This document shows positions 1 to 28,896 of a stretch of DNA of 28,896 bases, piece by piece; positions within the stretch are counted from its first letter, which is position 1, and every line of letters starts with the position of its first letter. The translations under genes and the position numbers were made by a program. The DNA is from a virus (taxonomy: Duplodnaviria > Caudoviricetes): the IMG/VR virus record IMGVR_UViG_3300011338_000802, positions 1-28,896 of that record, one strand, 5' to 3'. Under the pieces are notes generated by a model. It saw nothing but the letters and a program-made list of their open reading frames with translations. It was not told the DNA's origin and did no database searches.

Positions 1-40
1 AGGGCTCGCACCCGATATTCTTAGGGATGGGGAAGGACCC
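1..40 (-). other. putative cos packaging site (cosQ GGGTCCT plus cosN-like cohesive end)
   Basis: Minus strand reads GGGTCCT-N20-GGGTGCGAGCCCT up to the window end; lambda has GGGTCCT-N23-GGGCGGCGACCT. Lies just downstream of a gpZ-like gene. Confidence 0.6.
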
Positions 41-108
41 GCGAAAATATATTTCGCATTGATCTCTGTGCCCTCGCCTAAGCGCTGTGCGGCTCTCTGC
101 TACGTCTC

Positions 109-750
109 TCATATCTTACTTAAGAAATAGCTCATGTTGTGGTCTAACTCACGCTGCAACCTAGCATCAGCTTCATTTTGTATTCGCGTAGCGGCATCCG
201 TCTTGCGAAACAGTATGTCGAGGCTAGGGCCGGTACGTTTAAAAATCTTTCCGCTACTTCGACGACGAAAGACCTGTTCGCTTGTTTTGCCTATATTACC
301 AATGAAGTCTCCTTCATAGAATCTCGTCTTGGCAAACATTTTAACTTCCGCACCGAATAGGGGGCGGCCTGCCTTTAATGTCGCCCATCTACCATCTTTG
401 AGTTTGACGGGAATGTCTCTCTGAAGCACACCGCGCTGTACGCGCTTAGCAAAGAACGCAATCAAGTCTATTCTTCTAGTGGACACACTAAGCGCTGCGT
501 ACATATTCGCAAGCTCAGTGCCCGCACCGAGGCTCTTGCGCTCAAAGAAATACTTTCCTTTAAGCTTTGACGTTGGGAGTTTTTTTCTATCGTAAAGCTT
601 TTGTGAATTCGTCTCTTTTAAAAAAGCCGTTTTTATTCCAGTGAATGTGCGGGCGATTGACCTACGCACCGCTTGCTTAACTGCTTTCTCGTTCACACTC
701 GTCAAGAATACGCCAAGCTTATCTAAATCGACTTTGACTTTGATATCCAT
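109..750 (-). CDS. phage minor tail protein Z-like (gpZ / tail completion family)
   Basis: Basic 213 aa; N-terminal KAVKQAVRRSIART and C-terminal GPS..LF...RLQRELDHN pattern typical of gpZ-like proteins next to cos. Confidence 0.6.
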   Translation of the reverse strand: MDIKVKVDLDKLGVFLTSVNEKAVKQAVRRSIARTFTGIKTAFLKETNSQKLYDRKKLPTSKLKGKYFFERKSLGAGTELANMYAALSVSTRRIDLIAFFAKRVQRGVLQRDIPVKLKDGRWATLKAGRPLFGAEVKMFAKTRFYEGDFIGNIGKTSEQVFRRRSSGKIFKRTGPSLDILFRKTDAATRIQNEADARLQRELDHNMSYFLSKI

Positions 751-769
751 GATTTTAGTATCGGTTGTT

Positions 770-1048
770 TCACGCCGACTTTAAAGCCTCGGGCTTAGCG
801 AAAAGAACGTCGTCAAAAGAAACGTGCAGCATGTTGCTTGGCTTGCCCGCTGAGTAAGGACGACACCAAATACCTTTATCGGTCTTTTCAACAAAAATAT
901 ATTCGCGATAATCGTGCTTGATGTAAAGCAATTCATTAGGCTCCCACTCTTTGTTTTTGGCGCTTAGTACGACCTCAACAATTCCTTTTGCTGAGACCTT
1001 GGGCGTGGATACTTTGCGAAATATTTTCTTTGCCGTTTTCTTTGCCAT
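770..1048 (-). CDS. hypothetical protein (likely start MAKKT)
   Basis: ORF in the leftward operon; GAGG-type RBS upstream of ATG 1048. Confidence 0.6.
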   Translation of the reverse strand: MAKKTAKKIFRKVSTPKVSAKGIVEVVLSAKNKEWEPNELLYIKHDYREYIFVEKTDKGIWCRPYSAGKPSNMLHVSFDDVLFAKPEALKSA

Positions 1049-1262
1049 TGTTTCCTCTCTGTTCATCTTTGACGGACTTCACTTTTAAATCAAGCATCGC
1101 CCGCCCCCACACTGATAAAGTTTCTTTAATCATTCTCAATTCAGCTAGTTTTTCTTTTTCAATTTTTAACTTCGCACGAAAAATGAAAATTTCATAAATT
1201 AGCGAAGTCGTAAAAAGTCCTAAAGACACTAAAGCAATTGATTGAACTAAATCATCCGTCAT
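975..1262 (-). CDS. hypothetical membrane protein (likely start MTDDL)
   Basis: ATG 1 nt after the HNH stop; N-terminal hydrophobic helix IALVSLGLFTTSLIYEIFIF. Confidence 0.55.
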   Translation of the reverse strand: MTDDLVQSIALVSLGLFTTSLIYEIFIFRAKLKIEKEKLAELRMIKETLSVWGRAMLDLKVKSVKDEQRGNNGKENGKENISQSIHAQGLSKRNC

Positions 1263-1263
1263 T

Positions 1264-1635
1264 TTAAAAACCCAACTGCCTCTTGAGCGCAGCTTCCTTT
1301 CTCTCTTCTCTCGTCTTAGCATCGTGGCATTTCTTGCAAAGAGCCATTAATCCTTTCGACGAGCAAAACAATCTTTTTATAAAGCCCCCATCGACTTCGC
1401 CAACAGCGACGACATGGTCGATGCATATCTTAGGAACTCTCTTAAGACATTTCTCGCAATAAAAGAATCCGCCTTTGCCCGTCGCACGTTTCACGCAAAG
1501 CTTTCGAACGTGTGAACGGTGCCACACTTGTCGAATTGCGGAGCGAATCTTTGCGACGTCTTTTTTGCTCAATCCGTCCACTTTTTGTTGGTCCTGTTTT
1601 TTGGCCTTTTTTGGCACTTTTTTCTTTTTCTCCAT
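1264..1635 (-). CDS. HNH endonuclease (Zn-finger type; likely start MEKKK)
   Basis: CEKC...IDHVVAVG...LMALCKKCHDAKT motif. Confidence 0.8.
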   Translation of the reverse strand: MEKKKKVPKKAKKQDQQKVDGLSKKDVAKIRSAIRQVWHRSHVRKLCVKRATGKGGFFYCEKCLKRVPKICIDHVVAVGEVDGGFIKRLFCSSKGLMALCKKCHDAKTREERKEAALKRQLGF

Positions 1636-1678
1636 AACCCTATTTTTTCCCCTTTTTCTGCCTTTTATTTTAGCGCGC

Positions 1679-1897
1679 AAAACCCAGTCGACAAAAAACC
1701 CAGTCGACAAACCACCTCGCCCATTTCTCTCATTTCCTGACGCATCGAGTCCCCTCTAATACCCATATAATATAAGAAGAAGTAAAAAAGAGAATCTAAA
1801 GGGGTATGTTGACTGTTGTCGCGGGGGGCTTGTCGACTTGTCGACTTGTCGACTGGCTTATTCATTTTAAGCCATTTCCAGACCTTGAGTCGACAAG
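1679..1897. repeat. iteron array, putative replication origin
   Basis: AAAACCCAGTCGACAAA twice with 16-bp period (1679-1711); TTGTCGAC three times in tandem (1830-1853); AGTCGACAAG at 1888-1897; AT-rich spacer at about 1755-1800; directly downstream of the primase gene. Confidence 0.65.
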
Positions 1898-4132
1898 CGA
1901 AATCCACTGTTTTTTCTCAATTTCCTCGTGACGCAAAAAACCCATTTCTAACAGCTCATTTAAGAATTTAGACCTGTTCGCATTTTTGGGCTCAAAGCGT
2001 GTTTTTCGCACAAGTTCTCTTCTAGTTATTTTCTTGTCTTTTCTCTTACTCAGAACTTTTTCAATTTTGCTGATGGCCTGAGCGTAGACGTCTTCATCGT
2101 TTTGAATTTTCACAAAAACTTTTCTCGCGTTATAGTAGCACCACTCAACTAATTGCACGCCCCACTCAATGTCACTTAGCTCTATCTCCGAGCGCCCATC
2201 ACTAATACAGTGAAGCAAGCTAATCTTAGTGGCTAGTTCTCCGAAGCGATTGAAAAACGATTCATCAATATCCTCGCCTTCCTTCTCGTACATGGTCTCT
2301 CTGTACTTATGCAAAAACTCTTCGGCTTCCGCGCTCACCGGGAATTCGTTGTAGTCAACCTCGGTAGTGATTTCCTTTTCTGGCGGAATAAACTCCCCGT
2401 AGTCCACTAGCGACACAGGTCTTTTTAAAAAAGAGTCAGTGAAGTCTTTTAGTTTTCTAAACGCCTCGTCGTCTTTAAAAGGAGTTTTGTTAAACTTAGA
2501 CTTTTTGTTTTTTATAAAAACCAAAGAGCGCTCGAAAAATCCATTTCCTACAATCTTTGACCCCGTGATGTTTTCAAAATGGTTGTAAGTGGTGAAGCCC
2601 ATGAGTGTAAAATATGGATTGTATGCGGCTCCGTATCTAATACCACGCTCGACACTTTGGTCTCCCGCGAAAAATCCAGACGACTTTGAGAAAAGTGTGT
2701 TGAGAGTTTCGACCATGTCCTGTTGATAGCTCTCGCCTTTTGCAATTAAACGAAAGAGACTTGAGCACTCGTCAATGACCATGAGATTTTCTCTTTGAGC
2801 TTTTCTTAGAAGCTCAGGCTCGCTCTTCCCTTTTTTCTCTTTAAAGATATTTTTTAAGTTCATAATAAGAGAAGGTGCCGACTTGTAGCTCCCAGCTCCT
2901 AGCACCCCGTGCGAGTAAAGTAAGTCTTGCAAAAGAGTTTGCGGACTGTCTTTCCCTACACCTGAGGGCATTACGCCCCAAAGCATTAAGTTAGCTGGCG
3001 TTGTAAATGCTGCCGTCTTAACTGCGAAGCGCGAAGCAACCAACATGGATAGCCACGCTAAAGATGCGCCTAAATAAATCTCGGTGTTTTCGGAAATAGA
3101 ATAATTGTTTAAATAGTCTACGAAAGTTTTCATCATGCCCGTGATCGCAGGCATTTTGATTTCTTCTTTTTGCTTTTTCTCTTGCGGGATTTCCTCAATT
3201 ACTTTCGGAGTGCTCGCGTGAATAATAGAAATGGAATCCTCGCCACGTCTCTTTCTGTTTTCATTTATCGTGCCCAGTAAAGAGCTGTAGAATCTTAAAG
3301 CGCTAATGTGTGGGTCGCCTGAGCTTGAATCTCTGCCCCTTGATTTATCTTGGAAATAGCTAAGACCTGTATGGTGCTCCAAGTCGTATCGGACTAGCTC
3401 TTTGACCGCTTGCTCAATAGGAGTGTGGTCAGCAATAAGTTGAGCCGCTCGTCTTTTAATGCGGTCTTGCGAGCCGTGAGCGCATCTTAGCCGCCCATTT
3501 TCTAATGTGGCAGGATAGACGTCGTCTAAATCGTTGGCCGCGCTTGTAGAGGCCTCAAATGGGAGCGCGTCAAATTCATCCATTTTGTATTTCTTTTTAT
3601 AAAAAGCCTGAATGGCCTCTAGCTCTTTTGTCCCGATTGTTGGGAGTTGACTAGGCGTGAAATTCTTTAAGGACTTCACTTCGCCTGACCACACAAAAGG
3701 TTTTTTAGTTGTGGGGTGTATAGAAGGTGGGAGCACGACAAGCATGTTGTGATTTAAGAATTCGACAGAGTCGTCAAGCTCCCTAGCTCCAAAAACTTCT
3801 TTAGATTTAAAATCCGGCATGTGTTGAAAAAAATAACTGCCTAAATTTCTCCCCTTTTTAATCAAAGGCGAAGGTGGGATTATTTTTAAAATCTCTTCGC
3901 AATTCGTATCAAGGTCGATGACTGAGACGTTTTATGACTTTCCCTCGATGAGGCCAAGACCGCAATTTTTTAAATTATATTTTTTGTCCCACTCTTTGCA
4001 GATTTCATCGGGCACCCCATCGTGATGTATGCCGATAAATCCGCCGAGGCGGTCTAATTTCTCAATGGGTTTTTTTGTTCCGGGTATTAAGGGTATGCAC
4101 TGCCATCCCTGCTTTTTAAGTTCTAGAAACAT
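1862..4132 (-). CDS. bifunctional primase-polymerase fused to DUF3987-like helicase; one in-frame TAA at 3932-3934
   Basis: ORFs 3932-4132 and 1862-3865 share a frame. Read-through gives CIPLIPGTKKP...GLGLIEGKS*NVSVIDLD...VVLPPSIHP (Prim-Pol motifs), then Walker A-like PSGVGKD and Walker B MVIDE. Confidence 0.85.
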
Positions 4133-4331
4133 TTTTCTTTGCTCTCTTATTTTTTAAAATCGTGTCCATAGTAATAGCCCCACAACTTAGCCGCTTGATT
4201 TTCTTGTAAATAAGAAAGCTAGGGACAGTGCGGCCTATTCGCCAGTATTCGATTGTCCGTCTTGTCGTACCTAATTTTTTTGATAGCGGTCCGGGGCCGC
4301 CCTGTTCTTTAATCCAATTTTTAAAAGTCAC
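4116..4331 (-). CDS. Cro/YdaS-like helix-turn-helix regulator
   Basis: 71 aa, LSKKLGTTRRTIEYWRIGRTVP HTH pattern; divergent from the replication operon. Confidence 0.75.
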   Translation of the reverse strand: MTFKNWIKEQGGPGPLSKKLGTTRRTIEYWRIGRTVPSFLIYKKIKRLSCGAITMDTILKNKRAKKNVSRT

Positions 4332-4425
4332 AATTCCTCTTTCTCTCTAAATGGCTCGATGCGAAACATCTTTTCGATAAAATATTTATTCGAGCTTGGC
4401 ACTTAGAGAGTTTTTTAGCTAGACC
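4332..4425. promoter_or_regulatory. divergent control region with nested inverted repeats
   Basis: CTCTCTAA(4343)/TTAGAGAG(4403), GCTCGA(4354)/TCGAGC(4390), CGAAA-N5-TTTCG (4362-4376), between divergent genes. Confidence 0.5.
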
Positions 4426-6003
4426 TTGAAAAAGAAAATCTCGAAAGGTCTCGACGCAGTGAAGTTATTTTTTGAAAAAGACTATTTTATTTTACAAGTG
4501 CCTTTTGAAAAAAGGTTCATAGCGAAAAACGCAGGCTTCAATTGGAATGTCGCGACTAAGCGTTGGTTCACAAAAGAGCTATCCATAATTAATCGCATAA
4601 AAGATTTAGTAGAATTAGACGTGAGCGCCCGTGCTCAAATAGAAAAATCTTCAATAGTAATAGATGGCTTGAAGACAGATTTTGAATGGCCCGAAAATTT
4701 AACACCTAGAGAGTATCAAACAAAAGCAGCGAAGTTTTTAGTCACCCGTAAAAAAGCTTACGCCAACATGGACCCCGGCACGGGGAAAAGTATTGTCGCG
4801 GCCCTTGTCATAAATTATTTTAAAAAACTAAGTAATCATTCAGCACGATTTCTCTATATCTGTCCGCCGTTTCTTGTAGAAAACATGAAAGCGGAATTCG
4901 AGAGGTGGGTGTTAGGGCACCATGAAGTTTCAACACTAGGAGACAACAGAGCCACAAATATTTTAATCATTCCTGACTCAATGATTAACAAAAAAGAAGT
5001 GCAAGCGCTCATTGCAGATTTCGCAAGTAAGAAGACCGACACCGTTTTGTTTTACGATGAAGCTCATAGGATTAAAGAGGCGTCGAGCCTGCGGTCGAAA
5101 GCTTTTTATAAGAATGTGCTGCCATTATTTGAGAGAGCTTATTTAATGAGTGGCACACCTTCGCCAAATTCTCGTCCTATGGAACTCTTTGCACCCCTGC
5201 ATTATCTAGCGCCTAGCGTGATTGATTTTAAAAACAAATTTCAATTCGGGGTCAAATACTGTGCGGCTTTTCAAGGCACATGGGGGTGGGACTTCAGCGG
5301 GGCGTCTAACACTAAAGAATTAGCTGAGAGATTAAAAGCGTTCATGATAACCATGAAAAAAGAAGACGTATTAACAGAGCTTCCGGCGAAGACCGAAGAA
5401 ATTATTTTCATCGGGAATGGAATGCCAAAAAGGCTAGAGAAAATAAACAAAGAAATCCTAAGTTGTTTTAGTCCTGAGGATTTAATGAAAGGACGAATAG
5501 CCAATAAGCTCAGTATCGATAAAAAAGAACTTCACATAGCGACCTATAGAAAAGAACTGGGCGCGGTGAAGGCAGAGAAAAGTTTAGAGTTTATAAAACA
5601 TTCTCTTGAGTCTTCGCGTGAGAGCATTCTTATTTTTGCCATTCACAAAGAAACTATCGCAATACTGAAAGAGGGCTTAGAGGAATTTAAGCCGCTAGTT
5701 ATCACGGGCGAAACGAGAATGTTAGATAGAAGTAAACTTGTGGCATCGTTTCAAGCGGGAGAGTCTCGTGTGCTTATTGGAAATATCACAGCTGCGGGAA
5801 TAGGTTTTACAATGACGAAAGCGACGCGAGTAATTTTCGTTGAGTTTAGTTATGTGCCCGCAGAGAACTTACAAGCAATGGATAGGGCGCACAGAATTGG
5901 GCAGCATGAAAATCTTTTGGTGCAGTACTTAGTGTTTAAAGATTCTGTTGACGCTACTGTCATGCAGAGCATTTTGAAAAAGAATAAAGACGCTATCGTC
6001 TAA
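4426..6003 (+). CDS. SNF2-family (DEAH) helicase
   Basis: PREYQ, MDPGTGKS, YDEAH, MSGTP, AGIGFTMT, QAMDRAHRIGQ motifs; start codon uncertain. Confidence 0.92.
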   Translation: MKKKISKGLDAVKLFFEKDYFILQVPFEKRFIAKNAGFNWNVATKRWFTKELSIINRIKDLVELDVSARAQIEKSSIVIDGLKTDFEWPENLTPREYQTKAAKFLVTRKKAYANMDPGTGKSIVAALVINYFKKLSNHSARFLYICPPFLVENMKAEFERWVLGHHEVSTLGDNRATNILIIPDSMINKKEVQALIADFASKKTDTVLFYDEAHRIKEASSLRSKAFYKNVLPLFERAYLMSGTPSPNSRPMELFAPLHYLAPSVIDFKNKFQFGVKYCAAFQGTWGWDFSGASNTKELAERLKAFMITMKKEDVLTELPAKTEEIIFIGNGMPKRLEKINKEILSCFSPEDLMKGRIANKLSIDKKELHIATYRKELGAVKAEKSLEFIKHSLESSRESILIFAIHKETIAILKEGLEEFKPLVITGETRMLDRSKLVASFQAGESRVLIGNITAAGIGFTMTKATRVIFVEFSYVPAENLQAMDRAHRIGQHENLLVQYLVFKDSVDATVMQSILKKNKDAIV

Positions 6004-6024
6004 AAAAGAAAGAAGGAAAAAAAT

Positions 6025-6450
6025 ATGCAATTACAAATTAACGTCAACCCCTCAGATAAAGCGTCCATTATCGAAGCGATGGCCGTGCTAAACAAATTAT
6101 GCGAAGGCACAATAGCCGTTGCGCCAGTAGCTTTAGAAAATGGGCACATAAAACCCACTAAGAAAAAAGCCAAAGAAGCGGACGAGACTTTTGACCTAGA
6201 CAGCGCGACCGATGATTTAACAAAAGACGAGCCAGAAATTGACGACGTAATGGATATAGCTGAGGAAAAGCCTAAAGCAAAAGCAGTGAAGAAAATTTCT
6301 CAGACGGATGTCATAAAAGCCTTCCAAGTTTTTGCGGGCGCAAAGTCACGCGTTGAGGCGGCAAAAGTTTTGGCGCGATTTAAAGTTAAGTCGGTTAAAG
6401 ATTTAAAAGATACCGACTACGAAAAAGTTCTGAAGCTTTTAGCGGTATAG
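6025..6450 (+). CDS. hypothetical protein of the type usually upstream of DUF2800
   Basis: AAGGA RBS; acidic linker and C-terminal helical domain (FKVKSVKDLKDTDYEKVL); synteny. Confidence 0.7.
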   Translation: MQLQINVNPSDKASIIEAMAVLNKLCEGTIAVAPVALENGHIKPTKKKAKEADETFDLDSATDDLTKDEPEIDDVMDIAEEKPKAKAVKKISQTDVIKAFQVFAGAKSRVEAAKVLARFKVKSVKDLKDTDYEKVLKLLAV

Positions 6451-6454
6451 CTTT

Positions 6455-7846
6455 ATGGAAATTGTTACGGGCGAGAAAAGAGCACATGCGAAGTTTTCAG
6501 CTTCGGGCTCTCATATATGGACCCATTGCTTCGCATCGGTGGGGTTAAGTGAAAAAGCTCCGCCAAGTCCCGAGAGCGCTTTTGCACTTGAGGGTACTGA
6601 AGCGCATGCATGCTTAGAGCTTGTCTTGCGGGAGTATTTTGAGCGCAAAGGCTTTGAGCCACTAGGTCCCTTAGTTCACGCGGTTAAAGAAATGGGGCTC
6701 TATAGCGATGAAATAATAGAGCACATTTTTACTACGGCGAAAGCGATTCGAGATTTAACTGCACGCGTACATAATCCCGAAATTAAAATCGAGCACAAAG
6801 TCGATTTAAGTTTCGTGTATCCCAACACTTTCGGGACTGTAGACTTCGCACTGATTGAAGAGTTTGGCACGCTAACAATTGTCGATTTAAAATATGGTGC
6901 GGGAATTCCTGTTGAGGCAAAAGATAATTCGCAATTGGTTTTCTATGCTCTAGGTCTTGCGCATGAGTATCATTACAATTTTCAAGAAATTAAAATCGTA
7001 ATTATTCAACCGCGAGCGGAGCACCCCGACGGCCCTATGCGCGAATGGACGTTGAGTGTCGAGGAGCTTTTAGAATGGAAAACAAAATTCATTTTAACGG
7101 TTAAAGAATCTCTAGGGAAAAATCCTAAATTCAATTCAGGCGACCATTGCCGTTGGTGCAGGGCTAAGCCTATTTGTCCCGAGCTATCGACCACAGCGAT
7201 GAAGCAAGCGCTCATTGACTTTGATGCAGAACTCGGAGCTGTGGCGCTGCCTGCGATTAACGACAAGCTCCCTATTGCGTACCTGCCGCAAGCCTTAGAC
7301 GCTTCAGAGAAACTCACCACTTGGATAAAGGCCCTAAAAGAAGCTGCATTCAATGCGCTAAAACGCGGTGAGAAAATCCCCGGTTATAAATTAGTCGAGA
7401 AGAGAAGTACGAGAAAATGGGTGAACGCCCAAGAGGCGGCTCTTGAAGCTCGTCCCATCTTTGGCGAAGAGATTTTCGAGACGCGCCTTAAGACACCCGC
7501 GCAATTCGAAAAAACTTTCGGCAAGAAAGATGTTAAAGGTTTTCTAAGTTCTTATGCGAGTGATGTTTCAACGGGTGTCACCTTAGTGAAAGAATCCGAC
7601 CCAAGACCTGAAGCTAAAACTGTTGCGGAAATAGATTTCGAAGAGGATTTTGATAAGCCCGAAAACTATGTCGTGTCTTATCGAGCGCCCGTATTGATTC
7701 CTAAGTTGACCAAAACAAAGCCTGAGAAAGTTTACGGCACGCCTTGGTTAAAAGCAGCAATTGAAACTTCCAAAAAATTAAAGAAATTAAAACCTAAAAA
7801 GAAAGAGGAAAAAAAGAATGGCAAACGAAATAGAAAAAAAAGATAA
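6455..7846 (+). CDS. DUF2800 Cas4-like PD-(D/E)xK exonuclease
   Basis: HAKFSASG..W..C, EGTEAH, FGTVD, IVDLKYG, QL..YA, HCRWCRAKPIC. Confidence 0.9.
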   Translation: MEIVTGEKRAHAKFSASGSHIWTHCFASVGLSEKAPPSPESAFALEGTEAHACLELVLREYFERKGFEPLGPLVHAVKEMGLYSDEIIEHIFTTAKAIRDLTARVHNPEIKIEHKVDLSFVYPNTFGTVDFALIEEFGTLTIVDLKYGAGIPVEAKDNSQLVFYALGLAHEYHYNFQEIKIVIIQPRAEHPDGPMREWTLSVEELLEWKTKFILTVKESLGKNPKFNSGDHCRWCRAKPICPELSTTAMKQALIDFDAELGAVALPAINDKLPIAYLPQALDASEKLTTWIKALKEAAFNALKRGEKIPGYKLVEKRSTRKWVNAQEAALEARPIFGEEIFETRLKTPAQFEKTFGKKDVKGFLSSYASDVSTGVTLVKESDPRPEAKTVAEIDFEEDFDKPENYVVSYRAPVLIPKLTKTKPEKVYGTPWLKAAIETSKKLKKLKPKKKEEKKNGKRNRKKR

Positions 7847-8405
7847 AATGGTTAAGACACCCGTATTTAGAGCGAGCTTCCCACATGTGTTTAAGCCGCA
7901 CTCAGGCTTTGCCGGACAAGCGCCTAAATACTCCCTCGTGATGCTTTTTGATAAAAAGACCGCAGACATTAAGGAGCTAAAAAAAGCAGCGATAAACGCG
8001 GCAATAGAGGAATGGGGACCGAAAGAAAAATGGCCTAAAGGCGTAAGATTCCCATTTCGTGACGGCGACGAGAAGTCAGACATGCAGGGATATGAAGGGA
8101 CCATTTTCGTCTCCGCAAGTTCTAAACAAAAACCCCAAGTTATAAACAAAAACAAAGAACTCCTAACTGAAGAGGACGGCGCATTTTACGCAGGATGCTT
8201 TGCGAAGGCGACACTACTTGCTTATGCCTACGACACCGCAGGAAATAAAGGCGTTAGCTTTGCTCTTCAAAACGTCTTGAAAATCGGCGACGGCGAAAGC
8301 TTCAGCGGACGCAAAGCAGCTGAGGATGATTTCTCTGACGAGGATTTTGAGTTAAAAGACGGCAGCGACGACGCTAGTAATTACGATGCAGATTTAGGAT
8401 TTTAA
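7818..8405 (+). CDS. DUF2815 single-stranded DNA-binding protein (T7 gp2.5-like)
   Basis: RASFPHVFKP, KYS, PFRDGD, FYAGC, GNKGVSFALQNV, DGE; acidic C-terminal tail ending in F. Confidence 0.9.
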   Translation: MANEIEKKDKMVKTPVFRASFPHVFKPHSGFAGQAPKYSLVMLFDKKTADIKELKKAAINAAIEEWGPKEKWPKGVRFPFRDGDEKSDMQGYEGTIFVSASSKQKPQVINKNKELLTEEDGAFYAGCFAKATLLAYAYDTAGNKGVSFALQNVLKIGDGESFSGRKAAEDDFSDEDFELKDGSDDASNYDADLGF

Positions 8406-10387
8406 TGTCTAAAGAGTATTTCGTTTACGACCTTGAGACCCGCAGCGAGTGCGACTTAAAGAAATGTGGGGCCGCTGAGTACGCTAGGCACCCCACCACA
8501 ACAATCTTTTGTGTCTCATGGGCGATGGGCACTAAAGAGGCTCTTAAGGACGCGCCAGTGCATTCTTGGTCCCCTGTTTTCGGGGGGCCAAAGCACGTTC
8601 TGCACGGGATGCTCTTAAACAAAGACGTGACCCTTGTGGCCCATAATGCGGGCTTCGAGGCTTCAGTTACTAGGCATGTGCTTTCTCGCCTTTTAAACGA
8701 CGCTAGACTGCGCGAGCTACCGCCCGAGCGCTTCCTTTGCACCGCGAGCTTAGCGTCGAGCCTTGCGCTTCCTCGCTCGCTTGAGGGGGCTTGTAGCGCT
8801 TATGGACTGGGCGAGAAGAAAGACGTCGAGGGCAGAAAACTCATCCTGAAATACACTAAGCCCCGACGCCCCACAGCGAACAACCCCGAGAAATGGCACA
8901 ACAAAATCGACGAGCTAAAGCGCATTATTGAGTACTGCGAAAACGACGTCAGAGCCGAAGTGGAATTGTTTTTAAAAGCGTACCCTTTATCGGACTTTGA
9001 AAGACAGCTCTGGATATTAGACCAAAAAATAAACGAGCGGGGCTTCACTGTGGATAGAGAACTTGTTGGCGCGGCCCTCGAGCTTATCGAAATTGAAAAA
9101 GACAGAATCGAAAAAGAGACTGTTAGGATTTCAAAAGGCGAAATCCCGTCCACTACGCAAAGGGACAAAACACTTTTATGGTTGGAAGCTAATGGCGTCG
9201 AGCTTCCTAATTTGCAGGCAAAAACAATTCGAGATTTTCTAGCAATTGGTGAAGGCCCCGAGCATTGTCTTGATATTTTGAGACTGAGACAAGCTGCCTC
9301 AAAAACCAGTACGGCGAAATACGAGGCCTTTGAGGCGCGCTCGAGGTCAGACGGACGCAGTCGAGACAATTTAATTTTCCATTCCGCAAGTACCGGAAGG
9401 TGGGCGGGCAGCGGCGTACAAATTCAAAACTTGCCTCGGCCTAAAACAAAAGACACCGATCAATTGGCAGAAATTTTGAAAAGTAAAGACCTCGAAATGT
9501 TGCGCTTACTTTATGGCGACCCAATGAGTGCCATTTCTGATGCGCTCCGTTCTTGTATCATCGCTTCGCCCGGCAAAGAGCTTTTCGTAGTCGATTACGC
9601 TTCTATCGAAGTGCGAGTGCTCTTTTGGTTGGCCGGCCATGAAGAGGGATTGAAAGTTTTGCGCGAAGGCAAAGACTTGTATATCGAAATGGCCGCAAAG
9701 ATTTTTAAAAAACTCCCGAAAGGCGTAACCAAAGAAGAGCGCGCTCTAGGAAAAGCTGTAATTCTAGGATGCGGCTACTCGATGAGTGCAGGGAAATTTT
9801 TTGAGACTTGCAAAATGTTCGGCATGGACGTCACTGAAGAATTGGCGAAACTCGCGGTTGATACCTATAGAAAAGTCCACGCGCCTGTTGTCGAGCTTTG
9901 GAAAAAAACATCGCAGACAAGCATCGCGGCAGTACAAAACAAAAGAGAATATAAATGTGGAAAAGTAAAATGGGGCGTCAGAGATAATTTTCTTTATGCC
10001 GAACTCCCAAGCGGAAGGCGTCTTTCTTATTACAAGCCGTCGCTTAGAAATGAACTAACACCTTGGAATGAAATGCGTCCCGTTCTTTATTCTTGGGCGA
10101 CAAACGGACTCACTCGGAAATTTGAAGAATATAAAAACTACGGCGGCATGCAAGTAGAGAACTTATCGCAAGCCGTCTCAAGGGATTTAATCGCAGACGC
10201 AATGATAAAGATAGAAAATGCAGGCTTCGAGGTGTTGCTTTCAGTACACGACGAGTTAATCGCTGAAAGAAAAATTGGCGAGAGCACCCTAAAAGAATTT
10301 GAAAATATTATGCTAGATACTCCCGCTTGGGCCGAGGGGCTCCCCATCGCGGTTGAGGGTTTTAAGAGTGCCCGCTATAGGAAATAA
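8405..10387 (+). CDS. polA: family A DNA polymerase with 3'-5' exonuclease
   Basis: YDLETRS, AHNAGFE, YCENDV (exonuclease); TGRWAG, DYASIEVRV (motif A), RALGKAVILGCGY (motif B), VHDE (motif C). Confidence 0.95.
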   Translation: MSKEYFVYDLETRSECDLKKCGAAEYARHPTTTIFCVSWAMGTKEALKDAPVHSWSPVFGGPKHVLHGMLLNKDVTLVAHNAGFEASVTRHVLSRLLNDARLRELPPERFLCTASLASSLALPRSLEGACSAYGLGEKKDVEGRKLILKYTKPRRPTANNPEKWHNKIDELKRIIEYCENDVRAEVELFLKAYPLSDFERQLWILDQKINERGFTVDRELVGAALELIEIEKDRIEKETVRISKGEIPSTTQRDKTLLWLEANGVELPNLQAKTIRDFLAIGEGPEHCLDILRLRQAASKTSTAKYEAFEARSRSDGRSRDNLIFHSASTGRWAGSGVQIQNLPRPKTKDTDQLAEILKSKDLEMLRLLYGDPMSAISDALRSCIIASPGKELFVVDYASIEVRVLFWLAGHEEGLKVLREGKDLYIEMAAKIFKKLPKGVTKEERALGKAVILGCGYSMSAGKFFETCKMFGMDVTEELAKLAVDTYRKVHAPVVELWKKTSQTSIAAVQNKREYKCGKVKWGVRDNFLYAELPSGRRLSYYKPSLRNELTPWNEMRPVLYSWATNGLTRKFEEYKNYGGMQVENLSQAVSRDLIADAMIKIENAGFEVLLSVHDELIAERKIGESTLKEFENIMLDTPAWAEGLPIAVEGFKSARYRK

Positions 10388-10391
10388 TTTT

Positions 10392-10658
10392 ATGAACAAA
10401 GCAATTCAAAGACTTTATAAATACCAACGAGAAAAATTTAAGCCGGAAAGTCTCACTAATGTGGACTTCGATTTTAGGGCGTATCCCGAGACCGCAACGG
10501 GCTTACACTTAGATGGGATTGCGAGAGCACTTCGCGTGCCTTCTCGGAATAAGTATGCGGCGGGGCGCATGGAATCCTGCGAAGAGCTAAGACAGCGCGT
10601 GCTCTTTGAATTAGAAAAACCCGAAGAGGTAGAGGAAAAAGACAATGGCGACCTTTGA
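10392..10658 (+). CDS. hypothetical protein (likely start MNKAI)
   Basis: ATG 4 nt after the polA stop; contains TATGLHLDGIA...ESCEELRQRV. Confidence 0.6.
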   Translation: MNKAIQRLYKYQREKFKPESLTNVDFDFRAYPETATGLHLDGIARALRVPSRNKYAAGRMESCEELRQRVLFELEKPEEVEEKDNGDL

Positions 10659-10845
10659 GCACGTATGTAAAAATTGCAAACACCACAGCTTTGATTCTGA
10701 GGAATTAATCGTTTGCCCAAATTGTAGTTGTTCGGAAATTTCCAACATCCAAGCGCAGTCTCTCGATGACGAGTTTATGGATGAGGTTGAGCTAGAGGGC
10801 GAAGTCTTCGACGAGGATATGGATTTAGAAGAGGTTGAATCATGA
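10645..10845 (+). CDS. small Zn-ribbon protein with acidic tail
   Basis: CKNC...CPNC followed by a D/E-rich tail. Confidence 0.65.
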   Translation: MATFEHVCKNCKHHSFDSEELIVCPNCSCSEISNIQAQSLDDEFMDEVELEGEVFDEDMDLEEVES

Positions 10846-11084
10846 GTAATTGTTGCAATGGCAAAGGATGTAAAGAATGCAATCCCGCGCTAGACGACGG
10901 CAATAAGCCTGTAGAAAAAGAATCTGCAGAGCCAGAAAAAGTACAAATTAAAATGAACAGAAAACAAAAACGCAAAGCGGGGATGAGGGCGAGGACACCT
11001 TGGAGTGCGCAGGTTGATTCTTTTCTATGTTTATTGAATCACAAAAAATATGTAGCCAATAAGGAGAGCGGACAAAATGAATAA
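10842..11084 (+). CDS. hypothetical protein, Cys-rich N-terminus
   Basis: ATGA coupling, GAGG RBS, CCNGKGCKEC. Confidence 0.55.
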   Translation: MSNCCNGKGCKECNPALDDGNKPVEKESAEPEKVQIKMNRKQKRKAGMRARTPWSAQVDSFLCLLNHKKYVANKESGQNE

Positions 11085-11631
11085 GCCAGCTAGACAAAGA
11101 CAATGGTGCGAAGAAATTATAAAAACCATGTATCCTGAATACGATGAAGAAACGGAATTGGTACTTTTTGGGTGTCGAGGTTACTTTCGTGATTCGATGG
11201 GCGCAAAGGGTCGCAACGACCGCGCTATTTATGACGACGGGTTATTTATTTTATCTCCCACTTTATTTTCTTCTTTCAACGCTAACACTGACCCTTCGAT
11301 TTATAGAAAAGGCTCTGGCACGGGCTCGAGCAAAGGTGTCGCCAGTCTCAAAGCGGGAGTATGGCTCTATCAAAAAGGCCTACATCGAGGCTACCAAGCG
11401 TTCACGCAAGCGAATAAAGTAACAGTCATTCGTGACGGCGACCCATCTTATGAGGACACCGGGTACTTCGGAATCAACATACACCGGGGCGGGACCAACA
11501 GCACTTCGAGTCTTGGTTGCCAGACACTCATCGCTAGCCAATGGTACGAGTTTAAAAACTCAATGTACTTGCAACTAGATCGCCTTAAGCAGAAAAAATT
11601 CAAATACATTTTGGTTGAAAAACAGGGATGA
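11077..11631 (+). CDS. L,D-transpeptidase-like (YkuD fold) putative peptidoglycan enzyme or endolysin
   Basis: GINIHRGG...SLGCQ His/Cys catalytic-type motif; GGAG RBS. Confidence 0.6.
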   Translation: MNKPARQRQWCEEIIKTMYPEYDEETELVLFGCRGYFRDSMGAKGRNDRAIYDDGLFILSPTLFSSFNANTDPSIYRKGSGTGSSKGVASLKAGVWLYQKGLHRGYQAFTQANKVTVIRDGDPSYEDTGYFGINIHRGGTNSTSSLGCQTLIASQWYEFKNSMYLQLDRLKQKKFKYILVEKQG

Positions 11632-11753
11632 AAAGAATTTTTGAGGACCGAGAACTTTTTGCAGCTGTTCAGCGCACGGCGATTTTCGTCGCTCTTTGCG
11701 GTGTCTGGATTAAGGTGTCGCATCTACTCGACGTCGTGATGGGTGTCAGATGA
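11628..11753 (+). CDS. 41-aa membrane peptide (not in ORF track)
   Basis: MKRIFEDRELFAAVQRTAIFVALCGVWIKVSHLLDVVMGVR; ATGA overlaps at both ends. Confidence 0.6.
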   Translation: MKRIFEDRELFAAVQRTAIFVALCGVWIKVSHLLDVVMGVR

Positions 11754-12343
11754 GAGTGCTAATCGCTTGCGAGTTTTCAGGTATTGTCCGCGACGCTTTT
11801 TTAAAGCTAGGCCACGATGCGTGGAGCTGCGACTTGCTCCCGTCCGATAAAAAAGGGCCGCATATTCAAGGCGATGTTTTGGAAATCTTAGACCAAAAGT
11901 GGGACTTAATGATCGCCCATCCGCCGTGTACTTATCTTAGCAATTCTGGCGTCTGTTGGTTAAAGAAAAACCCGAAGCGAAAAGCAGAAATGGTTAAAGG
12001 CGCTAAGTTTTTTAAAAAATTATTGAAAGCGCCGATACCGAAGATAGCTGTTGAGAATCCCATTATGCATAAATATGCAAAAGAAATAGTTGGGCGTAGT
12101 CAATCTCAAGTTGTGCAACCGTGGATGTTTGGGCATCTTGAAAGGAAAGCCACATGCCTTTGGCTAAAGGGACTACCTGAGTTAAAACCCACAAAAAATG
12201 TTAAGGAAAAAATGTTAAAACTACCAAAGAATAAACAGAAAAGACTGCACTATCTACCGCCTTCGCCCGAGCGTTGGAAATTGCGGAGCACAACTTACAA
12301 AGGAATTGCTGAGGCTATGGCTAAACAATGGGGCGTGGTATGA
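11750..12343 (+). CDS. short phage-type DNA cytosine (C5) methyltransferase
   Basis: MRVLIACEFSG, CDL, GDV, HPPCTYLS (catalytic PC), ENP, QPWMFG, K.TCLWL. Confidence 0.8.
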   Translation: MRVLIACEFSGIVRDAFLKLGHDAWSCDLLPSDKKGPHIQGDVLEILDQKWDLMIAHPPCTYLSNSGVCWLKKNPKRKAEMVKGAKFFKKLLKAPIPKIAVENPIMHKYAKEIVGRSQSQVVQPWMFGHLERKATCLWLKGLPELKPTKNVKEKMLKLPKNKQKRLHYLPPSPERWKLRSTTYKGIAEAMAKQWGVV

Positions 12344-12927
12344 ACGACAAAAGAATCTTTATCCTATCGGGTCGCCAAGGCAGCGGTAAAACAACCTATG
12401 CAAAATACCTTCAAGCTTTCTTAGGAATCGACAACACTAAAATATTAAAATTCGCGGAGCCGCTCTACGCCCTACACGATAGGTGTCTCCCACTTCTTAA
12501 AGAATACGGCGTGCGCCCGGAATCCATGACTAAGGACGGTGAGCTACTTCAAGTCTTAGGCACCGCTTACGGCAGGGAAAAGCTCGGGCAAAATGTTTGG
12601 GTTGAGATTGTCGCGAGAAGAGCAAAACAATGGCTCGACCAAAGAGACTCGCATTTTGTCATTATTGACGACGCTCGCTTTGAAAATGAAATAGATGTTT
12701 TCAGAGCCGATGCGAATCTAATCCGTCTTATTGCGCCGGAGTCAGTGCGCAAAGCGCGTTGCTCTTATTGGCGAGAAGACACGAATCACCCATCAGAGAC
12801 GGGGCTTGACGCTTACGAGCGAGATAAAAAATTCGACGTCGAAATGAAGACTGAGCATGAGACGCGAGAACAAATTGAGGATGCTATCGAATGGACATTG
12901 AAATGGTTGGGATACCTAGACGTTTAA
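12340..12927 (+). CDS. deoxynucleoside monophosphate kinase
   Basis: GRQGSGKTT, FAEPL, LQVLGT..R, WV, IDDARFENE, HPSE; ATGA coupling at 12340. Confidence 0.85.
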   Translation: MNDKRIFILSGRQGSGKTTYAKYLQAFLGIDNTKILKFAEPLYALHDRCLPLLKEYGVRPESMTKDGELLQVLGTAYGREKLGQNVWVEIVARRAKQWLDQRDSHFVIIDDARFENEIDVFRADANLIRLIAPESVRKARCSYWREDTNHPSETGLDAYERDKKFDVEMKTEHETREQIEDAIEWTLKWLGYLDV

Positions 12928-13139
12928 CGCCCGAAGAAACTTCGCAAGAGGTTAGGGATTTTTTGCAGTACTGCGTATCTGAAATGTACCAAGTCCTGCG
13001 AGAGGAAATCGAAGTCACTGTGGTCCTAAGAGACCCGCAGTGCGCAGGGAAATCTGTAGCGCTTTCTTTTAACGGCGCGTCACTCGACAAGGCATTAGAG
13101 GCTTTAAGGGCTATTGTTGAAAAAAGGCCAAGAGCCTAA
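12891..13139 (+). CDS. hypothetical protein
   Basis: ORF continuing the operon; start uncertain. Confidence 0.5.
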   Translation: MDIEMVGIPRRLTPEETSQEVRDFLQYCVSEMYQVLREEIEVTVVLRDPQCAGKSVALSFNGASLDKALEALRAIVEKRPRA

Positions 13140-13149
13140 AAGGAGTTTT

Positions 13150-13254
13150 ATGCAATATTTGAATCAGTACTTGAGCGGTATTTTCATTATGGGCGGAGCG
13201 ATGACTATCATCGCCGTTGTCGAAAAGGTTTTACATTGGAGCGCTTTCAAATGA
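13150..13254 (+). CDS. 34-aa membrane peptide (not in ORF track)
   Basis: AGGAG RBS; MQYLNQYLSGIFIMGGAMTIIAVVEKVLHWSAFK; ATGA overlap with the next gene. Confidence 0.6.
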   Translation: MQYLNQYLSGIFIMGGAMTIIAVVEKVLHWSAFK

Positions 13255-14012
13255 GAATGCTTTTTGTTTACTTTGCGGTTTTAAGTTTCGCTTTTTCTTT
13301 CTCGAAAAAAACTGAATCAAGTTCCTCGTCCTCTTCGAGCGTATCTAGTCAGTCGTCAAGCGCGCAGAGCCCGGACGACTTGAGAGGCAAGATACTATTC
13401 CATGTACAGCAAAGTGATTGCTACAAAAAGCATTGGAAAGATAGGGGCCAAATTCCTTTGGGCTTTCTTCAAGGTATGGCTATTAATTTCTACAAGAACA
13501 AAGATGAAGCTGTGCGCCCATTGGGGCTATCGGCTAAAGATGCTCTCATGTATTACGGAATAGCTGAAGCTTCAAAGATTGCTGAGTACACCTTTCTTGT
13601 GGGTCTTAGCATGCGTGAAAGCTCAGGTCGTCATTGCGTGGGTAGAGACTCAACAGCGACTAACACTGATGCAGAGACATGTGAGGCGGGAGCTTTTCAA
13701 TTTTCTTACAATTCGAGAAGTGCCGACCCAGAATTGAAACCGCTAATAGAATATTATTCTAAGCACCCCGATCAATGCGAGCTTTTATTGTTTTCGAAAA
13801 ACGTAAAGTGCAAGCCATCCGACTGGAAAAACTACGGCAGTGGTGCAGGTGTTGCGTTTCAAGAGCTGTCTAAGAAGTGTCCTGTTTTTGCCGTTGAGTA
13901 TGCGGCAATCTTAATTAGAACTAGGCGCTCCCACTTCGGACCTATCGGGCGCAAAGAAGTGGAATACTCTAGCGCATGTAAAAAAATGTTTAGTGAGATT
14001 TCTAAGTTTTAA
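13251..14012 (+). CDS. exported lysozyme/lytic transglycosylase-like protein (putative signal-anchor endolysin)
   Basis: Hydrophobic N-terminus, poly-Ser linker, MRESSG (candidate catalytic Glu) and AGAFQF; several Cys. Confidence 0.55.
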   Translation: MRMLFVYFAVLSFAFSFSKKTESSSSSSSSVSSQSSSAQSPDDLRGKILFHVQQSDCYKKHWKDRGQIPLGFLQGMAINFYKNKDEAVRPLGLSAKDALMYYGIAEASKIAEYTFLVGLSMRESSGRHCVGRDSTATNTDAETCEAGAFQFSYNSRSADPELKPLIEYYSKHPDQCELLLFSKNVKCKPSDWKNYGSGAGVAFQELSKKCPVFAVEYAAILIRTRRSHFGPIGRKEVEYSSACKKMFSEISKF

Positions 14013-14281
14013 TCGAAAGAATGCGTTTGAAGACAGAATTCATTTTCAGCTTCGACGTCTCGTATGAACTCGCGCATGTAGCCCTTTAATTCCTCTATAG
14101 CTTTATCATTGTACCCATTGACAGAGAAACATTCCGCGCAAGCGTCTAGGCTTTCTTTTAATTCTTTGTAGGTGAAACTCCTTTCGCCGCACACTTGAAA
14201 CACTTGAGTGTCTCTTGTGTCGCCGCTTTGCGCGCTCCAATATGTATACCAAACAGAATTCGACCAACGGGAATAGCTCAT
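14009..14281 (-). CDS. hypothetical phage protein (MSYSRWS type)
   Basis: Last gene of the convergent leftward operon. Confidence 0.65.
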   Translation of the reverse strand: MSYSRWSNSVWYTYWSAQSGDTRDTQVFQVCGERSFTYKELKESLDACAECFSVNGYNDKAIEELKGYMREFIRDVEAENEFCLQTHSFD

Positions 14282-14282
14282 C

Positions 14283-14471
14283 CTAATAGGGCCTTTTCCT
14301 AGAAAAAGTTAAATGGCCGCAGACTTCTTTAACTATCTTTAATCGACGTGCTTGCCGGTAGGCCGACGGGTAAGCTTTATAAAAATCTCTTATAGTGGCG
14401 AACTTCGCGGCCTCTTGTTTGATTCTTTGTTTAGTCCAAAAACCGTAAGGAACTTTTCTTGCTCCGCTCAT
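14283..14471 (-). CDS. small basic protein resembling a homing-endonuclease-associated helical repeat
   Basis: WTKQ.I..EA.KF....F.K.YPSAY..A........C.H pattern. Confidence 0.55.
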   Translation of the reverse strand: MSGARKVPYGFWTKQRIKQEAAKFATIRDFYKAYPSAYRQARRLKIVKEVCGHLTFSRKRPY

Positions 14472-14644
14472 GATTCACCCTCACAGACAAAAGTTTTGTA
14501 AGACAGCTCAAGAAATTTCTCCGATAGTTTTCTTATCTGTTCCACAATCTGCGGTATAGACTCTCCCTCGTATTCCTCGGGGTCGTTTTTCTTAAAGGCT
14601 TCCGCAATTTCGGTTAGGCGTTTTTCGTCGTCTTTAATGCTCAT
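14468..14644 (-). CDS. 58-aa hypothetical protein (not in ORF track)
   Basis: MSIKDDEKRLTEIAEAF...FVCEGES; ATGA coupling. Confidence 0.6.
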   Translation of the reverse strand: MSIKDDEKRLTEIAEAFKKNDPEEYEGESIPQIVEQIRKLSEKFLELSYKTFVCEGES

Positions 14645-14662
14645 GATTTTTCTCTTTGTTTT

Positions 14663-14863
14663 TCAATCAATGGCTTCGATAACTGGAAAAAAAGTGGGGC
14701 TCTCAAGGCGTCCGGCTTTGTAGTATTCTTCTATTTTATCGAGTCCCGTCATCCGCATCAGCTCGTTAATAGACTCTCGGGCTTCGGGGAATCTCATGCG
14801 AAGGCCCATTAACGAACCTGATATGAAAATAAATTTTTCTCTATCGGTGAATTCTTTTGTCAT
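14663..14863 (-). CDS. hypothetical protein (likely start MTKEF)
   Basis: AGGAG RBS, ATGA coupling. Confidence 0.6.
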   Translation of the reverse strand: MTKEFTDREKFIFISGSLMGLRMRFPEARESINELMRMTGLDKIEEYYKAGRLESPTFFPVIEAID

Positions 14864-15150
14864 TCTATTTCTCCTTTTTCTATTAGTTCTAGGCAAGCGT
14901 TAAACCCGCCATTGTATACGTCGATGTCTGTGCCTGTTCCTATTACTCTTCTCGGGGGCAAAACCAATCTATTATTCCTCATACGTATATTTTGCTGTTT
15001 ATACGTATGTTGTATATTCTCACGCTCTGCTTTGATTGCTTGGGATATTGAATAAATTAAATTATCTCTATCATTTCCAATTGGTACGCCGCAAATATTT
15101 ACAATATCTTGTGCGATACTCTCGGGGCTTTTGCTTTTCTGTGTGGTCAT
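14860..15150 (-). CDS. hypothetical protein with LP.R...GFNAC motif
   Basis: C-terminal G(F/W)N.C motif common in phage accessory proteins. Confidence 0.65.
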   Translation of the reverse strand: MTTQKSKSPESIAQDIVNICGVPIGNDRDNLIYSISQAIKAERENIQHTYKQQNIRMRNNRLVLPPRRVIGTGTDIDVYNGGFNACLELIEKGEIE

Positions 15151-15221
15151 GTCATTTCCGCTAAATCATAAACGCCCACTCCCATTCCACCAATAAAACT
15201 ATTTAAATCAAAATTTTTCAT
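15147..15221 (-). CDS. 24-aa micro-ORF (not in ORF track)
   Basis: MKNFDLNSFIGGMGVGVYDLAEMT; fills the gap exactly with coupled start and stop. Confidence 0.35.
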   Translation of the reverse strand: MKNFDLNSFIGGMGVGVYDLAEMT

Positions 15222-15222
15222 T

Positions 15223-15741
15223 TCATTTTCCCTCGTTAAGAGATTTGATTTCGTCTATGCAATTATTCCAACCAACATTTGCCCATACTTCGTAATTAAC
15301 TTTCCCCGTTACATCTTTTCTCTCAGGCAATTTCAGCGCCTTGCTTTTTTGTCCTGCTAGATATGCCACATTCCACAACTGTTCAAACAAGGCTTTAGTA
15401 GGTGCATAATGCGCTTGATTCTTAATCCAAATAGGTTCAGTGCCATCACGAAAAGATACATTCTTACTTATCCACTCCTCAAACTCCGCACACTCAGTAA
15501 GCACCACACTTTGGTTTATATCATCCACTTTTTGGTCGATAACCTCAGTAACCTTTGATGCATCAACAAGCGCTGCGGATATTAAACTTTCAAGGTGTGC
15601 TCTCATATTTGCATCAACAGCTAATGCTCTACGAAAATAATTATCGTAATCTTGTTTAGAGTTTTGAGTTTGGCTCATCCAAAACAATTTCCAATCATTA
15701 GCTATTTTCTGTGCGATTTTATAGGCCTGTTCTTTGGTCAT
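15223..15741 (-). CDS. hypothetical protein with LP.R...GWNNC motif
   Basis: ATGA coupling; C-terminal motif shared with 14860-15150. Confidence 0.7.
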   Translation of the reverse strand: MTKEQAYKIAQKIANDWKLFWMSQTQNSKQDYDNYFRRALAVDANMRAHLESLISAALVDASKVTEVIDQKVDDINQSVVLTECAEFEEWISKNVSFRDGTEPIWIKNQAHYAPTKALFEQLWNVAYLAGQKSKALKLPERKDVTGKVNYEVWANVGWNNCIDEIKSLNEGK

Positions 15742-15989
15742 AAAGGAAACTCCGGCGATGTTCTTTTTGCTAATCTTTGTAATGTATCGCTAGCAGTCCA
15801 CGCCATACGAGAATCAAATTCCCATTCTTTTGGGGCCATTGAGCTACATGTTTTACAAGCCAAGGTGCCAAGGGTGTTAACTGCAATTGAGTATTTGTCA
15901 GACAATCTTAAATAACACGAATGCGCTTCGTCTAATGTTTTCTTTAATTGCTCATATTCTTTTTTATAAGTTTTGATTTTCTTTTTCAT
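15738..15989 (-). CDS. hypothetical protein (coiled coil plus CxxC; likely start MKKKI)
   Basis: GGAG RBS, ATGA coupling. Confidence 0.6.
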   Translation of the reverse strand: MKKKIKTYKKEYEQLKKTLDEAHSCYLRLSDKYSIAVNTLGTLACKTCSSMAPKEWEFDSRMAWTASDTLQRLAKRTSPEFPL

Positions 15990-16141
15990 ACATAACTCCA
16001 AAAACTAAATTGTTCTCTTTTGAAAGCATTCCAATAAATTGTTGTATGCCAAGTTTTATCAAAAAACTCTCCATTCATTTCCTCAAGAGAAGCTACCCAT
16101 GCACCTGCTATTTCAGGGTGTATCCATATTATTTTTTTCAT
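15986..16141 (-). CDS. 51-aa Trp-rich hypothetical protein (not in ORF track)
   Basis: MKKIIWIHPEIAGAWVASLEEMNGEFFDKTWHTTIYWNAFKREQFSFWSYV; fills the operon gap. Confidence 0.55.
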   Translation of the reverse strand: MKKIIWIHPEIAGAWVASLEEMNGEFFDKTWHTTIYWNAFKREQFSFWSYV

Positions 16142-16145
16142 ATAC

Positions 16146-16499
16146 TCACACGCCCTTGTCGTCGCTTAGCTTTTCCGAAAGCCACGCTCCCATACGGTTA
16201 GCGCCATCATGCGCACTTGCAGCGGCTATTCCTGCTTCTGTATCTAAATCTTCCATTGCGTCTCGCATATTACCTTCGCCATCAAAGTGCTCAAAAAACT
16301 CTTTTGCTATTTCTAATCGCTTTTTACGTATTTGATTATCAGAAGGATATTTTCCCAAAGCAGACTGCCTGCCTTTTGCGTAGGCTTCGTTAAACATTTG
16401 TAAAAATAATTCTTTATTCCATGCCGAATATCTACTCGGCTCTGTGCCGAATATTTTATCCATTATTTCTTCAAACTCGCGCTCTTTATTGTTTGTCAT
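16146..16499 (-). CDS. hypothetical protein
   Basis: ATGA coupling to the CsrA-like gene. Confidence 0.65.
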   Translation of the reverse strand: MTNNKEREFEEIMDKIFGTEPSRYSAWNKELFLQMFNEAYAKGRQSALGKYPSDNQIRKKRLEIAKEFFEHFDGEGNMRDAMEDLDTEAGIAAASAHDGANRMGAWLSEKLSDDKGV

Positions 16500-16672
16500 T
16501 TGTCACCATTTTTGCGTGGCTCTTTTCTGGTAAAAGGTCTTGTTATTTTCATATCTGATGGGGCTTTAATTGCTATTCGTATACCTGAATTTTCGACTAT
16601 TGCTACAACTTGTATCTGAATATCATTTCCAATAGAAAAAAATTCTCCTGCTTTTAATGTAATTACTAACAT
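16496..16672 (-). CDS. csrA: CsrA/RsmA-family RNA-binding translational regulator (not in ORF track)
   Basis: MLVITLKAGEFFSIGNDIQIQVVAIVENSGIRIAIKAPSDMKITR aligns by eye with the CsrA pattern ML.LTR..GE.I.IGD.I.V.V......VRIGI.AP..V...R. Confidence 0.8.
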   Translation of the reverse strand: MLVITLKAGEFFSIGNDIQIQVVAIVENSGIRIAIKAPSDMKITRPFTRKEPRKNGDK

Positions 16673-16712
16673 TTAAACTCACTCTTTCTAAGCTCGCGCT
16701 CTTTGTTATCGG

Positions 16713-16910
16713 TCATTTTAAATCTCCTATTACGATATGAAATGGTCCGAAATGAATGGCGTATCCATAAATAGAAATGTAAGTGTCAGAATTAATGCTT
16801 TTAAATCTAGCAATGAAGCTTCGGCCCCAAGAAAAGAAAGCATCGCCATCGCATCTTTTACTATAATAAAATCTGAATAATTGAATTTTTCTTAAGTAAT
16901 TCTCACTCAT
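16713..16910 (-). CDS. hypothetical protein
   Basis: GAGG RBS; aromatic-rich 65 aa. Confidence 0.55.
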   Translation of the reverse strand: MSENYLRKIQLFRFYYSKRCDGDAFFSWGRSFIARFKSINSDTYISIYGYAIHFGPFHIVIGDLK

Positions 16911-16929
16911 AAAATTGCCTCGCTTTTAT

Positions 16930-17073
16930 TCATTTCTTTTTCGCTTTCTTCTTAGGACGTCCGCCTTTTAGGCCGTTCTCTTTTGCGGCGTTTGCTTTCT
17001 TTTTTGATTTCGACTTGCCGCCCTCGGCACCGATTTTCGAAAAATATTCTTTTACTGATTTAGGCGTGTTCAT
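16930..17073 (-). CDS. 47-aa basic KGG/AT-hook-like putative DNA-binding protein (not in ORF track)
   Basis: YFSKIGAEGGKSKSKKKANAAKENGLKGGRPKKK; GGAG RBS, ATGA coupling. Confidence 0.7.
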   Translation of the reverse strand: MNTPKSVKEYFSKIGAEGGKSKSKKKANAAKENGLKGGRPKKKAKKK

Positions 17074-17246
17074 CGTCTAAGTTTCTCCCCTGTTTGGTAC
17101 GCAATCACTAGAGGCCAAAGACCGACGTAGAGCCAAGCAAGCAATACCTCTACTTCTTTATCTTTGGAGTAGCCAAGCTCTAGCGCCCAGAACAAAACCC
17201 CGATTATGAAATAGAGAGCGGTTAATATTTGTATAAGTAAGTCCAT
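17070..17246 (-). CDS. 58-aa two-helix membrane protein (not in ORF track)
   Basis: MDLLIQILTALYFIIGVLFWAL...LLAWLYVGLWPLVIAY; GGAG RBS. Confidence 0.65.
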   Translation of the reverse strand: MDLLIQILTALYFIIGVLFWALELGYSKDKEVEVLLAWLYVGLWPLVIAYQTGEKLRR

Positions 17247-17576
17247 TTATTTTTTCTCCATAGGGATTCTTGGCGAGTCTACTTCGCCGTTGCGTACACT
17301 CTGAAGCCACATTTCTATGCCTTCCTCAGTGTGTGCAATTTCTTTTTTATAAAAATTTGTAGTCAGTGAAAGTATTCTATCGAGAACCGTTTCACCCATG
17401 CCTAGCCAAAGGGTGTCGGTAGCTTGAGCAATAATGGCTAAACCGATTTCTGCTAAATCGACCATAAGTTTTTCTTGGCTCGATTCGAAGCCTTTTTTGA
17501 AATACCACTTGCTAGTTATGGTCTCATTCAAGGGGGCTTTTAATTTTTCCCAAGCGTCATCAAAATCTTTTTTCAT
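17247..17576 (-). CDS. hypothetical protein
   Basis: Abuts neighbouring genes exactly. Confidence 0.65.
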   Translation of the reverse strand: MKKDFDDAWEKLKAPLNETITSKWYFKKGFESSQEKLMVDLAEIGLAIIAQATDTLWLGMGETVLDRILSLTTNFYKKEIAHTEEGIEMWLQSVRNGEVDSPRIPMEKK

Positions 17577-18299
17577 TTAGTTCACCCCAAACAAAGTATC
17601 TAAACTATCGAGCACCGCTTCGCCCAACACTTGTGAACCTACATCGGTATAGTGAACGTCGTCGGGGCTTACGTGCTCACTAACAATTGTTTGCGAAACG
17701 CTGTAGAGGTCAAGCACCGGTATCCCCTCAAGAGCCATCACGTCGCGAGCAATATTGTTTCTATTCACCACGTCGGCGTTGTTCCTATGTGGTGTCGCAG
17801 GCAAAACTTCGGTCGTTAAAATAAAAAGTGGATGCGCAGTCTTCGCTTTTATCTTTTGCGCAATCGCGTGCAAGTTCGCCGCATAGTCTGAGTCCGAAAC
17901 ATTTTCCCAATCCGCGATGTCCCACAAGCCGTTGTTCCAAGTGATAGCTTCAAAACTACTTCGGCTCGCAAGCCAAGTGTCTATGTTTTGCGCTGTCCAT
18001 GAGGACGTCATCGCGTTGCAAGGGTTGTGCACGACATCGTATGTGGGAGAAAGTGCGGCTTCAATTGTAGGCGTGTATCCAATAGAGATAGAGTCGCCGA
18101 TAATTAAAACAGTAGGCGCGCCGGTAGCTGCAGGCAGAGATTCGTTGGCGGGACAAATGCCGCCGCTTTGTTTTTTGGAGCAAGCAAAGAGAGATAAGAA
18201 AAGAAGGGCTAAGAGAAGCGCACTGAAAAACATTCTGACTCTTTTTCTTCTCTGAAGTTCTTTGTACCTAGCCAACATGAAAAAATGTTCTGGGCTCAT
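17577..18299 (-). CDS. SGNH/GDSL hydrolase lipoprotein (likely start MSPEH)
   Basis: Lipobox LFAC after a basic and hydrophobic leader; IIGDSIS, NNGLWD, DDVHY catalytic blocks. Confidence 0.85.
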   Translation of the reverse strand: MSPEHFFMLARYKELQRRKRVRMFFSALLLALLFLSLFACSKKQSGGICPANESLPAATGAPTVLIIGDSISIGYTPTIEAALSPTYDVVHNPCNAMTSSWTAQNIDTWLASRSSFEAITWNNGLWDIADWENVSDSDYAANLHAIAQKIKAKTAHPLFILTTEVLPATPHRNNADVVNRNNIARDVMALEGIPVLDLYSVSQTIVSEHVSPDDVHYTDVGSQVLGEAVLDSLDTLFGVN

Positions 18300-18424
18300 T
18301 TCGAGCCCCCTTTCTTTTTTGCGGCCTTGAGACTTCGGACTTTTCCGGGTGTCGCACCGGTTAGTTTCTTTACAAGTTTTTGTACCGTCTCTTTTATTTG
18401 TTTCGCACCTTTTTTGCTTTTCAT
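18296..18424 (-). CDS. 42-aa Lys-rich peptide (not in ORF track)
   Basis: MKSKKGAKQIKETVQKLVKKLTGATPGKVRSLKAAKKKGGSK; ATGA overlap with the SGNH gene; TATTAT -10-like box 6 nt upstream, possibly leaderless. Confidence 0.5.
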   Translation of the reverse strand: MKSKKGAKQIKETVQKLVKKLTGATPGKVRSLKAAKKKGGSK

Positions 18425-18514
18425 ACATATATAATAACCCAAGCGGCTTCGGATTAGTACAGAAAAGCGACGATGTAAACTATTGAATTGTCGTTTTGTT
18501 TGTTAAAAATAGGT

Positions 18515-18659
18515 GTCTAGGGGCCAGTCGCGACCTCTGGCATCCGTTTATGTTGCAACATTTCGGACCCATACACGGTGCGTTTCTCTTAGTTAGTCGA
18601 AATGTCGGTTTTGCTTTTAAGCACCATGACGAATAACAGCTTCCAACGCCGCCCTAGAC
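18515..18659 (-). ncRNA. candidate structured RNA of unknown class
   Basis: 8-bp closing stem GTCTAGGG/CCCTAGAC, several internal stems and a possible pseudoknot; all wobble pairs are G-U only on the minus strand. Confidence 0.45.
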
Positions 18660-18676
18660 GAAAGCCGTATTAGCCC

Positions 18677-18871
18677 TTAGTTGAGAGAGGCGTCAACGAC
18701 TTTCACGCCGTTCTTGAATTGCTTTAGGAAGGCCCGCTCTGCGTCCTCTAGGGCCTCGTCTGCCGTGTAGGCATAAACGTCGCCGAGGAATAGCCCCTCG
18801 CTGCCGTCGGGGTTTAAAGAGTAAATGTGGTATCGGAAAATGTATCTAGGCTTCGCGGTGTCGTCATCCAT
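18677..18871 (-). CDS. hypothetical protein (likely start MDDDT)
   Basis: ATG downstream of a hairpin-rich leader. Confidence 0.5.
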   Translation of the reverse strand: MDDDTAKPRYIFRYHIYSLNPDGSEGLFLGDVYAYTADEALEDAERAFLKQFKNGVKVVDASLN

Positions 18872-18885
18872 GTTGTTTCTTTTAG

Positions 18886-18934
18886 TCTCCCTTTTGGGGA
18901 GAGGCCCTAAGTCTGTTGAGAAACCCAAGGCCCC
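18886..18934 (-). promoter_or_regulatory. tandem hairpins (terminator or RBS-sequestering leader)
   Basis: GGGGCCTTGGGTT/GACTTAGGGCCTC stem with G-U pairs on the minus strand, then TCTCCC-CAAAA-GGGAGA. Confidence 0.4.
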
Positions 18935-18984
18935 TTTTTCGGAACACGTATAAGTATCTGCTCGCAGAGCGAGCATTCTTTAAA

Positions 18985-19173
18985 TTAAACCTTAGGCTTT
19001 GGTTTAAAGACAAGGTCAAGAATTTTTTTGATGCCCATAAGAATGGCTTCGAGCGTCGAGCCGGGCTTAACAAGTTCTGTTTTTCCGAGCCAATATTCGA
19101 GACTCATCAAAAGGAAAACAGCGACGGCCTGCACGACCTGGTCATTCAGTAATTCAATAAATTTTTCAAACAT
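18985..19173 (-). CDS. small membrane protein (holin-like)
   Basis: GGAG RBS; hydrophobic and amphipathic helices, basic C-terminus. Confidence 0.55.
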   Translation of the reverse strand: MFEKFIELLNDQVVQAVAVFLLMSLEYWLGKTELVKPGSTLEAILMGIKKILDLVFKPKPKV

Positions 19174-19202
19174 AAATTTTCTCCCTGTACCTTGATTCTA
19201 AC

Positions 19203-19532
19203 TTAGAACGGCTTCGATACAATGCTGCACGCCGTCTCAAGACCCGTGACCACAATCAATTTGTCTGCGGTCTTATCAAGGGTGACGTACATCGGTTGAC
19301 GCTTGCCTTCTTTAAGAGAGGCGGTGTCTGTGTTGTCTAAGATACACTGCACTTGTCCGGCGTCGCTTGAAACGATTGAGCCCGTTTTATCGAGGGCCGT
19401 GCCGTCGGTTTTTGGAAAACTAATAGTGACGGCAGTCACGCCCGCAAGAGCGTAAGGAGTGCCATCCTCTTTTTTAAGATTCACTTTAACGGTCTTGTCT
19501 TCGCCTTTAACAATTTGAATAAAATCTGACAT
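19203..19532 (-). CDS. BppU N-terminal-like Ig-fold virion protein
   Basis: I.KGED..V.V.L...DGTPY.LAG.T...GQVQ..L...DT pattern. Confidence 0.55.
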   Translation of the reverse strand: MSDFIQIVKGEDKTVKVNLKKEDGTPYALAGVTAVTISFPKTDGTALDKTGSIVSSDAGQVQCILDNTDTASLKEGKRQPMYVTLDKTADKLIVVTGLETACSIVSKPF

Positions 19533-19550
19533 AATATTTTTCCTTCTTTT

Positions 19551-19940
19551 TTAATCGCACTCGCAAACAGTAGCCGTCAAAACTTCAGCGCTCTCGACAA
19601 CACCACTTAGGACAGTACTGTCTTCGACCACACCTTCGACAGCGCATGAGCTTGAGGAATACTCTAAAGGTATCTCAATGCTTGTGCTTGAATGGGTGCT
19701 AGAAAAAGTAGTGAACCCCGCGTCGTCGTAAACTAAATACTGCACTGACACGAAAGGCTTATTGGGCATCAGCGCCGTGCTGTTGGTGTAGAGCCCATTA
19801 GCTTCGTGGGCCAGAGTAAAAGGGCTCCCTAAAATTTCTGCGTCCGAGTTATCCCTGACCACTGCGCGCACAAATTTATTTGTGGCGTTGTCAAAGAGCT
19901 GAAGCACTAAAGGAATAATGTCATTAGGTTTTAGATTCAC
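19551..19940 (-). CDS. putative virion structural protein, C-terminal CxC
   Basis: Beta-rich, E..NGLY motif, repeated GVVE, ends in VCECD. Confidence 0.55.
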   Translation of the reverse strand: MNLKPNDIIPLVLQLFDNATNKFVRAVVRDNSDAEILGSPFTLAHEANGLYTNSTALMPNKPFVSVQYLVYDDAGFTTFSSTHSSTSIEIPLEYSSSSCAVEGVVEDSTVLSGVVESAEVLTATVCECD

Positions 19941-20437
19941 TGCGCACCTAAAAATTGTTTAATCTGATTTATTTTAGCATCGAGGTGCGGAAGTTCTTCT
20001 AAAAGCATAGAAAGCTCTCCGCGTCTTGCGAACAGCAATATCAATTCTTGCTTAGCTTTTTCTTTTTGGGCGTTCAATGGCTCTGCGCCAACCGCGATAA
20101 AAGAAATCAATTCTGCCTCGCTCATTTTTCCATAATGACGAGATTTCAATTCACCTTTTTCAAATACCATAACCGCGGGAGCGCCGATTGAATTGCTTCC
20201 GGGGTTGGGCTTCATGTAAAGTTTTTTAAATTCGCTGCTACCGAGTTTTGGGTCGGGTCTAGCAGGCAAGTTAAAACATGCGAAGTTATCCGCGATAGTC
20301 CCGATTTGCTCAGCGGCTACTTTTTCAAACACGGGCTTAAACTCATCGCACTTGGGACAGTCATTCATCCAAACTTTAATTGCGACTTTTTGCCCGCTCG
20401 ATATCAAGCTAAGCAATTCTTTCTCATTCATTTCCAT
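19937..20437 (-). CDS. thioredoxin-fold protein with C-terminal coiled coil
   Basis: VAIKVWMNDCPKCDEFKPVFEKVA and IGAPAVMVFEKGE (cis-Pro loop); no signal peptide. Confidence 0.88.
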   Translation of the reverse strand: MEMNEKELLSLISSGQKVAIKVWMNDCPKCDEFKPVFEKVAAEQIGTIADNFACFNLPARPDPKLGSSEFKKLYMKPNPGSNSIGAPAVMVFEKGELKSRHYGKMSEAELISFIAVGAEPLNAQKEKAKQELILLFARRGELSMLLEELPHLDAKINQIKQFLGAQ

Positions 20438-20681
20438 TTTGTATTTCCTCTATGGACGAGATTAAGAGAGAGATTTTTTCTAGTCTAGTCGTGAGCGTAG
20501 CTATGTGTGACTCATGGCTTTCTTTCTCTTTTAACAGCTCTTCTTTCAAAGAGAGGTGCTTATCCTCAATTTCTTGCCGCGCAAAAACCTCGTCACCTGA
20601 AAGTCTTATCGTGTACTCAACGTCTGGATTTTTCTGAGCTAAAATTGCAGCTATCTGCTTTTCATGATTGTTTAACGCCAT
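20424..20681 (-). CDS. small coiled-coil protein (possible fibre chaperone)
   Basis: Heptad-like C-terminal half; abuts the Cys-rich gene and overlaps the thioredoxin start. Confidence 0.6.
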   Translation of the reverse strand: MALNNHEKQIAAILAQKNPDVEYTIRLSGDEVFARQEIEDKHLSLKEELLKEKESHESHIATLTTRLEKISLLISSIEEIQNGNE

Positions 20682-22544
20682 TTAAAAACTCCCCAATTTG
20701 TACCATTTTTTTGATGAGAAATACGTTCCGGAGCAAGAGCCTTCAGACCCCGTGTAAGTGCCCTCGCACGAATCCCCGTCCCATGTGCAACCGTTGCCGC
20801 TTTGTGCATTACAAGTGCTTTCATCGGCTCCAAAATCGCTGCAGGCTTTTAATGTCCAAGAGCATCCGCTGTTTGCGTTGCAGTTACTTTCATTTGTAAA
20901 TGTGGAACAGTTTGCCGGTCTATTAAAGTGATGAACTAAAACTGAATCTCCGGGTGCTAAAGAAATAGAACTTTCTAAAGTGTCTCCGGGAGACGCCACG
21001 ACGGAAATGTTTCCACTCGGGCCTATATTTTTCGTGTAGTAAAATCTCGAAACATTTGACCTGTTAGCAATTGAAGAGGGCAACAGCGTGTAAGTCGCGC
21101 CTGATAGCCAGCTGCATCCGGGCTCAGCGTTACATGCTGTAGAGCCATCGTCTGTTAAGTTTGCGCAGCTAGCGGTGCCTTGGCAAACAGAACCATAAGT
21201 TCCGCTACAATTGCCTGTTGCGTAATTCCCACTGCAGATACTTCCGTTGCAAACTCCGCCAGTGCATGAGGTATTGTATTGGCCATTGCAAGTAACCCCA
21301 TCCCATGAACAACCCGATTGAGCATTGCAACTTGATTCATCAAAAAAGTTAGAGGCGCAATCCGAAAAATTCCAAGTGCAAGAGTTAGCTTCGCAATTGG
21401 GTTGGTCCGTGTAACCACTGCAGGTATCCGACCATGAACAACCCGTAGTTCCGTTGCATGTGGCCTCATCAGTTATGGCGGGACACGTAGACGTATCCCA
21501 TGAACAGCTGCCGCCGTAGGCGTCGTCTTGGCTTTCGCAAGTCGATTGATCGGTATTGTTTGCAGTTGAGCACGGAGCTTGCTCCCAGACACATCCAGAA
21601 TTGCCTTCGCATTCTCCCTGATTCGTTCCACTGTAGCTACTGCATGGATTACCGGCAAACCAAGTACACCCAGCTAAAGCGTGAGCATCGCAGGTCGCTT
21701 GGTTGGTGTATGTGGCACAAGCCGTAGGCGTTCCAGTACATTCAAAAGCAGCGGAGCCATCGCCGTAAACAACCATTTCGTCCGAGTAGGTGTACGTCGC
21801 ACTTGTTACTAAGACGCCTTTGCCCGCAAAGCCGCCGTAGCTAGATAGCCTAACAGTGGCGCCTGTGTCAGCTAGCCCCGCAGTAACGGGGCCATTGTTG
21901 TAAGACGCTTGAGTATTGTAGATACCGCCCGAATAAAGCTGAATTAATTGCGCTGCGGACTCTGCCGTACTTCCAATAAAGAAAGTGTGCATTAAGCCTC
22001 GATAATCAATCGTTCCGCCTGCATCTATACCAAAGCCCGCTTTAATTGTGCTTCCAAATTTGAAGCCGATATTTGTTTTACTGCCGCTTGGATTAGTTAA
22101 AAGAAAGTTTTGAAGCGTGCTTATTGTGGATGAATTATTCACCACGCTTTCGATCATTCCGTACATTTTCAAAGACGGATAACTTAGGCCATCCTGTATG
22201 GTCGTATAAAGTTCTAGTAAGTCGCTAAAGGCTCCGCCCGCGATTGAAAATCTTTTTTTATAAATAGCACTTGGATTTACGCTTCCTTGAACAGGTAAAA
22301 TATGCTCATCAAATTTTATTGATTTACTAGCGCCGCCAGAATTTGTTGACCATCCTTGCGCTTCTAGTTCAATAGAAGGAGATACTTGTTGAGCGCCGCT
22401 CGCCGCTGGCGAAATATTTCTAAGCTTTAAAATAGGTGCAGTCGTGGCCCCTAAAGAACTTTTTGTAAAAGTTTGCAGAGCTTTCCACTCGTTTGCTAGA
22501 GGCAAAAGATTTTTAACAGAAGGATTGAATAGTCCTGATGTCAC
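20682..22544 (-). CDS. cysteine-rich repeat tail fibre / receptor-binding-like protein
   Basis: Cys-free beta-rich first 268 aa, then 36 Cys in nine C-x7-10-C-x4-10-C-x-W repeats and nine CxG motifs, inserted in a fibre-type domain. Confidence 0.7.
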   Translation of the reverse strand: MTSGLFNPSVKNLLPLANEWKALQTFTKSSLGATTAPILKLRNISPAASGAQQVSPSIELEAQGWSTNSGGASKSIKFDEHILPVQGSVNPSAIYKKRFSIAGGAFSDLLELYTTIQDGLSYPSLKMYGMIESVVNNSSTISTLQNFLLTNPSGSKTNIGFKFGSTIKAGFGIDAGGTIDYRGLMHTFFIGSTAESAAQLIQLYSGGIYNTQASYNNGPVTAGLADTGATVRLSSYGGFAGKGVLVTSATYTYSDEMVVYGDGSAAFECTGTPTACATYTNQATCDAHALAGCTWFAGNPCSSYSGTNQGECEGNSGCVWEQAPCSTANNTDQSTCESQDDAYGGSCSWDTSTCPAITDEATCNGTTGCSWSDTCSGYTDQPNCEANSCTWNFSDCASNFFDESSCNAQSGCSWDGVTCNGQYNTSCTGGVCNGSICSGNYATGNCSGTYGSVCQGTASCANLTDDGSTACNAEPGCSWLSGATYTLLPSSIANRSNVSRFYYTKNIGPSGNISVVASPGDTLESSISLAPGDSVLVHHFNRPANCSTFTNESNCNANSGCSWTLKACSDFGADESTCNAQSGNGCTWDGDSCEGTYTGSEGSCSGTYFSSKKWYKLGSF

Positions 22545-22958
22545 TTAGAAGTCTCCGCATTGTGCCACAACAGAAATCGCTTTAGCTGCCGTGACAGTAG
22601 TTAGCGCTTTAACTTTTAGAACCGCGCCGTTAGCGAGGTACATGTGCTTATTTCCGTTTACATCGGTGTTGAATGCTATAAATTGAGAGTGCGCAAAAAC
22701 TGATACCAAAGGAACCGCATTCGTGAAGCCCGAGTTAGCTGGGATTGAAAGCGTGCCCACGACGTAATCTGTCGCTGAAACTGTAATGACAAATTGCAAG
22801 TCCTTCGCCGATGTGTCCGTGCTTGAAACGATGATACTATCGACACGAGTGCCGTTAGCTCCGGGAGTGACAAGCGTTTTTAAAGACGTCGTGTCCGCGG
22901 GGAGAATCTGTGCGACATTTGTTTTGATAGTTTGTGGAAAAACGGGTGTTGCGGTCAT
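22545..22958 (-). CDS. putative virion structural protein
   Basis: Beta-rich 137 aa (M.ATPVF...G.RVDSI...SIPA.SG...L..G..LK) in the tail cassette. Confidence 0.6.
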   Translation of the reverse strand: MTATPVFPQTIKTNVAQILPADTTSLKTLVTPGANGTRVDSIIVSSTDTSAKDLQFVITVSATDYVVGTLSIPANSGFTNAVPLVSVFAHSQFIAFNTDVNGNKHMYLANGAVLKVKALTTVTAAKAISVVAQCGDF

Positions 22959-22961
22959 AAA

Positions 22962-23309
22962 TTAAAAGCCCCCTGCAAAAGTATAAGAAACTAAATCGAG
23001 GGCATTCGCCGTCGAAGAAATTGTTAAAGTATTTGATACATCGCTATAGGCTAAGCTGATATTACTGCCCGCCTGTAAAAGAGAATTGACTCTGTCATCC
23101 ACTCTCTCTTCTGTGAAATAAAGATTCGAACCCTCGGCTAAATCCGAGGTGCTCTTTGCAGAAAAAGCTGAATTGAAACTTGCGGTGAAGTCAAAAACAG
23201 GTTGGTAGTTTGCGGCAAGATATGCAATCAAGTCGCTTTGGTCCGTCAGCGTCCCAGTTATCGAACCCCATGTGCCGCCGCCTGTACTCTTAGGACCGCT
23301 TGTAGCCAT
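22962..23309 (-). CDS. short tail-fibre-like protein
   Basis: WGSITGTLTDQSDL and STSDLAEGSNLYFTEERVDDRV motifs typical of phage fibre proteins. Confidence 0.65.
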   Translation of the reverse strand: MATSGPKSTGGGTWGSITGTLTDQSDLIAYLAANYQPVFDFTASFNSAFSAKSTSDLAEGSNLYFTEERVDDRVNSLLQAGSNISLAYSDVSNTLTISSTANALDLVSYTFAGGF

Positions 23310-23368
23310 ATACCCTCAATGATAAACACAAAAGCGCCTGAGTGTAACATCGGAAGTGACAGAATAAA

Positions 23369-23462
23369 GTCTGGGAGTGTTAAGGGTTTAAGAAAGAAAT
23401 AGAAATACTTGAGGCTCTTCTATGGCAATTTTTCAAGAACTAATTCCTACGCACTCCCAGAC
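23369..23462. repeat. long intergenic inverted repeat / hairpin
   Basis: Perfect 11-bp arms GTCTGGGAGTG/CACTCCCAGAC with inner CTTGA/TCAAG. Confidence 0.6.
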
Positions 23463-23490
23463 AATTTTAGAGTAAGAGGATTTCTCCTTT

Positions 23491-23952
23491 TTAGAACATA
23501 CCTTTTTCTGACACTGAGTCTTGCGCTGCGCAAAAAGTGTTTGCGTCAATTAAAATTTTGATGTCTTCGGGCACGTAAAGGATTTCCGTCACAAGTTTGG
23601 TGGCGTAAGGGATGCCGAGGAAGGTCTTTATTTCTTCGAAATTTGAGCATAGCGCGGGCTTATCCTCGCAAACGTAAAAGCGCCTTTCGCCCACTTTGCA
23701 GATGAGCCTAACGTCTCTTAAGCGTTTTAAATCCGACTCGTTGTGAAAGTCGTAAACGATAACATCTTGAGAAATACAATCACCATTTATGAACTCTAGG
23801 CAGGTCGTATGTGTGGGGCCATTGTATGTCGGGCGAAATCTCAGCTCTTGCTCGATTAGCGGCCCGTGATCTAGGGAGCTACATGCAGAAAAAAGTGAGA
23901 GCGAGACATAAGAAAAGAAATACAAAAAACGTGAGTAAAAGAGATTTCTCAT
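23491..23952 (-). CDS. Cys-rich lipoprotein (o-spanin-like position)
   Basis: Lipobox FSAC; further Cys residues; follows two small membrane/coiled-coil genes. Confidence 0.55.
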   Translation of the reverse strand: MRNLFYSRFLYFFSYVSLSLFSACSSLDHGPLIEQELRFRPTYNGPTHTTCLEFINGDCISQDVIVYDFHNESDLKRLRDVRLICKVGERRFYVCEDKPALCSNFEEIKTFLGIPYATKLVTEILYVPEDIKILIDANTFCAAQDSVSEKGMF

Positions 23953-24185
23953 TTTTTGGCTCTTGCATTTTGGGCTTCAGCTATCGCAGCTCTTAGAATA
24001 ATGGATAATTCTTTTTTGAGGCGTACTATTTTTTTGTCGTTTTGTTTTCCGTAAGGTTTTTCTAATTCGGCTAAAAGGTCAAGCTCAAGAGTAGTCGCAC
24101 GGTCTAAATACTTTTGGCTTTCTTTCGTGTTGAGCAATTGAAAAACTTCTTTTGCGAGTAAGAGGCCTGCAGTAATTAGGTCCAT
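23949..24185 (-). CDS. small helical protein (i-spanin-like position)
   Basis: GGAG RBS, hydrophobic N-terminus, coiled coil. Confidence 0.5.
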   Translation of the reverse strand: MDLITAGLLLAKEVFQLLNTKESQKYLDRATTLELDLLAELEKPYGKQNDKKIVRLKKELSIILRAAIAEAQNARAKK

Positions 24186-24196
24186 AGAGGGGCTCC

Positions 24197-24550
24197 TTAA
24201 GAATTCTTTTCGGGCCTATGTGAAATAAGAAGGGCGTTAACCATTCCTTTTAATTCTGAAATGTCTTTTGTCGTCTGAATGTGGTTGTCATAGTTTTCTT
24301 TTCTGACAGCTTTAAACTCTAAATTGATTTCTTTGAGGCCCACATTTATTTTCTGAGAAACGCCTTTGATATCCTCGTCGATATCCTCTTGGCGTTTCTC
24401 GGTGTCTTGCTTGTCTTGGAATTCTTTTTCTTCGAGCTTATCTACGCGGACGCCCAATTTAAAATAACCGTAAATGGCCGCACCAATGAAAGCTAGCACC
24501 GGCCAAATTTCACTTAAGGATAAACCTAGCTCCTTAAGGTCTTCGAGCAT
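24197..24550 (-). CDS. putative holin (one TM helix plus coiled coil)
   Basis: IWPVLAFIGAAIYGYF helix; located after tail fibre genes. Confidence 0.55.
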   Translation of the reverse strand: MLEDLKELGLSLSEIWPVLAFIGAAIYGYFKLGVRVDKLEEKEFQDKQDTEKRQEDIDEDIKGVSQKINVGLKEINLEFKAVRKENYDNHIQTTKDISELKGMVNALLISHRPEKNS

Positions 24551-24551
24551 T

Positions 24552-25883
24552 TTAGTCTTTCCAACCGGAGATAGGAATCCAAACTTCGCCGTTTAAGTTA
24601 GTTGTCGCGTTTGCGAACCCAAGCGCGGCACTGCCAAAAATGCCGAGTGACCCCCCAAAAGTCCCAACGACACCAAATTTTGTAGCGTCGTATAGGTATG
24701 CTCTTGCGATAGCATGCAGAGCCCCGCCGCTAGTCCCGCCGTTGATTGCGCCAGTGATTCTGCTAGTGACCGCGACCGAAGCGTCAGTGCCCGTGTAAGC
24801 TGGGCCGCCGGTTGTAGTATCAGCGCTCAACCCATAAGGGATTGTGAAAAGGCAAGGGCCTGTTCCATTAGAACCAGCGGATGTTTGCCTAATGTCGAGC
24901 TGAGTAACTAAATGGCGACCTCTTCTAAACCCGTCTACCGTTTTTGCGGTAGCTGTTCCAATCACGAATGTGCCCGAAGTCCCGGCGGTTAAAGTAACGG
25001 TTGCCGTGCCGAGTAATCCAGTATTGGTGTGGTGTTTCAACAAATAGTACGCAGAACCATTGGAATAAATCTGATAGACCTCGCCCGGTGTATGGATTTT
25101 CCAATCCGACTCGGAACCTTTAGGCCCAATGATTGAGCCCACGATTGAGATCGCATTCCCCGTAATGGCCGAGTCAATATTGAAAATTTCTACTGTCTGC
25201 CCAGACATGGTCGCAGCGGAAGGTAGAGTTAAGTTCCAAGCACTCGCCGATGTAACGGGGATTTTTTGGTCGCCCGAAGCGATAGTGTAGTTAGAACTTT
25301 TTGTCGCTGTGATTGTAGAGGTCAGAGCCGTTCTGGAATCTAAGCCGATATATGCGTCGTCAATAAAATAAGTGACGGCAGTGCCCGCACTCGTTTGCTT
25401 GACTTGTAAATACAAATACTGAGAGTCAGCGTCACTCGCGACACCCGCGACTGTTGGGCAAGTAAAAAATACCGATACCGTGCCGGGAGTTGATTTCGCA
25501 GCTGCCGCTGAAGTTCCAAGCAAGTTGTTGTCTCGGTCGTAAACTTCTAGAGCTGTGAAAGCATCGCCGCCTTTATACCTAATGCGCGCTTCGCAGTTTT
25601 GATTTAGCATCCCGTTGTGCGCGTAAACTGTTTTACTTCTTAAGTATCCATTTGTAGCCGTTGAGAGCCATGAAGCCGAAGCGACACCTGTTAAGACGTT
25701 CGCCGCTGTGGTCGTAGTCCCAAAGGTTGAGGTGACAGACGACCATGTGCTTTTTCCATTCTCGAAGCCGGGGTTAGGTAATAAGTTTCGCTCAGTGTAG
25801 AGGGACTTATCAACTTCCGTAAGAGCTGCAAAAGCGTTAAGCGTAAAGGTCGCGGTTAGTAATTTTAGTAGAAACTTTTTCAT
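24552..25883 (-). CDS. tail fibre / adhesin with Sec-type signal peptide and CBM-like domain
   Basis: MKKFLLKLLTATFTLNAFA leader; NLLPNPGFE..W...YFIDD jelly-roll pattern; NYT...LTLPSAA..G fibre domain; Gly/Thr-rich C-terminal domain. Confidence 0.7.
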   Translation of the reverse strand: MKKFLLKLLTATFTLNAFAALTEVDKSLYTERNLLPNPGFENGKSTWSSVTSTFGTTTTAANVLTGVASASWLSTATNGYLRSKTVYAHNGMLNQNCEARIRYKGGDAFTALEVYDRDNNLLGTSAAAAKSTPGTVSVFFTCPTVAGVASDADSQYLYLQVKQTSAGTAVTYFIDDAYIGLDSRTALTSTITATKSSNYTIASGDQKIPVTSASAWNLTLPSAATMSGQTVEIFNIDSAITGNAISIVGSIIGPKGSESDWKIHTPGEVYQIYSNGSAYYLLKHHTNTGLLGTATVTLTAGTSGTFVIGTATAKTVDGFRRGRHLVTQLDIRQTSAGSNGTGPCLFTIPYGLSADTTTGGPAYTGTDASVAVTSRITGAINGGTSGGALHAIARAYLYDATKFGVVGTFGGSLGIFGSAALGFANATTNLNGEVWIPISGWKD

Positions 25884-25884
25884 C

Positions 25885-26592
25885 TTAGTATCTCACTTCC
25901 GTAAGGCTTGGGATAAAACGAATATCCGCAGTATCAGTGTCAGTGTCACGATAAAGAGAAACTTTAATCATGTCACCTGTAGACACTGCCACACCGTTAA
26001 TTTGACCGCTTGAGTCGGTTAGATCAAGCGTCGTAATTCTTAATTGCTTTGCAACAGTGTTCGTTAGCGCTGTGTTTGTCGTAGTTCTTTGATTCGTTGT
26101 TGAATCAAAAGCGTCAGTGCCATCTCTGACTAAAGTCGCTTGGGCTTTTAATAGCTGAGTGAGAGTAGCTGTCGGACTGTAGTGCCCGATTTTTGCAGTG
26201 ATCTGACGACCGGCCACATATCCTTCAGGTACTTTCAAAAACAAATTTAATTTTGAGCTTGAGCCCGGCTCAAACAGATAAAGCACTCCGCCGTTTTCTT
26301 CGACGCTTGTCGGAGCATCGCCGGGGTTTTCTTGCCATGAAGCGCCCATTCCGCCGCCTGCGCCTGCGCTAGATAAAATCTGAATCGCTTGGCGCAATTG
26401 AGTTTTTGTGTTTGTCGCGTAAGGGTTGGCTTGGTCGATAGTGAGCCCCGCGTGTTCGATTACGTGCGCGACTTCCTCTTGAAGAATATTTAACCAGTCT
26501 GAGCCCAACACACTCGCGGGTGTAGGGACGCCGGGGTCTCCGTCTGTGAATAAATTACTAGGGGCCGCGTCTGTGCCTGCATTTCGTCTCAT
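25885..26592 (-). CDS. tail fibre proximal protein (Mu gp49-like N-terminus)
   Basis: FTDGDP....ASVL..DWLN..QEE...VIE.AG......QL.QAI. Confidence 0.75.
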   Translation of the reverse strand: MRRNAGTDAAPSNLFTDGDPGVPTPASVLGSDWLNILQEEVAHVIEHAGLTIDQANPYATNTKTQLRQAIQILSSAGAGGGMGASWQENPGDAPTSVEENGGVLYLFEPGSSSKLNLFLKVPEGYVAGRQITAKIGHYSPTATLTQLLKAQATLVRDGTDAFDSTTNQRTTTNTALTNTVAKQLRITTLDLTDSSGQINGVAVSTGDMIKVSLYRDTDTDTADIRFIPSLTEVRY

Positions 26593-26597
26593 TTTAA

Positions 26598-27197
26598 TTA
26601 ACTCCCATATATAAATTGCACTCGTGTGTGCGCGGGCTTAGCCCTCTCTATTACACACTCTAGCGCTGCATTTTCAAAAGTCCTAAGCCTATCTCCCGCT
26701 CTATTTGTCCCTGCGCGAAAAACGCCTAAGACAAAAGTATCGGTAATAACCTGAAACCAAAATTTCCAAAGCGGCCCGTAGAGTCTATCCCCGCAACGGG
26801 AGATTCCGCACCTAAACATATCCACGCCGGGCTCTTCGATTGTGACCACGTAGCCTAAGCTAAAAGCGAGGTCGATCATAAATTGTTTGCTTAAAGTGTT
26901 GCCGCCTCGAGTAGTGAGTTTTAGCACAACAGCATTGATGCGCTCTTGAATTGTGCCCGCAACGTCTTGGCACTCGTCGGGAATTCCGACCATTCTTTCC
27001 CACTCTTCTAAAAGCTCGAAGGTAGTTCTAGGGTCTAGGTTTTCTAAAAGAGTATCTGCGCGGTCTTCAATTCGAGAAAGCTCAACGGCCATCCCTTCAT
27101 TTGTTTCAAAAAAAATAGAATCGCTTTCTCTATTCCAAGCGCGGCCCTTGGGCCACAAGTGAAGTAAAAGCTGGCGATATTTATCAATCACGCTCAT
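26598..27197 (-). CDS. baseplate protein, Mu gp48/YmfQ (DUF2313)
   Basis: L.L.PKG.AW, DPRTT.ELL.EWE...G.PD.C, LECVIE..KPAHT. Confidence 0.9.
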   Translation of the reverse strand: MSVIDKYRQLLLHLWPKGRAWNRESDSIFFETNEGMAVELSRIEDRADTLLENLDPRTTFELLEEWERMVGIPDECQDVAGTIQERINAVVLKLTTRGGNTLSKQFMIDLAFSLGYVVTIEEPGVDMFRCGISRCGDRLYGPLWKFWFQVITDTFVLGVFRAGTNRAGDRLRTFENAALECVIERAKPAHTRVQFIYGS

Positions 27198-27200
27198 AAA

Positions 27201-28253
27201 TTAAATCCAAGTAATTGTCCCCATTGTTTTTAACTGGCCAGCGGTTGCTACGACGTCAGCGGATGGGACTGTCACGTCGCTATCAATTTCGCCCGCTGCG
27301 CTAGATATCGCTTCTCTAATTTGAGAAAGATAGATTGTTCCGCCGGGCTCTGAGACTCTCAAAAGTAAGTCTTCAAGCTCCGCTTGCACCGCTGCACGAA
27401 TCGCTGCCGTGTCGGGTGAAATGTTTATTGTAAAATTTAAAGGTGAATCTGTCGGAGCGAATACTGTTACGTCGGCAGTTAACGGCCTGACTGTCTCGAT
27501 GTAATCCGCAACGTCTGCAATTTCACCGGCGCTTGGGAAAAGTGTGGGGGTGTCGTTGTCCCTGACGAATGCGACACTAACAGTGCCAACGCCTAAATAG
27601 TTTTCATAAACCCACACGCGTGTGACGCCTGTAATTTCTTTCGCCCAAAATTCGTAGTCTGTTGCATTCCCGCCTCTTGGGGGATTTTGTATCTTTGCTA
27701 AAATTCTTTCGCGCCAAGCCTCAAGACCCTCAACGTCGCTGCCGCCAGTGATGCCGTCGGGCTCGACTAACCCGTCTGAGGTTATGCCAGCAATAGGAGT
27801 TACAATGGTCAGCGTCTCGCCTGAAAGCATGTTGCCCGTATCGCCTGCGGTTAAGCAAACAACATCGACAACAACGGTGCCGCTAGTTACTGTTCCGTCA
27901 GCTTCGACTTGATATAAAATCCCGTCGCTTCTTTGGAGTTGAGTGAGAGCGGGCAAAATTGTCCCGTTAGTTCCGCTAAATTCCACTTGTCCGTCAGCGA
28001 AGGTCGCAGCGTTTCTTGCTACGGCCCAAAGTGAACCCCACCTTGCGAGGTTGTCTTGGGCCGTGTCTACAAAGGCCTCTCTAGAGATGTACTGTATGTA
28101 CCCATAAGCGGAATGCACGGCCCCGCCAAAAGCGGCGGCCATTGCTTTTATAACAGAGCGGCGGAGTGCCGAAATAGAACCTAAAACGCGTGTAGAAATA
28201 TCACTCGAGATTCGCTCAACGATTTCAGAAAGAGTCGGACGATTAAAAGCCAT
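27201..28253 (-). CDS. baseplate J / Mu gp47 protein
   Basis: RPTL, GN, GGSDVE..E.WRER, PP.GG...DY..WA, GTV motifs. Confidence 0.92.
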   Translation of the reverse strand: MAFNRPTLSEIVERISSDISTRVLGSISALRRSVIKAMAAAFGGAVHSAYGYIQYISREAFVDTAQDNLARWGSLWAVARNAATFADGQVEFSGTNGTILPALTQLQRSDGILYQVEADGTVTSGTVVVDVVCLTAGDTGNMLSGETLTIVTPIAGITSDGLVEPDGITGGSDVEGLEAWRERILAKIQNPPRGGNATDYEFWAKEITGVTRVWVYENYLGVGTVSVAFVRDNDTPTLFPSAGEIADVADYIETVRPLTADVTVFAPTDSPLNFTINISPDTAAIRAAVQAELEDLLLRVSEPGGTIYLSQIREAISSAAGEIDSDVTVPSADVVATAGQLKTMGTITWI

Positions 28254-28714
28254 TAGCGTGTACCCTCAGTTTTCCACTCTTTATCGAATGCATAGTTTAA
28301 TTTATCCCCGTCGGGTTTTTGAATCTCGATTTCCAATTTCAAAAAGCCGTTCAAAGGATAGCTTGCCACAACATTGATTGTCTCAGCAATCTCGTCGTCT
28401 ATCATCCACTGCAGCGCCTCTTTTGCATATTCGACCGCACGAGTTAAAGTTTCATTAGTTTGCTTTTCACGCTCCAAGAGCCAAAGTTTTGAGCCCGACA
28501 AGTCGTCGGGGATTTCTGCAATTGCATCGGCCCACCAACCTCTTTGATCTTGGCCTAAAAGCACTTCATTTTTTGTCACTCTTCTATCTGTGAAAAGAGA
28601 AACTATCACAGCGGTCCTTAGGCCCTCGTCTAATTTTAAATCGCCGTTTGCAACGGCAAAATCAAAACGGTCCCCGAACTCTGTGCGTGTAATTTCTAAA
28701 GCAATGTCACTCAT
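28253..28714 (-). CDS. Mu gp46-like baseplate protein
   Basis: L.TAV.VSLFTDRR, RGWWAD, GSKLWLL.R.K, YA.EALQW...D. Confidence 0.92.
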   Translation of the reverse strand: MSDIALEITRTEFGDRFDFAVANGDLKLDEGLRTAVIVSLFTDRRVTKNEVLLGQDQRGWWADAIAEIPDDLSGSKLWLLEREKQTNETLTRAVEYAKEALQWMIDDEIAETINVVASYPLNGFLKLEIEIQKPDGDKLNYAFDKEWKTEGTR

Positions 28715-28896
28715 TAACTCACCTGTACGTCAGCGGGGTCAGTTATGCCGCCGCCCGTTCCATTCTCTGCATGTTTATGTGTGTTGTGCGCAGTTTTAAT
28801 TTCGTTAACCTTAGCACCTACATCCGCAATAGGAGTGCCGCCTGTTGAGGCGATAGTCGCCCCCGTGAGAGCACCCGTTGAGGTTACGCCTGCGGG
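28714..28896 (-). CDS. C-terminus of baseplate spike (Mu gp45 / gpV-like), truncated by the window
   Basis: Open frame ...KVNEIKTAHNTHKHAENGTGGGITDPADVQVS* with the HxH iron-binding tip motif. Confidence 0.8.
   Translation of the reverse strand, partial: PAGVTSTGALTGATIASTGGTPIADVGAKVNEIKTAHNTHKHAENGTGGGITDPADVQVS

Follow-up and report, generated by a model that had tools for sequence, protein, structure and literature searches.

A phage gene in the window, the whole stretch of 28,896 nucleotides of DNA that was analyzed, encodes a protein (P0001) that is probably a fibre with a knob bearing two Cys-rich rods; in each rod the chain is predicted to run out and back, with disulfides as the likely staples between the arms. 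The 620-aa protein is translated from a GTG start on the minus strand (window 20682-22544) and contains 36 Cys. The gene and its parts are as follows.

20682..22544, minus strand: candidate fibre gene P0001 (ORF, 620 aa)
21780..22544, minus strand: N-terminal beta-rich part, aa 1-255 (AlphaFold2 pLDDT 81-96 from aa 21, nearly all strands)
21741..21779, minus strand: first strand or strands of the knob, aa 256-268 (part of the split domain aligned to tailspike beta-sandwiches, model range ~239-620)
21720..21740, minus strand: G0, the first CxG (C269, CTG), putative outer bracket of rod 1 (C269 invariant in 120 sequences)
21291..21719, minus strand: predicted outgoing arm of rod 1, six 3-Cys repeats R1-R6, aa 276-418 (Cys map, DSSP of both models)
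21168..21290, minus strand: predicted returning arm of rod 1, six CxG units G1-G6, aa 419-459 (DSSP, anti-diagonal MI with R6 to R1)
21108..21167, minus strand: R7, the last 3-Cys repeat (C460, C471, C477 CSW), putative base module of rod 1 (three Cys invariant in 120 sequences)
20910..21107, minus strand: middle piece of the knob, aa 480-545 (pLDDT 88-97; aligns with tailspike beta-sandwich domains)
20727..20909, minus strand: rod 2, two 3-Cys repeats (aa 546-592) and two CxG (C593, C604) (Cys map)
20685..20726, minus strand: last strand of the knob, aa 607-620 (..KKWYKLGSF; DSSP E602-619)

Mapping of the 36 Cys on the translated ORF reproduced exactly the order that a preliminary description of this DNA had given for two Cys-rich inserts. 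Block 1 (aa 269-477; window 21108-21740) starts with a CTG at C269, continues with six triplets of Cys that end in CxW (C293 CTW, C318 CVW, C347 CSW, C369 CSW, C389 CTW and C412 CSW) and then with six single Cys, all in CxG (C419 CNG, C427 CTG, C432 CNG, C437 CSG, C446 CSG and C454 CQG), and closes with the further triplet that forms R7. Block 2 (aa 546-604; window 20727-20909) consists of two triplets (CSW at 561, CTW at 586) followed by CEG at 593 and CSG at 604. The nine CxG motifs counted in that description were all found outside the repeats, but the protein holds 12 in total, three of which (C312, C363 and C375) lie inside repeats. Nine of the 12 Trp residues of P0001 fall within CxW. 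When aa 269-479 were shuffled 20,000 times, seven CxW were never reached and a run of six CxG was reached once; the Cys pattern of block 1 is thus not due to chance.

Both turning points carry the shared motif that had been claimed for them, DES(S/T)CNAQSG..CxWDGxxCxGxY, and read DESSCNAQSGCSWDGVTCNGQY (aa 402-423) in block 1 and DESTCNAQSGNGCTWDGDSCEGTY (aa 574-597) in block 2. Among 217 rod-bearing proteins, the strict form C.W[DN]G..C.G.[YF] was present in 45 and DE[ST][ST]C[NE]AQ[ST]G in 19. The common turn motif is a trait of the subfamily of the window protein, not of the whole family.

The number of repeats was compared with the number of return Cys across homologues by automatic parsing. 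Among close homologues the two agreed in 110 of 121, and among further representatives at 50% identity they did so in 53 of 91; the 165 proteins parsed fell into the classes 3/3 (three proteins), 4/4 (8), 5/5 (69), 6/6 (74), 7/7 (9), 8/8 (one) and 10/10 (one). The expectation that the numbers always agree was therefore borne out in most homologues, from 3/3 to 10/10, but not in all, since the parse failed in 11/121 and 38/91 proteins; most of these misfits were judged, though not resolved one by one, to reflect one extra trailing Cys or a degenerate W. Within the 6/6 class, 61 sequences that were 37-81% identical had 34 of the 36 Cys invariant and the other two at least 90% conserved. The count of block 1 Cys modulo 4 in 210 proteins was 0 in 127, 1 in 71, 2 in nine and 3 in three; because the count is odd in those 71, at least one of their Cys must lack a partner within the chain. 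Block 2 contained eight Cys in 185 of 217 proteins, four in 11, 12 in one, nine or 10 in six and none in 14, and rod 2 had 0, 1, 2 or 3 modules in homologues. In six homologues that lack rod 2, its flanks were contiguous. The proposed change of length by paired gain or loss agrees with these ranges, 3/3 to 10/10 for rod 1 and 0-3 modules for rod 2.

The register of the two arms was examined by APC-corrected MI, with the five residues that follow a CxW Cys set against the residues flanking a return Cys. Among the 74 proteins of the 6/6 class, the pairs R1-G6, R2-G5, R3-G4, R4-G3, R5-G2 and R6-G1 all scored higher than any other pair in the same row or column, and the mirror mean was reached by only 5 of 5000 random one-to-one assignments. 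The MI of the 5/5 class (69 proteins) was equally anti-diagonal, with the mirror mean reached by 36 of 5000 assignments. For residues after C3, the mirror register gave an MI of 6.8-6.9, as against ≤0.4 at shifts of ±1. R1 and G6, about 160 residues apart, were linked as strongly as nearer pairs, and R1 was not linked with G5 or G1. Covariation in rod 2 was weak. Since the homologues are related, all of these covariation measures are inflated in absolute terms; what counts for the argument is how one register compares with another in a given set of sequences.

Spacing and unit types followed the same mirrored order. The spacing correlation was r=0.625 for the antiparallel register versus -0.03 for the parallel one, and none of 2000 within-protein shuffles reached 0.625. 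When unit lengths were counted from the turn, the Spearman coefficients on the diagonal were 0.21, 0.56, 0.68 and 0.32, as compared with ≤0.18 off the diagonal. A GH[STA]GC tip repeat was accompanied by a 10-residue first return unit in 24/24 cases, versus 7/130 otherwise (cross-control, p=1). The homologue P0091 has two DDxYGG repeats (R3 and R6) and two matching 9-residue returns (G5 and G2); matches of the DDxYGG and CP-repeat types are partly due to positional conservation from both ends, and more weight was therefore placed on the contrasts counted from the turn and on MI. In a noisy missing-unit test of relatives with n versus n-1 units, the exact mirror position was found in 43/109 comparisons and the parallel one in 15/109; this test was not relied upon, the return units being too short to give enough signal.

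Structure prediction gave two confident AlphaFold2 models, each with a continuous return strand. The whole protein was modelled with a pLDDT of 88.3 and rod 1 alone with 91.5, the five models of the latter ranging from 89.4 to 91.5 with identical secondary structure. As assigned by DSSP in both models, each module consists of two short helices and a strand that starts at CxW, and the return arm of rod 1 is nearly one continuous strand over aa 419-455 (E419-428, 430-434, 436-438, 440-450 and 453-455). The predicted arrangement is one of helix-helix-strand modules zipped onto a single long return strand, and at ~3.3 Å per residue the estimated lengths would be ~12 nm for rod 1 and ~4-5 nm for rod 2. 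Because AlphaFold2 drew on the alignments that gave the covariation, the two lines of evidence are not independent. A search of 48,161 solved chains (VIA-align, cluster representatives) with the rod 1 model returned no convincing counterpart, with a best Z of 2.3.

Collectively, the counts, the anti-diagonal MI, the spacing, the unit types and the AlphaFold2 models agree with the nested brackets that the preliminary description had proposed, in which each module takes its fourth Cys from an antiparallel returning strand. The there-and-back register is very likely correct. We infer the Cys partners and the disulfides themselves, and it is from nesting that R7 would be the partner of G0.

The rods appear to project from a small beta-sandwich, the knob. 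About 90 residues outside the rods (aa ~239-268, 480-545 and 607-620) are split three ways in sequence and contiguous in structural matches; both rods are thus loop insertions, and the chain must return to its origin. In VIA-align, 85-92 residues spread over model aa ~239-620 matched tailspike beta-sandwich domains with Z of 9.1-12.4, among them the C-terminus (609-699) of Acinetobacter phage Solidus gp83 (24qj; Z 12.4, rmsd 1.5), residues 79-178 of CBA120 TSP4 (7rej; Z 10.7) and residues 195-292 of the Pa223 capsid spike (9ny6_C; Z 10.2). The knob superposes on these three domains with an rmsd of 1.5-2.3 Å over 88-92 residues; the solved tailspike domains are contiguous, whereas the knob of P0001 has insertions of 211 and 61 residues in two loops. 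Residues 256-268 are comparable to beta1 of a rod-less copy of the knob in P0078, and in homologues that lack rod 2 the last knob strand directly follows the preceding one. The N-terminal part (aa 1-255) gave weak structural matches to fibre domains (Z ≤ 5.9), and its module at aa 25-115 is also found in Cys-free giant proteins. The extra C-terminal domain of the homologue P0089 weakly matched Pfam Phage_depo_C.

P0001 belongs to a large family. A total of 170 homologues were found, 988 representatives at 50% identity match the protein (E≤1e-3), and at least 217 of the proteins examined bear rods; the relatives were seen in metagenomes only. P0001 itself matched no family in Pfam (E≤1), PHROGs (E≤0.1) or NCBIfam, no PDB sequence in a profile search (E≤1) and none of 50,697 phage records by tblastn. 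A search of the ESM Atlas by features returned structure rows with TM ≤0.28, the protein's own model there having a pTM of 0.25. No DNA tandem repeats were found in the gene, so the Cys repeats are old and recent duplication is not their source. No hypervariable receptor-binding tip was found among 13 relatives, region-wise identity being 0.39-0.68 everywhere.

The gene lies downstream of the Mu-type baseplate genes gp46, Baseplate_J and Mu gp48 and of a gene for a protein with a PHROG tail-fibre N-terminus, and the homologues P0016, P0103 and P0108 carry collagen triple-helix repeats at their N-terminus. Baseplate J is closest to those of Bordetella, Paraburkholderia and Ralstonia phages (43-52%), a mere hint, drawn from sequence similarity, that the host may belong to the Burkholderiales. 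A contig scan found one locus only; its neighbours are cellular genes, and the contig had been binned as Saccharibacteria. Three genes adjoin the fibre gene or follow closely.

22545..22958, minus strand: 137-aa gene directly upstream of the fibre gene (upstream in 10 related loci)
20424..20681, minus strand: 85-aa protein between the fibre and thioredoxin-like genes (abuts the fibre stop, 14-nt overlap with the next gene)
19937..20437, minus strand: thioredoxin-fold protein, 166 aa, CPKC at aa 27-30, C-terminal helical tail (profile matches given below)

The 137-aa gene had only a weak match to Pfam DUF6921 (E 0.006). The 85-aa protein has a coiled-coil look by eye, is kept in four related loci and matched no family in Pfam, PHROGs or NCBIfam. 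The 166-aa protein scored 20.5 bits against Pfam Thioredoxin (cut-off 23.5), matched PHROG 22 'thioredoxin domain' with an E of 2.6e-4 (2.3e-6 for its homologue at the related locus L005) and had sub-threshold NCBIfam matches to TrxC, thioredoxin and PedC/BrcD. Of 23 distinct related loci, with fibre identities of 31-77%, 19 had a thioredoxin-like ORF with a CxxC motif directly downstream of the fibre gene, and this ORF started within tens of bases of the fibre stop across genomes with different gene orders. The active-site CxxC, at the N-terminus of helix 1, was invariant in the 19 related ORFs (as CPKC, CPYC, CSFC, CSHC, CSWC, CRYC, CRPC or CSNC), with a conserved Pro downstream. The gene was absent at loci L022 and L025, and at L007 only a DsbA-like cellular gene was seen, 1.1 kb away.

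A tail location is probable, but it is made uncertain by locus L005, where the fibre homologue has the major-capsid region on one side and the genes for sheath and tube on the other. P0001 might instead form another virion appendage, for example a decoration or a fibre on the head or neck, with the thioredoxin-like gene serving nucleotide metabolism and linked by synteny only. This reading draws on the L005 arrangement, on the capsid spike among the knob matches (9ny6_C, Z 10.2), on the filing of PHROG 22 under nucleotide metabolism and on the lack of any tail-fibre PHROG match to P0001. It is nonetheless unlikely: in the window, the gene stands in the run that follows the baseplate genes and the protein with a tail-fibre N-terminus, the thioredoxin-like ORF stays close to the fibre stop despite differing gene orders and fibre identities as low as 31%, and no ribonucleotide-reductase family was found in a Pfam scan of the window ORFs.

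For a tail fibre with two there-and-back rods, the chemistry that holds the arms together is the next question. Disulfides are favoured over metal ions or free thiols with reasonable, though not strong, confidence; the four Cys of a module would then form two disulfides, with the pairing of the individual Cys presumed. No signal peptide was evident by eye in the 620-aa protein, and virion assembly takes place in the reducing cytoplasm; both observations speak against disulfides. They would suit the same hairpin with a metal ion, Zn or Fe, coordinated by the four Cys of every module, an arrangement that the number of four Cys per module would also allow. Cys4 metal sites are usually built with CxxC or CxC knuckles, however, and P0001 has neither among its 36 Cys, the smallest Cys spacing being 5. 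The linkage of a thioredoxin-fold CxxC gene in 19/23 loci likewise points to thiol-disulfide chemistry, and the only structural echoes of the rod are PSI domains, which are disulfide-rich. Metal binding is thus improbable, even with the iron staples of T4 gp37, as described in the portion of the published account drawn on here (PMC6957217), as a precedent for a metal-stapled needle that runs there and back. A linear string of beads with local disulfides and a separate CxG run, in which the equal numbers would be a by-product of a variable central segment, can be set aside as very improbable: the variable zone is contiguous around the supposed turn, the ends might be conserved without contact and the missing-unit test is noisy, but the numbers are equal over seven classes from 3/3 to 10/10, MI joins R1 to the distant G6 and not to G5 or G1, both blocks are inserted in loops of a contiguous small domain to which the chain must come back, and the return strand predicted by both AlphaFold2 models would need partner strands.

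We therefore return to a fibre knob with two disulfide-stapled hairpin rods. In the mechanism that we propose, each outgoing 3-Cys CxW module would pack onto a single CxG unit of the returning strand, with disulfide bonds as the likely staples between the arms. In rod 2, C593 would be expected to meet the second repeat and C604 the first. The rods would project from the distal knob of a trimeric tail fibre as rigid structures hardened by oxidation, and they may set its reach or its contact with the host surface. In evolution, rods would lengthen or shorten as a module and its return unit are acquired or lost as a pair; the two are sequence neighbours at the tip, so that a single indel is enough there. 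The downstream thioredoxin-fold CxxC protein would be a likely candidate to form, shuffle or protect the ~18 disulfides during assembly, and the chances that it acts on the fibre at all appear about even.

Phage fibres decide which bacteria are reachable, and this family, large and in no catalogued family, would add a structural principle to them, namely rigid rods made of three to 10 bracket modules. The linkage to a thioredoxin-fold gene makes it testable how 36 conserved Cys fold in a reducing cytoplasm, and the rods could serve protein engineering as simple, tunable rigid spacers. In a full-text literature search, no paper came up that described fibre rods of a cysteine-ladder or hairpin kind, or a phage fibre with a thioredoxin as its partner. 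More tentatively, the locus may represent an undescribed architecture, a length-adjustable, single-chain 'disulfide zipper' rod of split PSI-like mini-modules with a dedicated phage thioredoxin-fold enzyme that oxidizes or proof-reads the ~18 disulfides in the bacterial cytoplasm. If so, the rod could grow or shrink by whole brackets only, and the system would correspond, in a phage, to the cytoplasmic disulfide pathways known from large eukaryotic viruses. Among these, poxviruses assemble in a reducing compartment and encode a redox protein of the thioredoxin fold that acts on virion proteins. A flavin sulfhydryl oxidase is also part of the poxvirus pathway; no such oxidase was seen in the 28.9-kb window, and the record covers ~39% of the genome.

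The eukaryotic PSI domain (PF01437) is likewise a small Cys-rich module with a Cys-x-Trp signature, and the preliminary description had loosely compared the repeat with it. Three solved chains reached a Z of at least 2 against the rod 1 model, and the first and third of them are PSI domains: PSI2 of plexin A2 (5l74_A; rmsd 1.7 Å over 31 residues), with a Z of 2.3 that is far below the level of a shared fold, and semaphorin 2b (6qp8_A; rmsd 1.6 Å over 30 residues, model 132-161, aa 393-422), with a very low Z of 2.0. The comparison thus has a weak structural echo, but a Pfam scan of P0001 at E≤1 gave no match to the PSI profile. In the plexin match, 31 residues of a compact 32-residue stretch correspond to model residues between 12 and 196; this range takes in both arms at their base-proximal ends, which a hairpin would place side by side. 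Whereas a PSI domain is contiguous and self-contained, a rod module would combine three contiguous Cys with a fourth from a return strand at a distance of up to ~160 residues, and the modules would be stacked into a rod. The weak resemblance between a single module and a PSI domain raises the question of convergence or ancient common origin.

Disulfide-bonded tail parts have a precedent in Pam3, a Mu-like minimal myophage of freshwater cyanobacteria, in whose virion disulfides were identified by cryo-EM, MS and DTT treatment, according to the portions of the report used here (PMC9942802). In those portions, the Pam3 fibre is joined to the wedge by a few disulfides and is without Cys-repeat rods, and a thioredoxin-like partner is not mentioned (PMC9942802).

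The rods are closest in plan to the needle of T4 gp37. In the part of the gp37 account considered here, domain D10 comprises residues 811-881 and 1010-1026, the D11 needle spans residues 882-1009, and seven iron ions are held by His of three intertwined chains (PMC6957217). The D11 needle and the rods alike are elongated structures of the receptor end, inserted in a globular domain, with a chain that goes out to the tip and back and with regular staples along the length, features that in the rods are predicted. Neither the profile search of PDB sequences nor the structural search with the rod 1 model returned gp37. The staples of gp37 are His-bound iron, whereas rod 1 (aa 269-479) has one His and 28 Cys, four to a module; and the gp37 needle is made of three intertwined chains, whereas rod 1 is confidently modelled as a hairpin of a single chain.

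The cysteine rods are encoded by the following gene:

20682-22544, minus strand: fibre ORF, 620-aa protein, GTG start

All 36 cysteines of the fibre protein were confined to two blocks. When cysteines were coded as W (CxW), G (CxG) or c (any other), block 1 (aa 269-477) read G ccW cGW ccW cGW GcW ccW GGGGGG ccW and block 2 (aa 546-604) read ccW ccW GG. This mapping agreed exactly, coordinates included, with the preliminary description, which had parsed the protein into three-cysteine repeats matched by CxG units, and the shared motif that it had reported, DES(S/T)CNAQSG..CxWDGxxCxGxY, was present at both turns. The protein contains 12 CxG motifs in total, including three inside repeats. Shuffling of aa 269-479 produced at least seven CxW motifs in 0 of 20,000 trials and a run of six CxG motifs in 1 of 20,000. 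No DNA-level tandem repeat was found in the fibre gene.

The fibre protein had no match in Pfam, PHROGs, NCBIfam, PDB sequences or 50,697 phage records. Metagenome protein collections yielded 170 homologues, and 988 representatives at 50% identity (E<=1e-3), 104 of them with E<=1e-30. Some of the weaker matches among these representatives had the N-terminal module alone in common and carried no cysteine. This module (aa about 25-115) was repeated up to 7 times in giant, nearly cysteine-free proteins, including P0189 (2451 aa), P0200 (3216 aa) and P0216 (1261 aa); because it recurs in such proteins, the rods and the N-terminal module are independent building blocks. The sole relative in 185,579 species genomes was a match of 34% identity at 6001-7455 of L007, a 58.7-kb contig whose title assigns it to a Candidatus Saccharibacteria MAG. 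Its neighbours were cellular-looking, with a DsbA-like CPFC protein 1.1 kb downstream followed by GAPDH-like and RpiB-like ORFs, and this relative may represent the edge of a prophage, a contig binned wrongly or a copy of cellular origin.

Repeats and return cysteines were counted across homologues by an automatic parse, in which the outgoing arm ended at the last CxW or CxF/Y ahead of the longest CxG run and the final three cysteines of block 1 were taken as the terminal repeat. The two numbers were equal in 110 of 121 proteins and in 53 of 91 further representatives having such a block. Equality of the two numbers in homologues had been proposed as a check in the preliminary description; 11/121 and 38/91 did not fit. 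Most of these misfits were judged to have one extra trailing or leading cysteine, or a degenerate W. The 165 parsed proteins fell into classes (repeats/return cysteines) 3/3 (n=3), 4/4 (n=8), 5/5 (n=69), 6/6 (n=74), 7/7 (n=9), 8/8 (n=1) and 10/10 (n=1). Counted with no parse in 210 proteins, the block 1 cysteine number modulo 4 was 0 in 127, 1 in 71, 2 in 9 and 3 in 3. Block 2 held 8 cysteines in 185 of 217 proteins, 4 in 11, 12 in 1, 9-10 in 6 and none in 14; the 4-cysteine form comprised one repeat and one CxG with an intact C-terminus, and the 12-cysteine form three of each.

Total cysteine counts were often odd, so some cysteines may be free or interchain. A leading extra block 1 cysteine (token 'cG...') was seen in homologues such as P0023, P0025 and P0027, and a mid-knob cysteine was seen only alongside it (6/6 in the first homologue set, by our reading). 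In a subfamily including P0117, P0136, P0199 and P0201, the knob piece was 53 residues long versus roughly 70, one extra cysteine lay past block 1, and block 2 read cccWGGcG. The two extra cysteines of this subfamily co-occurred and may form an additional link.

Four within-sequence contrasts (spacing, unit length, unit type and residue covariation) favoured a mirrored pairing of repeat i with return unit n+1-i, in keeping with the antiparallel nested arrangement first proposed. CxW-to-CxW spacings correlated with return-cysteine spacings in the antiparallel register (r=0.625, reached in 0 of 2000 within-protein shuffles), compared with -0.03 in the parallel register and -0.29 to 0.11 in rolled registers. 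When unit lengths were counted from the turn, correlation was confined to the diagonal (0.21, 0.56, 0.68, 0.32). A tip repeat of the GH[STA]GC type was accompanied by a 10-residue first return unit in 24/24 cases, versus 7/130 otherwise, and the cross-control with the second return unit gave p=1. In the homologue P0091, DDxYGG repeats at the third and sixth repeats (R3, R6) were matched by two 9-residue returns at the fifth and second CxG units (G5, G2).

Covariation was measured by APC-corrected mutual information, calculated for the five residues following each CxW cysteine against the flanks of each return cysteine. It was cleanly anti-diagonal in the 6/6 (n=74) and 5/5 (n=69) classes, each mirrored pair being the maximum of its own row and column. 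The mirror mean was reached by 5/5000 (6/6) and 36/5000 (5/5) random assignments, which is approximately how often the mirror assignment would itself be drawn. The signal was strongest for residues after the third cysteine, and first-cysteine flanks covaried with two adjacent return units, the pattern that a junction would be expected to give. Covariation in the block 2 rod was weak. A cruder comparison, in which the unit lost was located by setting n against n-1 relatives, gave a noisy result (mirror 43/109, parallel 15/109).

The full-length AlphaFold2 model (pLDDT 88.3; 75-92 in rod 1, formed by block 1) was searched against 48,161 solved chains. In the best matches, 85-92 residues distributed over about 239-620 of the model aligned with contiguous phage spike domains of 90-100 residues: Solidus gp83 (Z 12.4, rmsd 1.5 A), CBA120 TSP4 (Z 10.7), the Pa223 capsid spike (Z 10.2) and a KP1 baseplate protein (Z 9.9). 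Therefore, one small beta-sandwich, the knob, is built from aa about 256-268, 480-545 and 607-620; both cysteine blocks are insertions in its loops, and each therefore returns to its own starting point. Rod 2 was wholly absent in six homologues, in which the preceding strand continues directly into the final ..NWY.. strand; others had one module, and P0078 had three together with an additional domain copy without a rod.

Each repeat in the full model comprised two short helices and a strand starting at CxW, and the return arm (aa 419-455) was almost one continuous strand. Confidence dropped symmetrically toward the turn on both arms. Rod 1 modelled alone had the same secondary structure (pLDDT 91.5; all five models 89.4-91.5). 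Strand lengths suggest rods about 12 nm and 4-5 nm long, and the pairing of particular cysteines in bonds is one that we infer. Of the 48,161 solved chains, three matched rod 1 at Z >= 2 and none at Z >= 5. The best was the plexin A2 PSI2 domain (Z 2.3, rmsd 1.7 A, 31 residues), aligned between model residues 12 and 196, a range taking in both arms; the third was a semaphorin 2b PSI region (Z 2.0, rmsd 1.6 A, 30 residues; protein aa 393-422, around the turn). The loose resemblance to PSI noted in the preliminary description persists as a faint echo, but not as evidence of PSI membership.

In 19 of 23 distinct related loci, a thioredoxin-fold ORF followed the fibre gene at a distance of no more than tens of bases; fibre identities at these loci ranged from 31% to 77%, and their gene orders differed. 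One of the other four loci is cut by a contig end, and three are without a thioredoxin-like gene. Profile searches agreed with one another, although the matches fell below threshold (Pfam Thioredoxin, PHROG 22, NCBIfam TrxC, thioredoxin and PedC/BrcD), and a CxxC was invariant in the linked ORFs (CPKC, CPYC, CSFC, CSHC, CSWC, CRYC, CRPC or CSNC). The L023 ORF (5556-6134) had an N-terminus resembling a signal peptide and ended in a hydrophobic C-terminus, and several thioredoxin-like ORFs of L015, L018, L024 and L027-L029 had another CxxC close to the C-terminus (CESC, CDGC, CLSC, CTSC). Directly after the thioredoxin-like gene of L005, a 43%-identity locus, 8521-8772 encoded a protein of 83 aa containing several CxxC pairs (phrog_13558, E 1.9e-14). 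Four cysteines per module, the lack of a CxxC knuckle anywhere, the PSI-like echo and the linked thioredoxin-fold gene favour putative disulfides over metal in the rods.

The window, a whole IMG/VR virus record of 28,896 bases estimated to be 39% complete, includes genes for replication (SNF2 helicase, DUF2800 nuclease, Enc34-type SSB, family A polymerase, DUF3987) and Mu-type baseplate genes (gp46, Baseplate_J, gp48). The fibre ORF belongs to the gene run after the baseplate:

Minus strand, first part of the run: 235-aa protein (PHROG tail-fibre N-terminus), then 443, 117, 78 and 153 aa, short gap
Minus strand, second part of the run: 115, 137, 620 (fibre), 85, 166 (thioredoxin-like), 129 and 109 aa, in order

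The N-terminus of the 153-aa protein (23491-23952, minus strand) resembles a lipoprotein signal (..SLSLFSAC SS..); this protein had no family match and may be a lipoprotein of the phage, serving superinfection exclusion, for instance. A 283-aa protein encoded downstream of the fibre cluster (17577-18428, minus strand) matched GDSL/SGNH hydrolases below threshold (Pfam Lipase_GDSL_2, E 1.1e-5) and may be an esterase that modifies the receptor. Positions 14000-17000 had a G+C content of 0.365-0.418, versus 0.43-0.50 in most other 1-kb windows, and held small minus-strand ORFs without any family match. Baseplate J (27201-28253, minus strand) was nearest to Bordetella phages (51-52%), followed by Paraburkholderia and Ralstonia phages (43-45%), a weak hint of a host in the Burkholderiales.

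Most likely, the 620-aa protein is a trimeric phage fibre; collagen repeats were present at the start of three homologues. Its distal knob would carry two rigid hairpin rods, the length of which would alter in evolution by whole modules. A full-text literature search found no description of such cysteine rods. The nearest parallel in design is offered by the T4 gp37 needle, described as a there-and-back insertion in a globular domain; however, its staples are His-bound iron (PMC6957217). Virion disulfides are reported to exist in Pam3, a Mu-like freshwater phage (PMC9942802).
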